Shown here: positions 1-64,000 of the stretch, piece after piece
Layout of the letters: each line of letters starts with the position of its first letter
Position numbering within the stretch: the first letter of the stretch is position 1
DNA from: Planctomycetota bacterium
Lineage (GTDB): Bacteria; Planctomycetota; B15-G4; SIAN01
Reading direction: 5' to 3'
Length of the DNA: 64,000 nucleotides
Assembly: GCA_031409275.1 (NCBI GenBank)
Contig: JANNXA010000040.1
Span: forward strand, 1-64,000
Translations under genes and position numbers: made by a program
Notes under the pieces: generated by a model
The model's database searches: none
What the model was told of the DNA's origin: nothing
Seen by the model: only the letters and a program-made list of their open reading frames with translations

Positions 1-314
1 ACAACGGCGGGTGGCAGTGGGCCGCCGGGACGGGCACGGACGCACAGCCGTACTTCCGCATCTTCAACCCGGTGCTGCAGGGCGTGCGCTTCGATCCCGA
101 CGGCACGTACGTGAAGCGCTGGGTGCCGGAACTGGCCGACGTGCCGACCGAGTTCGTGCACACGCCGTGGGTGATCGGGACGAAGCGGCGCCGCGGGACG
201 ACGGGGCTGTTCCCGGACACGGTCCCACCTGCGGCGTATCCGGAACGCATCGTCATCCACGAGGAGATGCGCGAGCGGGCACTCGCGATGTACCGGGCCG
301 CCTCGAACCCCTAG
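1..314 (+). CDS. phrB: Deoxyribodipyrimidine photolyase, C-terminal FAD-binding part (5' truncated by window)
   Basis: Frame from nt 3 reads NGGWQWAAGTGTDAQPYFRIFNPVLQGVRFDPDGTYVKRWVPEL...YPERIV, the photolyase/cryptochrome FAD-binding signature. Confidence 0.93.
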   Translation, partial: NGGWQWAAGTGTDAQPYFRIFNPVLQGVRFDPDGTYVKRWVPELADVPTEFVHTPWVIGTKRRRGTTGLFPDTVPPAAYPERIVIHEEMRERALAMYRAASNP

Positions 315-344
315 CGTTTCGGCATTGCCGTGGCGTTCGCCCGC

Positions 345-632
345 CTACTTGTCCCGGCCGCGGCCCACGCGACGGCCCGGACGCTCCGACCACAGCGACT
401 TGCTGCCGATCGCCGTGCTTCCGCCCGGGTTGGAGATCAGGGTGGGAGGCAGGACGCCATCGTCGGGTGCCGGGAGCTCCTCGATGGGCATGACCGCGAC
501 GGACGTCTCGAGCGGGGGGGAGACCGCGAGGGCAGCCGGTCCCATCGGATTCTCGGTGCCGCAGCCGCTGAGGCCGGCGACGAGCAGGGTGAGCATGGTG
601 ACACGGACGGTGTTCTTCAGGGCAACGGACAT
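345..632 (-). CDS. Small putative lipoprotein (95 aa)
   Basis: ATG at 632 follows GGAGG. MSVALKNTVRVTMLTLLVAGLSGC is a signal peptide with lipobox LSGC. A sigma54 motif lies just upstream. Confidence 0.65.
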   Translation of the reverse strand: MSVALKNTVRVTMLTLLVAGLSGCGTENPMGPAALAVSPPLETSVAVMPIEELPAPDDGVLPPTLISNPGGSTAIGSKSLWSERPGRRVGRGRDK

Positions 633-686
633 GGGTTGGGACCCTCCAGGGGGTCGCTCCACGCGAACCACCTGCCCCTGTTCCAA

Positions 687-703
687 TGCAACCGCCGTGC
701 CCG
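687..703 (-). promoter_or_regulatory. sigma54-type -24/-12 promoter for the small lipoprotein gene
   Basis: Minus strand CGGGCAC-GGCGG-TTGCA has GG-N10-GC spacing and is close to the TGGCAC-N5-TTGCW consensus. Confidence 0.6.
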
Positions 704-987
704 GACGCTGAAAGTGTCGTCGCCGAGCCCGCGCCGGCCAGAGCGGGCGATGTGCACGGCGATTCGCACGAGGATTCGCAGGCTGCGTGGTCGCTGCGCT
801 GCGGCGCGCGATCGGGCGGGGGAATCCCGCGCGACAGGCTGAGGATTCCCACCCACGTTCGCGTCGAAGCGGAAACCGTCGCTCCTGGCGACCTCGCCGG
901 GGAGACCGGTCCGGCCGCGAAAGCTGTGCTATCCTCCGGCCCGTCCACGCATTGCGCCCCAGGTGCCCGACCCGATCCGAGGTTTCC

Positions 988-2196
988 ATGCCGTTTCTCA
1001 CCGATCAGAACCGCGAGTGGCAGGCGCGTGCCCGCGAGGTGGCCGAGAAGGTCGTCCGCCCCCTGGCCCGCAAGTACGACGAGCTCCAGGAGTACCCGTG
1101 GGAGATCAAGGACGCGCTGGCCGAGGGCGGGTTCTTCGGCGTGTGGATCCCCAAGGAGTACGGTGGGGCGGGCGGCACGGTGCTCGACCTGTGCCTGGTC
1201 ATCGAGCAGCTCTCGCGCGCCTGCGGCGGCGTCGGCGTCATGTACTGCGTCAATGCGCTCGGCTCGTTCCCCATGCTGGTCGGCGGAACCGAGGAGCAGA
1301 AGAAGACGTGGCTGCCGAAGATCGCCTCGGGCGAGAAGCTGATCGCCTTCTGCCTCTCCGAGAAGTTCGCCGGCTCCGACGCGCAGGGCATGCGCCTGGC
1401 AGCGACGCCGGCGCCGGGCGGCGGCTGGCTGCTCAACGGCGAGAAGAAGTGGACGACCAACGGCGGCGCCGCAGACCTCTACACCGTGTTCGCGGTCAGC
1501 GACCCGGCCTCGAAGTCGCGGCGCATCTCGGCGTTCATCGTCGAGCAGGGCATGCCCGGGTTCTCGATCGGCAAGGTCGAGGACAAGATGGGCATCCGCT
1601 GCGTCCCTGTGGTCGAGACCGTGTTCAAGGACGTGAAGGTGAGCGAGGCGCAGCTCCTGGGCGGGCAGCCCGGCTTCGGTTTCCATCACGCGATGGGCAC
1701 GCTGGACCTGGCGCGCCCCGGCGTCGCCGCGCAGGGCCTGGGCCTGGCCGCCGGCGCGCTCGAGTTCGCGCAGGTCTATGCCGCCAAGCGCAACCAGTTC
1801 GGCACCTCGATCAACTCGTTCCAGATGATCCAGCAGCTGCTCGCCGATATGGCGACCCAGGTCGAGGCCGCGCGTCAGCTGGTCTACGCCGGCGCCACGT
1901 CGCTCGACAAGAAGCTGCCGAGCGCGAACAAGATGGCGGCCATGGCCAAGCTGTACGCGACCGACACCGCGATGAAGGTGACCACCGACGCGGTGCAGAT
2001 CTTCGGTGGCTACGGCTACATGCGCGACTACCCGATCGAGAAGTTCATGCGCGACGCGAAGATCACCCAGATCTACGAAGGCGCCAACCAGATCCAGAAG
2101 CTGGTCATCGCACGCAACCTCATCAAGGAAGCGATGCACCTCGACCATCTGATGAAGTACATCCCGCAGGAAACGCAGTGCGACTATCCGGCGTGA
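988..2196 (+). CDS. Acyl-CoA dehydrogenase
   Basis: Motifs FCLSEKFAGSD, LNGEKKWTTNG, EDKMGIR, RNQFG, AVQIFGGYGYMRDYPIEKFMRDAKITQIYEGANQIQ. Start at MPFLTDQ after GAGG. Confidence 0.95.
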   Translation: MPFLTDQNREWQARAREVAEKVVRPLARKYDELQEYPWEIKDALAEGGFFGVWIPKEYGGAGGTVLDLCLVIEQLSRACGGVGVMYCVNALGSFPMLVGGTEEQKKTWLPKIASGEKLIAFCLSEKFAGSDAQGMRLAATPAPGGGWLLNGEKKWTTNGGAADLYTVFAVSDPASKSRRISAFIVEQGMPGFSIGKVEDKMGIRCVPVVETVFKDVKVSEAQLLGGQPGFGFHHAMGTLDLARPGVAAQGLGLAAGALEFAQVYAAKRNQFGTSINSFQMIQQLLADMATQVEAARQLVYAGATSLDKKLPSANKMAAMAKLYATDTAMKVTTDAVQIFGGYGYMRDYPIEKFMRDAKITQIYEGANQIQKLVIARNLIKEAMHLDHLMKYIPQETQCDYPA

Positions 2197-2252
2197 GCGC
2201 CGCGAAGCGCCGCTGATCGAACCGTCCGCGCGACCATCACGAAACAAAGAAG

Positions 2253-2288
2253 CGCGCCGTCAGGGACCACCTGACGGCGCGTCGTTTC
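2253..2288. terminator. Hairpin terminator between the convergent acyl-CoA dehydrogenase and lexA genes
   Basis: 12-bp stem CGCGCCGTCAGG/CCTGACGGCGCG, with an A-rich left flank and a short T run on the right. Confidence 0.6.
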
Positions 2289-2338
2289 ATGCGAAGGGCG
2301 CCGCTCACTCACCGCGGCGCCCGCGCAGCGGGCACCGC

Positions 2339-3052
2339 TCACTCACAGCGGCGCCAGACCCCGACGACGCGGCCTTGGATCGTCACGTCGTCGACGTAGA
2401 TCGGGTCCATCGTGGCATTCGCCGGCTGCAGGCGGACACGACCCGATTCGCGGAAGACCCGCTTCAGCGTGGCCGATCCGTCGTCGAGCAGCGCCACGGC
2501 GATCTCGCCATCGCGGACGTCCTGCTGCGGGCGCACGACGACGAGGTCGCCGTCGCAGATGTGGTCGTCGATCATGCTGCTGCCGCGCACGCGCAGAGCG
2601 AACGCATCGGGCGGCACCATCTCGGCCGGAAAGACGCGGCTCTCGTAGCCATCGGCCACCGCCTCGATCGGCGCTCCGGCCGCGATCGTGCCCGCGATGC
2701 GGACGCGGACGTAACCGGCCGGCACCGCCGCTTCCTCGACTTCCGTTGCCGCGACAGGCGCCGGCGACGTCTCGAACTCCGGCTCGAGCGCCATCTCGGC
2801 CGCCAATCCACCGCCGAGCGCCACGAGGGGCCGCGGGTCACTGGCGAGCAGCAGCTTCCACCCATGCGCCGAGCCGTCGCCTTTCAAGTAGCCCCGCCGT
2901 TCCAGCGCTTTCAGGTGCTGGAAGACGGTCGTCGGCGACTTGCGCAGGCGCAACGCGAGTTCGCGCACGGACGGAATGTGCCCGCGCGTACGCGCGAACT
3001 GCTCCAAGGCTCTCAACACCTCGAGCTGCTTCTTCGACAGCGGGTGCGACAT
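2339..3052 (-). CDS. lexA: SOS repressor LexA
   Basis: N-terminal winged HTH (PSVRELA...HLKALERRGYL), Ala-Gly cleavage site (IAAGAP), catalytic Ser (GSSM) and Lys (ATLK). Confidence 0.96.
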   Translation of the reverse strand: MSHPLSKKQLEVLRALEQFARTRGHIPSVRELALRLRKSPTTVFQHLKALERRGYLKGDGSAHGWKLLLASDPRPLVALGGGLAAEMALEPEFETSPAPVAATEVEEAAVPAGYVRVRIAGTIAAGAPIEAVADGYESRVFPAEMVPPDAFALRVRGSSMIDDHICDGDLVVVRPQQDVRDGEIAVALLDDGSATLKRVFRESGRVRLQPANATMDPIYVDDVTIQGRVVGVWRRCE

Positions 3053-3087
3053 GCGGCGTTCCCTCTCTTGGACCGATGTGGGCTGGC

Positions 3088-3116
3088 TTGTTACCGAACG
3101 CAGTACGAACGTTCAA
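3088..3116 (-). promoter_or_regulatory. lexA promoter with overlapping candidate SOS box
   Basis: Minus strand TTGAAC-N17-TAACAA. Plus strand GAACgcaGTACGAACGTTC contains GTAC-N4-GTTC and GAAC-N7-GAAC. Confidence 0.6.
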
Positions 3117-3217
3117 GCCCCTCGCCGCCCACGATCTTTCCAAAGGATGTTCACGCCGCTTCATGAAGGCTCGGCGTCGGCGGCGCAACCGCCGATCGAC
3201 CTATGATCGCGCCCCTC

Positions 3218-4243
3218 ATGCCGCTCCTCTTCGATGCGCTGCAACGCCCGTTGCGCAGCCTACGGCTGTCGGTCACCGACCGCTGCAACCTGCGCTGTCA
3301 GTACTGCATGCCCGAAGCGGAATACCGCTGGCTCGACAAGGGGGCGCTCCTCACGTTCGAGGAGCTCGACCGCATCGTCGATCTCTTCGTTTCTCTGGGC
3401 GTCACCAAGGTGCGGCTCACCGGCGGCGAGCCGCTCCTGCGCCGTGATCTCGACGTGCTGGTCGCCGCGCTCGCGCGCAAACCTGGCGTGCGCGACCTCG
3501 CGCTGACCACGAACGGGATGCACCTCGTCGAGCAGGCGGCAGCGCTGAAGCGCGCCGGCCTCCATCGCCTGACCGTCAGCCTCGACACGCTCGATGCGCA
3601 GCGCTTCGAACGGATCACCCGCCGGCCCGGCCACGAACAGGTGCTCGCCGGCATCGAGGCGGCGCGCAGCGCGGGATTTCGCGACCTGAAGCTCGACACG
3701 GTCGTCGCGCGCGGCACCAACGACGACGAGGTCGTGCCGCTGCTCCGTTTCGCGCGCACCATCGGCGCAGAGCTGCGCTTCATCGAGTACATGGACGTCG
3801 GCGGCGCCACCCGCTGGAGCAGCGAGCAGGTCGTCGCGCGCCGCGAACTCCTCGCCACCATTGCCGCGGCGTTCGGACCGGCAGCGCCGCTGCCCGATCG
3901 CGACGGCGCTCCCGCCGAGCGCTTCGCGCTGCCCGACGGCACCACCTTCGGCATCATCGCCTCCACCACCGCGCCGTTCTGCGCGAGCTGCGACCGCAGC
4001 CGCCTGACCGCCGATGGCATGTGGTTCACCTGCCTCTACGCCACGACCGGCCTCGATCTGCGCGCGCCGCTGCGCGCGGGTGCGAGCGACGACGCGATGC
4101 GCGCGCTGCTCACGCCCGCCTGGCAGGCGCGCACCGATCGCGGCGCCGAGGAGCGCTTCGCGCTGCGCGAACGCGCGCCGTTCGCCCCGCATGCGACGTT
4201 GCAGGGCAATCCACATCTCGAGATGCACACTCGCGGGGGCTGA
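3218..4243 (+). CDS. moaA: GTP 3',8-cyclase (molybdenum cofactor biosynthesis)
   Basis: LRLSVTDRCNLRCQYCMP, RLTGGEPLLR, FIEYM, FCASCDRSRLTADG, C-terminal GG. Start is 3218 or 3203; TATGAT at 3202 favours 3218. Confidence 0.96.
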   Translation: MPLLFDALQRPLRSLRLSVTDRCNLRCQYCMPEAEYRWLDKGALLTFEELDRIVDLFVSLGVTKVRLTGGEPLLRRDLDVLVAALARKPGVRDLALTTNGMHLVEQAAALKRAGLHRLTVSLDTLDAQRFERITRRPGHEQVLAGIEAARSAGFRDLKLDTVVARGTNDDEVVPLLRFARTIGAELRFIEYMDVGGATRWSSEQVVARRELLATIAAAFGPAAPLPDRDGAPAERFALPDGTTFGIIASTTAPFCASCDRSRLTADGMWFTCLYATTGLDLRAPLRAGASDDAMRALLTPAWQARTDRGAEERFALRERAPFAPHATLQGNPHLEMHTRGG

Positions 4244-4245
4244 CG

Positions 4246-6966
4246 ATGGTGTCGCTCGCGCCGGCGCTCCTGTTCGTGGTCCAATCGACCGCCCCGCCGC
4301 CGCCTCTGCCTTGGCACGAGCAGCGCCCGGTCGCGCACGTCGCAACGATCGCGCGATTCGCCTTCGACGGCAGCGCCGACGGGTTCGTCGCCGTCCACGC
4401 GTGCGTGGTCGCTGCCGATTCGGAAGGGCTGCAGGTCTGCGCCAACGGCGACGATCCCTACCTCCACTCGCCGCTCCTCGACACGCGCGGGCCCGACTCC
4501 AGCGCGCCGGTGGATGCGAAACGTGGCGAACCGCTCGAACTCGAACTGCGCGCGCGAGCCAGTCGCGGGGCGCACCTGCGCGTCTACTGGACGACCCGCG
4601 AATCGCCGCAGTGGTCCGAGCAGCAGTCGTGCGACGGGGAGCTGATCGGCGACGGCAGCTGGCACTCGACGCGCACGCCGCTCCCGATCGTCGGCACGCT
4701 CCTGCAGTTGCGCCTCGATCCGTTCGACGGCGCCGGCACGCTCACCCTCGACTCGCTGCTCGTCCATCGCACGCGACGCTGCCCGGTTCGCATCGAGAGC
4801 GTCGAATCGTCTTCCGGCGGCGGCGACCTCGCCGGGTACACGCAGCTGCGCGTCCGCAACGATGGAAGCGAACCGGCGGACGTGCGCTGCAACGGAGAGC
4901 TCCATCGGCTCGCGGCGGGCGCTTCGACGATCCTGGTCCAACCCCATCCAGCGGGCGCGTCCGGCCGTCTGCTGCCGCTCGACCTCACCGTCGACGGCTT
5001 TCCACCCTTCATCGGGACGCTCTGTCCGTTGGATGCGACGCCGACGCCCCGCGCCTCCGCGCTCGCGTCGGGGCGCTGGTGCCTCGAAGTCGATCCATCG
5101 GGCAACGCCGCGCGCCTCTTCTGCGGCGCCGGCGAGGAGCGAGAAGTGATCGCGTGGATCGCTCCGCTGCTCGCGGCCATCGATCCGGTCGGCGGCGGCC
5201 TCGTGGCGCTGCCGAACCTGCGCGTGGTCCGACGCGACGATCACCGCCTGCAGGTGCGAGGCGACGGCGCGACGCTCGATCTTGAGTGGCGCGACGACGA
5301 ACTCGTCGCGTCGGTCCGCGCGGAACGGAGCGTCGAGGGCCCGGTGGTGCGCACCAGCGGCGCCCCCACCCGCGCGCTCTTCTGTGGGCTCGAATTCCTC
5401 GAAGCGCGGGAGCGTTCCTCCTCCTCGCTCGACCTCGAAGGCGCCGCTCGCCTGCGCTACGCGCCCGATCCGGCGCTCGTGACCTGGCCGCTGATGGCGG
5501 CCGAACTCCCGCGCGCGACGCTCGCCTTCACCTGGGATCGCCGCGACCTGTGCCCCTGTTTCGCGCAGCCCGATGGCTACAACGGCGAGGTCGGCACGCG
5601 CATGAGCGTGCGCGGCGTCGGCAACTACACCGTGCGCCTGCGACTGTCGAGCGGCGAGGAGGACGGCGGCGGCCGGCTCGACGCCGCGATCGCGAATGCC
5701 GTGCGCGCGCGCGGACTGCCAGGCTCGCGGCCACAGCGGTCGCGCGAAGCGCAGTGGCGGCTGTGCGAAGCCGCGCTCGACGGACCGCTGGCTGGACCCG
5801 GCGGCTTCGGTCATTGCGCCGAGCCGAGCTGGCCGCGCCACCTCTACGCGAGCTTCCTCGCGACGCGCTGGCGGATGGACGGCACGCTGCCCGACCGCGC
5901 GACACTCGCGGGCGCACCACTTGCCGATGGCGGCTCGCACCTGCAGGACGATGCGGCGTGGCTGCTGTGCGAGCGCGCCGAGGAATGGCTGGCGCGGCGC
6001 CGAGACGAGGCCGCTTCGCTGCGAGCATCGCAGGGAACGGATGGGCTTTGGCGCGAGTCGGGGCCATTCGCGCGCGGCCACTTCGAAGCGACGGCACTCG
6101 GGCTGGGTGCTCGCAACGCCGCGCAACTCCTCGAACACGCGCGCGTTACCGGCAACGCGGAGTCGCGGCGCGCCGGCCTGCGCGCCGCCTTCGCGCTCGA
6201 GCACTTCGCCGTTCCGCGCGGCGCGCAGACCTGGGAGCTGCCGTTGCATGCGCCCGATCTGCTCGCGGCGGCCCATGCCGTTCGTGCCTGCCTGCTTGGC
6301 GCCGAGCTGTTGCGCCGCGACTCGGCGGCCGACGATCCGGACGGGGATCGCGCCGACCTGCTCTTGGCATCGGCGCGGCGCCACGCGCTCTTCGGATTGC
6401 CGTTCGTCTACTTGTGGGGCGAGCGCGTCCCCACCGGCGACGCGGCCACCGCCGGCGCGCCGCCGATCGACGACTACGCCACCATCGCCGCCTACGCGGC
6501 GACGAACTGGAGCGCGCCAGTCTGGATCGGACTGCCGGTGCAGTGGTGCGGCATCGTCTACGCCGACGCGATCGCGCGGCTCCCTGACGAGGGTGGCCGA
6601 CGTGACGCGATCGACTGGCAACGGATCGCCCGCGGCATCCTCGCGACCGGCGAAGCGATGCAGCACGTCGACGGGCCGCTGATCGGCTGCCTGCCCGATG
6701 CCTTCCGACTCGCCGATCAGGTGCGACTGCCGGCCAGCATCAACCCTTGCGCGCTCGTCAACTTGCGATTGCAGCTCGAGAAGGCGCCGCACCAGCTCTT
6801 CGCGGTGCGCGTCGCGGAGCACGTCGTCACCGCGCCGTGGCCGTTGCAGGTCGAGGCGGACGGCGGCGTGCGACTCATGGCGCCGCCGACGACGCGGTGC
6901 GAAGTCGTGATCGACGGCACCCGCTGCGTCACTGCGATCGGCTCCGGCATGATCGAGCTTCCGTGA
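4246..6966 (+). CDS. Large exported hypothetical protein (906 aa); N-terminal jelly-roll/CBM-like domain and C-terminal helical glycosidase-like domain
   Basis: Hydrophobic N-terminus. DGSWHS...LRLDPFDG is CBM-like. C-terminal part has PRGAQTWE and WIGLPVQWCG motifs. Starts 2 nt after the moaA stop. Confidence 0.7.
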   Translation: MVSLAPALLFVVQSTAPPPPLPWHEQRPVAHVATIARFAFDGSADGFVAVHACVVAADSEGLQVCANGDDPYLHSPLLDTRGPDSSAPVDAKRGEPLELELRARASRGAHLRVYWTTRESPQWSEQQSCDGELIGDGSWHSTRTPLPIVGTLLQLRLDPFDGAGTLTLDSLLVHRTRRCPVRIESVESSSGGGDLAGYTQLRVRNDGSEPADVRCNGELHRLAAGASTILVQPHPAGASGRLLPLDLTVDGFPPFIGTLCPLDATPTPRASALASGRWCLEVDPSGNAARLFCGAGEEREVIAWIAPLLAAIDPVGGGLVALPNLRVVRRDDHRLQVRGDGATLDLEWRDDELVASVRAERSVEGPVVRTSGAPTRALFCGLEFLEARERSSSSLDLEGAARLRYAPDPALVTWPLMAAELPRATLAFTWDRRDLCPCFAQPDGYNGEVGTRMSVRGVGNYTVRLRLSSGEEDGGGRLDAAIANAVRARGLPGSRPQRSREAQWRLCEAALDGPLAGPGGFGHCAEPSWPRHLYASFLATRWRMDGTLPDRATLAGAPLADGGSHLQDDAAWLLCERAEEWLARRRDEAASLRASQGTDGLWRESGPFARGHFEATALGLGARNAAQLLEHARVTGNAESRRAGLRAAFALEHFAVPRGAQTWELPLHAPDLLAAAHAVRACLLGAELLRRDSAADDPDGDRADLLLASARRHALFGLPFVYLWGERVPTGDAATAGAPPIDDYATIAAYAATNWSAPVWIGLPVQWCGIVYADAIARLPDEGGRRDAIDWQRIARGILATGEAMQHVDGPLIGCLPDAFRLADQVRLPASINPCALVNLRLQLEKAPHQLFAVRVAEHVVTAPWPLQVEADGGVRLMAPPTTRCEVVIDGTRCVTAIGSGMIELP

Positions 6967-7008
6967 AGCCGCCAGAGTCCCGCCGTCGTCCGCTGCAACG
7001 AGATCCCC

Positions 7009-8178
7009 ATGCGTCACGTCCGCCCACCCATCGTGCTCCGCCTTCGTCGCGAAGCGGTCTACGCCGCGCTCATGGTGGCGATGGTGTTCGGCGCCACTGA
7101 GATCGGGCTGCGCGTCGCGGCGGCCCTGAAGCGCGACCACCGCGGCGCGCGCCCCTACGGCATCCACAGCGAGACGCACGACGGCATCGCCTACGGCAAC
7201 GACGACGGGCCGATCGCGCTCGCCAATGACCCCCACCTCGTCTACCGGCCGGTCGGGCCACGCCGCGGCTCCGTCGTCACGCTCGCCTCATCGGGATTCC
7301 GCGGACCGGAACGCGCGCGCATGAAGCCGGTCGGCACGCAGCGGGTCATCGTCCTCGGCGGCTCGACGGCCTTCGGCATGAACGCCAGCGGAGATGGCGC
7401 GATCTTCACCGCGCGCCTCGAACAGCGCCTCGCGAAGCAGGCCGCCGCGACCGGAACGACGATCGAAGTGTGGAATTGCGGCGTGATCGGCTACGACTCG
7501 ACGCAGGAGCTCGTCCTGCTGGCGACCGAGCTCGTCGATGTCGCGCCCGATGTCGTGCTCTTCTTCGATGGCTGGAACGACTTCCGCGGCAGCGGGATGC
7601 TCGCCGATGCGAACGAGGCGCTGCTCCATCCGAAGTTCACCGAGAACGATCGCTACCTGGCGCGTCGCACCGAGCCGTTCGTCGAGTGGATCCGCAGCTT
7701 CGCGGTGGTCGGCAAGCTCGAGAGCGGCCTGGTCCGAGCGCTCGCTCGCGTCGGCCCGCCGCGCGACTTCGGCGAGTACTTCGACCATTCCGACGTCGCC
7801 GTGCCGCGCTACCAACGCAACCTGCGCGCGATGATTCGCCTGGCCCGCGCGTACGCAGCGACACCGCTGGTCGTGTCGCAACCCGAGCTCTTCCAGCGCG
7901 CCCATCCACCGCAGGCCGAGCTCGCGATGCGCGCCAAGCGCGAGGAGGAGGGCTACGGCGACTACGCGCGCTCGGTCTATCCGCGCTTCGTCGCCGCCGG
8001 ACGCGAAGTCGCCGCTTCCGAGCAGGCCCCCTACTTCGACGCGACCACCGCGTTCGATGCGCTCGAGATCGTCGCCTTCACCGACTTCGTCCACCTCAGC
8101 GACGCTGGCAACGACCGCATCGCCGAATGGCTCGAAGCGCCCGTCCTGCAGGCGCTCGCAGCGTCGGCGTCGCGATGA
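7009..8178 (+). CDS. Membrane-anchored SGNH/GDSL hydrolase
   Basis: N-terminal TM with EIGLR; block I GGSTAFG, block III DGWND, block V DFVHLSDAGN. Confidence 0.85.
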   Translation: MRHVRPPIVLRLRREAVYAALMVAMVFGATEIGLRVAAALKRDHRGARPYGIHSETHDGIAYGNDDGPIALANDPHLVYRPVGPRRGSVVTLASSGFRGPERARMKPVGTQRVIVLGGSTAFGMNASGDGAIFTARLEQRLAKQAAATGTTIEVWNCGVIGYDSTQELVLLATELVDVAPDVVLFFDGWNDFRGSGMLADANEALLHPKFTENDRYLARRTEPFVEWIRSFAVVGKLESGLVRALARVGPPRDFGEYFDHSDVAVPRYQRNLRAMIRLARAYAATPLVVSQPELFQRAHPPQAELAMRAKREEEGYGDYARSVYPRFVAAGREVAASEQAPYFDATTAFDALEIVAFTDFVHLSDAGNDRIAEWLEAPVLQALAASASR

Positions 8179-8933
8179 GCACGACGCGCTGCGAACGGGT
8201 GCGCGGGTGGCGCGGCCGCCTCGAACTCCTGGGGGAGCACGTCGCGCGACTGCTGCACGAGAGCGACGCCGCCAGCGCGCCGGATTCGCATGCGGCCGTC
8301 GAGGCGCAGGCGCAGCAGCTCTTCGACGCGTGCGGACGACCGGACGGCATCCTCGAGCTGCGACGCCAGGACGACCAACCGCCCGAGGTCCTCGACTTGC
8401 GCCCGTACGACTTTCGATCGGACCAGCTCGCCGGAGGGCTCGTCGTTCAAGTGGCTGGCGAGCGCGCGCCGCTGCCGGCGACCAAGTCGCTCGATCGCCT
8501 CGAGGAAGCGCGCGAACGCCTCGCGGCGGCGCGAGCGCACGGCGTCGACGAGCTGCTGTGGTCCAGTCACGACGGCGCGTTGCTCGGCGCCACCACGATG
8601 AACCTCTTCCTCGTGCGCAGCGGCGAACTGCTCACGCCCTCCCATGCGAGCGGCGCGTGGAATGGCCTCCTGCGCAAAGCCGTGCTCCACGCCGCTCTCG
8701 AGCTCGCACCGACGCTCGGCTTCACGCTGCGCGAGACGACCCTGCGCCTTGCCGATCTCGCCGAGGCGGACGACGCGTTCCTTGCTGGCAGCGCCCACGG
8801 CATCGTGCCGATCCGTGCCATCGACGGTCGGCCGCTGCTTGCGCCGCCGCGCGGATCGCCCGCGCGCAAGCTCGTCCCGCAGCTCAAGCTGCGGGTGCAC
8901 GAACTCTGCAGTCAGCGCTTCCTGCCGGCGTAG
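8175..8933 (+). CDS. Class IV PLP aminotransferase / ADC-lyase-like protein
   Basis: ATKSL (PLP Lys position), TTMNLFLV, GLLRKAVL, ADDAFL...GIVPIRAIDG. ATGA overlap with the upstream gene. Confidence 0.7.
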   Translation: MSTTRCERVRGWRGRLELLGEHVARLLHESDAASAPDSHAAVEAQAQQLFDACGRPDGILELRRQDDQPPEVLDLRPYDFRSDQLAGGLVVQVAGERAPLPATKSLDRLEEARERLAAARAHGVDELLWSSHDGALLGATTMNLFLVRSGELLTPSHASGAWNGLLRKAVLHAALELAPTLGFTLRETTLRLADLAEADDAFLAGSAHGIVPIRAIDGRPLLAPPRGSPARKLVPQLKLRVHELCSQRFLPA

Positions 8934-8983
8934 CGGCGGCGGGAGAGGTGCGCGACGCGGCACCCCGCCCGCCGCGTCAAGCC

Positions 8984-9919
8984 TCAGTTCTGGACGTCAA
9001 GCTGCAGCGCGTTGGTCATCGAGAAGTTGCGCGGAGCTGCCGAATCGAGCAGCGTCGCCTGCACGTAGACGGTCAACGGCGCGAGCGCGCTCAAGTCGTC
9101 GCCGCCAAGCGAGAGGCTGCCGTCACCGGCCACGCCGGCCGTTCCGCCGAGAGTGATGGGGAGCAGGGCGAACGGCTGCGCGAGATCGATGTAGAAATTA
9201 CCGCCGAACAGAAGCGTCGTTGCCGTTCCGTAGCCCACCCACACGTAGCCGAGTCCCGCTCCGAGCCCGTTTTCGATCTCGACCGACCAGGGTCCGATCG
9301 ACGGACCATCGACTCCGAAGAGGTGCGGGATGATCCCGCCGGTGCCGGCGAGTCCCTGTCCGAACTCGGCGAACGACGTCAGATTGTCGACGACGGTGAT
9401 CGTGCGAGTCGTCGTCGACGCCTTGTCGCCGCGGTTCTTGCCGTTCAGGTTGACCGAGTTCCCGGCGGCCCACATGGTGACCGTGGCGGGTGCCGCCGGC
9501 GCGGTGAAGTCGAACGACCAGGTCGCCTCGCCGGCGCTGTCGACTGCCAGCGGCGTGTTGTGCGTCAGCTCCGACATGCTGACGAAGGTCCCGGCGTCGG
9601 TGGCGACGAGCGTTCCGCTATCGACCGCGATGTCGAGTCCGGCAGCAACGCGCTGCCCACCCGCCACCGTGAATGAGAAGCTGCGCGTGCTGTCGTGCAG
9701 CACGTAGATCGGGCCATCCAACGTCACGGTCGGCGCCGTGCCGCCCGAATGGCACTGATTGCACGTCACCGTCTGTCGCCCTGAGAAGCCGGTCATCCCC
9801 GTCGAGTGGAGTCCGGCGACCGCAGCCGAACTGGCCACGACCGGCACGACGATGGCCACGGCGGCGAACGCCGCGCGACGAACATGGCGGCGAGCGACGA
9901 GACGGTGATTGGAACTCAT
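8984..9919 (-). CDS. Secreted CxxCH/Reeler-like protein (choice-of-anchor V / MXAN_6652-like), paralog 2
   Basis: Signal peptide, then STGMTGFSG...TCNQCHSGG, ELTH, WSFDFTAP, WAAGNSVN...GD, and a Gly-rich beta C-terminal domain. Confidence 0.8.
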   Translation of the reverse strand: MSSNHRLVARRHVRRAAFAAVAIVVPVVASSAAVAGLHSTGMTGFSGRQTVTCNQCHSGGTAPTVTLDGPIYVLHDSTRSFSFTVAGGQRVAAGLDIAVDSGTLVATDAGTFVSMSELTHNTPLAVDSAGEATWSFDFTAPAAPATVTMWAAGNSVNLNGKNRGDKASTTTRTITVVDNLTSFAEFGQGLAGTGGIIPHLFGVDGPSIGPWSVEIENGLGAGLGYVWVGYGTATTLLFGGNFYIDLAQPFALLPITLGGTAGVAGDGSLSLGGDDLSALAPLTVYVQATLLDSAAPRNFSMTNALQLDVQN

Positions 9920-9998
9920 GCATGGATCCTCGAGCGAGATTCGATGTGGGAGCGATCGCAGCGGCTGCGCGCGACTCGCGCGGACGGTCGGCGCGGAC

Positions 9999-10958
9999 TC
10001 AGTTCTGGATGTCCATCTGGATGGCGTTGCTGAGCGAGATGCGGCGCGGCGCGGCCACGTCGATCATCGTCAACTGCGCGAAGACGGTGAGCGGAGCCAG
10101 CGAGCTGTAGTCGTCGCCGTCGATCGAGAGCGAACCGTCGCCGGCAACACCCGCCGTCCCCTCGAGCCCGATCGGGATCAGCAGGTAGGGCACCGACAGG
10201 TCGACGTAGAAGTCGCCGCCGAAGAGCCGAAAGCTCGTCGTCGAAGCGCTCGCCCACAGGTAACCGGTGCCGCCGCCGAGTCCATCCTCGATCTCCAGCG
10301 ACCACGGACCGACCGAGGGGCCGTCGATGCCGAAGAGGTGCGGCACGAAGCCGCCGCTGCCCGCGAGTCCGTGGCCGAACTCGGTGAACGAGGTGAGATT
10401 GTCGACCACGGTGATGTTGAGAGTCGTCGTGGCCGGCAGGTCGCCGCTGTTGTCGCCCGAGAAGTTCACCGAGTTGCCCGCGGCCCACATGGTGAGCGCG
10501 CCTGGCGTCGTCGGCGCGGTGAAGTCGAACGACCAGCTCGCCTCGCCATTGCCGTCGACGAAGCGGGGCTGATCGTGCGTCAGCTCCTCGCTCTCGACGT
10601 AGGTCTGCAGGTCGGTGGCGAGCAGCGTGCCGGAGTCGACCGCGACGTTCAGGCCGGCCGCGACCTGCTGACCGCCCGCGAGCCGAAAGGTGAAGGTGCG
10701 CGTGCTGTCGTGGAGCACGAAGCTCGGACCGGCCAGCGTCACCGTCGGCGCAATCCCGCCCGAATGGCAGCTCGAGCAGTCCTGCCCCTGCTTTCCGGAG
10801 AAGCCGGTGATTCCGCCGGAGTAGGGCATCGGCTTGACCGCCGCACCCTTCGCGATGGGAACAACGGCCGCGAGTCCGAGGAAGAGAGCGCCACGGCCGA
10901 TCCGGCCAAACGAACGGCGAACGGGCGATGCAGTCAGTCGAACCGGAGTCCAGATCAT
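9999..10958 (-). CDS. Secreted CxxCH/Reeler-like protein, paralog 1
   Basis: Aligns end to end with 8984-9919 (DCSSCHSGG, WSFDFTAP, C-terminal DIQN). ATG at 10958 follows GAGAGGA. Confidence 0.8.
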   Translation of the reverse strand: MIWTPVRLTASPVRRSFGRIGRGALFLGLAAVVPIAKGAAVKPMPYSGGITGFSGKQGQDCSSCHSGGIAPTVTLAGPSFVLHDSTRTFTFRLAGGQQVAAGLNVAVDSGTLLATDLQTYVESEELTHDQPRFVDGNGEASWSFDFTAPTTPGALTMWAAGNSVNFSGDNSGDLPATTTLNITVVDNLTSFTEFGHGLAGSGGFVPHLFGIDGPSVGPWSLEIEDGLGGGTGYLWASASTTSFRLFGGDFYVDLSVPYLLIPIGLEGTAGVAGDGSLSIDGDDYSSLAPLTVFAQLTMIDVAAPRRISLSNAIQMDIQN

Positions 10959-11129
10959 GGACAGTCCTCTCAAGCTTTCGCGGGAAGAGCCCCAAGCCCC
11001 GACGGGCTCGACTCGGTACGCACGCAACGTGCCGCCGCGGCAACGACGAGGATGAGAGGACTGCTTGGCCGCACCGTCACGCCTTCGAGCGCGTCGGTGA
11101 ACGTGAATGCGTGAGCAGCGCGCTCCCGC

Positions 11130-11402
11130 TCAGCGCGCGGTGCGCAATGCGCTAAGCAGAACGCCGAGCGGCCCGACCCGCAGCCTCTGAAGGAACGCGA
11201 CGCTCGCGACCTTCAGCTTCTTGTAGGGATCGAGCAGGCCAAGCGTCTGCGTCGCGAACTCGCAGAGCTTCGCGTCGCTCCATGCCAGACGCTTCTGCTG
11301 CTCCTGAATCTGCGCGAACAGCTCCTTCATGGCCGGCGAGATCAACTGCTTCTGCGCCGCAGCTGCCGGCGCCGCCGGCGCGCTCTTGCTCTCTTCCGCC
11401 AT
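11130..11402 (-). CDS. Small hypothetical protein (90 aa)
   Basis: GGGAG RBS, Lys/Glu-rich helical sequence with host-like codons, fills an intergenic gap. Confidence 0.6.
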   Translation of the reverse strand: MAEESKSAPAAPAAAAQKQLISPAMKELFAQIQEQQKRLAWSDAKLCEFATQTLGLLDPYKKLKVASVAFLQRLRVGPLGVLLSALRTAR

Positions 11403-11453
11403 CGCATTCGCTCCCTACGTGAAGGCGAGGAAGCATAGCGGCGCGTCGTTCGA

Positions 11454-13163
11454 TCAGCGCCGTGGCGGCTCGACCACGAGGTGGTAACGCCGAGGCTCCG
11501 GTGCCTCGATCCGCGTGACGCCACCGCGCGGCCAACGGACCTCCACCCAATCGACCGTCGCCGCGCCGCCCAGCCCGAACAAGGCGCGCAGATCGACGAA
11601 GCTGTCGTAGCTGCAGCTGCCGCGCACCTCCCGAAACTGGCGACGGCCGCCGGCAGCGATCGTCACGCGGGCGCCGATCGCGGCGCGGTTCTGATCGCTG
11701 CCGCGCAGCTCGAACCCGATGAAACCGCCGCGCGTCGGCGCCTGGTTCTGCAGCAGCGACGCGGAGCCCTGGTTGCACCCGACCGCAAGGTCGAGGTCGC
11801 CATCATCGTCGAAGTCGAGCGACGCGAGCGCGCGCCCCACCCGCCGCTGTTGCAACCACGCCCCCGCTTCACTCCCGGCCAGCCGGAAGCGGCCCCCGCC
11901 GCGGTTCATGTAGAGGTGCGCGGGCTGCGCGAACGTCTGCCCTGGATGGATGCGCTCGATGGTGTCGACGACGTGGCCGTTCACCACGAACAGGTCCTCG
12001 GCACCGTCGCGATCGACATCGAGGTAGCGCGCCCCGAAACCGACCCAGAGCAGGGACGGCTCGCCAAGACCCGACTCGAACCCGCGCTCGGTGAACATGC
12101 CGTCGCCGTCGTTGCGATAGAGGGCGTTCGGCTCGAGCGCGAGGTTGGTGCAGACGATGTCGCTGTCGCCGTCGCCGTCGACATCGGCGGCGTCCACTCC
12201 CATCGAGGCCTGCGCCAGTCCGCGCGCGCTGACAGCGCAACCGGCATCGAGCCCGACCTCGGTGAACTTCAGTCCGCCATCGTTGCGCCAGAGGAAGTTC
12301 GGCGTCGAGTCGTTGGCGACGTAGAGATCGACATCTCCGTCGTCGTCGGCGTCGAGAACGAGCAGCCCGAGGCACTTGCCGAGCGCGTTGGCCATGCCCG
12401 CCGGAACGGTCGCGTCGCGGAAGGTGCCGTCGCCGATGTTCTCCCAGAGCCGATCGGGCTCGGCCGGATACTCGTCGGGATGGCAGTAGCTGCGGAACTC
12501 CGGCCCTTTGTCGCGATCGCCACACCACAGCGCGTTCTTCAGGTCGTAGACGACGTAGTGGCCGACGTAGAGATCGAGGTCTCCGTCCTGGTCGAAGTCG
12601 GCGACCGCCGCGCACTGCGGCCAGCCCGATTCGTGGATGCCGCTGGTCGCGGTGACGTCGACGAAGCGGCCGCCATCGTTGCGCAGGAGCACGACGCCAC
12701 CGAGTTCGCACAGGATCAAGTCGCAATCGCCGTCGCCGTCCCAGTCCGGCGCGATCGCCGACAGCGTGTAGCCCCTGGTCGAGCAACCGGCCGCATCCGT
12801 GACGTCGACGAAGTTCCCCTCGACGTTGCGCAGCAGTCGATCGCGAAAGTCGACGCCATCGCTCTTGCAGCCGGGCAGCGGAGCTCCTTGCGGAAAGAAG
12901 AGGTCGCGCGCGCCATCCCCGTCGTAGTCGAGGACGACGACGCCGCCGCTCATGATCTCGGGGAAGTGCTTCTCGCCGCCGCCTCCGTTGTGGTGACGGA
13001 AGTCCACTCCGCGCGCTGCCGCGACGTCGACGAACCAGTCGACCGAAGCGGACGGGGCGGCCGGCGCCACCCCCTGAGCTCTCGCCTCCTCTGCGCCGAG
13101 GGCGACCGCTGCGACGAGTGCGGCGGACGGCAGCGTGCTCCGACGAGCGGCGCACGCGCTCAT
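11454..13163 (-). CDS. CRTAC1-family protein (FG-GAP/VCBS repeats plus ASPIC/UnbV domain)
   Basis: Repeated DxDGDGxxD motifs; C-terminal NRAAIGARV...FGLG...VEVRWP. Confidence 0.93.
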   Translation of the reverse strand: MSACAARRSTLPSAALVAAVALGAEEARAQGVAPAAPSASVDWFVDVAAARGVDFRHHNGGGGEKHFPEIMSGGVVVLDYDGDGARDLFFPQGAPLPGCKSDGVDFRDRLLRNVEGNFVDVTDAAGCSTRGYTLSAIAPDWDGDGDCDLILCELGGVVLLRNDGGRFVDVTATSGIHESGWPQCAAVADFDQDGDLDLYVGHYVVYDLKNALWCGDRDKGPEFRSYCHPDEYPAEPDRLWENIGDGTFRDATVPAGMANALGKCLGLLVLDADDDGDVDLYVANDSTPNFLWRNDGGLKFTEVGLDAGCAVSARGLAQASMGVDAADVDGDGDSDIVCTNLALEPNALYRNDGDGMFTERGFESGLGEPSLLWVGFGARYLDVDRDGAEDLFVVNGHVVDTIERIHPGQTFAQPAHLYMNRGGGRFRLAGSEAGAWLQQRRVGRALASLDFDDDGDLDLAVGCNQGSASLLQNQAPTRGGFIGFELRGSDQNRAAIGARVTIAAGGRRQFREVRGSCSYDSFVDLRALFGLGGAATVDWVEVRWPRGGVTRIEAPEPRRYHLVVEPPRR

Positions 13164-14386
13164 GGCGACCTCCGCGTCGGGGCGCCACGCAACAGCATCT
13201 CGATCTCGCGTGCGACGGCCGCCTGCAACTCGCGCGGCGGAGCTGGCTGGCAATCGGCGAGGCGCGCGACGGTCGCGCGGGAGGCCGCCGCATCGCCTTG
13301 CCGCGCGTGCGCGCGCGCCGTGTCGATCAAGACCTCGGCCTGCGGCGGGTGGCTGGCGAGCCAGGCCACTCCCTCACTGGCGACGGTCGCGTGCTCCTTC
13401 AATTCCGACAGCTCGCGCCAGCGCTTGATCCAGCTCCGCGGATCATCTTGCAGCTGCGCGACTTCGAGCCAGCGGCGCGCTTTTCCGGCGTGGTCCATCG
13501 CGAAGCGAGCCGAGGTGTCGTCCTGCAGCTCGCGCAGGAGGTCGGCCATGCGACGCGAATGCACGGCCTCCTCGTCGCGCTTCTGCCGCCGCAGCAACTG
13601 CGCACGCTCGTGCCACGCCACCAGCAGATGCGGGTCGAGGCGCACGGCCGCGTCGAGTTCCGCGAGCTTCGTGGAAGGGTCGCCACGCTCGCCGGCGACC
13701 TGCGCCAGTCCGTAGCGCGTGTAGCCGCGCTGCGGCCGCAATCGCGCGGCAGCCTCCATGTGCACCGCCGCCGCGTCGACCTCGCCGTCGCGCAGTTCGA
13801 GGAAGGCGAGCGCTTCGAGCGTCGCCGCGCGCAGTCCCGCCGGAAGCTGCTCGACGGGCAGCGCGACGCAACGCACGAGCAGCGGTCGGCCGCGCCCCGA
13901 ATCGCCAAGCAGGAAGCGCGCGAGCCCTTCGGTGGCGAGGACATCCGGCGCATCGGGCGTGACCAGCGCCGCGAGTCGGGCCGCCCGCAGCCCGGCAAGG
14001 GGATCGTGGAGCGGCCCCTCCTCGAGCAGGATCCTGGCGTGCAGCAGCAGCGCTTCGACGCAGGCCGGATCGGCCGCCAGCGCCTGCTTCAGCGGTTCGA
14101 ACGCCTGTTCCGTGGCGCCGTAGGTGGCGAGCCGCTGCGCCACCGCCAACCGCTCGAGCGCGAGCACGCGATCGCCGTGAACGGGCCGTTCGAGCGGCTC
14201 GTCGGCGAAACCGGGCGCCGACGCCGCCGGCGGTGACGCCTCCTGCGCATTCAGCGGAAGCGAGCTCACGATCCACGGCACGATCCACGGCGCGAGCCAC
14301 GCGCGGAGGCGCGCTCGACGCAGCGCACCCTTCGCAGCAGTCGATCGCCCGTTCCGCGGGCGCCGGGTGGACGGCATGGCCACCAT
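13160..14386 (-). CDS. Exported TPR-repeat protein
   Basis: Signal-like N-terminus (LPLNAQ) and helical repeats (ALAADP, AVRLDP). Overlaps the CRTAC1 start by 4 nt. Start is uncertain. Confidence 0.75.
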   Translation of the reverse strand: MVAMPSTRRPRNGRSTAAKGALRRARLRAWLAPWIVPWIVSSLPLNAQEASPPAASAPGFADEPLERPVHGDRVLALERLAVAQRLATYGATEQAFEPLKQALAADPACVEALLLHARILLEEGPLHDPLAGLRAARLAALVTPDAPDVLATEGLARFLLGDSGRGRPLLVRCVALPVEQLPAGLRAATLEALAFLELRDGEVDAAAVHMEAAARLRPQRGYTRYGLAQVAGERGDPSTKLAELDAAVRLDPHLLVAWHERAQLLRRQKRDEEAVHSRRMADLLRELQDDTSARFAMDHAGKARRWLEVAQLQDDPRSWIKRWRELSELKEHATVASEGVAWLASHPPQAEVLIDTARAHARQGDAAASRATVARLADCQPAPPRELQAAVAREIEMLLRGAPTRRSP

Positions 14387-14508
14387 CGTTCGCAATCCCT
14401 TGGCGCCTGAATGCGAGCCGGAACTCAGGGCGAATCGTGGCGGTGAGGAAATAACACCCGCGCGGCCGTTTCGACAGAGGCGGCTGCGCGCGCCCCCTCC
14501 CGCTCCGC

Positions 14509-16758
14509 TCACACTCGATGGAGGGTGACGTCGGCGTTGTAGTCGGGCACGCGCGAAAGCGGCTCGCGCAGGTCGCCGGGCAGCAGCACGTTGACCTCCG
14601 GCCAGTGGCCTTGCAGCGTTCCCGGCGCGACCTCGGCGATGAACGCGCGTCCGCGGAAGCGTCCGATGGCGTTCATCAACTCGATGGCCTGATCGTGACG
14701 CAGCCCGAGTCGCTGCGCATCGACCGCGGCGATCAGGATGTGATCTCGCGCGGCGCCGTTCAGCGGGTCGACCTCCTGCTGGATCATGGAGTTGAACTGC
14801 TTGCCGCGGCGCGTCGCGAGGCGGAAGGTCGGCGCATCGGCCGCGACCCCCGCGGCTCGCGCCGTCGGAGCCGGCTCGGGGTGCGGCAGCGCGACGACGA
14901 AGTGAGCTTTGCCATCGGCGGTCGGAAAGGCGCGACCGCTTGGGTAGTGGGCGCCGCCGTACTGGAAGGAATCGCCTTGCTGCGCCAGCGCGGCGATGCC
15001 GCGATAGAGCGGCACCGCGCGCTCGATCTCGGCGCGGATCGCGGCGCCATCGGCGAAGTCGACCTGTGCGAAGCGGTCGGGATGGACGGCGCGCGCCAGA
15101 TCGAGCAGCAACTCCCACTCGCTGCGCGCCTCGCCGATTCCCGCGCGCGGCAGCTCCGGGCTGAAGATGACGCGCCGTTCCGTGCTCGTCTCGGTGCCGC
15201 CGCCTCGCTGCTCGTAGCGCGTGCGCGCGGGCAACACGTAGGCGACGTCGGCCGGCGGAACGAGCATCTGCGAGGTGACGACGAGGTCGGTGTGGATGCG
15301 CAGCGGCACCTTGGCCAGCGCCGCCGCGACCGCCGCCGGGTCGGGCATCGTCTCCAGCAGGTTGCCGCCAATGCAATAGAAGGCATCGAGCTCGCCGCGC
15401 GCGGCCGCATCGAGGTAGTCGGGCGTCGCGAGGCCCGGCGTCGTCGGCACGTCGAAGCCCCACAGCTCGCCGAAACGGCGCGCCGAGCCGGCATCGATCG
15501 GCACCCCGCCTGGCAGCGCGCTCGAGTAGGCACCCATCTCGGCGCCGCCCTGCACGCCCGAATGGCCGCGGATCGGCATCAGGCCGCAACCGGGCCGCCC
15601 GACCCATTCGCGCAGCAACGCGAGATTCGCGATCGCCTTCACGGCGTCGGCCCCGTCGGTGTGATGGGTGATGCCCATCGACCAGACGAGGATGGCGCGT
15701 TCGGCGGTGAGCAGTTCGGCCGCGAACGCCTCGACCTCGGCGACCGTGAGGCCGGCGCGCGCCGCGAGCTCGGGCACCGACTGCGCCGCGAGCGAAGCGC
15801 GCCACTCCTCGAAACCCGTGGTGGCCTGCTCGATGAAGTCGCGCTTCGCGCCGCCCTTCGCCACCATCACCTTGGCGACGGCGGTGAGCAACGCGAGGTC
15901 GCCGCCCACCTTCACCAGCAAGTGGCGGTCGCTCATCTTGGTGCCGAACAGTGCCGAGCCTGGCGTGCTCGGCACCCAGTAACGCTCCATGCCCGGCTCG
16001 CGGCAGGCGTTGACGTTGACCACGCGCGCGCCGCGGCGGCGGGCCTCGTCGAGGTACTTCATCGCCACGGGCTGGTCGTTGGCCGGATTGCTGCCGAGGA
16101 AGACGATCAGGTCGGTCTCGTACCAGTCGCGGTAGCTGCAGGTCGTCGCCGCGCTGCCGATCGTGCTCTTCAACGCGACGGTGCTGGGCGAATGGCAGAG
16201 GCGCGCGGAGTTGTCGACGTTGTTGCTGCCGAGCCAGCGCATCACCTTCTGCGCGACGTAGTAGACCTCGTTGGTGACGCCACGGCTGGTGACGAACATC
16301 GCCGTGCGCTGCGGATCGAGCGGCCGCCAGCGCGCCCCGATGTCGGCGAACGCCTCCTCGAACGAGACGCGCGTGAAGCCGCGCTCGCCCTTGCGCCGGC
16401 GCAGCGGCCAGCCCAGGCGCCCAAGCTCACGCAGTTCCTTCGAACTCTTGCGCTGCAGCGCCGCGGCGTCGCCCATCTGCTCGGCCGGGAACGCGCTCAT
16501 CGTGTTGAGACGCAGCAGGTTGAGGCGCACGAGGCACAGGTGCGTGCCGTCGAGCGTCCAATCCTTCAGCCCCGTCGTGCCGAGCGCGCAGCCGTCGCAC
16601 ACCCCCTTCGAGAGCACCTTCCACGCATAGGGGAGGTTGTCACGGTTGGCCCAAGCGATCTTCGCCATCTCGAGGAAGTGGTGCGGCTTGCGTTCGTTGA
16701 GGCCGAACGGCACGAAGCTGTGGATCAGCGAGCGGAAGGAGCGGCGAGTTCTTGCCAT
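14509..16758 (-). CDS. FdhF/YdeP-family molybdopterin oxidoreductase
   Basis: CDGCALG, NNVDNSARLCHSPS, GSNPANDQP, PIRGHSGVQG, TRRGKQFNS, PDYNA. Confidence 0.93.
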   Translation of the reverse strand: MARTRRSFRSLIHSFVPFGLNERKPHHFLEMAKIAWANRDNLPYAWKVLSKGVCDGCALGTTGLKDWTLDGTHLCLVRLNLLRLNTMSAFPAEQMGDAAALQRKSSKELRELGRLGWPLRRRKGERGFTRVSFEEAFADIGARWRPLDPQRTAMFVTSRGVTNEVYYVAQKVMRWLGSNNVDNSARLCHSPSTVALKSTIGSAATTCSYRDWYETDLIVFLGSNPANDQPVAMKYLDEARRRGARVVNVNACREPGMERYWVPSTPGSALFGTKMSDRHLLVKVGGDLALLTAVAKVMVAKGGAKRDFIEQATTGFEEWRASLAAQSVPELAARAGLTVAEVEAFAAELLTAERAILVWSMGITHHTDGADAVKAIANLALLREWVGRPGCGLMPIRGHSGVQGGAEMGAYSSALPGGVPIDAGSARRFGELWGFDVPTTPGLATPDYLDAAARGELDAFYCIGGNLLETMPDPAAVAAALAKVPLRIHTDLVVTSQMLVPPADVAYVLPARTRYEQRGGGTETSTERRVIFSPELPRAGIGEARSEWELLLDLARAVHPDRFAQVDFADGAAIRAEIERAVPLYRGIAALAQQGDSFQYGGAHYPSGRAFPTADGKAHFVVALPHPEPAPTARAAGVAADAPTFRLATRRGKQFNSMIQQEVDPLNGAARDHILIAAVDAQRLGLRHDQAIELMNAIGRFRGRAFIAEVAPGTLQGHWPEVNVLLPGDLREPLSRVPDYNADVTLHRV

Positions 16759-16760
16759 GC

Positions 16761-18374
16761 TCACCGAACTCTTTCGATGCGCAGCGAGGCGAGCTCGAAC
16801 CACGCCTTGCCGCGCGCGGCGCGCAACTCGACGAGGACTTCGATCAGGCGCGTCGCCTCCAGCACTTCGAATTCGCACGCGAGCGGCGACCAGGTGGCGG
16901 TGCCCATCGCCCCGACGACGCGACCGGCGCCCGCAAGACGCAGTTGCGCGCCGCTCGCGGGGTCGTCAGGGAATCCCACGACGTCGTCGACGCGGACGTT
17001 GCCGACGAAACGGTAGCGCCCCTGCGGCAGCATCACCTTCTTGCGCCACACGGCGCTGGACGGTTCCTTGCCCGCCACCACGGTGAGCGCCCGCTTGCCA
17101 CCGGTGGTCACCTGTTCGCCGTCGGCATCGCCCTCTTCGACCGCGAACGCGAACCCCGACAGGCGCGCGCGGCCGCTGCCGTCGAACTCGATCGTCTTCG
17201 GCTCGGGGCGCTTCACCTGATCGCGCAGGCTCTTCTCGCGCGCCTCGAGCCGCGCCAGCAGGTCCTTCACCTTCCCTTCGAGCTCGCCCGCCTGCTCGGC
17301 TTGCCAGCTGCGCACGATCGGATCGAGCCGCTTCTGCGTCGCCTTCACCCGCGCCTGCAGCTTCTCCTTCACCTGGAACAGCGGCAGCAACGCGCTCAGC
17401 CGCGCGCGGAAGCGCTTGCGCCATTCCGGATTGCGCAGCACCGCCTCCGCCACGAGGGCGTTGGGGTAATCGAGGACCGAGGCCTCGGAGTCGCCGAAGA
17501 TCTGGTCCATCCCCGACGGCAGGAAGTAGGCGCGACCGCGGGTCGGTTCGAAGTAGACGCGGTAGTTGTTGACGTTCTGCGAGTAGCCGTCCCAGTGGCC
17601 GACCATCAGCTCCATCGCGACGAACGTCAGGAACGCGTCGACGTCGAGCCGCTCCTCGATGCGCTGCCAGCGCAGCTGCGGATCGGGCTCGCGGCAGGCT
17701 TCGGCGAGCGCACGCAGGTCGCTGCTGTCGTCCGGCCCCTTCCCGGCGTCCTTCTCGATGCCGCCATCGATCTCCGTGCAGAAGCCGCCGTCGTAGAGGT
17801 TGCCGCCCGGCTTCTTGAAGTGGCGCGAGAGGAAGCGTTTGTCGAAGCCCTCCTTCAGCGTGTAGACGCCGAGGTCGCGTTCGTTCAGCCAGACGCGCGC
17901 CTGCGAGTAGCGCGGCGCCGGGACGCCGGCCGCCGCCATCAGCTCGGAGGCGATCCACTCGTGCATCCACGTCCCGTCCTGCACCGAGTTGTTCAGGTGG
18001 AACTTGACGAGTCCGTGGAACTCCTGCGCCTCCGCGTGCTTGTTCACGTCGATGGTGAAGGCGGGCTGGTCATCCAGTTCGCGGAAGCTGCCGGCGGCCC
18101 CCTTCAACTTCACCGCGACGTCGTCGTAGACCGTCTTGCCGTTCTCCTTCAGCTTCGCCTTCACGTAGCGGCGGGCATCGGCGCGAAGCGCTGCGAGTCC
18201 CGCTTCGTCGACGATCAGCTCGAGGCGCGGGATCTCGCCTTTGCCGAAGAAGGTGTCGGAAGCGTCGGGTTTGCGCGACTCGACGAAGAGTCCCGGATCG
18301 CGCGGCACGATCGGCGCCGACTGCGGGAGCAGCGCGCTGGCGACGACGAGCAGGAAGGTCGCGACCCATCTCAC
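16761..18374 (-). CDS. CotH-family secreted kinase with C-terminal beta domain
   Basis: VKLKGAAGSF, LNNSVQD, LGVYTLKE, GHWDGY..NxNNY, PSGMDQIFG. GTG start coupled to the upstream gene. Confidence 0.88.
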   Translation of the reverse strand: MRWVATFLLVVASALLPQSAPIVPRDPGLFVESRKPDASDTFFGKGEIPRLELIVDEAGLAALRADARRYVKAKLKENGKTVYDDVAVKLKGAAGSFRELDDQPAFTIDVNKHAEAQEFHGLVKFHLNNSVQDGTWMHEWIASELMAAAGVPAPRYSQARVWLNERDLGVYTLKEGFDKRFLSRHFKKPGGNLYDGGFCTEIDGGIEKDAGKGPDDSSDLRALAEACREPDPQLRWQRIEERLDVDAFLTFVAMELMVGHWDGYSQNVNNYRVYFEPTRGRAYFLPSGMDQIFGDSEASVLDYPNALVAEAVLRNPEWRKRFRARLSALLPLFQVKEKLQARVKATQKRLDPIVRSWQAEQAGELEGKVKDLLARLEAREKSLRDQVKRPEPKTIEFDGSGRARLSGFAFAVEEGDADGEQVTTGGKRALTVVAGKEPSSAVWRKKVMLPQGRYRFVGNVRVDDVVGFPDDPASGAQLRLAGAGRVVGAMGTATWSPLACEFEVLEATRLIEVLVELRAARGKAWFELASLRIERVR

Positions 18375-19075
18375 GCGTCGCCCTCCGCGAACTCCGCATG
18401 CTGCACGCCCTCGATCGCCAGCAGCCGCTGGACCAGGCTGAGCAGCGCGTCGGGGTCGCGCAGTTCGACGTCCCAGCGCACTTCGAGCGCGGCGCCCTGC
18501 TTGGCGCTCCCGGCCGTGGCGAGTGTGCGCGTGCGCAGAAACTCCGCGAACAGCGGCGCGACGAGCGTCTCCGGATCGCGGCCCGGCGCGACGCGCACGA
18601 CGAGTCGCCGCTGCGGCACGGAGCGCGCGCCATCGAAGCGACGGGCCAGCCACAGCGCGACCAGCCCCACGAGCGGGACGCCGACCGCGCCGACGACCCA
18701 CTCGCCGGAACCGAGCGCCATCCCGGCGACCACCGCGTAGATCACGAACGCCGTGTCGCGCGTGTCGTCGACCACGGTGCGGAAGCGGACGATCGACAGC
18801 GCGCCGACCAGCCCGAACGCCCGCGCCACGCTGCTGCCGATGATCACCGCCGTCAACGCGACCAGCACCGTCAACAAGACCAGCGTCGTGGTGAACGCAC
18901 CGCCGGCGCGGCCACGTCGCGCCAGGCGATGGACCGCCGCGACGCAGCCGCCGGCGACGGTCGCGCCGATGAGTCGCATCGTCGTCGAGAGCGCGGTGGC
19001 GCTGGCCGTCGAGCGGTCGACGCCGAAGAGTTCCTGGAAGACGTCAGCGATCGCCACGAGGGGCTCCTTCGTCAC
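18371..19075 (-). CDS. DUF4956 membrane protein
   Basis: IGSSVARAFGLVGALSIVRFRTVVDDTRD signature. Confidence 0.9.
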   Translation of the reverse strand: MTKEPLVAIADVFQELFGVDRSTASATALSTTMRLIGATVAGGCVAAVHRLARRGRAGGAFTTTLVLLTVLVALTAVIIGSSVARAFGLVGALSIVRFRTVVDDTRDTAFVIYAVVAGMALGSGEWVVGAVGVPLVGLVALWLARRFDGARSVPQRRLVVRVAPGRDPETLVAPLFAEFLRTRTLATAGSAKQGAALEVRWDVELRDPDALLSLVQRLLAIEGVQHAEFAEGDA

Positions 19076-19859
19076 GCCGCACCCGTTGCGCCAGCGCCGC
19101 ATGCAGCGCGCTGCCGTTGCTGGCCAGCACGTCGCCGCGCGCCAGCATCGCGTCGCCACCTGCCAGATCGGTCACGCACCCGCCCGCTTCACGCACCAGC
19201 AGGATGCCGGCGGCGAGGTCCCACGAGTTCAAGAAGGGCTCCCAGTAGGCGTCGTAGTGCCCCGCCGCCACCAGCGCCAGATCGAGCGCCGCGCTGCCGA
19301 GTCGCCGCACGTCGCGGCACTGCAGCACGAGCTCGGAGAACTCGCGCACGTTGTTCTCGGCCACGTCGTTGCGCTGGTAGCTGAAGCCGGTCGCGAGCAG
19401 CGCCTCGCGCAGCGCATCGCAGCGACTGACTTGCAGCCGCGCGCCGTTGCGGAACGCCCCGCCGCCCTGGGTCGCGTGGTAGGTCTCCTGCAGCGCAGGC
19501 GCGTGGACGACGCCGACCCGCGGCACGCCGCCCTGCCAGGCGGCGATCGACACGGTGAAGAGCGGCAGGCCATGCGCGAAGTTGACCGTGCCATCGAGCG
19601 GATCGACGTGCCAGGTGATCGCCTCGTTGCCGGCGCGCCCGCCCTCCTCTTCCGCGACGATGCGGTGGCCTGGGAATCGGCGCGCCAGCTCGCTGACGAT
19701 CGCTCGCTCGGCGGCGACGTCGGCGGCGGTGACGGGGTTGCGACGCCCCTTCAGCTTCACGTCGGCCGGGTCGAAGCGGCGCCAGAGGTCGAGGTGGATC
19801 GCGCCGGCCACACGGGCCAGCTCGAGCGCGCAGTCGAGCATCTCGAGGTCAGCGGTCAT
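19044..19859 (-). CDS. suhB: Inositol monophosphatase
   Basis: VTAAD, AEE, DPLDGTVNFAHG, RRLGSAALDL, WDLAAG. Confidence 0.92.
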   Translation of the reverse strand: MTADLEMLDCALELARVAGAIHLDLWRRFDPADVKLKGRRNPVTAADVAAERAIVSELARRFPGHRIVAEEEGGRAGNEAITWHVDPLDGTVNFAHGLPLFTVSIAAWQGGVPRVGVVHAPALQETYHATQGGGAFRNGARLQVSRCDALREALLATGFSYQRNDVAENNVREFSELVLQCRDVRRLGSAALDLALVAAGHYDAYWEPFLNSWDLAAGILLVREAGGCVTDLAGGDAMLARGDVLASNGSALHAALAQRVRRDEGAPRGDR

Positions 19860-19898
19860 GGCGCGGCAGCGTAGCGCGCGCGGCGGTGGTGCGGCGCG

Positions 19899-21416
19899 TC
19901 ACTTCGCGGCCGAGACCAGCGCGCGGCAGAGATCGTCCTGGACCTTCTTCATCTCGGCGTTGCCGCCCTTGAAGCCGTTCATCAAGAAGGAGAACGCGAA
20001 CACCTCGCCGCCCTCCGGCTCGCCGGCCAGCAGGTAGCCCGAAAGGCCGGAGACGCGCGAGATGAACCCGGTCTTGGCGCGCACGCGGTACTGCATCGCC
20101 GGCTCGTTCATGCGACGTTCGAGCGTGCCGTCGACTCCGCTCACCGGCAGGCAGCGCACGTAGTCGTCGCGCCACGACGCCGCATAGGCACGCGCCAGCA
20201 CGCCGACCAGCAGCGCCGGCGTCACGACATCGTCGCGCGACAGGCCCGACCCGTCGACGATGGCGCGCGGCGCCGACTCGAGACCGAGCTCGCGCGCAAG
20301 CTCATCGACCAGGCGCGCCCCATTGGCGACCGAGCCGAGCCCGTAGCGCGCCAGCGCGCACGTGCGCAGCAGCTGCTCGGCGATGAGGTTGTCGCTCTCC
20401 TTCCCGCACAAGAGCAGCGCCGGCAGCAGCGGGCTGCGCCGCGTGTAGAGCACGCGTGCCCGCTCGCCGACCTTCTCGTCTGCCAGCGGCGCGCGCACCT
20501 TGCCGCCGAACGCGATGCCGGCCCGCCCCAACGCCGCCTGCAGCGCGCGCCCGAAATAGAGCGGCGGATCGGCGACGGTCGTCGTCACGGTCGCGCCGCG
20601 CACGTCCGCGCCGACGCTGCCGCGGATGCGCACCGCCCCTTTGGCATCGGGCGGGGCCAGCGCGACCTTGAAGGCGTCACGATCGCCGCTCGCCACCAGG
20701 TCGTTCGTCAGGCTCCAGCCCGCGACTTCGGGCAGGAGCTCGGCCGCGATCGAGCCGTTGCCAAGCGCGCTGACGCGGGCGCGGATGCAATTGCCGTTCA
20801 GCCCGAGCGCCGCGACGGGCGCGGCGTACTCATCGCCGAGCTGATCGCGCGGCCAACCTTGCGGGATCCGTTCGCCATCGAAGGCGCGCGCATCGACGAC
20901 GATGTCGCCGCGCACGCTCTTCACGCCCTGCAGCTGCAGCGCCTGCACGAACGGCGCGAGCGGTGCACCGTCGTCGTCGCTCTCGAAGAAGCAGGGGCGC
21001 AACGTCGGGTCGCCGCTGCCGCGCACCCACAAGTTGCCGTCGAGTCGGCCGCCGTCGACGATCGGACCGTCGGCGAGGAGCGGCGTCTCGAACTGGAAGT
21101 CGGGGCCGAGGGTCGCGAGCGCGAGGTAGAGCGTCACCACCTTCAGGTTGGACGCCGGCGCGAATCCCACCTCGGCATCGCGGGCGAAGAAGCGCTGGCC
21201 GCTCCCCAAGGAGCGCACGTCGATGCCGACCTTGGCGCCGGCGAGTTCCTTGCGCGCGAGGATGCGAGTGACGGCCGCTTCGAAACGAGCGGCCCGTTCC
21301 TGCGACGGCGGCAGCGCGGCGGCACTCTTCGCCGCTGCCGTCGATGTGGTCGCCACCATCGATGGCGCCAGAACGACGAGCAGCGCCCATGCGCCGAACC
21401 GCCGAAGCTTGCACAT
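19899..21416 (-). CDS. dacB: D-alanyl-D-alanine carboxypeptidase/endopeptidase (PBP4, family S13)
   Basis: PASNLK (SxxK), SDN, DGSGLSR, KTG. Confidence 0.92.
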   Translation of the reverse strand: MCKLRRFGAWALLVVLAPSMVATTSTAAAKSAAALPPSQERAARFEAAVTRILARKELAGAKVGIDVRSLGSGQRFFARDAEVGFAPASNLKVVTLYLALATLGPDFQFETPLLADGPIVDGGRLDGNLWVRGSGDPTLRPCFFESDDDGAPLAPFVQALQLQGVKSVRGDIVVDARAFDGERIPQGWPRDQLGDEYAAPVAALGLNGNCIRARVSALGNGSIAAELLPEVAGWSLTNDLVASGDRDAFKVALAPPDAKGAVRIRGSVGADVRGATVTTTVADPPLYFGRALQAALGRAGIAFGGKVRAPLADEKVGERARVLYTRRSPLLPALLLCGKESDNLIAEQLLRTCALARYGLGSVANGARLVDELARELGLESAPRAIVDGSGLSRDDVVTPALLVGVLARAYAASWRDDYVRCLPVSGVDGTLERRMNEPAMQYRVRAKTGFISRVSGLSGYLLAGEPEGGEVFAFSFLMNGFKGGNAEMKKVQDDLCRALVSAAK

Positions 21417-21466
21417 GTCGCCCACGTTCGCCCCCTCCACTCCGCGCCGCGTGCCCTGCGGGCTCG

Positions 21467-23014
21467 CTACGGCGGGATCCCCTCTTGCTTGGGCCGCCGC
21501 TCCGCCTCGCCAAGCAGCCACGCCAGCACCGTCACCAGCTTCGCCGTCTCCGCAATCTTGCCGAAGACGAGCTTGTCCGCCGTATCGGTGACCTGGTGAT
21601 AGTCCGCGTGCTCCTCGGGCTCCATGAAGAAGAGCACCGGGATGCCGGCTCGCCAGAACTCGAGCTGATCGCTGCGCTTGAAGTACTGCATGCCGCCTTC
21701 GCCGACCTTGAGGCGCGCGCGCGACAACGTCGTCGCCTTGCGCACCAAGGCCTGGAAGTCGGCGGAGTAGGCCAGCCCGGCGGCGTCGATGTCGTGCGGC
21801 CGCCCGCGTCCGACCATGTCCATGTTGATCATCGCGAGCGTCTTGTCCGCCGGCTGCAGCGGCGCCTTGCAGTAGGCCGCCGAACCGAGCAGCCCATGCT
21901 CCTCGCCGGAGAAGTGGATCAGCAGCAGCGAACGCTTGAAGGTCACGTCGGCCGGCCCGATCGCTTCCGCGATCTCGAGCATGCAACTCGTCCCGGAACC
22001 GTTGTCGTCGGCGCCGTGGAAGACGCGGCCGAACTCGTCGACCCCGATGTGGTCGTAGTGGGCGCCGAGCACGATCCACTCGTCCTTCAGCAGCGGATCG
22101 CTGCCGCGCTTCACGGCGACGACGTCGTGCGTCTTCACCCGCTCGTCGTTCAGCGCGACCTTCAGCCGGACGCGCGTTCCCGCCAGCGCACGCGGCGCGC
22201 CCGCGAGCTTGCTGTCGAGCGTCTTCTGCATCGCGAGCAGCTGCCCCTGCCCGAACAGCAAGTCGGCGATGACGCCCGAGCAGTGGACCACCGGGATCGG
22301 GCAGTCGCTCTTCGGATCGAGCTGGCCGTAGCGCGGGAACTCGCCCTTCAGCGCAGTGAGGTCGTCGTGGTTCGCGGGGTCGGTGAAGAGCAGGACCGCG
22401 GCCGCGCCGCGCTCCGCCGCCACGCGACCCTTGCGAGAAATGCGCGAGTGGTCGGTCCACTCCACTCCCTTGAAGGCGCGCCCCTTCTTCTGCTCGCGCG
22501 GCTCGTGCAACAGGAGCGCGACGACCTTGCCTTTGACGTCGATGCCCTTGAAGTCGTCGTACTTCTCTTCCGCATCGACGATGCCGTAGCCGCAGAAGAC
22601 GACCTCCCCTTCGACGGTGCCGCTGCCTGAGCGGCGGACCGGCACGAAGTCGACGCCCGGCAGGAACGCATCGACCTCGACCCCCTTCAGCACGGCGACG
22701 TGGTCGTCGGGCGCGAAGACGATGGCGGGCACGTCGTACTCGAAGCGGTAGCTGCCGTCCGGATGGCCGCTTTCGAGGCCGAACTTCTGGTGGTGCTCGA
22801 TCAGGTAGTCGCGCGCCTTCTCGAGCCCCGGCTGCGGCGTGTCGCGGCCGGCGCAAGCGGGGCTGGTGAGGAACGCCGCGTGGCGCTTCAGGTCCTCGAC
22901 CAGGATCGTGTCGAGGCGAGCCTTGAGCGGCGCCGGCAGCGTCGTTTCGCCTGACGGCATCGCCGCGGCGAACCACAGCGACCCGACGAAAAGCGCGGGG
23001 AGGAAGCGGTTCAC
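21467..23014 (-). CDS. M28 peptidase with PA domain
   Basis: GAHYDH, GADDNGSG, GEEHGLLGS, NMDMVGR, RSD, YHQVTD. Confidence 0.92.
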   Translation of the reverse strand: MNRFLPALFVGSLWFAAAMPSGETTLPAPLKARLDTILVEDLKRHAAFLTSPACAGRDTPQPGLEKARDYLIEHHQKFGLESGHPDGSYRFEYDVPAIVFAPDDHVAVLKGVEVDAFLPGVDFVPVRRSGSGTVEGEVVFCGYGIVDAEEKYDDFKGIDVKGKVVALLLHEPREQKKGRAFKGVEWTDHSRISRKGRVAAERGAAAVLLFTDPANHDDLTALKGEFPRYGQLDPKSDCPIPVVHCSGVIADLLFGQGQLLAMQKTLDSKLAGAPRALAGTRVRLKVALNDERVKTHDVVAVKRGSDPLLKDEWIVLGAHYDHIGVDEFGRVFHGADDNGSGTSCMLEIAEAIGPADVTFKRSLLLIHFSGEEHGLLGSAAYCKAPLQPADKTLAMINMDMVGRGRPHDIDAAGLAYSADFQALVRKATTLSRARLKVGEGGMQYFKRSDQLEFWRAGIPVLFFMEPEEHADYHQVTDTADKLVFGKIAETAKLVTVLAWLLGEAERRPKQEGIPP

Positions 23015-23796
23015 AGCGGCAACCGCAAGCCGTCGTGCGCCAGCACCAGCGCCCCGAGGTAGTGCTCGCGCGCGACCGAGCGCACGTCGCTGCGTTCGGT
23101 GTCGGGATAGAAGTGGGTCAGGATCAGCTCCTTCACGCCGGCGGCCGCCGCGATCCGCGCCGCCGTCGAAGGCGTCAGATGGCGGGTCGTGTCGCCCCCT
23201 TCCGGAAAGGCCGACTCGAGCACGTAGACGTCGGCGCCACGGCCAAGCTCGATGGGCGCATCGCCCACTCCGGTATCGCCCGAGTAGGCGAGCGTGCGTT
23301 GGTGGCCGCGGACGCGGTAGCCGAGGCTGTGGCCCAGATGCGGCATGCGCAGCGCGACCCCTTCGAGGCGCTGATGCTCGAGCTCGATGCAGAAGGGTCC
23401 CGGCTCGAGCTCCACGATCTCGAGTCGCTCGGGCGGCAGCGCGACCCACTCGCCGAACACGCTCTTCATGCGCTCGACGAGGTCGGCAACGCCACGCGGA
23501 CCGATCACGGTCAGGCGCTGCTTGGCGAGCGTCGGATGGCGCAGCCCGAACAGCAGCGCGAAGAGGTCGAGGCAGTGGTCCGGGTGGAAATGGGTGATCA
23601 ACGTGGCGCGCACGCTGGCCAGCAGGACGCCGCAACGCGCCGCGGCGCGCACGCTGCCCGGACCCGGATCGACCAGCACGCCGCGCCCATCGGCCATGCG
23701 CAGCAGATGGCCGGGCGAGCCACGCGTCGCGGTGGGCAAGGCCGTGCCGGATCCCAGCACGATCCACTCGACCGGTCGCGCGACGTGGGGGTCCAT
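23011..23796 (-). CDS. Metallo-beta-lactamase-fold hydrolase, RNase Z-like
   Basis: LGSG, THFHPDH, YSGDT, LTHFYP. Confidence 0.85.
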   Translation of the reverse strand: MDPHVARPVEWIVLGSGTALPTATRGSPGHLLRMADGRGVLVDPGPGSVRAAARCGVLLASVRATLITHFHPDHCLDLFALLFGLRHPTLAKQRLTVIGPRGVADLVERMKSVFGEWVALPPERLEIVELEPGPFCIELEHQRLEGVALRMPHLGHSLGYRVRGHQRTLAYSGDTGVGDAPIELGRGADVYVLESAFPEGGDTTRHLTPSTAARIAAAAGVKELILTHFYPDTERSDVRSVAREHYLGALVLAHDGLRLPL

Positions 23797-23797
23797 C

Positions 23798-24781
23798 TCA
23801 GCTCGCGTAGCCGCGCGGATGCGCCTTCAACCAGTTCCACGCGTGCTGCACCGTGGCCACGAGTTCGACGTGGCGCGGGGTCCAGCCGAGGAAGCGCTTC
23901 GCCTTGTCCCCGCCCGCGACGAGCGCCGGCGGGTCGCCCTCGCGCCGCGGCAAGACCTGATACGGGATCGGCGCGCCGGTCACTGCGCGCGCCGCACCGA
24001 TCACTTCGAGCACGCTTGCGCCGCGACCGGTGCCGAGATTCACCGGCTCGAAGACGCCGGGCTTCATCGCGCCGAGCGCCAATCGATGCGCGCTGGCGAG
24101 GTCAGCGACGTGGACGTAGTCGCGAATGCAGGTGCCGTCCGGCGTCGGATAGTCGGTGCCGAACACCTGCAAGGGCACGCTGCCGCCCGACAGCACGCTG
24201 CGCAGGATGGTCGGGATCAAGTGCGTCTCGGGCTGATGCCATTCGCCAAGCCGCCCGTCGGGGTCGGCACCCGCCGCATTGAAGTAGCGCGGCGCGACGG
24301 CGGCGAAGCCGTAGGCGCGGCAGTACATCTCGAGCTGCTCTTCGCAGAAGCGCTTGGTGACGCCGTAGGGGCTGATCGGCTGGCGGACGAACTCCTCGGT
24401 GATCGGCACCTTGGCCGGCACGCCGTAGACCGCGCAGGTCGAGGAGAAGACGATCTTCTTCACGGCGCAGGCGCGCATCGCCTCCAGCAGCTCATGCAGT
24501 CCACGGGCGTTGTCGCGCACGTACTTCGCGGGATCGGTGACCGATTCGCCGACGTAGCAGCGCGCCGCGAAATGCATGACCGCGTCGACCTGGTGCTTGC
24601 GGATCGTGTCGATCAGCAGCGCGCGATCGATCAGGTCGCCCTGCACCACCGGCGTATCGAGCGCGGCAGCGCGATGCCCCTCGACGAGGTCGTCGAAGAT
24701 GACGACGGGATGGCCCGCCTTGCGCAGCTCGAGGACCGCGTGGCTGCCGATGTAGCCGGCGCCGCCCGTGACGAGGATCAT
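23798..24781 (-). CDS. galE: UDP-glucose 4-epimerase
   Basis: TGGAGYIGSH, SPYGVTK (YxxxK), RYFNAAGA, PDGTCIRDYVHV. Confidence 0.96.
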   Translation of the reverse strand: MILVTGGAGYIGSHAVLELRKAGHPVVIFDDLVEGHRAAALDTPVVQGDLIDRALLIDTIRKHQVDAVMHFAARCYVGESVTDPAKYVRDNARGLHELLEAMRACAVKKIVFSSTCAVYGVPAKVPITEEFVRQPISPYGVTKRFCEEQLEMYCRAYGFAAVAPRYFNAAGADPDGRLGEWHQPETHLIPTILRSVLSGGSVPLQVFGTDYPTPDGTCIRDYVHVADLASAHRLALGAMKPGVFEPVNLGTGRGASVLEVIGAARAVTGAPIPYQVLPRREGDPPALVAGGDKAKRFLGWTPRHVELVATVQHAWNWLKAHPRGYAS

Positions 24782-24887
24782 TCCCGAGACTCCCTGGTGC
24801 GCGGCCGCAGTGGCGCGCGAGGCGGCGCATCCTACAATCCCGCCCCTTCACGGACCGACCCGCACCCATGGCAGGAACGCGAAGACC

Positions 24888-25808
24888 ATGACGATGCCCG
24901 CCCCAAGCCGCGCCCCGCTGCGCGAAGCGACGATCCCCGGCCTCACGTTGAAGCACCGCGGCAAGGTGCGCGACCTCTTCGAGCTCGGCGACAAGCTGCT
25001 GCTGGTCGCCTCCGATCGCATCTCCGCCTTCGACGTGATCCTCGAAGACCTGCTGCCCGACAAGGGCGAGGTGCTCACCCGCATCAGCGAATTCTGGTTC
25101 CGCCACTTCGAAGGGCGCGTGCGCCACCACCTGATCACGACCGACATCGCCCAGATGCCGGCACCGCTGCCGAGCCATCGCGAACTCGCCGGCCGCTCGA
25201 TGCTGGGCAAGAAGGTGAAGCCGCTGCTGGCCGAGCTGGTGGTGCGCGGCTACCTGGTCGGCTCCGGCTGGGCCGACTACCAGAAGACGGGCGCCGTCTG
25301 CGGCATCAAGCTGCCGGCCGGACTGAAGGAGGCGAGCAAGCTCCCGGAACCGCTCTTCACGCCCTCGACCAAGGCGCCGATGGGCCAGCACGACGAGAAC
25401 ATCAGCTACGAGCAGCTCTGCCGCATCATCGGCGACGACAAGGCGAAGCAATCGCGCGACCTCGTGATGTCGATGTACGTCGAAGCGGCGGCCTACGCTG
25501 CGAAGCGCGGCATCCTGCTCGCCGATACCAAGATCGAGATCGGCGAGGACGAGCAGGGGCTGCTGGTGATCGACGAGCTCTTCACGCCCGACAGCTCGCG
25601 CTTCTGGGCCGCCGAAACGTGGGAGCCGGGCCGCTCGCCGCCGAGCTACGACAAGCAGATCATCCGCGACGCGCTGCTGGCGATGGGCTTCAACAAGAAG
25701 CCGCCCGCCCCGCGCCTCCCGGCCGAAGTGCTGACCAAGGCGACCCACGCCTACCACCAGATCTACGAGCGGCTGACGGGGACGAAGTTCACTTCGCTGG
25801 TGCGCTGA
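24888..25808 (+). CDS. purC: SAICAR synthetase
   Basis: GKVRD, SDRISAFD, FTPSTKA, ADTKIE, TPDSSRFW, SYDKQ. A -10-like TACAAT lies upstream. Confidence 0.96.
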   Translation: MTMPAPSRAPLREATIPGLTLKHRGKVRDLFELGDKLLLVASDRISAFDVILEDLLPDKGEVLTRISEFWFRHFEGRVRHHLITTDIAQMPAPLPSHRELAGRSMLGKKVKPLLAELVVRGYLVGSGWADYQKTGAVCGIKLPAGLKEASKLPEPLFTPSTKAPMGQHDENISYEQLCRIIGDDKAKQSRDLVMSMYVEAAAYAAKRGILLADTKIEIGEDEQGLLVIDELFTPDSSRFWAAETWEPGRSPPSYDKQIIRDALLAMGFNKKPPAPRLPAEVLTKATHAYHQIYERLTGTKFTSLVR

Positions 25809-25869
25809 TCGCCACGCGCCACCGCCGCCCGCTGTGTGGCGCGCGCTGCCGACCGAGAGGAGCGAGACG

Positions 25870-27897
25870 ATGAGCCGTGCCCGCTCGCCATCCGGTCGCG
25901 CGGTCGCGCTGCTCGCACTGATCGCCGCGGCGCTCGGCGCGGCGTGGTGGTGGCAGCGCGAGTCAACGCGGCATGCGCCGATCGCGGCGCGTTCGCCTGG
26001 CGCTGCCGCTCATGCGCAGGGACGGGCGATCGAGCCGATCCCGCTGCCGAGCGCCGTCGAATCGGCGGGTGACGCCTCGATCGGCGCGCGCCGCGAGGAG
26101 CGACCGCCTGCGAGCGACGTTCCATCGATGCTGACGATCGAGGTCCGCGTGGTCGACGAGACCGCGACCCCGATCGCTGGAGCCGAGGTCGTCGCCCTGG
26201 CCGACCTCCTGAGCGACCGGGCCGCGCCGGAAGGCTCACGCTTCGAGCGACGCTCCGACGCCTCCGGCCTCACGACCTTCACGCTGCCGCGCGAACTGGC
26301 TCCGACGCTGCGCTGGGTCACCGCATATGACGCCGATTGCGTGCCGGCGGTCCTGTTCCTCGGCGGCCACTTCACGGCCGAGGCGCTTGCCGACGCCACC
26401 GTTGCCGTGACAGTCGTGCTGGAGAAGCCGCGCTCCTGGGCGGTGCGGGTGGGAGACGTCTACGGCCGGCCGATCGCGGGCGCCCACGTGCAGGCGACGG
26501 CGGCCTGGGGCGAAGAGCTGCGGAGTACGCCAAGCGATGCGGCCGCGCGTCGACGGATCACGCCCGAGGCGACCACCGACGCCGACGGTCGTGCGACGCT
26601 TTGTCTCAGTCCGACGCTCCCCTACTTCGTCGAGGCGTTTTCCGACGGCTTCACCCCGTTTGCCGCAGTGGTGTCGCCCGATGATGCGATCGACGCTGCC
26701 GTCGAGATTCCACTGCGGCGACTCTTCGTGGCGGGCTACCGCACGGTCGGCGGGCCGTCGGGCGACGTCGGGATGATCGCCACCGATGTCGAGGAGTCGT
26801 ACGAGCTGTGGCGCAATCCTCGTTTCAGGACGCTGCTCGGCATTCAGGAGACGCTCCTGCGACGCCGGTTCGAGCAGCCCGATGCGCAGCTCAGCTTTCA
26901 GCCCGAACGCGCGTCAGGCGCGCCGCCCGATGACTGGACGGTCACGGTGCTGCTCGCCGGCGAGGAGCGCGAGCTGACGCTGCACTTCCGTCCGCTGGCC
27001 GAGTTCCTCGCGAGCGACGTCGTCGAGCTCGCCTACCCGCCGCCCGGCACGGCGGCGGTCCACGTGCAGCTCGTCTCGGAGAGTGGCGCGCGACCCGATG
27101 CGGAGTTTGGCTGGTGGCTCCAGCAGATGGGGCGGTTTCGCGCCGTCCATCCGACGGCAGTCGACGCGGTCCGAGCGCGTCTCACCTTCAGCGACCTCGA
27201 GGCGGGTGCATGGCGTTTCGGCACGCCCAACTTCGCGTTCCGGCGACTGTTGCCGGTCGACGCGCCCTTCGAGCTGCGCGCCGGCGAGGTGCGCGAGATC
27301 GAGGTGACCGTGCCGACCGTGCTCGGCGCGAGATTGCACCTCGTCGTGCGCGACGGCTACGGTCGAACGCTGACCCGCTACCAGGCGATGCTTCGCAGCG
27401 CGTCCGGCTACTTCGCCGTCCTTGACCGCTTTCCCCTGCCGATCGAGCCCGGCCGCTATCCGGTGACGGTGCGCGCGCTCGGCTACGCCGACTGCACCGT
27501 CGAGCTCGACATTGATGGCCCCGACGTCACGCACGAGGTCGTGATCGGGACCCCAAGCGACATGGCGCTGCCCTGGTCGCGTCGATCATCACGGGCCCAT
27601 CGCACCTGTGCCGCGGTACGGCCCTGCGCCACCGACCGCCCCCGACTCCACCGTGAGCGGGTCCGCGGGCGCTTCCTCCGGCCGCTTCTTCAGCGCCCAG
27701 CGCAACGCCAGCACGACCGCGAGCACGAGGCCGCCGCGCCAGTAGAGGCGGCGCCGCCAGCTCGAATCGCACTGCCAGCGCACGCGCCACGGCGCCACGG
27801 TCGCGCCGCGTTCCACTCCCGCGGCGGCCAGCAGCTCGCGCAACGCGACCTCGCCGCCGACGCGTCGACCGGTGGTGACGCCGGCGATCAACCCTGA
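25870..27897 (+). CDS. Membrane-anchored protein with carboxypeptidase-regulatory-like (transthyretin-like) repeats
   Basis: N-terminal TM; repeats VVDETATPIAGAEV, DVYGRPIAGAHV...TTDADG, PGRYPVTVRALGY. The last ~100 codons overlap the convergent S8 gene and look non-genuine. Confidence 0.7.
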   Translation: MSRARSPSGRAVALLALIAAALGAAWWWQRESTRHAPIAARSPGAAAHAQGRAIEPIPLPSAVESAGDASIGARREERPPASDVPSMLTIEVRVVDETATPIAGAEVVALADLLSDRAAPEGSRFERRSDASGLTTFTLPRELAPTLRWVTAYDADCVPAVLFLGGHFTAEALADATVAVTVVLEKPRSWAVRVGDVYGRPIAGAHVQATAAWGEELRSTPSDAAARRRITPEATTDADGRATLCLSPTLPYFVEAFSDGFTPFAAVVSPDDAIDAAVEIPLRRLFVAGYRTVGGPSGDVGMIATDVEESYELWRNPRFRTLLGIQETLLRRRFEQPDAQLSFQPERASGAPPDDWTVTVLLAGEERELTLHFRPLAEFLASDVVELAYPPPGTAAVHVQLVSESGARPDAEFGWWLQQMGRFRAVHPTAVDAVRARLTFSDLEAGAWRFGTPNFAFRRLLPVDAPFELRAGEVREIEVTVPTVLGARLHLVVRDGYGRTLTRYQAMLRSASGYFAVLDRFPLPIEPGRYPVTVRALGYADCTVELDIDGPDVTHEVVIGTPSDMALPWSRRSSRAHRTCAAVRPCATDRPRLHRERVRGRFLRPLLQRPAQRQHDREHEAAAPVEAAPPARIALPAHAPRRHGRAAFHSRGGQQLAQRDLAADASTGGDAGDQP

Positions 27898-28686
27898 CAG
27901 GCGCGCCGCGGAGAACGAGGTGCCACCGTCGATCGAGTAGCTCGACGACTGGCCGCCCGTCGTCAACGGCATCGCCCCTTGCACGGTCGTCTCGAAATAG
28001 CCCTCGACGAAGCAGTCGACCCAATCACCGTAGCTCGAGGTCGCGACGCGTCCGAAGTCGTTGGCGTTGCCGACGGCCACCACCCCCGGCAGCGCCGCGG
28101 GATAGCGCGGCTGCGTGGTCCCTTCGTTGCCGGCCGCAGCGACGAGGATGACTCCCGCCGCGTCGAGCGCTGCGACGAGCCGCTGCTCGACGTCGGTCGC
28201 GGCGGGGCCGCCGAAGCTCATGTTGACGACGATCGGCATCGCGGCGTGGAGCTGCGCGTAGTCGAGCACGCTGGCGAGCGCCCGCTCGATCTCGCGGGCG
28301 GCAAGCCCCGCGCCGAGGTCGATCCGCGCGATGGCGACGTCACTCGGCGCGGTCCCGATCAGCGCCTCGGCCATCCGATCGCCGTGCTCGCGGCGACCGC
28401 CATAGAACGTGTCGAGCACGAAGACGACGCCGGCGTGCTCGTCCGCTTCGATCGCGTGGATGCTGCGGGTCGCATCCTGGACGCGCCGCTCGATCTCTTG
28501 CGAGCTAGGCGCGAACCAGCCCGACAACTCGACGGCCAACACGACGAGCAGCGCCACCGCGCCAAGGAGTCGCAGCAGCGACCGCGTGAAGTCGCGCGAC
28601 GGCGGCTCCTCGGCAGGAGCACCGCCCTCGGTCACGATCACCGCTCGTCCGCGCTCCGGCATCGACGCCATCTTGTCCTCGGTCAC
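27589..28686 (-). CDS. S8 (subtilisin-like) serine peptidase with TM segments at both ends
   Basis: Catalytic Asp (VLDT), His (EHGDRM), oxyanion Asn (AAAGNE) and Ser (GTSFSA); NMSFGG; YPAALPGV. Confidence 0.85.
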   Translation of the reverse strand: MTEDKMASMPERGRAVIVTEGGAPAEEPPSRDFTRSLLRLLGAVALLVVLAVELSGWFAPSSQEIERRVQDATRSIHAIEADEHAGVVFVLDTFYGGRREHGDRMAEALIGTAPSDVAIARIDLGAGLAAREIERALASVLDYAQLHAAMPIVVNMSFGGPAATDVEQRLVAALDAAGVILVAAAGNEGTTQPRYPAALPGVVAVGNANDFGRVATSSYGDWVDCFVEGYFETTVQGAMPLTTGGQSSSYSIDGGTSFSAARLSGLIAGVTTGRRVGGEVALRELLAAAGVERGATVAPWRVRWQCDSSWRRRLYWRGGLVLAVVLALRWALKKRPEEAPADPLTVESGAVGGAGPYRGTGAMGP

Positions 28687-28716
28687 CGCGCCGCGCTCCG
28701 GCGCACGATTTTCCGA

Positions 28717-28732
28717 TGCAACTCGCGCGCCG
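28717..28732 (-). promoter_or_regulatory. sigma54-type promoter for the S8 peptidase gene
   Basis: Minus strand CGGCGC-GCGAG-TTGCA with GG-N10-GC spacing, about 30 nt before the start. Confidence 0.45.
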
Positions 28733-29072
28733 TCGCTCGCCCGCCTGCTTCACGAAACCCCTGCTGCGGCTCGGTCTGCCGACTCCGTACGTCGTCGGGA
28801 AAGCGCGCTTCTTCCTCAGCGGGTCAGCAAACCCGCATCGTCGAAGTCGCGCTTCCCCTTCTCGTCCGGAGCCGACATCCCGTCGCCTCGCGACGGGGAT
28901 CGTGAATCAAACGGGCTACCGCCGGAAAACTTCGACGAAGCGCGACGCCCGCTAAGTTCGCCTGCTTGAGAATCGCCCCCGGCGTGTCGACATCCTGCGG
29001 CGATGCGGGATCGAGTCGGGGGCTCGACCCGTGGAGCGTGCCGCGCTCCGCTCTTTGCCGGGATGACGTCCG

Positions 29073-30149
29073 ATGCCGGTGGCCACCATCGATTGGAACG
29101 GGGAGCTGCCGGGAGCGGCGCGTCTGATCGATCAGACGCTGTTGCCCGACGAGGTGCGCTACCTCGAACTGACCACCGCCGAAGCGATGTGGGAGGCGAT
29201 CAAGGTGCTGCGCGTGCGCGGCGCGCCGGCGATCGGCATCGCCGCCGCGTACGGCCTCGTGCTCGGCGTGCAGCGCTTCGCCGGTGACGATCGCGCCGCG
29301 TTCGCCGAGCAGCGCCAGCGCGTCGTGGCCTACTTGCGCACCGCGCGCCCCACCGCCGTGAATCTCTTCTGGGCACTCGATCGGATGGAGCGCCGTGCCA
29401 AGGCCGACGAGCGGCGCAGCGTCGCCGAACAGCAGCGCGGCCTGTTGGCTGAAGCGCGCGCGATCCATGCCGAGGATCGCGCGACCTGCCGCGCCATCGG
29501 TCGCCACGGACTGCCGCTCGTCACGGATGGCTGCGTTGCCCTGACCCACTGCAATGCGGGCGGGCTCGCCACCGCCGACTACGGCACCGCGCTCGCGCCG
29601 ATGTTCGCCGCGCACGAGCTCGGCCGCCGCTTCAAGGTCTTCGCCGACGAGACGCGACCGCTGCTGCAGGGCGCGCGCCTCACCGCATGGGAGCTGCAAC
29701 AGGCGGGGATCGACGTCACGCTGATCTGCGACAACATGGCGGCGCTCGCCATGCGCGATCGCGAGGTCGACCTGGTCATCGTCGGCGCCGATCGCATCGC
29801 GGCCAACGGCGACACGGCGAACAAGATCGGCACCTACGGCGTCGCCGTGCTGGCGCGCCATCACGGCGTGCCCTTCTACGTCGCGGCTCCGAGCTCCACG
29901 TTCGATCGGAGTCTCGCGCACGGCAGCGCGATCCCGATCGAGGAGCGGGCTGCGGCCGAGATCACCCATGGCTTCGGCCGTGCCACCGCGCCGAAGGGGA
30001 TCGCCACCTGGAATCCCGCCTTCGATGTCACGCCGCACGACCTGATCGCCGGGATCATCACCGAACACGGAATCCTCGAGCGACCCGACACCCGTCGCGT
30101 CGCCGACTTCTTCGCGCACCACGATTCGCACCGGGGAGCACTCTCATGA
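29073..30149 (+). CDS. mtnA: S-methyl-5-thioribose-1-phosphate isomerase
   Basis: IDQTLLP, VRGAPAIG, RPTAVNL, THCNAGGLAT, DETRPLLQGARLTAWEL, GADRIAANGD, NPAFDVTP. Confidence 0.96.
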   Translation: MPVATIDWNGELPGAARLIDQTLLPDEVRYLELTTAEAMWEAIKVLRVRGAPAIGIAAAYGLVLGVQRFAGDDRAAFAEQRQRVVAYLRTARPTAVNLFWALDRMERRAKADERRSVAEQQRGLLAEARAIHAEDRATCRAIGRHGLPLVTDGCVALTHCNAGGLATADYGTALAPMFAAHELGRRFKVFADETRPLLQGARLTAWELQQAGIDVTLICDNMAALAMRDREVDLVIVGADRIAANGDTANKIGTYGVAVLARHHGVPFYVAAPSSTFDRSLAHGSAIPIEERAAAEITHGFGRATAPKGIATWNPAFDVTPHDLIAGIITEHGILERPDTRRVADFFAHHDSHRGALS

Positions 30150-30475
30150 CTCGACGTCTCGAAGAACCGCGCCAAGCGCTGGTCGATCCGCTCCTCGAAG
30201 TGAAGCCGGAAGTCGCGACGGGAGATGGCGAGCGCAAGCGGCGCCGCCGCAACGAACGCAACGCCGCGGCCTACGACGACGAAGTGTGCGAGCTGCTGCA
30301 GTCGATCGACAAGTGGCGACGCAAGAGCGGTCGCTCGTTCCCCGCCTGGAGCGAAGTGCTGCAACTGCTGAAGGAGCTCGGCTGGCGCAAGGTCGGTCCC
30401 GTTGCAGTGCCGGTCGCGACCACTCCGGCGGTCGTCGAGCCGCTCAGCGGAGGAAACCGTCCGCGCGACGCGTAG
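30146..30475 (+). CDS. Small conserved hypothetical protein (109 aa)
   Basis: ATGA-coupled to mtnA, GGGAG RBS. Motif IDKWRRKSGRSFPAWSEVLQLLKELGWRK resembles small proteins I recall from Planctomycetes. Confidence 0.75.
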   Translation: MTRRLEEPRQALVDPLLEVKPEVATGDGERKRRRRNERNAAAYDDEVCELLQSIDKWRRKSGRSFPAWSEVLQLLKELGWRKVGPVAVPVATTPAVVEPLSGGNRPRDA

Positions 30476-30491
30476 CTCGTCGGGCGGTTCT

Positions 30492-30651
30492 CAGCCCGTT
30501 GGAGAACTTCCCGTGTCGCCTGGCGGCGTCTTTCAAGCCGGTACTTCGTCGGAGTCTCTCGACAACTCACTGGGGAGTTGGCTTCGAACCTCCTCCTCGT
30601 CCCGACTCGAAATCCGCTCGCCAGACTCGCGGTGAGTTCGCCAACGGGCTG
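30492..30651. repeat. 160-bp palindromic MITE-like element, copy 1
   Basis: Terminal inverted repeats CAGCCCGTTGGAGAACT / AGTTCGCCAACGGGCTG (16 of 17 match). Near-identical copy at 59555-59714. Confidence 0.9.
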
Positions 30652-30694
30652 TTAGGCTCGCGCGGCTCCGTCTGCCACCGCTAGCTGAGCCGCC

Positions 30695-32536
30695 ATGCAC
30701 GCCACCGCGCAAGTCGCCGCCCGCCACCGCCTCTTCCACGGCGCCGCACTCGGTGCGCTGGCCGGCGGCCTCGCGGGGGCGGCGGAAGCGGCCGGCTTCG
30801 CGACTGCGCAGAGCCAGTACATCCGCAGCTTCGCGGAGTCGCTCGCGGTCTTCGGAACGCCGGTGTGGATTGGAGTCGCGGGCGGCTTGTTGGGCGGGCT
30901 GCTGCTCGCGCGCCTCTTCGCGCGGGCGCCGATGCTGATCGTGCTGCCGTTCCTTGGCGTGGTGGCGGCGGTGCTCCGTTGGCGGCGAACCGACTTCGCG
31001 GGCGGCGCATGGCGCACGACCGCATTGGTGGCCGCCGTCGGGATGGTCGTGCTCACGCTGCAACGTCGGCCGTCACGCCCCCATCGCGTGGTCGGCGCCG
31101 CGCTCGCGCTGCTGCTGGCGTGGCCGCTCGCCGCACTCGCGGCGCTCGCGCTGGCGCGGGAGGAGACGCCGCCGATCGCCGCCGCGCGACCGGCCGCCGC
31201 ATCGACGCCGCTCGCGCAAGACGCGCCCGAACGCGTCGTGCTGGTGACTTGGGACACGGTGCGAGCCGACGTGCTGCCGGTGTTTGGCGGTGGCGGCCTC
31301 GCGACGCCGAACCTCGACCGACTGGCGAGCGAGGGGATCCTCTTCGAGAAGACGCTCGCCGTCGCGCCGATCACCGGCCCGGCCCACCTCTCGATCCTCA
31401 CCGGACTCGAGCCGCCGCGCCACGGCCTGCGCAGCAATGGCGATCCGGCGCCGGCCGCCGTCGGCCCCCACCTCGCGGCGCTGCTGCAAGGGGCGGGCTT
31501 CACGACCGCGGGTTTCGTCAGCAACCTCGCGCTGATGCGCCGCAGCGGCTTCGATCGCGGCTTCTCGCTCTTCGACGATCGACCGGCCGCCCCGCCGCTG
31601 GCGCGCTTGATCTCCATGGCGCGACTCGGCTCGACGTTCCTGCAGCGCCTGCTGCCGGCGGAACTCGCCGCCGCCGCCCATCAGACGCCAGGAGAGGAGA
31701 CGCTGCGACGCGCCAAGGAGTGGCTCGCGACGGCGCCGCCGCGCGCCTTCTTGTGGACCCACTTCTACGACGCGCACGCACCCTACGACCCGCATGAGCC
31801 CTACGCGTCGCGCACGCGCGCACGCGCCGACGAGGGGCTGCGCGCCGTCGATCCGCGCGCGCAGGCGGACGTCATCTCGCAACGCGGAGAGATCGAGCAC
31901 CTCGACGCGCTGCTCGGCGAGCTGCGCGAGGCGCTCGAGACCAGCGATCCGGGCCTCGAGAAGACGCTGCTCCTCGTCGTCGCGGACCACGGCGAGTGCT
32001 TCGGCGAAGGCGGGCTGCGCGGCCACCACCAGAGTCTGCTGCATGCGACGCAGCACGTGCCGCTGCTGATCCGGACGCACGGCGCCCATCCTCAGCACGC
32101 CACGCTGGCCGGGCTGCGCGTGAGCGATGCCACCAGCCAGATCGACGTCCTGCCGACCGTGCTCGCGGCGGTCGGACTTCCTGCGGAGCAGGAGGCGCAC
32201 GGCATCGACCTGCTGACACTGGCGATGGGCGGCGAAGCGCCCGCGCGCGGCTTCTACCTCGAGGCGTTCCAGCATGCGCTCGGCGGCAAGCGGCTGCAGG
32301 GTTGGACGGAAGCGGGCTGGAAGTACCTGCGCGATCAGGCCGGCCACGAGCAGCTGCTGCGCCTCGCTGCGGACGGTCGCGAAACCCACGTCGACGACAA
32401 CGGACGCCTCGCCGACTTGCGTGCGCGCCTCGACGCGTGGATCGCGGAACATCCGCAAGCAGGAGGCGCCGGCAGCGCGCCACTGTCGAGCGCCGATGCC
32501 GAAGCGTTGAAGGCGCTCGGCTACGCCGACAAGTAG
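30695..32536 (+). CDS. Membrane-anchored sulfatase-like (alkaline phosphatase superfamily) protein
   Basis: N-terminal TMs; LVTWDTVRAD, TPNLDRLA, TGPAHLSILTG, HFYDAHAPY, ADHGE, C-terminal LKALGY. Confidence 0.88.
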   Translation: MHATAQVAARHRLFHGAALGALAGGLAGAAEAAGFATAQSQYIRSFAESLAVFGTPVWIGVAGGLLGGLLLARLFARAPMLIVLPFLGVVAAVLRWRRTDFAGGAWRTTALVAAVGMVVLTLQRRPSRPHRVVGAALALLLAWPLAALAALALAREETPPIAAARPAAASTPLAQDAPERVVLVTWDTVRADVLPVFGGGGLATPNLDRLASEGILFEKTLAVAPITGPAHLSILTGLEPPRHGLRSNGDPAPAAVGPHLAALLQGAGFTTAGFVSNLALMRRSGFDRGFSLFDDRPAAPPLARLISMARLGSTFLQRLLPAELAAAAHQTPGEETLRRAKEWLATAPPRAFLWTHFYDAHAPYDPHEPYASRTRARADEGLRAVDPRAQADVISQRGEIEHLDALLGELREALETSDPGLEKTLLLVVADHGECFGEGGLRGHHQSLLHATQHVPLLIRTHGAHPQHATLAGLRVSDATSQIDVLPTVLAAVGLPAEQEAHGIDLLTLAMGGEAPARGFYLEAFQHALGGKRLQGWTEAGWKYLRDQAGHEQLLRLAADGRETHVDDNGRLADLRARLDAWIAEHPQAGGAGSAPLSSADAEALKALGYADK

Positions 32537-32542
32537 CTCCCG

Positions 32543-34096
32543 TCAGCGGGCGACCACGAAGGCTCGCAGCGCCGCCACCACTGCGTCGGGCCGCTCGACC
32601 GGCAGATAGTGGCCGCTGCCGTCGATGATCGCGACCGTGCTGCCACGGATCGCGGTGGCGAAGCGGCGCGCGTGCAGCGATGGCGGGAAGTTGCGATCCC
32701 CTGCTCCCCAGAGCAGGAGCGTCGGCAACGCCAGCGTGGCGATCGCCGCCTGCGCATGCCCCTCTTCATCGCGCGCGAGATCGATCATCGTCCGCCAGTT
32801 CGCCGCCGAGTCGAGCACGAGGTAGTTCTCCTGCGCCTCGTCCTCCGGCACCGCTCCGACGAAGGAGATGCGCAGCGCGTCGCGCGTGTCGTCGAGCGAT
32901 GTCAGCAAGCGCCCGAACGGCGCCAACGGATGGCGTTTGAGCGGCAGCTCCTCGTCGGGCACTTCGACGTCCGGTCGATGGAAGCCGGAGCTGTCGATCA
33001 GCACCAGCTGCGTCACTCGATCGGGATGGGACGCCGCGAGTCGCAACGCCACCTCACCGCCATACGAGTGGCCGACCACCACCAACGGCGGCGCGCCCAC
33101 CGCGGCCAGGAACTGAGCGAGGAACTCGACCTGCGCCTCGAACGTGCAGGGAGCTGGCAGGGGCGTCGTCGCGCCGTGGCCCGGCAGGTCGGGCACCAGC
33201 AGCTCGAAATCCTCCGCGAGCCCGCGGTAGTCGATGCCATGAACGGTGCGACCGCTGCGGATCAGATGGGTGAACGTGAAGAGGGTCGAGGGAGTGCCGT
33301 GGATCAGCAGCAGCGGCGGCCGTCGGGGAGCGCCGCTCGGCGGTCGCGAGTGCCACCATCGAACCGAGAGAGACGTCGTGCCGCGGGCATGCCGGAACTG
33401 GAGCGGGAGCGTTGCAAGCTCCGCTCCCGCGAGCGGAGCGTTCTTGGCCAATCGCAACAGCGCCGCATGAACCGAAGCCGGACTGCGTCCGCCACCGACG
33501 AACGGCAGCACCACGCCGCACGCCACCAGGATGATCGCGCCAACGGCGATGCGGCGCCGCGACGTCGTCGAGGGAGTGGTCGTCGCGACGGCGGCGGCCC
33601 ACTCGAGCAGCAGCGGCGTCGCCACCGCCCACGCCAGCCCGATGAGGATCAGCGGCGCCAACAGCGGTCGCGTCAACGTCACCGCGCCGAAGCGCTCGGC
33701 GCCGAGGAACGACGAGCCCGAGCCGATGGCGCCGAACAACACTGCAAGCCACGTCCGCGCGCCGAGCCATCGCAGCGGACCGCGCAAGGCCGTCGCAAAG
33801 AGCGCCCACAGGCCGCTGATCCAGAGCGGGCAGAGACCGACGGCGAGACGGCCACCGGGCGGATAGGCCAGCACGCCCCACTGCTCGAACGCCGTGTCGA
33901 TTCCGGTGCCAAAGAGCGCGATGGCCAGCACGATCGCGGCTTCGTGCACCCGCCGGCCCGCGCCGGTGCGAGCGACGTGAAAGAGGAGCAGCGCGACGGT
34001 GGTCGCGACGCCCCACCACGGCCGCCCGGCACCCGCCGCGGCGACGTTGGCGAACCATCCGGCCTGGAACAGGACGAACCCGAGCCAGCCGGTCAT
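32543..34096 (-). CDS. DUF2878 membrane domain fused to alpha/beta hydrolase
   Basis: N-terminal FQAGWF...PLWISGLWALFATAL...GSSFLGAERFGAV is DUF2878-like. C-terminal LLIHG, DLPGHG, GHSYGG, WGAGD, SGHY. Confidence 0.8.
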   Translation of the reverse strand: MTGWLGFVLFQAGWFANVAAAGAGRPWWGVATTVALLLFHVARTGAGRRVHEAAIVLAIALFGTGIDTAFEQWGVLAYPPGGRLAVGLCPLWISGLWALFATALRGPLRWLGARTWLAVLFGAIGSGSSFLGAERFGAVTLTRPLLAPLILIGLAWAVATPLLLEWAAAVATTTPSTTSRRRIAVGAIILVACGVVLPFVGGGRSPASVHAALLRLAKNAPLAGAELATLPLQFRHARGTTSLSVRWWHSRPPSGAPRRPPLLLIHGTPSTLFTFTHLIRSGRTVHGIDYRGLAEDFELLVPDLPGHGATTPLPAPCTFEAQVEFLAQFLAAVGAPPLVVVGHSYGGEVALRLAASHPDRVTQLVLIDSSGFHRPDVEVPDEELPLKRHPLAPFGRLLTSLDDTRDALRISFVGAVPEDEAQENYLVLDSAANWRTMIDLARDEEGHAQAAIATLALPTLLLWGAGDRNFPPSLHARRFATAIRGSTVAIIDGSGHYLPVERPDAVVAALRAFVVAR

Positions 34097-35349
34097 CGAC
34101 GGGGCGCCGGCGCGGGCAACGGCGGCAACATCGGAGCAAAACGGCAGCGCTCGCGATCGAACCGCATCTGCACGTCGCCGATCACGCGCTCCTCGAAGCC
34201 GCCCTCGCAGTAGGCGAAGTAGTACTCCCACGCGCGCACCTGCGCGTCCGTGACCCCCATTCGCGCCAACGCCGGCCGTTCCGCGAGGAAACGCAGGCGC
34301 CACTCGCGCAACGTCCGCGCGTAGTGCGGCCCGATCTCGTCGAGCGCGACGAGGCGCAGGTCGCTCGCCTTCGCCGCTGCTCGCGTCAGTGCGCTCACCG
34401 ACGGGATGCAACTGCCAGGGAAGATGTACTTCTGGATGAAGTCGACCGAGCGACGCGCGGCGTCGTAGTGCGCATCGGCGATGACGATCGATTGGATCAC
34501 CGCGGTCCCGTAGGGCACGAGCCGGCGCGCCAGCGTGGCGAAGAAGGTCGGGAACTGGCGCCAGCCGATCGCCTCGACCATCTCGACCGAAACGACCTTG
34601 TCGTAGATGCCGGTCAAGTCGCGGTAGTCCTCGAGGCGCACGTCGACGCGATCGGCGAGTCCGGCGGCGCGGACCTTCTCCACGGCGACCTCATGCTGAC
34701 GGCGCGAGATCGTGGTGGTGGTGACACGACAGCCGTAGCGCGACGCCGCATGGACCGCCAACGCGCCCCAACCCGTTCCGACCTCCAGCAGATGGTCGCC
34801 TGGCACCAGCTCGAGTCGACGACACAGTCGATCGAGCTTCGCCAGTTGCGCCTGCGCGAGCGTCGCCTCCGGTTGCTCCCAGATCGCGCAGGAGTAGGTC
34901 ATCGACTCGTCGAGGAAGAGGCGGAAGAAGTCGTTGCCGAGGTCGTAGTGGTCGGCGATGTTGCGGCGCGCGCCGTCGCGATCGTTGCGGCGCGACGCAT
35001 GGGCGAGACGCAGCAGAGGCAGCGCCAGGCGCGCCAGCCCCGACTCGACCTGCTCGTTCAGCACGCGATTGCGCGCGAAGAGACGCACCAGGGCGACGAG
35101 ATCGCTGCAGCGCCATTCGCCCGCCATGTACGACTCGCCGGCGCCGATCGAGCCGCGCAGCGCCAGGCGCCACCAGAACTCGGGGTCGACGACTTCGATC
35201 GTGACGCGACACGGGAACTCTTCGCTCGCGCGTCCGAACGTCACCCGCGTCGCGCCCTCGACCACGGTGAGCTCGCCCTCTGCGAGCGCGGCGAGGCGCG
35301 CCTGCACGGCGCGTGCGACCTGGCGCGTGAGCCATGAGCGCGCGGCCAT
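34093..35349 (-). CDS. cfa: Cyclopropane-fatty-acyl-phospholipid synthase-family methyltransferase (UfaM/UfaA1-like)
   Basis: GESYMAG, NIADHYDLGNDFF, MTYSCA, LEVGTGWG, SVEMVEA, FIQKYIFPG, YFAYCEGGF. Confidence 0.92.
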   Translation of the reverse strand: MAARSWLTRQVARAVQARLAALAEGELTVVEGATRVTFGRASEEFPCRVTIEVVDPEFWWRLALRGSIGAGESYMAGEWRCSDLVALVRLFARNRVLNEQVESGLARLALPLLRLAHASRRNDRDGARRNIADHYDLGNDFFRLFLDESMTYSCAIWEQPEATLAQAQLAKLDRLCRRLELVPGDHLLEVGTGWGALAVHAASRYGCRVTTTTISRRQHEVAVEKVRAAGLADRVDVRLEDYRDLTGIYDKVVSVEMVEAIGWRQFPTFFATLARRLVPYGTAVIQSIVIADAHYDAARRSVDFIQKYIFPGSCIPSVSALTRAAAKASDLRLVALDEIGPHYARTLREWRLRFLAERPALARMGVTDAQVRAWEYYFAYCEGGFEERVIGDVQMRFDRERCRFAPMLPPLPAPAPRR

Positions 35350-36122
35350 CAACGCTCTCCTTCAGGGGTCGCGACCGCGCGCGGATGGGGATGGAACTTC
35401 GCGCGCTTGAACCACAGCTTGAGCGCCTGCCAGTAGATCGCACCGATCACCTTCGCGGTGATGAACGGATGACGCGCCAGCGCGACCGCCAGCGAGCGGC
35501 CGTCGATGGCGCGACGCTCCATGGTGAGCGTCGCGTCGAACCAGCGCTGCTCGCCACGCCGATTCTCCATGTGCACCACGAGCGCCTCGCCGGCGAGGCG
35601 GAAGGACCAGTGGTAGTCGTAGTCCATCGGCAGGAACGGCGAGACGTGGAACTCCTTGCGGAACTTCGCCTCGACCTGCAGCGGTCGCCCGCTCCCGTCA
35701 GGGACGCGCACGACGTAGGCGTGACGCTCGTTCCATGGCGTGTTGGTGATGTCGGCGACGACCGCCTCCACCGTCTCCCCGTCCGCGGCAAAGCAGTAGT
35801 AGAAGGTCACCGGATTGAAGATGAAGCCGAAGCAGCGCAGGTGCGTCAGCATCCGGACCGGTCCAACGGGACGTCGGCCGAGCTCCGCCGCGACGCGATC
35901 GCGCACCGCGTCCGCGAGCGGTCGCGCCGGATCCCCGAAGTAGTCGGCGCGGCGAAATCGTGCGAGCGCGAAGCGTCGAGTCGACCACAGCCAACGGCCG
36001 CGGAAGACGACGTCGAGCTCGTCGAGGTCGAGCCAGAGCATGAAGAGGCGGTAGTGGAAGTCGCCGGCCGGCGCTTCGACGCGACGATGGCGTACGTCGC
36101 CGAAGTAGAGCGCGCTGTTCAC
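35349..36122 (-). CDS. DUF1365 protein (UfaO-like)
   Basis: HRR, FNPVTFYYC, ITNTPWNERHAY, KEFHVSPF, IYWQALKLW. Confidence 0.92.
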   Translation of the reverse strand: MNSALYFGDVRHRRVEAPAGDFHYRLFMLWLDLDELDVVFRGRWLWSTRRFALARFRRADYFGDPARPLADAVRDRVAAELGRRPVGPVRMLTHLRCFGFIFNPVTFYYCFAADGETVEAVVADITNTPWNERHAYVVRVPDGSGRPLQVEAKFRKEFHVSPFLPMDYDYHWSFRLAGEALVVHMENRRGEQRWFDATLTMERRAIDGRSLAVALARHPFITAKVIGAIYWQALKLWFKRAKFHPHPRAVATPEGER

Positions 36123-37378
36123 CGCAGCTCCTGTCCGAACGCGCGCGCGACCCGCAATCCGCTCTGCACGCCATCCTCGTGGAAGCCGAAGCCCCAATAG
36201 GCGCCGCAGTAGTGCGTGCGCGCGACGCCGCTGATCTCGGCCCAGCGCGCCTGGGCGGCGAAGCCCGCCGGCGTGTAGACGGGATGGTGATAGGTCATGC
36301 GGCGCAGGACGCGGCCAGCGTCGATCGAATCGCCGCGGTTCAGCGTCACCAGGAACGGCTCGGGCGAATCGAGCGACTGCAATTCGTTCATGTGGTAGGT
36401 GACGGTGACCTTGTGGCGCGGCACGTTCGGCGCGAAGTAGTTCCAGCTCGCCCACGCGCGACGCGAGCGCGGCATGACCGTCGCATCGTGATGGAGGAGC
36501 GCCTCGTTCGCTTGATAGGGCAGTGCGCCCAGCACCGCGGCTTCGGCCGCCGTCGGGTCGGCGAGCACCTTCAAGGCCTGGTCGGAGTGGAGCGCCAGCA
36601 CGACGTGATCGAACCGTTCGCGACCGGCCCGGCTTTCCACCTCGACGCCGTCGCGGTCGCGACGGATGGCGGCGACCGGGCAGGAGAGGCGCACGCGATC
36701 GCGCAGCGGCGCGACCAACGCGTCGACGTAGCGCTGCGACCCGCCCGCGACGACGCGCCACTGCGGCCGCCCTTCGACCTGCAGCATCCCGTGGTGGTCG
36801 AAGAAGTGGACGAAGGGGCGGACCGGGAAATCGGTGACGCGCGCTGCGGGCGTCGACCACAACGACGCCGCCATCGGCACCACGTAGTCGTCGATCAGCT
36901 CGCGCGCGAAACGCCGCCGCATGAGCCACGCACCAAGCGTCTCGTCCGCCGCGGCCCCCTCGCCAGGCGGCGCGGCCAGCAGCTCGCGCGCCTCGCGGTT
37001 GAACCGCAGGATCTCGCGCACCATGCGCCAGAACGAGGGTCGCAGCAGATTGCGCCGCTGCGCGAACAGGCGGTTCAGGTCGGTGCCGTTGTATTCGAGG
37101 CCAGATCGCTCCGCCTGCACGCTGAAGCTCATCGAACTGTCTTGCGCGGTGACGCCCAACCGTTCGAGCAGGCGCGTGAAGCCGGGATAGTTGCGCGTGT
37201 TGAAAACGATGAAACCGGAGTCGACCGCGAAGCGGCGCCCCGCGGCCTCGAGCTCGTGCGTATGGACGTGGCCGCCGAGGCGATCGTCCGCCTCGAAGAG
37301 CGTGATCTCATGGACCGGATGGAGCAGCCACGCGACGACGAGGCCCGAGACGCCGCTGCCGACGACGGCGACCTTCAC
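36119..37378 (-). CDS. FAD-dependent oxidoreductase (COG2907, UfaD-like)
   Basis: VVGSGVSGL, RLGGH, VDSGFIVFN, AWASWNY, YHHP, GAYWGFGFHEDG. Confidence 0.92.
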   Translation of the reverse strand: MKVAVVGSGVSGLVVAWLLHPVHEITLFEADDRLGGHVHTHELEAAGRRFAVDSGFIVFNTRNYPGFTRLLERLGVTAQDSSMSFSVQAERSGLEYNGTDLNRLFAQRRNLLRPSFWRMVREILRFNREARELLAAPPGEGAAADETLGAWLMRRRFARELIDDYVVPMAASLWSTPAARVTDFPVRPFVHFFDHHGMLQVEGRPQWRVVAGGSQRYVDALVAPLRDRVRLSCPVAAIRRDRDGVEVESRAGRERFDHVVLALHSDQALKVLADPTAAEAAVLGALPYQANEALLHHDATVMPRSRRAWASWNYFAPNVPRHKVTVTYHMNELQSLDSPEPFLVTLNRGDSIDAGRVLRRMTYHHPVYTPAGFAAQARWAEISGVARTHYCGAYWGFGFHEDGVQSGLRVARAFGQELR

Positions 37379-38343
37379 GAAGCACGGCTCCGGTCGCTGA
37401 CGCCGCGGTCGCGCACCTCGGCCGGCACGTCGCGCAGCCCGCGCACGATCCCGACCGCGGCGAGCAGGCGGAGCACGAGCCAGCTGATGTCGAGCTCGTG
37501 TGGTCGGAAACCCTGGCGCGCCGCCGCGGGGTAGTGGTGATGGTTGTTGTGCCATCCCTCGCCGAACGTCAGCAGCGCGAGCCAGACGTTGTTGCGGCTC
37601 GCGTCCGGCGTCTCGTAGCGACGCGTGCCGAAGACGTGGGCGAGCGAGTTGATGGTGAACGTGCAGTGGTAGAGCACGACGGTCGAGATACAGAAGCCCC
37701 ACACGACGAGCTGCCACCCCGTCGCTCCCGTCTCCGGCCACCAATGCGCGCAGGCGGCACCGGCAGCGTAGAGCGCCGCGAACAGGAACGCCGGCACCGC
37801 GACGTCGAAGCGATCGAGGAAGCGCAGCTCCGGAAAACGTGCGAGGTCGGGGACGTTCTGGATCCGCGTCGGGAAGTTTCGGCGAGAGAGGAACCAGCCG
37901 ACATGGCTCCACCAGAAACCGTGCACGACCGGCGAGTGGGCGTCCGCGGGCTGATCGGAGAACCGGTGGTGATCGCGGTGATGCGCCGCCCACCACAGCG
38001 GCCCGCGCTGGATCGCCGCGGCGCCGAGGCAGGCGAAGAAGAACTGCCAGCCGCGCGAAGTCTCGAACGCGCGGTGCGAGAAATAGCGGTGATAGAAGGC
38101 CGTCAGCGCGAACATCCGCACGGCGTAGAGCCCCGCCGCAACCGCGACGGCGACCACGCTCGCGCCGACCCACGCCACGGCGAGGCAGCCCAGATGGATC
38201 AGCACGAACGGAACGACGCGCGGCCAGTCGATCTTGTCGCGCGTCTCCTGCGCCGCATCCGGCTCGATCGCCTCGGAGTCGATCCAGGCGCCGAGCGCGC
38301 GCCAGCCGCCTACCGCTCGCTTCGATGGCGTCGCCGTCTCCAT
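37375..38343 (-). CDS. Delta-9-type acyl-CoA/acyl-lipid desaturase
   Basis: His boxes HRYFSH, HRDHH, GEGWHNNHH. Confidence 0.93.
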   Translation of the reverse strand: METATPSKRAVGGWRALGAWIDSEAIEPDAAQETRDKIDWPRVVPFVLIHLGCLAVAWVGASVVAVAVAAGLYAVRMFALTAFYHRYFSHRAFETSRGWQFFFACLGAAAIQRGPLWWAAHHRDHHRFSDQPADAHSPVVHGFWWSHVGWFLSRRNFPTRIQNVPDLARFPELRFLDRFDVAVPAFLFAALYAAGAACAHWWPETGATGWQLVVWGFCISTVVLYHCTFTINSLAHVFGTRRYETPDASRNNVWLALLTFGEGWHNNHHHYPAAARQGFRPHELDISWLVLRLLAAVGIVRGLRDVPAEVRDRGVSDRSRAS

Positions 38344-39404
38344 CACTTCGCCCGCCCCGCCGCCGCGCGCGGTCGCATCCGGTAGTGCGCCACGAACCAC
38401 TCCTCGCCGCCGCGGAAGCCAAACAGCTCGGCGCAGGCGAGGAAGAAGAGCTTCCAACGCATCCAGACGCGCGCCGCGCCGCCGTGCGCCTCCGCGCCCG
38501 ACTGCGCCAGCACCTCGAGCAGCGCGAGCTTCTCCTGTTCCATCCGCGCGATCCACGCCTCGGAGCTCATCGCGTAGTGGCGGCCGTTCACGCGCCAGTG
38601 GGCGTCGAGCAGCAGGTCGCGCTGCAGCCGCGGCAGCAGCGAGTCGGAGGGCATCATCCCGCCGGTGAAGAAGTGGCGTGCCATCCAGTCGTCGGAGTCC
38701 TTCGCCTCGAACGGATAGGGCAGCTCGCGATGGCAGAAGACATGGAGGAAGAGGCAACCTTCCGGCGTGAGCCATCCGGAGATCCGGCGCAGCAGCTCCT
38801 CCCAGTTGCGCATGTGCTCGAACATCTCGACCGAGACCACGCGATCGAAGCGCGCGCCCGCGTCGAAGGCGTTCATGTCGGCCGTGACGATGCGCACGTT
38901 GGCGAGGCCGCGCGCAGCGGCCTGGCTCTCGATGAACTGGCGCTGGGACGCCGAGTTCGAGACGCCGGTGATGCGCGCCTTGGGAAAACGCTCCGCCAGG
39001 AACAGCGTGAGCGAGCCCCAGCCGCAGCCGAGTTCGAGGATCTGTTGGCCGTCCTCGATCTGCGCCCGCTGCGCGGTCAACGCGAGCATCGACTCCTCGG
39101 CCTGCGCCAGCGTCGTGACGCCCGCTGGCCACCAGGCGCCGCTGTACTTGAGGCGCGGGCCGAGGACCTTCTGGAAGAAGGCGGCCGGCACCTCGTAGTG
39201 CTGCTCGTTGGCCTTCTCGACACTGATCGCGACGGGACTCGTACGCATCTGCGCGAGCCACTGCTCGAGCTTCTCCTGGCGCAGTTCGAGGTCGCCCGGA
39301 TCTTCCGCGGCGAGACGTCGCTCCAACAGGCGCCGGATGCCGACGCGCAACAAGAAGTCGGGCACGCGCCCCGACTCGGCGAGTTCGATGAGGGAATCGC
39401 TCAC
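38343..39404 (-). CDS. Second Cfa-like SAM-dependent methyltransferase (coclaurine-NMT-like subfamily)
   Basis: ANEQHYEVP, LKYS, LELGCGWGS, VSNSASQ, SVEMFEHMRN, WMARHFFTGG. Confidence 0.9.
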   Translation of the reverse strand: MSDSLIELAESGRVPDFLLRVGIRRLLERRLAAEDPGDLELRQEKLEQWLAQMRTSPVAISVEKANEQHYEVPAAFFQKVLGPRLKYSGAWWPAGVTTLAQAEESMLALTAQRAQIEDGQQILELGCGWGSLTLFLAERFPKARITGVSNSASQRQFIESQAAARGLANVRIVTADMNAFDAGARFDRVVSVEMFEHMRNWEELLRRISGWLTPEGCLFLHVFCHRELPYPFEAKDSDDWMARHFFTGGMMPSDSLLPRLQRDLLLDAHWRVNGRHYAMSSEAWIARMEQEKLALLEVLAQSGAEAHGGAARVWMRWKLFFLACAELFGFRGGEEWFVAHYRMRPRAAAGRAK

Positions 39405-40198
39405 GACGCCTCCGTGCGTGGCGGCCACGGGAAGAAGGCGCTGGTTGTGCGCTGGTAGGCGCGGTAGTCGTCGCCGCGCGAACGCAGCGCTTGCGCCTCG
39501 GTCGGCGGAATGCCCGACACGTAGAGGATCAGCAGGACCATCGCCAGCGCGACCGCGACCGGCGCGGCGATCCAGCTGCTGCCCCAAGCCAGCGGCACGT
39601 AGGCCCACCAGTGCAGCCACTCGAAGAAGTAGTTGGGATGGCGCGACCAGCGCCACAGCCCGACGCGACAGCTCTTGCCACGCTGGCTCGGGTCGGCTCG
39701 AAAGCGCGCGAGTTGGCGGTCGGCGATCGACTCGCCGACCAGCGACGTGCAGAAAAGCAGGAGCGCCGCGACGAGCGCGCCCGTCGACAACGGGGCCGGC
39801 AGCGCTGCCAGGACGAAAGGCGACAGCGTCAGCAGCACGGCCAGCAGCGCCTGCGCCTGGAAGAACCAGAAGAACGCGACCTGCGCGGAGCCACCGAAGC
39901 GTGCCCGCAGATCGCGATAGCGGCCATCCTCGGCCTCGCCGCGCAGCCTCACCACGAGGTGAGCCAGCAACCGCGCGCCCCAGACGGCTGCGATGAGCGC
40001 GAGCACGGCGCGGCGGCGGCCATCGCCGCTGCCGAGCGCCGAATGGAGGAGCGTCAGCGCCGCGACCGCCACCGTCCAACCGGCATCGACGATGCCGGCG
40101 TTGTGACGCCGCCGCTGAATCTCCCACAGCAACGCCATCGCTGCGTGGACCACGACCACGGCGACGAGCAGGCCAAGCTGTTGGGACGTCAGGTTCAC
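39401..40198 (-). CDS. DUF1295 membrane protein (steroid 5-alpha-reductase/ICMT-like)
   Basis: NAGIVD, EDGRY, ADRQL, GLWRWSRHPNYFFEW, YQRTTSAFFPW. Confidence 0.92.
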   Translation of the reverse strand: MNLTSQQLGLLVAVVVVHAAMALLWEIQRRRHNAGIVDAGWTVAVAALTLLHSALGSGDGRRRAVLALIAAVWGARLLAHLVVRLRGEAEDGRYRDLRARFGGSAQVAFFWFFQAQALLAVLLTLSPFVLAALPAPLSTGALVAALLLFCTSLVGESIADRQLARFRADPSQRGKSCRVGLWRWSRHPNYFFEWLHWWAYVPLAWGSSWIAAPVAVALAMVLLILYVSGIPPTEAQALRSRGDDYRAYQRTTSAFFPWPPRTEAS

Positions 40199-40266
40199 GC
40201 GGTAGGCACCTTTTGAACGAGGCGGACATTCGAGCAGCCAAACGCCATGAGGCAACCGCCGGTTGT

Positions 40267-40292
40267 TACGCGTTCCGCGCGTCGATGGATGG
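40267..40292 (-). promoter_or_regulatory. ECF sigma (SigK/RpoE-type) promoter of the lipid-modification operon
   Basis: Minus strand CCATCC-N15-GCGTA, about 70 nt upstream of the DUF1295 start. Confidence 0.65.
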
Positions 40293-40353
40293 GTCCGCAC
40301 GCGTTGGACGATTCAACGAACGTCTGCTGCGCGGCGCCGCCCAACCGCAGAGC

Positions 40354-41175
40354 TCAGCGCGGCGGAGCGCTCGCGGCGAGGAATCGCGCGACCACGGCGC
40401 TGTCGGCGGCCACGTCCCCGAGCCGCAGCGCCTCGTGACCGCCGGCGACCGGATGGAAGAGCAGCGGCGCTGCCGGCGGACTCGACGCGCGCGCCGCCTG
40501 CGCGATCGCGAAGAGCCGCTGGGCATGGTCGATCGGAACGAGTCGATCGTCGCGGCCGTGGAGCAGCAGCCACGGCAGCTTCAACTCCGCAGCCTTGGCC
40601 GCATTGTCGTAGTGGATGCGCGCGAGCAGGCGCACCGGCAACCATGGGAAGCGCTGCGCACCGACGTCCGGAATCGAGGTGAAGGTCGACTCCGTGATCA
40701 GTGCGGCGAGTGGCCGGCGCCGCGCCAGCTCGACGGCAACGCCACCGCCGAGCGACTCGCCCCACGCGACGATTCGCTCGGGCGCGACACCTTCGCTGCG
40801 CACCCAGTCGTACGCCGCCTCCGCATCCAGGTAGGTCCCCTCCTCCGTCGGATGGCCCTCGCTCTTGCCATAGCCGCGGTAGTCAAAAAGCAGCGTCGAC
40901 CAGCCCATCGATCGAAGCGCGCGCGCGACGGCGATGCGCCCGCTGATCGACCCGGCATTGCCATGGCAATGGACGATCGCTCCGTGCGACGGTGACGCTT
41001 CGATCCACCAGGCGTTGAGCGCGACTCCGTCGGCGGTCCGCAAGGTGAGGTCGCGCAACGGCGGCCGCAGCGGGGGCAGGTGAGTCGGCGGCGGACCGGG
41101 GTACCAGACGAGCTTCTGCTGGAAGAGCGCCATCGAGACGACCGCAAGCAGCCAGGTCAGAAGGAGCGTGCGCAT
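40354..41175 (-). CDS. Alpha/beta hydrolase (ABHD17/Bem46-like)
   Basis: CHGNAG, DYRGYGKSEG, GESLGG, HGRDD, GGH. Confidence 0.9.
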   Translation of the reverse strand: MRTLLLTWLLAVVSMALFQQKLVWYPGPPPTHLPPLRPPLRDLTLRTADGVALNAWWIEASPSHGAIVHCHGNAGSISGRIAVARALRSMGWSTLLFDYRGYGKSEGHPTEEGTYLDAEAAYDWVRSEGVAPERIVAWGESLGGGVAVELARRRPLAALITESTFTSIPDVGAQRFPWLPVRLLARIHYDNAAKAAELKLPWLLLHGRDDRLVPIDHAQRLFAIAQAARASSPPAAPLLFHPVAGGHEALRLGDVAADSAVVARFLAASAPPR

Positions 41176-41251
41176 GGTGGTCACCAGCAGCGGCGGAAGG
41201 CGTCTCTTGCTTCGAGCGACTGAACTCAACGTCGGCATGGAGCGCATCGCC

Positions 41252-41704
41252 ATGGCATGGAGACTCTCTTCGATCCGAAGCGTCCTGGCGGGTCTGCTGA
41301 TGGCGTCGATCGCCAGCGCCGCGGCGCCATGGCATCGGACGGCAACGAGCGCGAACGGTGAGGCGAGAGTCGTCTCCGCCGAGGAGCGGCGCACGTTCTA
41401 TCGAACCGCGGCGAAGGAGCTGCTCGGGCGAACCGTCCACCTCCACGTGGAGGCCGAGGTGTTACGCAAGACGCCGCACGAGTTCACCGATCGCTCGGGC
41501 GCGCGCTGGGTCCGCTTCGAGAATCGCGGCGTTCCCCTCACCATCCCGGCGCGCGCTGCCTGCTGGCTCCAGGTGCGCCGCCACCTCGATGGCGCCAAGG
41601 AGTTCTGCCTCCACGGCCGCGTGCGGATGGTCCCAGACGACGAGCGGCAGCGCGCAGGCGTGGAAGTCAGCCGCATCGCCCGCGCTCCCGGCTCGTGGCG
41701 GTGA
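41252..41704 (+). CDS. Exported hypothetical protein (150 aa)
   Basis: Signal-peptide-like N-terminus (ASAAA), GGAG upstream, beta-rich body. Confidence 0.55.
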   Translation: MAWRLSSIRSVLAGLLMASIASAAAPWHRTATSANGEARVVSAEERRTFYRTAAKELLGRTVHLHVEAEVLRKTPHEFTDRSGARWVRFENRGVPLTIPARAACWLQVRRHLDGAKEFCLHGRVRMVPDDERQRAGVEVSRIARAPGSWR

Positions 41705-41768
41705 GGGGCGCGTCGGCGCGCTTTCGCCGCGATCGAACGCGGCACGCTTTATGATCCCCCGCCATCCC

Positions 41769-42818
41769 ATGCCTTTGTCGGCGACACTCGCGCTTCCCAC
41801 CGTTTCCGCAGCCCCTCCTCGGAGCAGAACGCTCCTGGCGAGGCTCGAGCGCCGCGTCATCGCCACGCTCCATCGCTTCGTCGCCCGCCACTACCTGAAG
41901 AAGCCCGAGCTCGCCGAACTGCTCGAGATCAAGCTGCCCGACATGGCGTCGGTGGGATGGGCCGCGCTGAACGAAGTCGCCTACCGGTTGCGACTCGAGC
42001 GGACCGCGCGGGTCCTCTCGCTCAACGTCGAGACCACCAACTTCTGCAACCTGCGCTGCACCATCTGCCCGGTGAACCGCGGGATGGCGCGCGCCAAGCG
42101 CTGGCTCGACCCCGCGACGTTCGAACGGCTGATCGACCGCTCGCCGACCGTCCGATTCGTGCTGCCGTTCCAGTGGGGCGAGCCGCTGCTCCATCCCGAG
42201 ATCGACCGCATGGTGGCCTACGCGCGCCACCGCGGCGTGCGCTCGATGCTGACCACCAACGGCACGCTGCTCGACGAATCGATGGCCCACCGCCTCTTCG
42301 CGAGCGGGCTGTCGCGGCTCACCATCTCGATCGACGGCGACGACGCCACCCACGAACGGATCCGCGGCGTGAAGCTCGCCGAGATCCGGGAGCGGGTCGT
42401 CGCGATGCGCAAGCTGCGCGACGCGCGCGGCGCCGAGCTGCGCCTCGACGTGTCGATGGTGCTCGACGACGTGACGAAACCGGCGCTCGACCACTACCGC
42501 GCGCAATGGCAGGGCGTCGCCGATCGCATCCAGGTGATCCCGCGGCTCGCGTCGGGCGCGCGCACGACCGCGTGCCGCGAAGCGTGGCGCGGCAGTCTCG
42601 TCGTGTTGGTCGATGGCACGGTCACCGCCTGCTGCGCCGACAGCGAAGGGAAGCTCGCGCTGGGCAACGGCCACGAAGAGTCGCCGGCGCAGATCCTCAA
42701 CAACGGGGCGTTTCGAGCGTTGCGCCGGGCCCATCGCGCCTGCGACTTCAAGGCGCCGTGCGCCGGCTGCAGCGAGTTCGATGGCCGTGACGTCGGCGTG
42801 AACGCGAGGTTCCAGTGA
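41769..42818 (+). CDS. Radical SAM protein with SPASM/twitch domain (1 of 3)
   Basis: CNLRCTIC, WGEPLLHP, TTNG, SIDG; C-terminal CREAW...DGTVTACC.D...GN...CAGC. Confidence 0.9.
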   Translation: MPLSATLALPTVSAAPPRSRTLLARLERRVIATLHRFVARHYLKKPELAELLEIKLPDMASVGWAALNEVAYRLRLERTARVLSLNVETTNFCNLRCTICPVNRGMARAKRWLDPATFERLIDRSPTVRFVLPFQWGEPLLHPEIDRMVAYARHRGVRSMLTTNGTLLDESMAHRLFASGLSRLTISIDGDDATHERIRGVKLAEIRERVVAMRKLRDARGAELRLDVSMVLDDVTKPALDHYRAQWQGVADRIQVIPRLASGARTTACREAWRGSLVVLVDGTVTACCADSEGKLALGNGHEESPAQILNNGAFRALRRAHRACDFKAPCAGCSEFDGRDVGVNARFQ

Positions 42819-44044
42819 GGCGCGCCACCGCTGCGATCGCGCGCGCGACCTCCCCCGCCGCGCTCGAATGGAAGAAGCGCGCGGACGCGTGGCTCGGCAT
42901 CCCGGCGACGTGGCTGCTGCGTGCGGCGCGGGCGCTGACCGGCCGCGCGGATGCCGGCGTGCCCCCCGCTTCGGTGCGCCACGTCGTCGTCGCCAAGTTG
43001 TGGGGCATCGGCAACCTCGCCATGGTGCTGCCGCTCGTCGCCGCGGTGCGGCGGCAATACCCGGCCGCGCGCCTCTCGTTCCTGACACTCGAACGCAATC
43101 GGACGCTGCTTGCCGGCCAGCCCTCGCTCGATGCGCTGGTGACCGTGCGCGACCACGGCTGGTGGACGCCGCTCGTCGATCTGATGCGGGCCGCGCGAAG
43201 GCTTCGGCGCGAGCGCGTCGATCTCTTCATCGATTGCGAGCAGTTCGTGCGGGCGGCCGGCCTCGTCGCCCGCCTCGCCGGTGCGCGCTTCAGCGTCGGC
43301 TTCGACACGCCGGGCCAACAGCGCGCCGCGCTCTACGACCTGACCGTCCCCTGCGCCGGCGATCGCCACATGGCGCTGGGTTTTGCCGACCTGTTCCGCG
43401 CCGCCGGCATCGCGACCGAAGGGGTCGCGTCGCACGAAGTCGAGATCGAGCCGGCGGCGGCGCAAAGCGTGGCCGTCCGCTTCGACTCCAACTTGCCGCG
43501 ACCGTGGGTCGTCCTCCATCCCGGCAGCGGTGACAATTTTCCAGGGCGCCGCTGGCCACAGGAGCGCTTCGCGGCGCTCGGTGCGCGTGTCACCGAGGCG
43601 TTCGGTGGCACCCTCTTCGTCAGCGGCGCCGGACTCGAGCTGCCGCTGGTCGACGAGGTCGTCCGGTCGCTCGCCGGCCACGGTGTGACGGCCCGTTCGC
43701 TCGCCGGGACGCTCACGCTGCCCGAACTGGTCGCCTTCCTCTCGCGCGCCGACCTGGTGATCTCGAACGACACCGGGCCGGTTCACCTCGCGGCCGCGGT
43801 ACGCACGCCGGTCGTCGCCTTCTACGGCCCCAACTCGCCGCGCCTCTACGGGCCGCTCGGCGATGGCCATCAGGCGCTCTACCGGCCGCTGCCCTGCAGC
43901 CCCTGCCTGACCAACCAGAATGGCAAGTCGAGCCGCTGCCAGTTGCCTTTGTGCATTCGGCGAATCGCCGTCGACGAGGCGTGGTTGGCCGTCCACGCGC
44001 AGCTCGCACCGCACTTCGCGACTCGCGATGCGGCGCTCCTTTGA
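42815..44044 (+). CDS. Glycosyltransferase family 9 (heptosyltransferase-like)
   Basis: WGIGN, LHPGSG, RRWP, SNDTGPVHLAAA, YGP; Cys-rich tail CSPC..C..C. Confidence 0.9.
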   Translation: MRRATAAIARATSPAALEWKKRADAWLGIPATWLLRAARALTGRADAGVPPASVRHVVVAKLWGIGNLAMVLPLVAAVRRQYPAARLSFLTLERNRTLLAGQPSLDALVTVRDHGWWTPLVDLMRAARRLRRERVDLFIDCEQFVRAAGLVARLAGARFSVGFDTPGQQRAALYDLTVPCAGDRHMALGFADLFRAAGIATEGVASHEVEIEPAAAQSVAVRFDSNLPRPWVVLHPGSGDNFPGRRWPQERFAALGARVTEAFGGTLFVSGAGLELPLVDEVVRSLAGHGVTARSLAGTLTLPELVAFLSRADLVISNDTGPVHLAAAVRTPVVAFYGPNSPRLYGPLGDGHQALYRPLPCSPCLTNQNGKSSRCQLPLCIRRIAVDEAWLAVHAQLAPHFATRDAALL

Positions 44045-44057
44045 ACCGCAGCGCGCA

Positions 44058-45098
44058 ATGACCCGCTGGCTTGCACGCGCCCGCCTCGCCGCGGCGCTCT
44101 GGCGCACCCCCTCGCGCGGCCAGCCGCCCAAGGTGACCGCGATCCTCACGGAGCGCTGCCACCTCCGCTGCGGTTTCTGCCGACTTTGGGAGGCACCGCA
44201 GTCGGGCGCGGCGACGTCCGAGTGGATCGCGTTCTTCCGCGCCAACCCGTTCCTGCGTTGGGTGAACCTCTCGGGCGGCGAGCTCTTCGCGAAAGAGAAG
44301 CTGCCGGACCTGCTGCTTTGCATCGTCGACGCGCTGCCGCGACTCGAACTGCTCGACTTCCCGACCGCCGGACAGCGTCCGGCCGAAGTGGAGGCCGCGG
44401 TCGACCTGCTGCTCGCGACCCGACTGCCGTTGCTGGCCGTGACGGTGAGCCTCGATGGTGGCCCGGCGCTGCACGACGAACTGCGCGGCGTCGACGGAGC
44501 GTTCGAGCGCGCCTTCGACTGTTTCGCGCGCCTGCGCCAGCGCCGCGGCCCGCGCTGCGTCGTGGTCGCCGGCTGCACGCTGACGGAGCGTGCGGAGTTG
44601 CAGGCCGAGTCGCTCGCCGCCGAACTCGCGCGACGCCTTCCCGACTTTGATGCCCGCGAGATCCACTTCAACCTCGCCCACCACTCCTCGCATTACTACC
44701 GCAACGCCGCCTTCACCGAACTGCCAGGCGCCGGAGCACTCGCCGTCATGGCCCGCTGGCCCAAGCCGCGCGGGCCGCTGGGTTTCCTCGAGCGCGCCTA
44801 TGCGCGACTCGCGCCGCGCGCGCTCGCCGAGGGGTTTCCGCCGATCGGCTGTGAGGCGCTGCGGCGCACGGTGTTCGTCGGGCCCGACCTCGACGTGCAC
44901 CCCTGCACGATCTGGGAGCAGCCGCTCGGCAACCTGCGCGCGTTCGACCTTTCGCTCGAAGCGCTGCTGACGCAGGCGCCGACGACCGCGGCGCGCGCGA
45001 CGATCGAACGGCGCGGCTGTCCGGGTTGCTTCAGCCCGTGCGAAGCGCTGCCGGCGATGGCGGCGCGCCCGCTCGCCACCGCGCTGCTGCGACGTTGA
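44058..45098 (+). CDS. Radical SAM protein with SPASM-like domain (2 of 3)
   Basis: CHLRCGFC, SGGE, SLDG...HDELRG; C-terminal CEA...VHPC...GN...CPGCFSPCE. Alternative start at 44028. Confidence 0.88.
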   Translation: MTRWLARARLAAALWRTPSRGQPPKVTAILTERCHLRCGFCRLWEAPQSGAATSEWIAFFRANPFLRWVNLSGGELFAKEKLPDLLLCIVDALPRLELLDFPTAGQRPAEVEAAVDLLLATRLPLLAVTVSLDGGPALHDELRGVDGAFERAFDCFARLRQRRGPRCVVVAGCTLTERAELQAESLAAELARRLPDFDAREIHFNLAHHSSHYYRNAAFTELPGAGALAVMARWPKPRGPLGFLERAYARLAPRALAEGFPPIGCEALRRTVFVGPDLDVHPCTIWEQPLGNLRAFDLSLEALLTQAPTTAARATIERRGCPGCFSPCEALPAMAARPLATALLRR

Positions 45099-45105
45099 CC
45101 CCGCG

Positions 45106-46152
45106 ATGATCGGCACGCGACGCAGGCGTTCGCATCGGGCCGTGTTGACGACGGCGCTGCGGAGCGGCAACTGGCGCTGGCTGGCGCGCGCAACGTGGCG
45201 CGTGGTCGAGCAGAAGCTGCGGAACGGCGACGCGCGGCCGCTCTTCGCGACGCTCGCGGTCACCTACCGCTGCAACTACCGCTGCTCGTTCTGCGACCTG
45301 CCCGATCGCGCACGGGGCGATCCGCCCGGCTCGGTGCTGATCGAACGGCTTGCGAAGATCGCCGCGAGCGGCGCGCTGGCGGTCGGCCTCACCGGCGGCG
45401 AACCGCTGCTCCATCCGGAGCTCTTCACCGTCATCGCGGCGGCGCGGCGGCTGGGGCTGCTGGTCCACCTGAACAGCAACGGCTCGCGACTCACCGAAGC
45501 GGCGGTCGCGCCGCTGCTTCAGAGCGGGCTGCACTCGCTCAACTTGAGCCTCGACGGAGCGGCGCCAGCGACGCATGACGCGTTGCGTGGCGTGCCCGGT
45601 TCCTTTGCGCAGATCGAGCGCAGCGTGCGAGCCCTGCTGGCGGCGCGACGGCGAGGTGCGCCGCGTCTGGGACTGGTGATGGCGGTCGGCCCGAGCAACA
45701 CCGGCGAGGTGCTGGGCTTCCTGCGCGTCGCGCGCGAATGGGGCGTCGACAGTGCCGGTTTCCTGCCCCATCACGAATTCGTCGCGGAGCGCGCCCCGCT
45801 GCCGGCAGCGACCGCCGCCGCCCTCGCGCGCGACCTCGCGACCGCCATCGAACAGGAGCCGCGCCTCGACAACTCGCCGGCCTACGTCGGCGCGATCGCG
45901 CCATTCCTCGGCGGCGATGCGATGCCCATCGAGTGCAGCGCGCCGCGCAGCCATCTGGCGATCGACCCGGAAGGGCTGCGCTACGCTTGCGTGCCGTTGA
46001 TGACGTTGCGCCGCGGTGGCGTGCCGCTCGACGCGCCGACGCCGATGGCCCCGCTCCCTGCCGCCTTGCGCGAGGAGGTCTGCCGGAAATGCTGGTGGAA
46101 CTGCCACCGCGAGCTCGACCTCTCGCTCCATCGCCTCGTCGCGCCGCGCTGA
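45106..46152 (+). CDS. Radical SAM protein with SPASM-like domain (3 of 3)
   Basis: CNYRCSFC, TGGEPLL, SNG, SLDG...HDALRG; C-terminal CSAP...YAC...CRKCWWNC. Confidence 0.9.
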   Translation: MIGTRRRRSHRAVLTTALRSGNWRWLARATWRVVEQKLRNGDARPLFATLAVTYRCNYRCSFCDLPDRARGDPPGSVLIERLAKIAASGALAVGLTGGEPLLHPELFTVIAAARRLGLLVHLNSNGSRLTEAAVAPLLQSGLHSLNLSLDGAAPATHDALRGVPGSFAQIERSVRALLAARRRGAPRLGLVMAVGPSNTGEVLGFLRVAREWGVDSAGFLPHHEFVAERAPLPAATAAALARDLATAIEQEPRLDNSPAYVGAIAPFLGGDAMPIECSAPRSHLAIDPEGLRYACVPLMTLRRGGVPLDAPTPMAPLPAALREEVCRKCWWNCHRELDLSLHRLVAPR

Positions 46153-47969
46153 TCGGCTGGCTGATCGCCCTACTGGCGCTGCTGCCCCATCTGCGCGGGG
46201 TGCGAAACGGCTTCGTCTACGACGACTTCCGCTTCGTCTCCGAGAACGGCGGCGTGCAGACGCTGGCGCATCCGCTCGAGCTCGTCACCTCGATCGAGCG
46301 CATGTCGACGCCGCGCGACAACGACATCTGGCGTCCGCTGCGCACGCTCGGCTTCGCGCTGCAGCACGCGATCGGCTGCGCGCAGGGCGACGGCCCGCAT
46401 GACTGCCGCGACGCGACGGTGTACCACGCAACCAGCCTCCTGCTCTTCCTGCTGCTGGTGCGTGGACTGATCGCGCTGGCGCAGCGCACGACCGGCTGCT
46501 CGCTCGGAGTCGCTTGCGCCGGCGGACTCCTGTTCGGTGTCCATCCGCTCACCGTCGAGTCGGTGGCGTGGCTGTCGTCGCAAGGCGATCTCCTCGCCGC
46601 GCTTGGCGTCGTCGGCACGCTGCTGCTGGCGTCGACGCGGCCGCTCGCAGCGGTGGGAGTCGCGCTGCTGGCGCTGCTCTCCAAGGAGTCGGCGCTGCCG
46701 TTGGTGGGCGCTCTGGCGCTGCTGCACGCGCGGCGCGACGCGCTTCCCGTGCGCCGCGGCGTCGTCGTCGCAGCGGCGCTTGCCACGCTGCTCTACTTGG
46801 TGGCGCGCCAGCATCTGCTGGGACGCGAACTCGACTTCTCGCCCGCCGGCTTCTCGCAAGAGGCGGCACCGCTCGCGGCGCGCGCCGCCACCGCGGCGAG
46901 GAACTTCCTCTTCGCGCTGCGCCTCTTCCTGGTGCCGTGGCCGCTTTCGATCGACTACGACCACTCGAGCTACGAACCGCGCGCGTGGTTTCAGTCGGCG
47001 GGTTTCGTGCTGGGCGCGCTGGCGCTGTTGGCCGGCGCTGCGATCACCGTGGCGATGCGGGCCGCGCGACCACGCGCGCCGCTGCTCGCACCGCTGCTCT
47101 TCGCGATCCTCTTCTTCGTGCCGACTTGCGGGCTGTTCGTGGTGATGAAGAGCCCGATCGCCGATCGCTACCTGCTGCTGCCCACAGCCGGCGCCGCGCT
47201 GCTGGCGGCTGCCGTCGGCGCGCGCGCGTTCCAGCCAGGGCGGCTGCCCGCGCGCGCCGCGCCATGGGTGACGGGGCTCGCGGCACTCGTGCTGGCGACG
47301 CTGACCTGGCAGCGGACGGCGGACTTCCGCGACGACGCCACGCTTTGGCGCGCCGAGCTCGTCCACCATCCGGCCTCCTTGCAGGGGCAGCTCGGCCTGC
47401 TGCATGCCGCTGGCGCCGCAGGCGACACGGCCACGGAGCAGCGACTCGCGCGCGCCCTGCTCGAAAACGTCGCGCCCGAAGATCCGCGCGGCTGGCTCGC
47501 AGCGTTCCGACTCGGACAGCTCGCCGTCGACGCCGGGAACAGCAAAGAGGCGGTCGGCTGGTTCGAGCGCTGTCGCGCCGGCCTCGCGCGGCGCGGCCAT
47601 GCGCGCGGCGTCGCCAGCGAACTCCACCTCGCCTTCGTCGGACTCGCCAACGTGGCGCGCGCCGACCAGCGGCCGGCGGTCGCAGAGCAGCTCGCGGAGG
47701 AAGGCATCCGCTGGTTTGGCCGGCAGCCACGACTGCTCGAGATGGCGGGGATCGCGCGCGACCTGCAGGGCGATCCGGGAGGCGCGGTAGCGCTTCACGA
47801 GGAGGCGCTGGCAGCCGGTGGCGAGACGGCGTCGCTCTGCTACCACCTCGCCCTCGCGCAACACCACCGCGGCGACTCGGAAGCCGCGCGCGCGGCGGCC
47901 AAGCGAGCGCTTCGGCTCGATCCGGCGCACGCCGGTGCGCTGCGCCTGCTCGCCGAACTCGACCGGTGA
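46089..47969 (+). CDS. GT-C-fold polytopic membrane protein with C-terminal TPRs (TMTC/DUF1736-like)
   Basis: FVYDD, WRPL, HPLTVESVAW, SKES, PWPLSIDY, ADRYLLLP, followed by TPR helices. Start is uncertain. Confidence 0.85.
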   Translation: MLVELPPRARPLAPSPRRAALIGWLIALLALLPHLRGVRNGFVYDDFRFVSENGGVQTLAHPLELVTSIERMSTPRDNDIWRPLRTLGFALQHAIGCAQGDGPHDCRDATVYHATSLLLFLLLVRGLIALAQRTTGCSLGVACAGGLLFGVHPLTVESVAWLSSQGDLLAALGVVGTLLLASTRPLAAVGVALLALLSKESALPLVGALALLHARRDALPVRRGVVVAAALATLLYLVARQHLLGRELDFSPAGFSQEAAPLAARAATAARNFLFALRLFLVPWPLSIDYDHSSYEPRAWFQSAGFVLGALALLAGAAITVAMRAARPRAPLLAPLLFAILFFVPTCGLFVVMKSPIADRYLLLPTAGAALLAAAVGARAFQPGRLPARAAPWVTGLAALVLATLTWQRTADFRDDATLWRAELVHHPASLQGQLGLLHAAGAAGDTATEQRLARALLENVAPEDPRGWLAAFRLGQLAVDAGNSKEAVGWFERCRAGLARRGHARGVASELHLAFVGLANVARADQRPAVAEQLAEEGIRWFGRQPRLLEMAGIARDLQGDPGGAVALHEEALAAGGETASLCYHLALAQHHRGDSEAARAAAKRALRLDPAHAGALRLLAELDR

Positions 47970-48018
47970 AATCGAGCCGCTCGGGACCTCCCCCGGGGCG
48001 GCGTGGGCGCGAGAGGTT

Positions 48019-48034
48019 TGGCGCCAAGGTTGCT
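48019..48034 (+). promoter_or_regulatory. sigma54 promoter of the DUF1573/cytochrome pair
   Basis: TGGCGC-CAAGG-TTGCT, a near-consensus -24/-12 motif. Confidence 0.7.
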
Positions 48035-48093
48035 CGTCCACGGCGGCGTGATTGAATGGCCCCGCCCCTTCGAGACTCCCGGAGCTCTCGTCC

Positions 48094-49707
48094 ATGCTCG
48101 CTCTACCGCTTTGGGCCGCCAGCTTCCTGGCACCGCTCGTGGTCTGGTCTGGTGGCGCCGACGCGCAAGAGGTGGCCAAGCAGCGGCGCCCGCAAGTCAA
48201 GCTGTCGTTCGATGCGTTCGACTTCGGGACGGTCCTGGCCGGCACCTCGCCGTCCAAGGAGCTGAAGATCGAGAACGTCGGCGACGCTCCGTTGCTCCTC
48301 ACCCGCATCGGCGTCACCTGCGATTGCGCCAAGCTCCACCTGTCGACACCGACGCGCCTCAATGTGCCGCTCGACAGCGGCGACGAGGGCAGCGTCTCGC
48401 TCTCCATCGAGCCGGGCCAAAGCGCGACGCTGCAACTGACCGTCGACACCACCAAGCTCCCTTCGGGCCCGTTCGAGAAGCGGTTGCTGGTGGTCTGCAG
48501 CGATCCGACGAACGGCGCGCTCTCATTGCCGTTCAAGGTCGTCGTCGAGCGTCCCGCCGTGACGCCGCCCGCCGAATCCGTCGGGGCCACGGCCGGCACG
48601 GAAGACGATGCGGGACAGAAGGGGCGAGAGGTCGCTCCGCCGATCGATCCCGCGCTCGCTCCACGCATCGAGTCCGACTGCTACAAGGCGGAGTTCGGCA
48701 CCGTCTATCGCGGCGAGAAGCTGAAGAAGCTCTTCAAGCTGAAGAACAGCGGCAAGTCCGACCTGACGATCAACGAGATCCGCAACTCCTGCTCGTGCGC
48801 CGCGTCGAAGTTCACCGTCGACGGTCGCACGTTCGGCGAGGATGAACTGCGCGAGGCGAAGCGCCTCGGCGTGCTGTCGCCGGGCGAGGAGGCGGAGCTC
48901 GAGGTCGAACTCAAGACCGCCGCCGCCACGACTCCCGGCAAGGAAGCGGAGCTCAGCAAGGCCATCCGCATCTACAGCAACGACCCCGTGCGCGCCGTGC
49001 TCACGCTGACACTCGATGCGACGATGATCTCGCCCTTCACCGTCGATCCGATGACGATCGACTTCGGCGTGGTCAGGAAAGGGGCCGGGGCCAAGCTCTC
49101 GGCGATCGTGCAGTCGGAGCTGCTCGGCGACTTCAAGATCACCACGGCAACCTCGCCGAATCCGGAACTGATGAGCGTCGCGCTCACGCGGGTCGCCACC
49201 GAGCCAGGAGCGGCGCCGACCTGGCGCATCGACGCCGAGATCTCGCCGGCCGCGCCGATGGGCGCCTTCGCGAGCCACGTCGAGCTGGCCGTCGACCACG
49301 AGCGGGTGAAGGAGATCCTGATCCCCGTCCACTTCTCGGTCGAAGCCAACGTCCGCTTCGTCGACAACAAGCCCGACCGCGGCGACCTGCTCGACTTCGA
49401 CGTGATGACGCCAGGCACGCCGAAGACCATCGAGCTCACGATCGAGAACGGTGATGCGGCGATGCCTTACATGCTGAAGAGTGCGCAGGTCAGCAATTGC
49501 CGTCCGAAGGCGGAGGGCTTCGTCGTCGAGGTCATCGAGGTCGAGAAGGGAATGAAGTACGTCGTGAAGCTGACGGCGCCCGGCACGCTCCCCACGTCGA
49601 GCTACTTCCAGGGCGACCTGGTCCTGACCGCAGAACACCCGGACGTGCCGTTGCGAAAGGTCCGTTTCCGGGGCTGGTACAAGGCGAGCGAGAAGAGCGG
49701 ACAATGA
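48094..49707 (+). CDS. Exported protein with two DUF1573 (Ig-like, CxC) domains
   Basis: FDFGTV...ENVGDAPL...TCDC and EFGTV...KNSGKSDL...SCSC. Signal peptide ends ADAQ. Start could be 48052. Confidence 0.85.
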   Translation: MLALPLWAASFLAPLVVWSGGADAQEVAKQRRPQVKLSFDAFDFGTVLAGTSPSKELKIENVGDAPLLLTRIGVTCDCAKLHLSTPTRLNVPLDSGDEGSVSLSIEPGQSATLQLTVDTTKLPSGPFEKRLLVVCSDPTNGALSLPFKVVVERPAVTPPAESVGATAGTEDDAGQKGREVAPPIDPALAPRIESDCYKAEFGTVYRGEKLKKLFKLKNSGKSDLTINEIRNSCSCAASKFTVDGRTFGEDELREAKRLGVLSPGEEAELEVELKTAAATTPGKEAELSKAIRIYSNDPVRAVLTLTLDATMISPFTVDPMTIDFGVVRKGAGAKLSAIVQSELLGDFKITTATSPNPELMSVALTRVATEPGAAPTWRIDAEISPAAPMGAFASHVELAVDHERVKEILIPVHFSVEANVRFVDNKPDRGDLLDFDVMTPGTPKTIELTIENGDAAMPYMLKSAQVSNCRPKAEGFVVEVIEVEKGMKYVVKLTAPGTLPTSSYFQGDLVLTAEHPDVPLRKVRFRGWYKASEKSGQ

Positions 49708-51308
49708 ACCAGCACCGAACCCTCGGCAGCGGACTCGCCGGGGTCGTGGTGTTGCTCGCGTGCACGGTGCGACCAGCTCCGCGCGAGTCGACGCCGGCCG
49801 TCGTCCCGATGCAGGCAGGCAACGGGGCGATCGAAGGCGGCGGACCTGACGAAGGCGGTGCGAAGCAGCCCCGCCGACGGCCGCTCGAGATCTACCTAAC
49901 CGGCAGCGATGACGGCTACCTCGATGCGTGCGGTTGCGACGACGGGCTGCTGGGCGGTCTGCCGCGCCGCGCCACGCTGCTCAAGGTGCTGCGCGCCGGC
50001 GATGACGAAACGCTCGTCCTTTCCAACGGACGCGTGGTGACCGGTTCCGAGCCGCTCGATCACAACAAGTTCGACGTGATCGTCATGGCGATGGTGCAGA
50101 TGGGTTACACGGCGCTCGCGGTGACCGAGCGCGAGCTGGCGCTCGGGCGCGAGACCCTCACCGGGCTCGGCGTTCAGCTAGGCGACGGTCGAGCGCTGCT
50201 TGGCACCAACCTCGTCGATCGCAAACAGGCGATCGCCGAAGTCGCTGACGCTCCCGCCGGTACGGCGCCGCTCGCCGCGCTCTTGCCGCTGCCGACCGTC
50301 TCCGCCGTCACGCGCACGGTGCATGGCGAGCCGGTCGTGGTGCTGTCGGCAGTGTCGCTGGCGCGCGCCGATCGCTACCAAGCCGTCGACCCGTTCGTGC
50401 ACGTCGTCGATCCGGTGCGAGCGCTGCAGGAGCAGCTCGCAGCGAACTCGGCGGCACGCTCGATCGTGCTGGCGCAGATGAGCGAGGAGGAAGCGAAGTC
50501 GCTGGCGCTCGCGCTGCCCGACCTCGACCTCATCGTGGTGCAGGGACCCGACCACGAGGACTTCCCGCACGAGGAGGCGATCGAGGTCGGCACGACGTCG
50601 ATCGTCACCACCGGCCGCAAAGGGAAGTTCCTCCTCTCGTTTCGCTTCGGCGGCGCCGGCGAGCTTTCGGAACTGCGCCGCCACCCGATCGAGGACACGC
50701 TCGAGAAGGACGAGTCGATCCAGGGACTGCTGAACAGCACCTATCGCGAGCGGCTCGTCCTGGAGAAGCCGATCGAGCGTTACTACTCGCAGCGCCCCAC
50801 GGCCAGCGGCGCGCGCTACGTCGGCGCCGAGGAGGGCAGCTGCGCGAGCTGCCACCCGAAGGCCTGGGAGACCTGGGCCGCGAGCAAGCACGCCCACGCG
50901 TGGCAGACGCTGATCGATCAGGACCTGCCGCCCGACCCGAAGTACAAGAAGAGCCGTCAGAAGCACGCGGTGTGGGATCCCGACTGCGTGCGCTGCCACG
51001 TCACCGGCTTCGGCGAGATCAGCGGCTATGCCGGAGTCGAGCGCGAGCAGCCCGAGGCGCGCCTGATCGACGTCGGCTGCGAGGCGTGCCACGGACCGGC
51101 CGGTGACCACGCGGAGCGCGCGTCGCAGGGCGACCCGCGCTGGCCAAATCCGCCGATCGGCAAGGTTGCGGACGGCAGCGTCGAGCCGCTCTGCATGCGA
51201 TGCCACGACCCCGACAACTCGCCCCACTTCGTGCTGAAGGAATACTGGGCCGGCAAGATCAAGGACGAGCAGCGTCCGTCGATCGGTCACGGCCGCGAAG
51301 GCGACTGA
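49704..51308 (+). CDS. Lipoprotein: 5'-nucleotidase-like domain fused to tetraheme c554-like cytochrome
   Basis: Lipobox LLAC; GYLDACGC...GGLPRR; heme motifs CASCH, CVRCH, CEACHGP, CMRCH. Confidence 0.88.
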   Translation: MNQHRTLGSGLAGVVVLLACTVRPAPRESTPAVVPMQAGNGAIEGGGPDEGGAKQPRRRPLEIYLTGSDDGYLDACGCDDGLLGGLPRRATLLKVLRAGDDETLVLSNGRVVTGSEPLDHNKFDVIVMAMVQMGYTALAVTERELALGRETLTGLGVQLGDGRALLGTNLVDRKQAIAEVADAPAGTAPLAALLPLPTVSAVTRTVHGEPVVVLSAVSLARADRYQAVDPFVHVVDPVRALQEQLAANSAARSIVLAQMSEEEAKSLALALPDLDLIVVQGPDHEDFPHEEAIEVGTTSIVTTGRKGKFLLSFRFGGAGELSELRRHPIEDTLEKDESIQGLLNSTYRERLVLEKPIERYYSQRPTASGARYVGAEEGSCASCHPKAWETWAASKHAHAWQTLIDQDLPPDPKYKKSRQKHAVWDPDCVRCHVTGFGEISGYAGVEREQPEARLIDVGCEACHGPAGDHAERASQGDPRWPNPPIGKVADGSVEPLCMRCHDPDNSPHFVLKEYWAGKIKDEQRPSIGHGREGD

Positions 51309-51355
51309 ACCGGACGTTGCGAGGCCGCTACGGCGCCAAGCGAAATCGACGACGC

Positions 51356-52429
51356 TCAGCGTCCAGGAACACCGGGCGTCGTGAGCCACGCCTGCGCCGC
51401 ATCGAACTGGTTCGCCGCCTTCTCGAAGTCGACCTCCATCACCTTGAGGTCGCTGATGCGGCGCACCCATGGCGGCGCCACGACGTCCGCGCGCAGCGGG
51501 ATCTGAGCGGAGGCCGAAGCGGCGAGTTTCGCCTCCGTCTCGCGCGAGAGGACGTAGTCGATGAACTTCTTGGCGTACTCGGGATGCGGCGCGCCCTTCA
51601 CCAGCGAGATGGTGTTCGGGATGACGAGGCAGCCGAGTTCGTCCTCGCCCTGATCGGGGTAGACGCAGCGCACCGGATAGCCATCGACTTCAGCCACGCG
51701 GTAGTCGTCGGAGTCGGTGAAGCCGTACTCGAACTCGCCGGCTCGCACCGAGCGCATCACGTGCGCGTTGCCGGTCAGCAGCCCCGTCTGGTTCTGGTGC
51801 AAGCCGCTCCACCACTCCTTCGCCCGCGCTTCGCCGAGCCGATCGAAAAGGACCGCGAGGTGGGTCGCCGTAGTGCCCGCCACGGGCTTCGCGATGGCCC
51901 ACTTCCCTTTGCGCACGGGATCGAGGTAGTCGAGGTAGGACTTCGGCGTCTGCTCGGGCGGGCAGCTCGAATGCACGATGAAGACGCGCGCGCGCGCGGC
52001 GAAGCCGGTCCAGAACCCCGCCGGATCCTTGAACGCAGCGGGAATGTCCGCAGCCGACGGGCTGACGTAGGGCTCGAGGCAGCCGAAGTTCTTCAGGCGG
52101 ATCGTGTTGACGATCTCGTTGTTCCAGAAGACATCCGCCTTCGGGTGCTCCTTCTCGAGCTTGATCTGGTTGGCGAGGCCGACGGTCTTGGTGATCTCGT
52201 TGTCAGCCTGGAGGCGGACGAAGAGCCCGGTCGCCGCGGTGAACTCCTTCAGGATCGCGTCGGCGTACTCGAGGTCGAGCGCGCAGTAGACAACGACCTC
52301 CTCACGCTCCTCCGCGCAGCTCGAAGCGAGCGCGAGGGGCAGCAGTGCCGCCGCGAGCCCGAGCACGAGCCGCGTCGAGCGCGACGAGACGTGGTGGCGT
52401 GGTGACGTCCGCTGCGTGGTCGGATGCAT
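51356..52429 (-). CDS. ABC transporter substrate-binding lipoprotein (Fe3+/AfuA-like family)
   Basis: Lipobox ASSC; VVVYCALD, ADVFWNNE, ARARV, PDQG, IPNT. Confidence 0.85.
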   Translation of the reverse strand: MHPTTQRTSPRHHVSSRSTRLVLGLAAALLPLALASSCAEEREEVVVYCALDLEYADAILKEFTAATGLFVRLQADNEITKTVGLANQIKLEKEHPKADVFWNNEIVNTIRLKNFGCLEPYVSPSAADIPAAFKDPAGFWTGFAARARVFIVHSSCPPEQTPKSYLDYLDPVRKGKWAIAKPVAGTTATHLAVLFDRLGEARAKEWWSGLHQNQTGLLTGNAHVMRSVRAGEFEYGFTDSDDYRVAEVDGYPVRCVYPDQGEDELGCLVIPNTISLVKGAPHPEYAKKFIDYVLSRETEAKLAASASAQIPLRADVVAPPWVRRISDLKVMEVDFEKAANQFDAAQAWLTTPGVPGR

Positions 52430-52537
52430 GCCGAGGCTCCCAACAGGCGACGCGAAAGCGAGTCGCTCTCAGCGCAAATGCTCCGCAATCGCGGCGCCAA
52501 GGAAGCGAGGGGCCGGAAGCTCTCGCCGAGGTGGCCC

Positions 52538-53734
52538 TCAGCGAGCACCGCCACCGGCGGGCGCAGGTGCGCCGTCGGCAGGCGGGGTGGCGTCGGCCGC
52601 GCCGTCGGCGGGCGGCGCTGCCGGATCCGGGGCTCCATCCGTCGGCGTCGTGCCATCGGCCGGGGGCGTCGTGCCATCGGCAGGAGCCGCCGGCGGTGCG
52701 GGCGGCGCCTCGAGCAGATCGTCAACGTTCTTCACGAGGTAGTCGCCCTTCCAACCTTCGATCCAGAAGAGGGTCCGGGCGTCGGCGGTCTTGCAGGCGT
52801 ACTTGCCTTCCTTGTCCTTGTTGCCGATCAGCAGCACGGTCTTCGCCTCGGACGCGCCTTCGCGCGTGACGCGAATCGAAAACTGTGGCGGATCGAGGCC
52901 GAGTTCGGCCGCGCTCTCCTTGCCGGAATGGAACGCGCTGCACTCGAGCTTCGCGGCGTAGCCAGCGATGCTGTCGCACATCCACTTCTTGGCACGACCA
53001 GCCTTCGGCGCGACGACGTTCCAGACCGTCTCCTTCACCTCGACTTCAGGCGTCGCCGGCGGCGTCGCCCCCTCGGCCACCGCCTTCTCGCCCATCACTT
53101 TTTCGCGAGCCAGCACCAGGGTGCCCGTGCCGCTGGTGATCTCGATCTGGGTGATCTGATCAGCCGCACCGTGGTCGAACATCGTCTTGTCGCGCCACGT
53201 GTCGCCGCTGCTCGGACCGAAGTCCGAGGTCGACGCCGCGACCTTGCGAATCGCCTTCTCGGTCGGGAGCTTGAGGAAGGCGTTCTTCCAGTCGTTGTCG
53301 ATCTTGCTGAGCACGAACTGCGCGACGGGAGCGCCCGACTTGCCGGCAGCGCCCCACACCGTGACGTTCACCGCCTTGGCGCCATCGAGCCCATATTTGA
53401 CGACATCGCCCTGCGTCGACTGCACGACCCCCTTGGTCATCTTCTCGACCGCGCCGAGCAGCTTGTCGACCAGCGTCTTGTCGGCTCGGCCGTCGCCCTC
53501 GGTGACAACCTTCCAGTGGTCGCCGTCCTTCGCCAACTCGACGCGCTTTCCTTCGGGTCCGTCCACCACGATCGCGGCGACGTCGTCCTTTTTGAAGTCG
53601 GCGAAGAGCGTGGCGCCGGAGGCGGCCGTCTCTGTGTCGTCGTAGCGGCCGCCGCTCAACATCTTGAACGCCGACAGAGCGGCGAGCACCGCCACCACGG
53701 CGATCAGTTTTGCATTGGTTCCGAGCTTGCCCAT
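52538..53734 (-). CDS. DUF4340 protein
   Basis: N-terminal TM; two repeats (YGLD / LGLDPP...LLIG); Pro/Ala/Asp tail. Last gene of the Gld-like ABC operon. Confidence 0.8.
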   Translation of the reverse strand: MGKLGTNAKLIAVVAVLAALSAFKMLSGGRYDDTETAASGATLFADFKKDDVAAIVVDGPEGKRVELAKDGDHWKVVTEGDGRADKTLVDKLLGAVEKMTKGVVQSTQGDVVKYGLDGAKAVNVTVWGAAGKSGAPVAQFVLSKIDNDWKNAFLKLPTEKAIRKVAASTSDFGPSSGDTWRDKTMFDHGAADQITQIEITSGTGTLVLAREKVMGEKAVAEGATPPATPEVEVKETVWNVVAPKAGRAKKWMCDSIAGYAAKLECSAFHSGKESAAELGLDPPQFSIRVTREGASEAKTVLLIGNKDKEGKYACKTADARTLFWIEGWKGDYLVKNVDDLLEAPPAPPAAPADGTTPPADGTTPTDGAPDPAAPPADGAADATPPADGAPAPAGGGAR

Positions 53735-53772
53735 CGCGTCGTTCGCTCCTTGCGCAGCGCGTCAGCGCCGAC

Positions 53773-56412
53773 TCAGCTCTTCGCCATCGCGGCCATGCGG
53801 CGGCGCGCCGCGGCCGGCCGGATGCTGCGACGCCACGTGTAGGTGAACAGTCCGAATGCCGCGAGCATCAGCGGCGTCGCGAACCAACCGAAGACCCATG
53901 CCATGTTCTTCGCAGCGGGCGAAGGGTCCTCGAAGCTCGGCGCCTCGAAGCGCTTGGCGCGCAGGCTCGAGAGGCTCTCCGCAGAGAGGTAGTCGATCGC
54001 GCTTTGCAGGAAGAGGTCGTTGCGCATGCGACCGCCGACGAGCCCCTCACCGACGAACTCGCTGGTCCCGATCACGACGATCTTGGCTTGCTGGGTGGTC
54101 GACTTGAGGTAGTCGACCTCTTTCTTCGGGGCGACCTCAGTCGGAGGCGCCACGGCCTGCGGGTCGGCGGGTGGAGCGACGACGGGCGCGACCGCACCTG
54201 CGTCCTGCGAAGCGTCGAAGTCGTTGACGCGCGGACCGCCGCGACCGCCCGCTCCGTCCGCGGGCGGCTCGACGGGGAGGTCGTTGCCGTCCATCAGGTC
54301 ACCGAAGGGTGAGCCCTGCGCGCCGTGGTCGTGGCCATCGTCGGCCGAATGGCCGTCGTCGGCCGGCTTGCCGTCGACGATCTCCGCCGGGAGCGGACGC
54401 GCCGTGAAGAACGACTGGAAGTCGCCTTCGAGGAGCCCCGCCAGCAGGAACTGTTCCTTGTAGGTATCGGGCGAGCTTTCCGGGTTCTTCTCGTCGAGCA
54501 GCTTCTCGAACGAGACGTCGATGAAGCCGTCGAGTTTCTTCGCGTGCAGGCTGCTCTTCACGAGCGGGAAGGCCTTCACTCCCGGCTTCGGCGTGAGCTC
54601 GATCGAAGAGGGCCACAGGAAGACGATGTCGCTGAAGCGCGCCGAAAGCGGGTGCTCCTGGTCGATCGAGTCGCCCACCACCATCGGGAAGGCGGGATAC
54701 GACACGTAGACCGGGAACGGGAAGCTCGGGTCGCGGCGCGGCAGCTGCGCGCACTGCAGGTCGACCACGACGTCCTTGTTGATCTTGAAACCGTAGTGCT
54801 GGAAGAAGTCATCAGGCGCCTTCTCCGCGGCCGAGCGCATGAACGGCGAGCCGCCGCCCCCGCCCATCCCGCCGCCGAAGCTCATCGGCTCGGAGCCCTC
54901 CGCCATCACGATCAAGCCGCCGCCGCGCATCAGGTACTGGTCGAGGTGGAACTTCTGGACGTCGCTCAAGCCCGCGCCGGAGTTGCACAGGATCAGCGCC
55001 TTCACGTCGTCCGGGACCTTCGACTTCAGGTCGACGGTCGTCGTGTCGTACTCGGTCTTGAGCGCGGCATCCATCGCGGCGAGATCGCCGCTCGGCGTGT
55101 GGCGATCCTGGCTTGGCGGCCGTTGCATCCCTGGAATCTGCATGCCGCCGAAGGGGTCATTCAGCTGCCAGGCGACTTTGCTTGGCCCCTTGCGGGTCAT
55201 CTTGGCGATGCGCCGGATGAGGTCGTACTCGAGCGTCTGCGTGTCGGGGACGAACGGCAGCTTGTCGCTGACAGTGCCGTAGTCGATGGTCATTCCGAGG
55301 TAGGCGACTTTCACCTCAAGCTTGTCGGTGTTGGCCGAGTTGATCTGCGCCGGGCGAATGCCCGCGGCCTCCGCCGCCTTCTTCAGCTCCTCGCTCTTGT
55401 CGGGGTCGATGACCTCGACCTTCAAGTGAGTCGTGTAGGACTCGAACTCGCGGATCAGGTCCTCGATGTCGCGACGCGTGTTGGTGAACTCGGTCGGCAC
55501 GTCCGAGGAGAGGTACGCCGTCAGGCGCAGGTCGTCATCGAGGCGGCTGAGGATGCGCTTGGTGTCGCTCGACAGCGAGTAGCGCGAGTTCTCGGTGAGG
55601 TCGATGCGGAAGAAGTGGCCTGCCGCGAGGAAGTTGACGAGGATCGCGATGGCGCCCGTCAGCAACACCGTGATGCCGCGCCCCTTGCGGCGACGCACGG
55701 CCCAGACGTTCGCCACCAGGAAGAAGGTGATGAACGACAAGTAGTAGAGCAGGTCGCGCGAGTCGACGACGCCGCGCGCGATCGAGTGGAAGTGCGTGCC
55801 GAGCGAGAGCTGGTAGAGGAAGGGGCCGAGCCAGGCGATCCATTTCCAGCTCGGGATGACCGCAATGACCGGGTCGAGCCCGCAGAGCAGGAAGAAGAAC
55901 GATCCGACCACTGCGATCACCAGCGAGATGATCTGGTTCTCGGTGAATGCGGAGGCGGCCACGCCGATGGCTGCGTACGCGGCGCCAAGCAGCAGCGCGC
56001 CGATGAAGCCACCGAGGATCGGGCCGGGATCAGGCGCGCCGAACCAGGCGACGACACCGGCGAGTGGCGCGAGGCACAACAACCAGACCGCCACGACGCC
56101 GACCGACGCGAGGTACTTGCCGAGGACCAGCTCCCCATCCTTGAGCGGCAGGGTCAGAAGCGTCTCGACCGTTCCTGACCGTTTCTCCTCGGCCCACAGC
56201 CGCATGGTCACGGCGGGCGCGTAGAAGAGGAAGAGCCACGGCAGGAACTCGAAGAGGCCGCGCATCGACGCCTGCTTCTGCACGAAGAAGCTGCCGACGG
56301 CGAAGAAGAACCAGCCACCCAGCATGGTGAAGACGAACAGGATCACCCAGCCGATGGGCGTCTGGAAGTAGGTCCGGAATTCCTTCCAGGCGACGACGAG
56401 CGCGTTGCGCAT
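53773..56412 (-). CDS. Fused GldF-like ABC permease and GldG-like auxiliary domain
   Basis: KEFRTYF, TMRLWAEEKRSGTVETLLTLP, RGVVDSRD, then IDLTENSRYSLS, EYDL, LDQYLMRGG, C-terminal TM. Confidence 0.88.
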   Translation of the reverse strand: MRNALVVAWKEFRTYFQTPIGWVILFVFTMLGGWFFFAVGSFFVQKQASMRGLFEFLPWLFLFYAPAVTMRLWAEEKRSGTVETLLTLPLKDGELVLGKYLASVGVVAVWLLCLAPLAGVVAWFGAPDPGPILGGFIGALLLGAAYAAIGVAASAFTENQIISLVIAVVGSFFFLLCGLDPVIAVIPSWKWIAWLGPFLYQLSLGTHFHSIARGVVDSRDLLYYLSFITFFLVANVWAVRRRKGRGITVLLTGAIAILVNFLAAGHFFRIDLTENSRYSLSSDTKRILSRLDDDLRLTAYLSSDVPTEFTNTRRDIEDLIREFESYTTHLKVEVIDPDKSEELKKAAEAAGIRPAQINSANTDKLEVKVAYLGMTIDYGTVSDKLPFVPDTQTLEYDLIRRIAKMTRKGPSKVAWQLNDPFGGMQIPGMQRPPSQDRHTPSGDLAAMDAALKTEYDTTTVDLKSKVPDDVKALILCNSGAGLSDVQKFHLDQYLMRGGGLIVMAEGSEPMSFGGGMGGGGGSPFMRSAAEKAPDDFFQHYGFKINKDVVVDLQCAQLPRRDPSFPFPVYVSYPAFPMVVGDSIDQEHPLSARFSDIVFLWPSSIELTPKPGVKAFPLVKSSLHAKKLDGFIDVSFEKLLDEKNPESSPDTYKEQFLLAGLLEGDFQSFFTARPLPAEIVDGKPADDGHSADDGHDHGAQGSPFGDLMDGNDLPVEPPADGAGGRGGPRVNDFDASQDAGAVAPVVAPPADPQAVAPPTEVAPKKEVDYLKSTTQQAKIVVIGTSEFVGEGLVGGRMRNDLFLQSAIDYLSAESLSSLRAKRFEAPSFEDPSPAAKNMAWVFGWFATPLMLAAFGLFTYTWRRSIRPAAARRRMAAMAKS

Positions 56413-56428
56413 GAGTCGGGTTGCTCCT

Positions 56429-57379
56429 TCAGCTCGCCGCGTCGACGCTGCGCGTCAACTGGGCGAAGACGTCCTCGAGCGACTCGCGGCGCGCGAGCAA
56501 CTCGGTGAGGACGAGGCCGTTCTTCACGGCGAATTCGAAGACCTGGTCGCCGCCGACCTGCCCCTGGTCGCTGCGGGTCGCGAGCGTGAGTCGCGCCCCG
56601 CCCGATTCCGATCCGAGCCGTTCGACCGACGTGACGAACGGCGCGCGCCGGAAGGCGGCCGCCGCGGCGTCGGCCGCGCCCCGCACGCCGACGGTGAAGA
56701 TCGTGCCGCCCTGCTTCAGCGCGGTGAGCCCCTGCGCCGTGTCGTTCGCCACCACGCGACCGAAGGCGATGATGATCACTCGATCGCACGTCGCCTCGAC
56801 CTCGGGCAGGATGTGCGTCGAGAGCAGGATCGTCTTCTTCTCGGCGATGCGCTTGATGAGGTTCCGGATCTCGACGATCTGGTTGGGGTCGAGGCCCGAA
56901 GTCGGCTCGTCGAGGACGAGGAAGTCCGGATCGTGGAGCAGCGTCGCCGCGAGTCCGACGCGCTGGCGGTACCCCTTCGAGAGCTGGCCGACCTCGCGGT
57001 CGAGCACTTCGGCGAGGCCACAGTCGTCGATCATCTGCGCGATGCGAGCGCGACGCGTGGACCGCTCGACGCCGCGGATCTGGCCGATGTAGTCGAGGTA
57101 CGGCTCGATCGTCATCTCGGGATAGAGCGGCGCGGACTCGGGCAGGTAGCCGAGCTTGCGCCTGACCTCGATCGGGCTCGAGAGGACGCTGTCACCGTCG
57201 ATCACCGCGTCGCCCGAGTCGGGCGCGAGGTAGGTGGTGAGCATGCGCATGGTCGTGGTCTTCCCGGCGCCGTTGGGGCCGAGGAAGCCGACGATCTCGC
57301 CGCGCTCGATGTCGAACGACACGTCGTCGACGGCGCGCCGCTCTCCGAATGTCTTGACGAGACCCTTCACCTGGATCAA
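56429..57379 (-). CDS. ABC transporter ATP-binding protein (GldA-like)
   Basis: GPNGAGKTT, LSKGYRQRVG, LDEPTSGLDPNQ, STHILPEV. TTG start inferred. Confidence 0.93.
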   Translation of the reverse strand: MIQVKGLVKTFGERRAVDDVSFDIERGEIVGFLGPNGAGKTTTMRMLTTYLAPDSGDAVIDGDSVLSSPIEVRRKLGYLPESAPLYPEMTIEPYLDYIGQIRGVERSTRRARIAQMIDDCGLAEVLDREVGQLSKGYRQRVGLAATLLHDPDFLVLDEPTSGLDPNQIVEIRNLIKRIAEKKTILLSTHILPEVEATCDRVIIIAFGRVVANDTAQGLTALKQGGTIFTVGVRGAADAAAAAFRRAPFVTSVERLGSESGGARLTLATRSDQGQVGGDQVFEFAVKNGLVLTELLARRESLEDVFAQLTRSVDAAS

Positions 57380-57632
57380 AGGCCGATCTCCCGCGGGATG
57401 CTGCCGCCCGCTCGTTCCACGTCGAATTCGACGCAGCCGGGGACGGCGGCCCCTGGCGACGCACGACACGCCAAGGTGCTGCCCTGCGCCGCCCAGAGCC
57501 CCGGCGCGCGAAGGGAGGGCGCTCGAACGAGAGCCATCCCGAACTGACGCGCTCTACGGACCGGGCGACGAAGAGTTGGGGGATCCTAGCGGCTCCCGCG
57601 CCCCGGCTCGACTGTCGGCTGAGCGGAGCGCG

Positions 57633-58145
57633 TCAGTTCTTGGGGCGATTCGCGGACGCGCGAACCACGCGTCCACCGCCGGCGAGCGCCGCCTGGACCG
57701 CGGCGGCCTCGGCCGCCTTGGCAAGCGAGTCGAAGAAGATCGTCGCCCGTGCGTCGAGCGTGGCGATGCCGATCGACGCGGTCAGTTGCATCGACTCGCC
57801 CCCCAACGAGAACGGCTGCTTGGCGACCGCGGCGAGGATCCGATCGGCAACCGCTCCGGCGCCTTCCATGGTCGCGTGCGGGAGGAGCAGTGCCAGGCGA
57901 TCGTGATAGTGGCCGATCGCGTCGCTCGCGCGCAGTTGCGCCTGGATCAACGGCACGAGCGCTGAGAACGCCTCGTCGCGGACGCTGCCGCCGAACTTCT
58001 CGCGCAGCGGGTCGATCCCATCGAGACCGACCGCGATGCAGCTGAGGGGGAAGGCGTAGCGGCGCGCGCGGCCGAACTCGATGCGGAGCGCGTTCTGGAA
58101 CTGTGCGTAGGCGAGGAGAGGAGTACCGGTGCTGAAGGGGTCCAT
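57633..58145 (-). CDS. Stand-alone degenerate GGDEF-domain protein
   Basis: EFGRARRY..PLS, LRASD, LLLP, LTASIGIA, KAA. The GG(D/E)EF site reads HYHDRL. GAGG RBS. Confidence 0.82.
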   Translation of the reverse strand: MDPFSTGTPLLAYAQFQNALRIEFGRARRYAFPLSCIAVGLDGIDPLREKFGGSVRDEAFSALVPLIQAQLRASDAIGHYHDRLALLLPHATMEGAGAVADRILAAVAKQPFSLGGESMQLTASIGIATLDARATIFFDSLAKAAEAAAVQAALAGGGRVVRASANRPKN

Positions 58146-58196
58146 ACCGTCCTCTTCGTGAGTCGGGGCTGAGGTCGCCATCGGCTCGGTACGAAC

Positions 58197-58233
58197 AAAA
58201 AAAAGAGTTTCCCCCGCGGACGGGGGAAACTCT
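58197..58233 (-). terminator. Strong intrinsic terminator-like hairpin
   Basis: Perfect 13-bp stem AGAGTTTCCCCCG/CGGGGGAAACTCT with a 4-nt loop. The 8-A run is a U-tract on the minus strand. Confidence 0.75.
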
Positions 58234-58249
58234 CTTGCACCTCGACTTC

Positions 58250-58600
58250 CGTTGATCAGAGATGGCGGTTGGGGAGGGGAAAGACTCCGACCACCGGAAG
58301 GATGCGAGGCGCAATCAGTCTTTGGTTGGTTGGTTCCGCAGTTCCATGGTCACTTGAGGCGTGAAGGTCAGATACCCCGAGTCGTGGTCGTTGCCAGTGA
58401 AGCTGCTGAACTTTCGTTCTTGCGCTCTCGATCCTTCAGCCCGACCACAAGAGGCGGAACGCGTTTCCGTACAAGCTGTGGTCATCTCGTCGAGGAGTCG
58501 AGGAGCGCGAACGCGGATGGGCAAGGTAGCCTCGATCGACGCTTGATTGAAGGGCTCGCTTTTCTTTCGATCTGAAACAGATCTAAGGAGAACCACTTAG
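58250..58600. ncRNA. Candidate structured non-coding RNA, family not recognised
   Basis: AT-richer than its surroundings, no convincing ORF, many nested complementary segments (see findings). Confidence 0.45.
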
Positions 58601-59554
58601 TTGTTCGGATTCCAATCCGCCCGCGAGGATCGCCGACGCGCGGCGCGATTCCGAACCCTCGCGACGCTCCTCGACGGAGGCGTCTCGCTGCTCACGGCGC
58701 TGCCCCGGGTGGGCATCGCGCCACCCGCGACGACGACGCCGCCTCACGCCTTCCCCATCGGGCAGCTGCTCGCCCCGGGGGACGGGCGTCCGGAACTCGC
58801 CGCCGAACGGGCCGCGATCGATGCCGCCTCCCGAGCCGGCGAACTGCCTGCCACGCTGATCACGCTCGCGGATGACCTCGAGATCCTCCTCGCCGCTCGT
58901 CGGACGTTCCTCGCGCGGCTCGCCTATCCCCTCCTCGTGCTGCACCTCACGCCAGTCGCCGCCACGACGGCCGACCTGCTGACCCGACCCGGCCGCTTCT
59001 TCGGCAACGTGGCGCTCGCCTACCTGCTGCTGTGGTCGATTCTGGCGGCGATCGCGGCCGCGCTCGCGCACCTCCAGCGCAGCGCCGCGGGGATGGCTCG
59101 ATTGGCCCGGCTGCCGCTGCTCGGTCCGCCGATCGTCCTCTTGGCGCGCGCCCGCTACTTCCGCCTGCTCGCCGTCCTGGAGGGCTCCGGCGTGCTGCGT
59201 CACGAAGCGCTGACGACCGCGACGGCGGCACTCGGCACGGCGATCGAAACGGATGGCTACGCCGAGTTCGCGCTGCGCATGCGACGGGGAGACCCGCCCG
59301 AGCAGGCGCTCGCGGCGTTGCACCGGCTGCCGATGGAAGAGCAAGGCGAACTCGCGGCCGCGCTCACCGTCGGCAGGTTCGAGGCGGCGGCGCGTCGCTG
59401 CGCCGACCGTGCCACCGAAGTGTGGCAGCGCGCGACGTCGCGCCTCGCCAAGGCGGCCGGAGCGTGTGCCTACGCGACCGCAGTCGTCCTGGTCGCCGTG
59501 AGCGTGCTGCGCTTCTACACGGCCTATCTCGCGGGCTTCAAACCGCCGCGCTAG
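58601..59554 (+). CDS. Type II secretion system F / PilC-like inner-membrane protein
   Basis: TAAGGAG RBS; FRTLATLLDGGVSLLTAL, AGELP, LAYP, LPLLGP, LLAVLEGSGV. Confidence 0.75.
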   Translation: MFGFQSAREDRRRAARFRTLATLLDGGVSLLTALPRVGIAPPATTTPPHAFPIGQLLAPGDGRPELAAERAAIDAASRAGELPATLITLADDLEILLAARRTFLARLAYPLLVLHLTPVAATTADLLTRPGRFFGNVALAYLLLWSILAAIAAALAHLQRSAAGMARLARLPLLGPPIVLLARARYFRLLAVLEGSGVLRHEALTTATAALGTAIETDGYAEFALRMRRGDPPEQALAALHRLPMEEQGELAAALTVGRFEAAARRCADRATEVWQRATSRLAKAAGACAYATAVVLVAVSVLRFYTAYLAGFKPPR

Positions 59555-59714
59555 CAGCCCGTTGGAGAACTCCCCGTGTCGCCTGGCGGCGTCTTTCAAG
59601 CCGGTACTTCGTCGGAGTCTCTCGACAACTCACAGGGGAGTTGGCTTCGAACCTCCTCCTCGTCCCGACTCGAAATTCGCTCGGCAGACTCGCGGTGACC
59701 TCTCCAACTGGCCG
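59555..59714. repeat. 160-bp palindromic MITE-like element, copy 2, flanked by CTAG on both sides
   Basis: About 9 substitutions relative to copy 1 by manual alignment. CTAG at 59551-59554 and 59715-59718. Confidence 0.9.
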
Positions 59715-59832
59715 CTAGGGTCGTGATCCCGAAGTTCGCGTCACCGATTCGGGGCGCCCGTCGCGCGCGGCTGCGGCGAGCCCGGCACGAAGCGCACCTC
59801 CGACTTCACGCGCAAGCTTCGGGAAGCGGACC

Positions 59833-61440
59833 CTAGCCGCCGTCCCCCGCTTCGGTCTTGCCGTCGCCGCCGACCCCATCATCGCGCGACTCGACCAGTC
59901 TCCGCAGCCGCGCGCGTTGATCGACCGGCGCATCCTCGACGAGGCGCTGTCGCTGCGCGACCGAGAGCTCGGAGCGCGCCAGCCTGAAGACCGCCGCCTG
60001 CCGCTCGGCGGGGAGATCGAAGAAGCTGTCGCACCCAGCCGGCAGGAAGCGGCGCATCTTGCGCGTCCAGTCGCGACCGGCGTCGTCGACGATTCCAAGC
60101 GCCGCTTGCTGCACGAGCGCCTGGAACTCCGGGTCCTCGCGCAGGATGGCAAGGTCGCCATCCTCGAGCAGCCAGCGATGGTCGCTGAACCCTCCGCGAA
60201 TCGCCTCGCGCAGGTGATCCAACGCCTCCTCGCGCCGCCCCTGGATCGCGCAGATGCAAGCGAGGTTGTAATGCGCGTTCTCGCAGGCGCGCGACTCGGG
60301 GAAGCGGGCCAGCAGCTTCCGGTAACAGCGCTCCGCGGCCGCATAGTCGTCGAACTGCTGGTAGTAGTAACCGGTCTCGAAGAGCAGCCCGCGCAGGAAC
60401 TCGGCGCGCCAGTAGTAGAAGCCGCTGTCGCGGTCGCCACCGAAGTCGATGTCGCGCTGCTGGCTGGGATCGGCGAGGTACGCCTCCATGCAGCGGATCA
60501 TGCGCAGGATCGGCGCGGTGCGCCCGGCCTTCGCCAGCGCGAAACGGACGTAGCGCGACAACTCGAACGCGCGGTGCTCGTAGATCTCGCGCAGTCCCGG
60601 ACCACGCTCCAAGAACTCGCGTCCCATCTCGGCGAGCTCGAGCGGTTCGGGACGGATCAGCCCGGAGAGTTCCGACTCGAGCGTCGGCCGGCGCGTCTCG
60701 TGCAGCGCCATGACCGCGATCTCGCGCAGCACGATGTGGTAGCCGTCGTCGTACGCGATGGCGCGCAGCTCGTCGGGAAGGCGCGGGTGCAGCGGCCAGA
60801 GACCGGCGAATTGCCCATCGTAGAAACCGGGCACGCGCCCCGCCCGCATCCGCTCCGCCAGGGCGTCGCAGGCGACCGAACGCAGCAGCCGATCGAAACG
60901 GGCGCGCAAGCGCGGGTCGTTCTTGCGATCGACCGCCTCCGACAGCGGCGCAAGTTCCGCCGGCATTCGCGCGAGCGCTGCGCCGAGCGATTCAGCAACC
61001 CCCGGATCGGACTCGCGCAGGTACGCCTCGCTCAGCGCCGCAGCGAACGCAGCCTGCGGCTGGCGCGCGAGCAGCTGCGCTGCGGCCCGCCGCACGACGG
61101 GCTCCGGGTCGGCGAGCCAGGCGGCGAGCGTCGCCGATTCGCCGGCCACGGCTTCGCCGAGCGCCGCGAGGGCTGCGACGCGCACGGGCTGATAGGGACT
61201 CGTCAGCTCCGGCAGATGTCGCTGCAGCGCGGCGTCGGACTCGACGAGGCGGACGCGGGGCGCGGCGGGAACTCGCGCGCTGGCGATCGACGGCACGAGG
61301 ATCGCCCATGCAGCGAAGAAGGGCCGCGCGCTGCGCTCAGCCAGCGACCACCACCCGCGCGAAGCGGCGCTTGCCCGCCTGGACGAGCACCTCGCGCCGG
61401 AGGTCGACCTCGAGCTTGTCGTCCGCCACCACCGCACCAT
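59833..61440 (-). CDS. HEAT-repeat and TPR protein
   Basis: VRVAALAALG, DPEPVVRRAAA; YNLACICA..G...AL..L..AI.GGF...EDGDL. True start is probably near 61340. Confidence 0.75.
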   Translation of the reverse strand: MVRWWRTTSSRSTSGARCSSRRASAASRGWWSLAERSARPFFAAWAILVPSIASARVPAAPRVRLVESDAALQRHLPELTSPYQPVRVAALAALGEAVAGESATLAAWLADPEPVVRRAAAQLLARQPQAAFAAALSEAYLRESDPGVAESLGAALARMPAELAPLSEAVDRKNDPRLRARFDRLLRSVACDALAERMRAGRVPGFYDGQFAGLWPLHPRLPDELRAIAYDDGYHIVLREIAVMALHETRRPTLESELSGLIRPEPLELAEMGREFLERGPGLREIYEHRAFELSRYVRFALAKAGRTAPILRMIRCMEAYLADPSQQRDIDFGGDRDSGFYYWRAEFLRGLLFETGYYYQQFDDYAAAERCYRKLLARFPESRACENAHYNLACICAIQGRREEALDHLREAIRGGFSDHRWLLEDGDLAILREDPEFQALVQQAALGIVDDAGRDWTRKMRRFLPAGCDSFFDLPAERQAAVFRLARSELSVAQRQRLVEDAPVDQRARLRRLVESRDDGVGGDGKTEAGDGG

Positions 61441-62590
61441 CGAGCTTCACTCCGCGCCCCTCGAGCAGTCGCCGCGCCTCGCCGTTCGAAGCTGCGAAGC
61501 CGATCCGCACCAGGAGCTTCACCACCCAGAGCCTACCGTCGACGAGTTCGGCTGCTGGCAGCGCGACCGTCGGCACATCGTCCGGGACCTGCTTGTCACG
61601 AAACAGGCGATCGAAGCGCGCACGTGCCTCGCTGCCGGCGGCCGCTCCGTGGAGCCAGTCCGTCAGCCGCGCCGCCAGCGCCGCCTTCGCCTCGCGCGGA
61701 TCGCTCGCCGCGAGCGCCCTCCACTCCTCCTCGGCCAGATCGGTGAGCAGGGTGTACCACGTCCCCATCAGCGCGTCGGGGACCGACATCACCTTGCCGA
61801 ACACCTCGTCCGCGGAGAACGCGAGGCCGACGTAGTTGCCGAGGCTCTTGCTCATCTTGTGGACGCCGTCGAGTCCCGGCAACACGTGGGTGGTCATGCA
61901 GATCTGCGAAGCCTGGCCGGCGTCCGACTGGAGGTCGCGCCCGACCAGCAGGTTGAAGAGCTGATCGGTGCCTCCGAGTTCGACGTCGGCGCGCACCTCG
62001 ACCGAGTCCTGCCCCTGCAGCAGCGGGTAGATGAACTCGTGGATGCCGATCGGCAAGCCCTCCTTCATCCGCTTGGTGAAGTTGTCGCGCTCGACCATGC
62101 GCGCGACGGTCATCTTCGAGCACAAACGGATGAAGTCGGCGAACCCCTGGGCGAGGAACCAGTCCGCGTTGTTGCGCACTTCGATCTCGCCGCGGACCTC
62201 TTCGCGGCGAACGACCTTGAAAGCCTGCGCGAGGTAGGTCTTCGCATTCTCCTCGACCTGCTCGCGCGTCAGGGTCGGGCGCGTCTTGTCCTTGCCTGAC
62301 GGGTCGCCGAGCATCGCCGTCGCGCCGCCGACGATGAAGACCGCGTGATGGCCAAGGTCCTGGAACTGGCGCAGCTTGCGCAGCACGACCGCATGGCCGA
62401 GATGGAGGTCGGACGAGGTCGGGTCGAAGCCGAGCTTCACCCGCAGCGGCCGCTGTGCCGCGATCGACGCCCGCAGGCGCTTGCGCAAGTCCTCGGCCTG
62501 CACGCAATCGACGACGCCGCGCAGGAGCAGGGCCGATTGCCTCTCCACTTCGCGCGCGAGCGCTGGATCCACTGCCGTCGGTTCGCTCAT
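61337..62590 (-). CDS. tyrS: Tyrosine--tRNA ligase
   Basis: GFDPTSSDLHLGH, YPLLQGQDS, GGTDQLFN, KMSKS, C-terminal S4 domain. Confidence 0.97.
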   Translation of the reverse strand: MSEPTAVDPALAREVERQSALLLRGVVDCVQAEDLRKRLRASIAAQRPLRVKLGFDPTSSDLHLGHAVVLRKLRQFQDLGHHAVFIVGGATAMLGDPSGKDKTRPTLTREQVEENAKTYLAQAFKVVRREEVRGEIEVRNNADWFLAQGFADFIRLCSKMTVARMVERDNFTKRMKEGLPIGIHEFIYPLLQGQDSVEVRADVELGGTDQLFNLLVGRDLQSDAGQASQICMTTHVLPGLDGVHKMSKSLGNYVGLAFSADEVFGKVMSVPDALMGTWYTLLTDLAEEEWRALAASDPREAKAALAARLTDWLHGAAAGSEARARFDRLFRDKQVPDDVPTVALPAAELVDGRLWVVKLLVRIGFAASNGEARRLLEGRGVKLDGAVVADDKLEVDLRREVLVQAGKRRFARVVVAG

Positions 62591-63534
62591 GACCCGCGCC
62601 GCTCCGCCGCCGAGAAGCTCATCCCATCCGCCGATTCCCACCAGCTCCGCCAACGTTCGACCGAATCGCCGTGGCGACGGCCGGTGAGCCACTCGAGCGC
62701 GAGGCAGCGTGCGCGTCGACCGCGAGCGTCGGGTCCTGGCAACGACACCATCAGCGCGTCGACCACCGCGGTGGCGCCCTGCGCTTGCGCTAGGCGCAGC
62801 GAGGCGCCGAGCAGATGCTCCGGGATTCCGTCGAGCGCGCGCGCGAACGGCGTCGCGTCGTCGGCCAGCGCCGCTGCCACCGCCGCCGGCGCATAACGCA
62901 GCGTGGCGGCCGGGAATCGCACGGTCACCACCCGCTCCGGCTCATCGCCACAGCGGATCGCCAGCGAATGCAGCCGCGCCTCGACTTCGGCGATCACCGC
63001 GTCGGCGTCGGCCGGCAGCGCGAGATCGACGCGCACCAACAGCTCGCGGCTGCTGCCGGGCTCGAGGACGAGGTCGTCGAACTCGTCGAAGGAAAGGCTC
63101 TGCTGCAGCGACTGCAGCCCGACGCGCAGCGAGCCGTAGCGCGCGCTCGCCTCGAGGCGCACGCAGGCGCTTTCCTGCGTACGAAACGGCCAGATGCCGC
63201 GTTCGCGGCGCGCGACGAAGGTGACCGGGAGCGCACCATCGTTGCGCAGCACGAGCCGCAATTGCGCTCGCTCGTCGAGCGGCGTCCACGGTGCCGCAGC
63301 CGTCGCCGAGAAGGAAAGTCCGCGCTCGGCGAAGTAGGCCGCGGCGATCGATTGGCGCGGCGAGTGGTCGCCGTCGCCGAGGAACGGATTGGCGTCGAGA
63401 CGCGCCCGTTCCGAATCGGGGTCGCCCCCGGCTCCGTCGGACGGAGCCGGGGACGAACACCCGCACATGGACATGAACACGAACCCTGCGAAGGACCGCA
63501 ACCCCACCCGCCAGCACGAACGGACGTGTGTCAT
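62587..63534 (-). CDS. Hypothetical lipoprotein
   Basis: Lipobox-like MCGC; C-terminal LEWLTG...WRSWW HEAT-like end; ATGA-coupled to tyrS. Confidence 0.65.
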   Translation of the reverse strand: MTHVRSCWRVGLRSFAGFVFMSMCGCSSPAPSDGAGGDPDSERARLDANPFLGDGDHSPRQSIAAAYFAERGLSFSATAAAPWTPLDERAQLRLVLRNDGALPVTFVARRERGIWPFRTQESACVRLEASARYGSLRVGLQSLQQSLSFDEFDDLVLEPGSSRELLVRVDLALPADADAVIAEVEARLHSLAIRCGDEPERVVTVRFPAATLRYAPAAVAAALADDATPFARALDGIPEHLLGASLRLAQAQGATAVVDALMVSLPGPDARGRRARCLALEWLTGRRHGDSVERWRSWWESADGMSFSAAERRGS

Positions 63535-63563
63535 CGCGATCCTCCGCAGTCGGCGTCACCCGC

Positions 63564-64000
63564 TCAGGCGGATGGCGCCTCCCCTTCCGAAGGAGCTGCC
63601 CCTTCCGAAGCAGCAGCGCCCTCGGCCGGGACTTCGCCTTCGGCCGGCTTGGTCTCGACCGGAATCGGCGCCCGCTCTTCGACCTGGATGAGCGTGAGGC
63701 CGATCTTGCGCTCCTCTGGATCGACCTTGAGGATGCGGACCTGCACCTTGTCGCCGACCCGCACGACCTCTTCGGGGCTGTGCACCTTCTTCGGCCCGAG
63801 CTCGCTGATGTGCAGCAAGCCCTCGAGCCCGTCCTCGAGCTCGACGAACACGCCGAAGTTGGTGCTCTTGGTCACCGCGCCGGAGAGGCAGTCGCCGACC
63901 GAGAAGCGCCGCGGGATCGCGTGCTTCCAGGGATCTTCCTGCAGCTGCTTCAGGCCGAGCGCGACGCGCTTCTTGTCGGCATCGACCGACAGCACGACCG
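63564..64000 (-). CDS. rpsA: 30S ribosomal protein S1, C-terminal part (5' truncated)
   Basis: RVALGLKQL.EDPW, NFGVFVELEDGLEGLLHISEL, KVDPEERKIGL. Confidence 0.93.
   Translation of the reverse strand, partial: VVLSVDADKKRVALGLKQLQEDPWKHAIPRRFSVGDCLSGAVTKSTNFGVFVELEDGLEGLLHISELGPKKVHSPEEVVRVGDKVQVRILKVDPEERKIGLTLIQVEERAPIPVETKPAEGEVPAEGAAASEGAAPSEGEAPSA

Follow-up and report, generated by a model that had tools for sequence, protein, structure and literature searches.

What is encoded in the gap between a GGDEF-domain gene and a divergent PilC-like gene of a planctomycete genome? The window, by which we mean the whole 64,000-nt stretch of contig C40 that was analysed, contains such a gap at 58197..58600. 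A preliminary description of this DNA had pointed to its AT-richness and its flanking genes, both of which were borne out (GC 0.54-0.60 versus 0.63-0.75 in nearby windows; a GGDEF-domain and a T2SSF/PilC-like gene), and had proposed a plus-strand, possibly 6S-like RNA of about 330 nt. Our analysis leaves little doubt that the gap holds a real, conserved RNA element, whose conserved part lies on the minus strand, from 58314 to 58197. The features of the locus, in the order of minus-strand transcription, are as follows:

58601..59554, plus strand: T2SSF/PilC-like gene, divergent and upstream of the RNA; a neighbour only, missing at the locus in families f4 and f5
58523..58551, minus strand: predicted sigma70-type promoter (-35 at 58551-58546, 17-nt spacer, -10 at 58528-58523)
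58315..58517, minus strand: variable 5' region of the predicted transcript, including the inner rod at about 58416-58513; its inclusion follows from the predicted promoter
58235..58314, minus strand: imperfect hairpin of 25 bp with arms 58314-58285 and 58261-58235; z=-4.79 on its own
58262..58284, minus strand: unpaired C-rich loop of 23 nt; core 58278-58264 nearly invariant, unpaired probability 0.98
58197..58234, minus strand: intrinsic terminator of 13 perfect bp followed by 8 U, the predicted 3' end of the RNA; 11 of 13 pairs show two-sided changes among 30 homologues
57633..58145, minus strand: degenerate, stand-alone GGDEF-domain gene (Pfam GGDEF, E=1.8e-14)

Folding and covariation both support this assignment. 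The minus strand from 58320 to 58196 folds with z=-6.84, a value matched by 0 of 200 shuffled sequences, and the hairpin alone drops to z=-2.18 when read from the plus strand. Across the 30 homologues, 92.4% of alignment cells are paired, and both partners vary at 17 of 23 pairs. This level was not reached in any of 500 shuffles, a test that is inflated by the relatedness of the 30 homologues, and slid registers yielded at most 61% pairing. The upper stem of 10 pairs is 93% paired over the same homologues, with two-sided changes at six pairs, while the lower stem forms in each sequence but cannot be aligned by sequence. Upper-stem cells comprise 56 G-U versus 9 A-C combinations, and in 33 of 38 sequences (one of the 38 being a chance match from Lachnotalea) it is the C-rich strand that gives the better fold; on these two grounds, the RNA is placed on the minus strand. 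The loop contains an anti-Shine-Dalgarno-like CCUCC, and 19 consecutive loop columns are invariant in the 30 order members. Seventeen are invariant in 46 phylum-wide sequences, which had themselves been chosen by the loop motif. When 58190-58610 was compared with 60 relatives by BLAST, one match was full-length and the rest fell within 58197-58315; identity to relatives was 0.70-1.0 for the hairpin versus 0.20-0.82 for the 5' region.

Given these data, a plus-strand 6S-like RNA of about 330 nt closed by outer helices is very improbable. The ten helix words that we checked and the side hairpin are all in place and the words pair as described, but the fold that they were meant to form (58260-58600) reaches only z=-1.06, with 17 of 100 shuffles folding as well; the same span scores -1.87 on the minus strand. 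The three outer helices, complete here (8/8, 5/5 and 7/7 pairs), retain 4/8, 4/5 and 4/7 pairs in the nearest relative and 0-3/8, 0-4/5 and 0-3/7 in five other family members, for which alignment of this divergent stretch is uncertain. These unconserved helices would pair the RNA with the region of its predicted promoter. The inner rod fared somewhat better, with z=-2.17 on the plus and -1.05 on the minus strand and GACCACA/TGTGGTC kept at 7/7 in the nearest relative, but at 3-5/7 in others. The side hairpin at 58267-92 is kept at 8/8 in all seven family members, with arms so nearly invariant there that they show little covariation. G-U pairs had been taken to favour the plus strand; their usage, together with the z-scores, favours the minus strand instead. 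There is no plus-strand terminator, and the perfect 13-bp terminator, rightly seen to point to the minus strand, is no orphan but the predicted 3' end of the conserved RNA itself. No 6S model matches the locus, the true 6S RNA of this genome is found on contig C51 (59.3 bits), and the RNA described here has a terminal loop rather than a central bubble. The PilC-like gene is oriented such that the RNA cannot be its leader, and a leader of the GGDEF gene is unlikely, as many homologues are followed by a convergent gene. What stands of the preliminary description is a stand-alone, undescribed non-coding RNA, perhaps even of similar length (about 320 nt), though its strand, structure and family had been misjudged. 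The suggested collection of homologues revealed covariation that is real for the minus-strand hairpin and terminator, whereas the outer helices are not conserved.

Where the RNA begins is less clear-cut than where it ends. The terminator is clear; promoter-like sites are enriched overall but weak in the window's family. The predicted promoter matches only 3/6 plus 3/6 consensus positions and a promoter scan reported none, while its -10-like hexamer is aligned in 7/7 family members. From its position, transcription would start near 58514-58518, giving a transcript of about 320 nt here and of 247-335 nt across the family. The start site would then mark the beginning of the inner rod, which would form a variable 5' domain, in keeping with a region whose folding ranges from z=-3.4 to +1.2 in seven family members (-1.3 here). 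Upstream of 46 loci, promoter-like sites scoring at least 9 occur 12 times on the RNA strand versus 3 times on the other, mostly 70-95 nt before the loop, a spacing from which RNAs of some 100-170 nt would follow in most relatives. The window's family lacks a good site so near the loop. By eye, DnaA-box-like words are visible upstream of the RNA promoter at six relatives' loci (L008, L010, L012 and L026-L028), none occurring within one mismatch in the window, and DnaA control of the promoter is possible in those lineages.

Several other readings of the gap were considered and set aside. A 93-aa minus-strand and a 107-aa plus-strand open reading frame have no Pfam match, neither is called by a self-trained gene finder, and the internal ATG is not kept in relatives as judged by eye. 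As for an origin of replication, 58191-58620 contains no DnaA box even when one mismatch is allowed, and GC skew does not switch along contig C40 (20-kb bins). A phage copy or integration site is equally unsupported, with 0 matches to the RNA in viral contigs. At the start of the PilC-like gene, an imperfect palindrome (about 58601-58615) is conserved in seven aligned family members and could be an operator. As a LexA operator it was set aside, since the box patterns tried gave no match upstream of three lexA-like genes or recA. The three LexA-like genes lie at C40:2882-3046 (in the window), C40:153532-153726 and C7:46540-46716, and a GTTC-N7-GTTC-like direct repeat is present upstream of both recA and the window's LexA-like gene.

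How widespread is the RNA? A covariance model, built from 30 of the genomes in question, recovers it, mostly as a single copy, in 41 of the order's 42 genomes; the lone genome without a match is 84% complete and split into 900 contigs. BLAST gave matches in 40 of 41 other order genomes. A scan of all GTDB species (185,579 genomes), which used this order's loop variant only, located the exact 22-mer of the order at 35 sites, of which 32 are titled Planctomycetota, two are unclassified and one is from Lachnotalea. The Lachnotalea sequence lacks both the open loop and the U-tail and is dismissed as a chance match. A looser, exact 18-mer is present in 54 of 401 phylum genomes, namely 28/28 in the order and 26/373 outside it (10 families), against 2/401 for the reversed pattern. 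A stem of 10 or more expected pairs encloses the motif in all 26 outside copies; the loop is open in 23 of them, and 25 have a U-tail. Among 20 metagenome matches, the corresponding numbers are 16, 16 and 17. In several lineages outside the order, the U-tract forms the end of the hairpin itself. The 18-mer was not found in the large families f8 (0/24), f9 (0/14), f17 (0/23) and f29 (0/19). A second model (R2) was built without base pairs, stem registers differing between lineages, and tests sequence only; at E<=1e-6 it detected 25 of 151 genomes, all of them carriers of the exact motif, and drew the same boundary. Overall, the 15-nt loop core is nearly constant across 15 families of Planctomycetota.

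Additional copies and borderline sequences were also seen. One genome carries a full but diverged second copy, which has a terminator and a changed loop (G009:C71, L242), and two others have second exact loop cores in weaker hairpins without a U-tail (G107:C19, L232; G101:C40, L233). Weak model matches in G122, G154 and G153 cover the terminator only, and that in G080 resembles the loop only in part; none was accepted as a member. The hairpins of G127:C6 (L104/L231) and G161:C51 (L106/L230) have C-rich loops whose core is only partly alike, in families otherwise without the RNA. These are possible distant relatives and were not counted.

With regard to function, we favour, at a probability of roughly 55%, a trans-acting small RNA whose C-rich loop pairs with G-rich ribosome-binding sites and thereby represses translation. 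The open CCUCC loop, in a genome in which neither Hfq nor CsrA was found (92.9% complete), recalls the chaperone-independent anatomy of the C-rich-loop sRNAs 6C, sX13, RepG and, above all, Rli31. Presumably transcribed from the predicted sigma70-type promoter and terminated at 58197, the RNA would rely on its long stem to hold the loop open, which might let strong G-C pairs form unaided by a chaperone, as has been described for 6C and sX13. The loop is predicted to capture the G-rich ribosome-binding sites of mRNAs and to repress their translation in trans. In this genus, the predicted target is murE, which is part of a cell-wall/division cluster; targets would differ between lineages.

The murE start region ranks first of 4129 predicted start regions, with a perfect 13-nt match over the Shine-Dalgarno sequence. 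A match of this length was reached by 45 of 2000 shuffled loops, and by 66 of 2000 when the Shine-Dalgarno core was held fixed. The site is kept in 5/5 genomes of the genus (identity 0.92-1.0 versus 0.47-0.60 in the flanks), includes a Val codon used 4% of the time, and recurs with two mismatches in 2/2 genomes of a sister genus. Its conservation is limited to 7 of 8 genomes of the family: the match is absent from genus g3 and from all 19 listed of 22 loci of other families (best -26.5), and the exact pattern is found in 0/12 in f2 and 0/16 in f4. With a site restricted to the genus and a single sister genus, murE cannot explain the conservation of the loop across lineages. The site also encodes the FtsI tail and follows a promoter-like hexamer, and either could be the reason for which it is kept. 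At the ftsI-murE junction of seven family genomes (L166-L171, L195), this -10-like hexamer is seen by eye just before the complementary site; it suggests an internal murE promoter, with a leader of about 18 nt that would consist almost wholly of the predicted pairing site.

Over 800 start regions, the real loop performed no better than shuffled ones (mean -12.0 versus -11.8+/-0.7). Among 805 orthologue pairs shared with the distant carrier G180, four ranked in the top 5% in both genomes, compared to 2-6 for 12 shuffled loops; this comparison read 2.17 of about 2.6 Mb of G180 and covers two genomes in depth. In five carriers, near-perfect complements of the loop turned up about as often as those of the reversed control, and none of 30 fetched complements, five of which were the RNA's own locus, lies at a convincing gene start. 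The spoVG leader was rejected as a target (median -16.2 versus -16.5 for shuffles, 61 of 100 as good). Rli31 itself is described as having a 14/14 match to spoVG, yet it does not regulate spoVG (PMC4959528). No deeply conserved target was found among those compared, and a protein-binding role is also possible.

The neighbourhood of the RNA bears on whether it acts in cis. Just downstream, on the same strand and starting only about 15-50 nt past the U-tract, lies the GGDEF gene, which adjoins the RNA at 35 of 39 loci in the order and at 5 of 18 outside it. Such proximity would suit a leader or attenuator in which a conditional terminator controls the gene and the loop senses a ligand or RNA. 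We nevertheless regard this explanation as improbable. The downstream gene is convergent at 8 of the 18 outside loci, seven of these genes having a Pfam match, which argues against a riboswitch or attenuator leader and means that the RNA need not act in cis; moreover, no antiterminator appears in the folds, and a hairpin that itself ends in a U-tract, as in several outside lineages, does not fit this arrangement. The GGDEF context is confined to this order plus two outside families. In seven others, the RNA is found among carboxypeptidase-regulatory-repeat, Sua5-LMWPc or HEAT genes, and no GGDEF orthologue was found in carriers of this second context; conversely, family f9 has the orthologue and the RNA was not found there. 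Given RNA-only lineages, GGDEF-only lineages and convergent downstream genes, the RNA is not obligatory for the GGDEF protein, either as its leader or as its partner, and the gene is best viewed as a conserved neighbour, as far as genome comparison can tell. The GG(D/E)EF signature is absent from all 26 aligned orthologues. These proteins form a stand-alone GGDEF-fold family of about 170 aa with invariant residues of its own, present in this order, f23, f47 and f9.

A 15-nt core that is nearly constant across 15 families without a shared mRNA target would fit a single partner. The loop might thus be bound by, or act as a decoy for, some conserved protein or machine, such as an RNA-binding regulator, Rho, or a KH- or S1-type protein, an alternative that we consider rather unlikely. 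In vitro, Rli31 is bound by SpoVG at its C-rich apical loop (PMC4959528), and SpoVG is present in 38 of 42 order genomes; however, it also occurs in most non-carriers (101 of 151 phylum genomes overall) and in 0/3 RNA-carrying f16 genomes. SpoVG matches in the order (L151, L362-L391) are about 115-120 codons long versus 82 model positions, indicating an internal insertion. The catalytically degenerate GGDEF protein is a candidate by adjacency, against which stands the mismatch in distribution described above. CsrA was not found in this genome, and the RNA has a single loop here, whereas sponges usually repeat their binding site. A bolder and still more doubtful variant sees in the RNA an ancient housekeeping-type molecule shared by several deep lineages of Planctomycetota, its fixed loop read by one conserved partner instead of by a changing set of mRNAs. 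The loop could then serve as an anti-Shine-Dalgarno decoy with a general effect on translation initiation, or be the ligand of some conserved RNA-binding protein, and the catalytically dead GGDEF protein could be a cofactor in some lineages; if true, this would constitute a new RNA-protein regulatory system rather than another antisense sRNA. Pairing outside start regions, with the RNA acting as a sponge or guide on non-coding RNA, rRNA, coding or 3' regions, would likewise explain an invariant loop without a start-region target, and the loop forms a duplex of -26.9 with a region of RNase P RNA (shuffles -21.7+/-2.0), one of six RNAs tried. With duplexes for 16S, a 23S region, 6S, tmRNA and SRP all within shuffle range, and no perfect loop complement longer than 13 nt elsewhere in the genome, we give it a small chance, on a par with or marginally above that of the cis-acting leader. 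The trans-acting small RNA remains our preferred reading.

For the PVC group as a whole, a 2022 count lists only eight sRNA families in Rfam (PMC9029176). The RNA presented here adds a covariation-supported family with an unusually rigid loop, shared by 15 Planctomycetota families. It opens a way to study post-transcriptional control in a phylum whose cell division is unusual, in a genome where neither Hfq nor CsrA was found, and its best predicted target lies in the cell-wall/division cluster. The fixed loop set against the lack of a conserved target makes for a sharp and testable puzzle.

Is the RNA new? The preliminary description could not match it to tmRNA, RNase P, SRP or a riboswitch, and Rfam 15 gives no match at E<=1 at the locus and four at chance level (E 1.5-7.6). 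Eight homologue loci gave three chance-level matches, all below the gathering score, of which one overlaps the loop (Fluoride, E=0.16). This comparison covers 6C, Rli31, sX13, RepG and RsaE insofar as Rfam includes them. Models for tmRNA, RNase P and SRP have no match at the locus and find their RNAs on other contigs of the genome. A CsrB/RsmZ-type sponge does not fit one C-rich loop without repeated GGA loops, whereas the exposed C-rich loop on a conserved stem that is seen here is what characterizes C-rich-loop trans-acting sRNAs. The loop sequence did not occur in a full-text literature search, and listings and abstract openings, subscription journals being outside this coverage, contained no Planctomycetota sRNA of this kind. 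The main texts of PMC11109978 and bioRxiv 10.64898/2026.09.15.751765 make no mention of Planctomycetes, and their supplements, like those of other motif screens, could hold the family. Judged by its sequence and predicted fold, the RNA is likely a new sRNA family of a known functional kind.

Comparison with known systems supports this placement. 6S RNA (RF00013) is also a stand-alone structured RNA in an AT-richer gap, but the RNA here has no central bubble and does not match its model. The actinobacterial 6C sRNA is widely conserved in GC-rich bacteria without Hfq and pairs its C-rich loops with G-rich ribosome-binding regions (PMC6486639), as predicted here; it has several C-run loops as opposed to one fixed-sequence loop of 21-25 nt, and its model has no match. 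sX13 of Xanthomonas, about 115 nt long, combines stable stems and apical C-rich loops with Hfq-independent repression via G-rich motifs (PMC3771888). Its three stem-loops with short 4C/5C motifs contrast with our one long loop, again without a model match. RepG of Helicobacter, for which no model match was found either, pairs a C/U-rich loop on its terminator hairpin with G-rich leaders (PMC8295292) and resembles those lineages in which hairpin and terminator are one; its targets are G-repeats and, in that account, it is reported only within Helicobacter. The closest likeness is to Rli31 of Listeria monocytogenes, in which a terminator follows a long 5' hairpin that bears a C-rich apical loop; Rli31 has a long perfect match to one leader and requires its loop for function (PMC4959528). 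The RNA described here belongs to another phylum, has no Rfam or sequence match to Rli31, and differs in that its loop core is kept across many families and its hairpin doubles as the terminator in some lineages.
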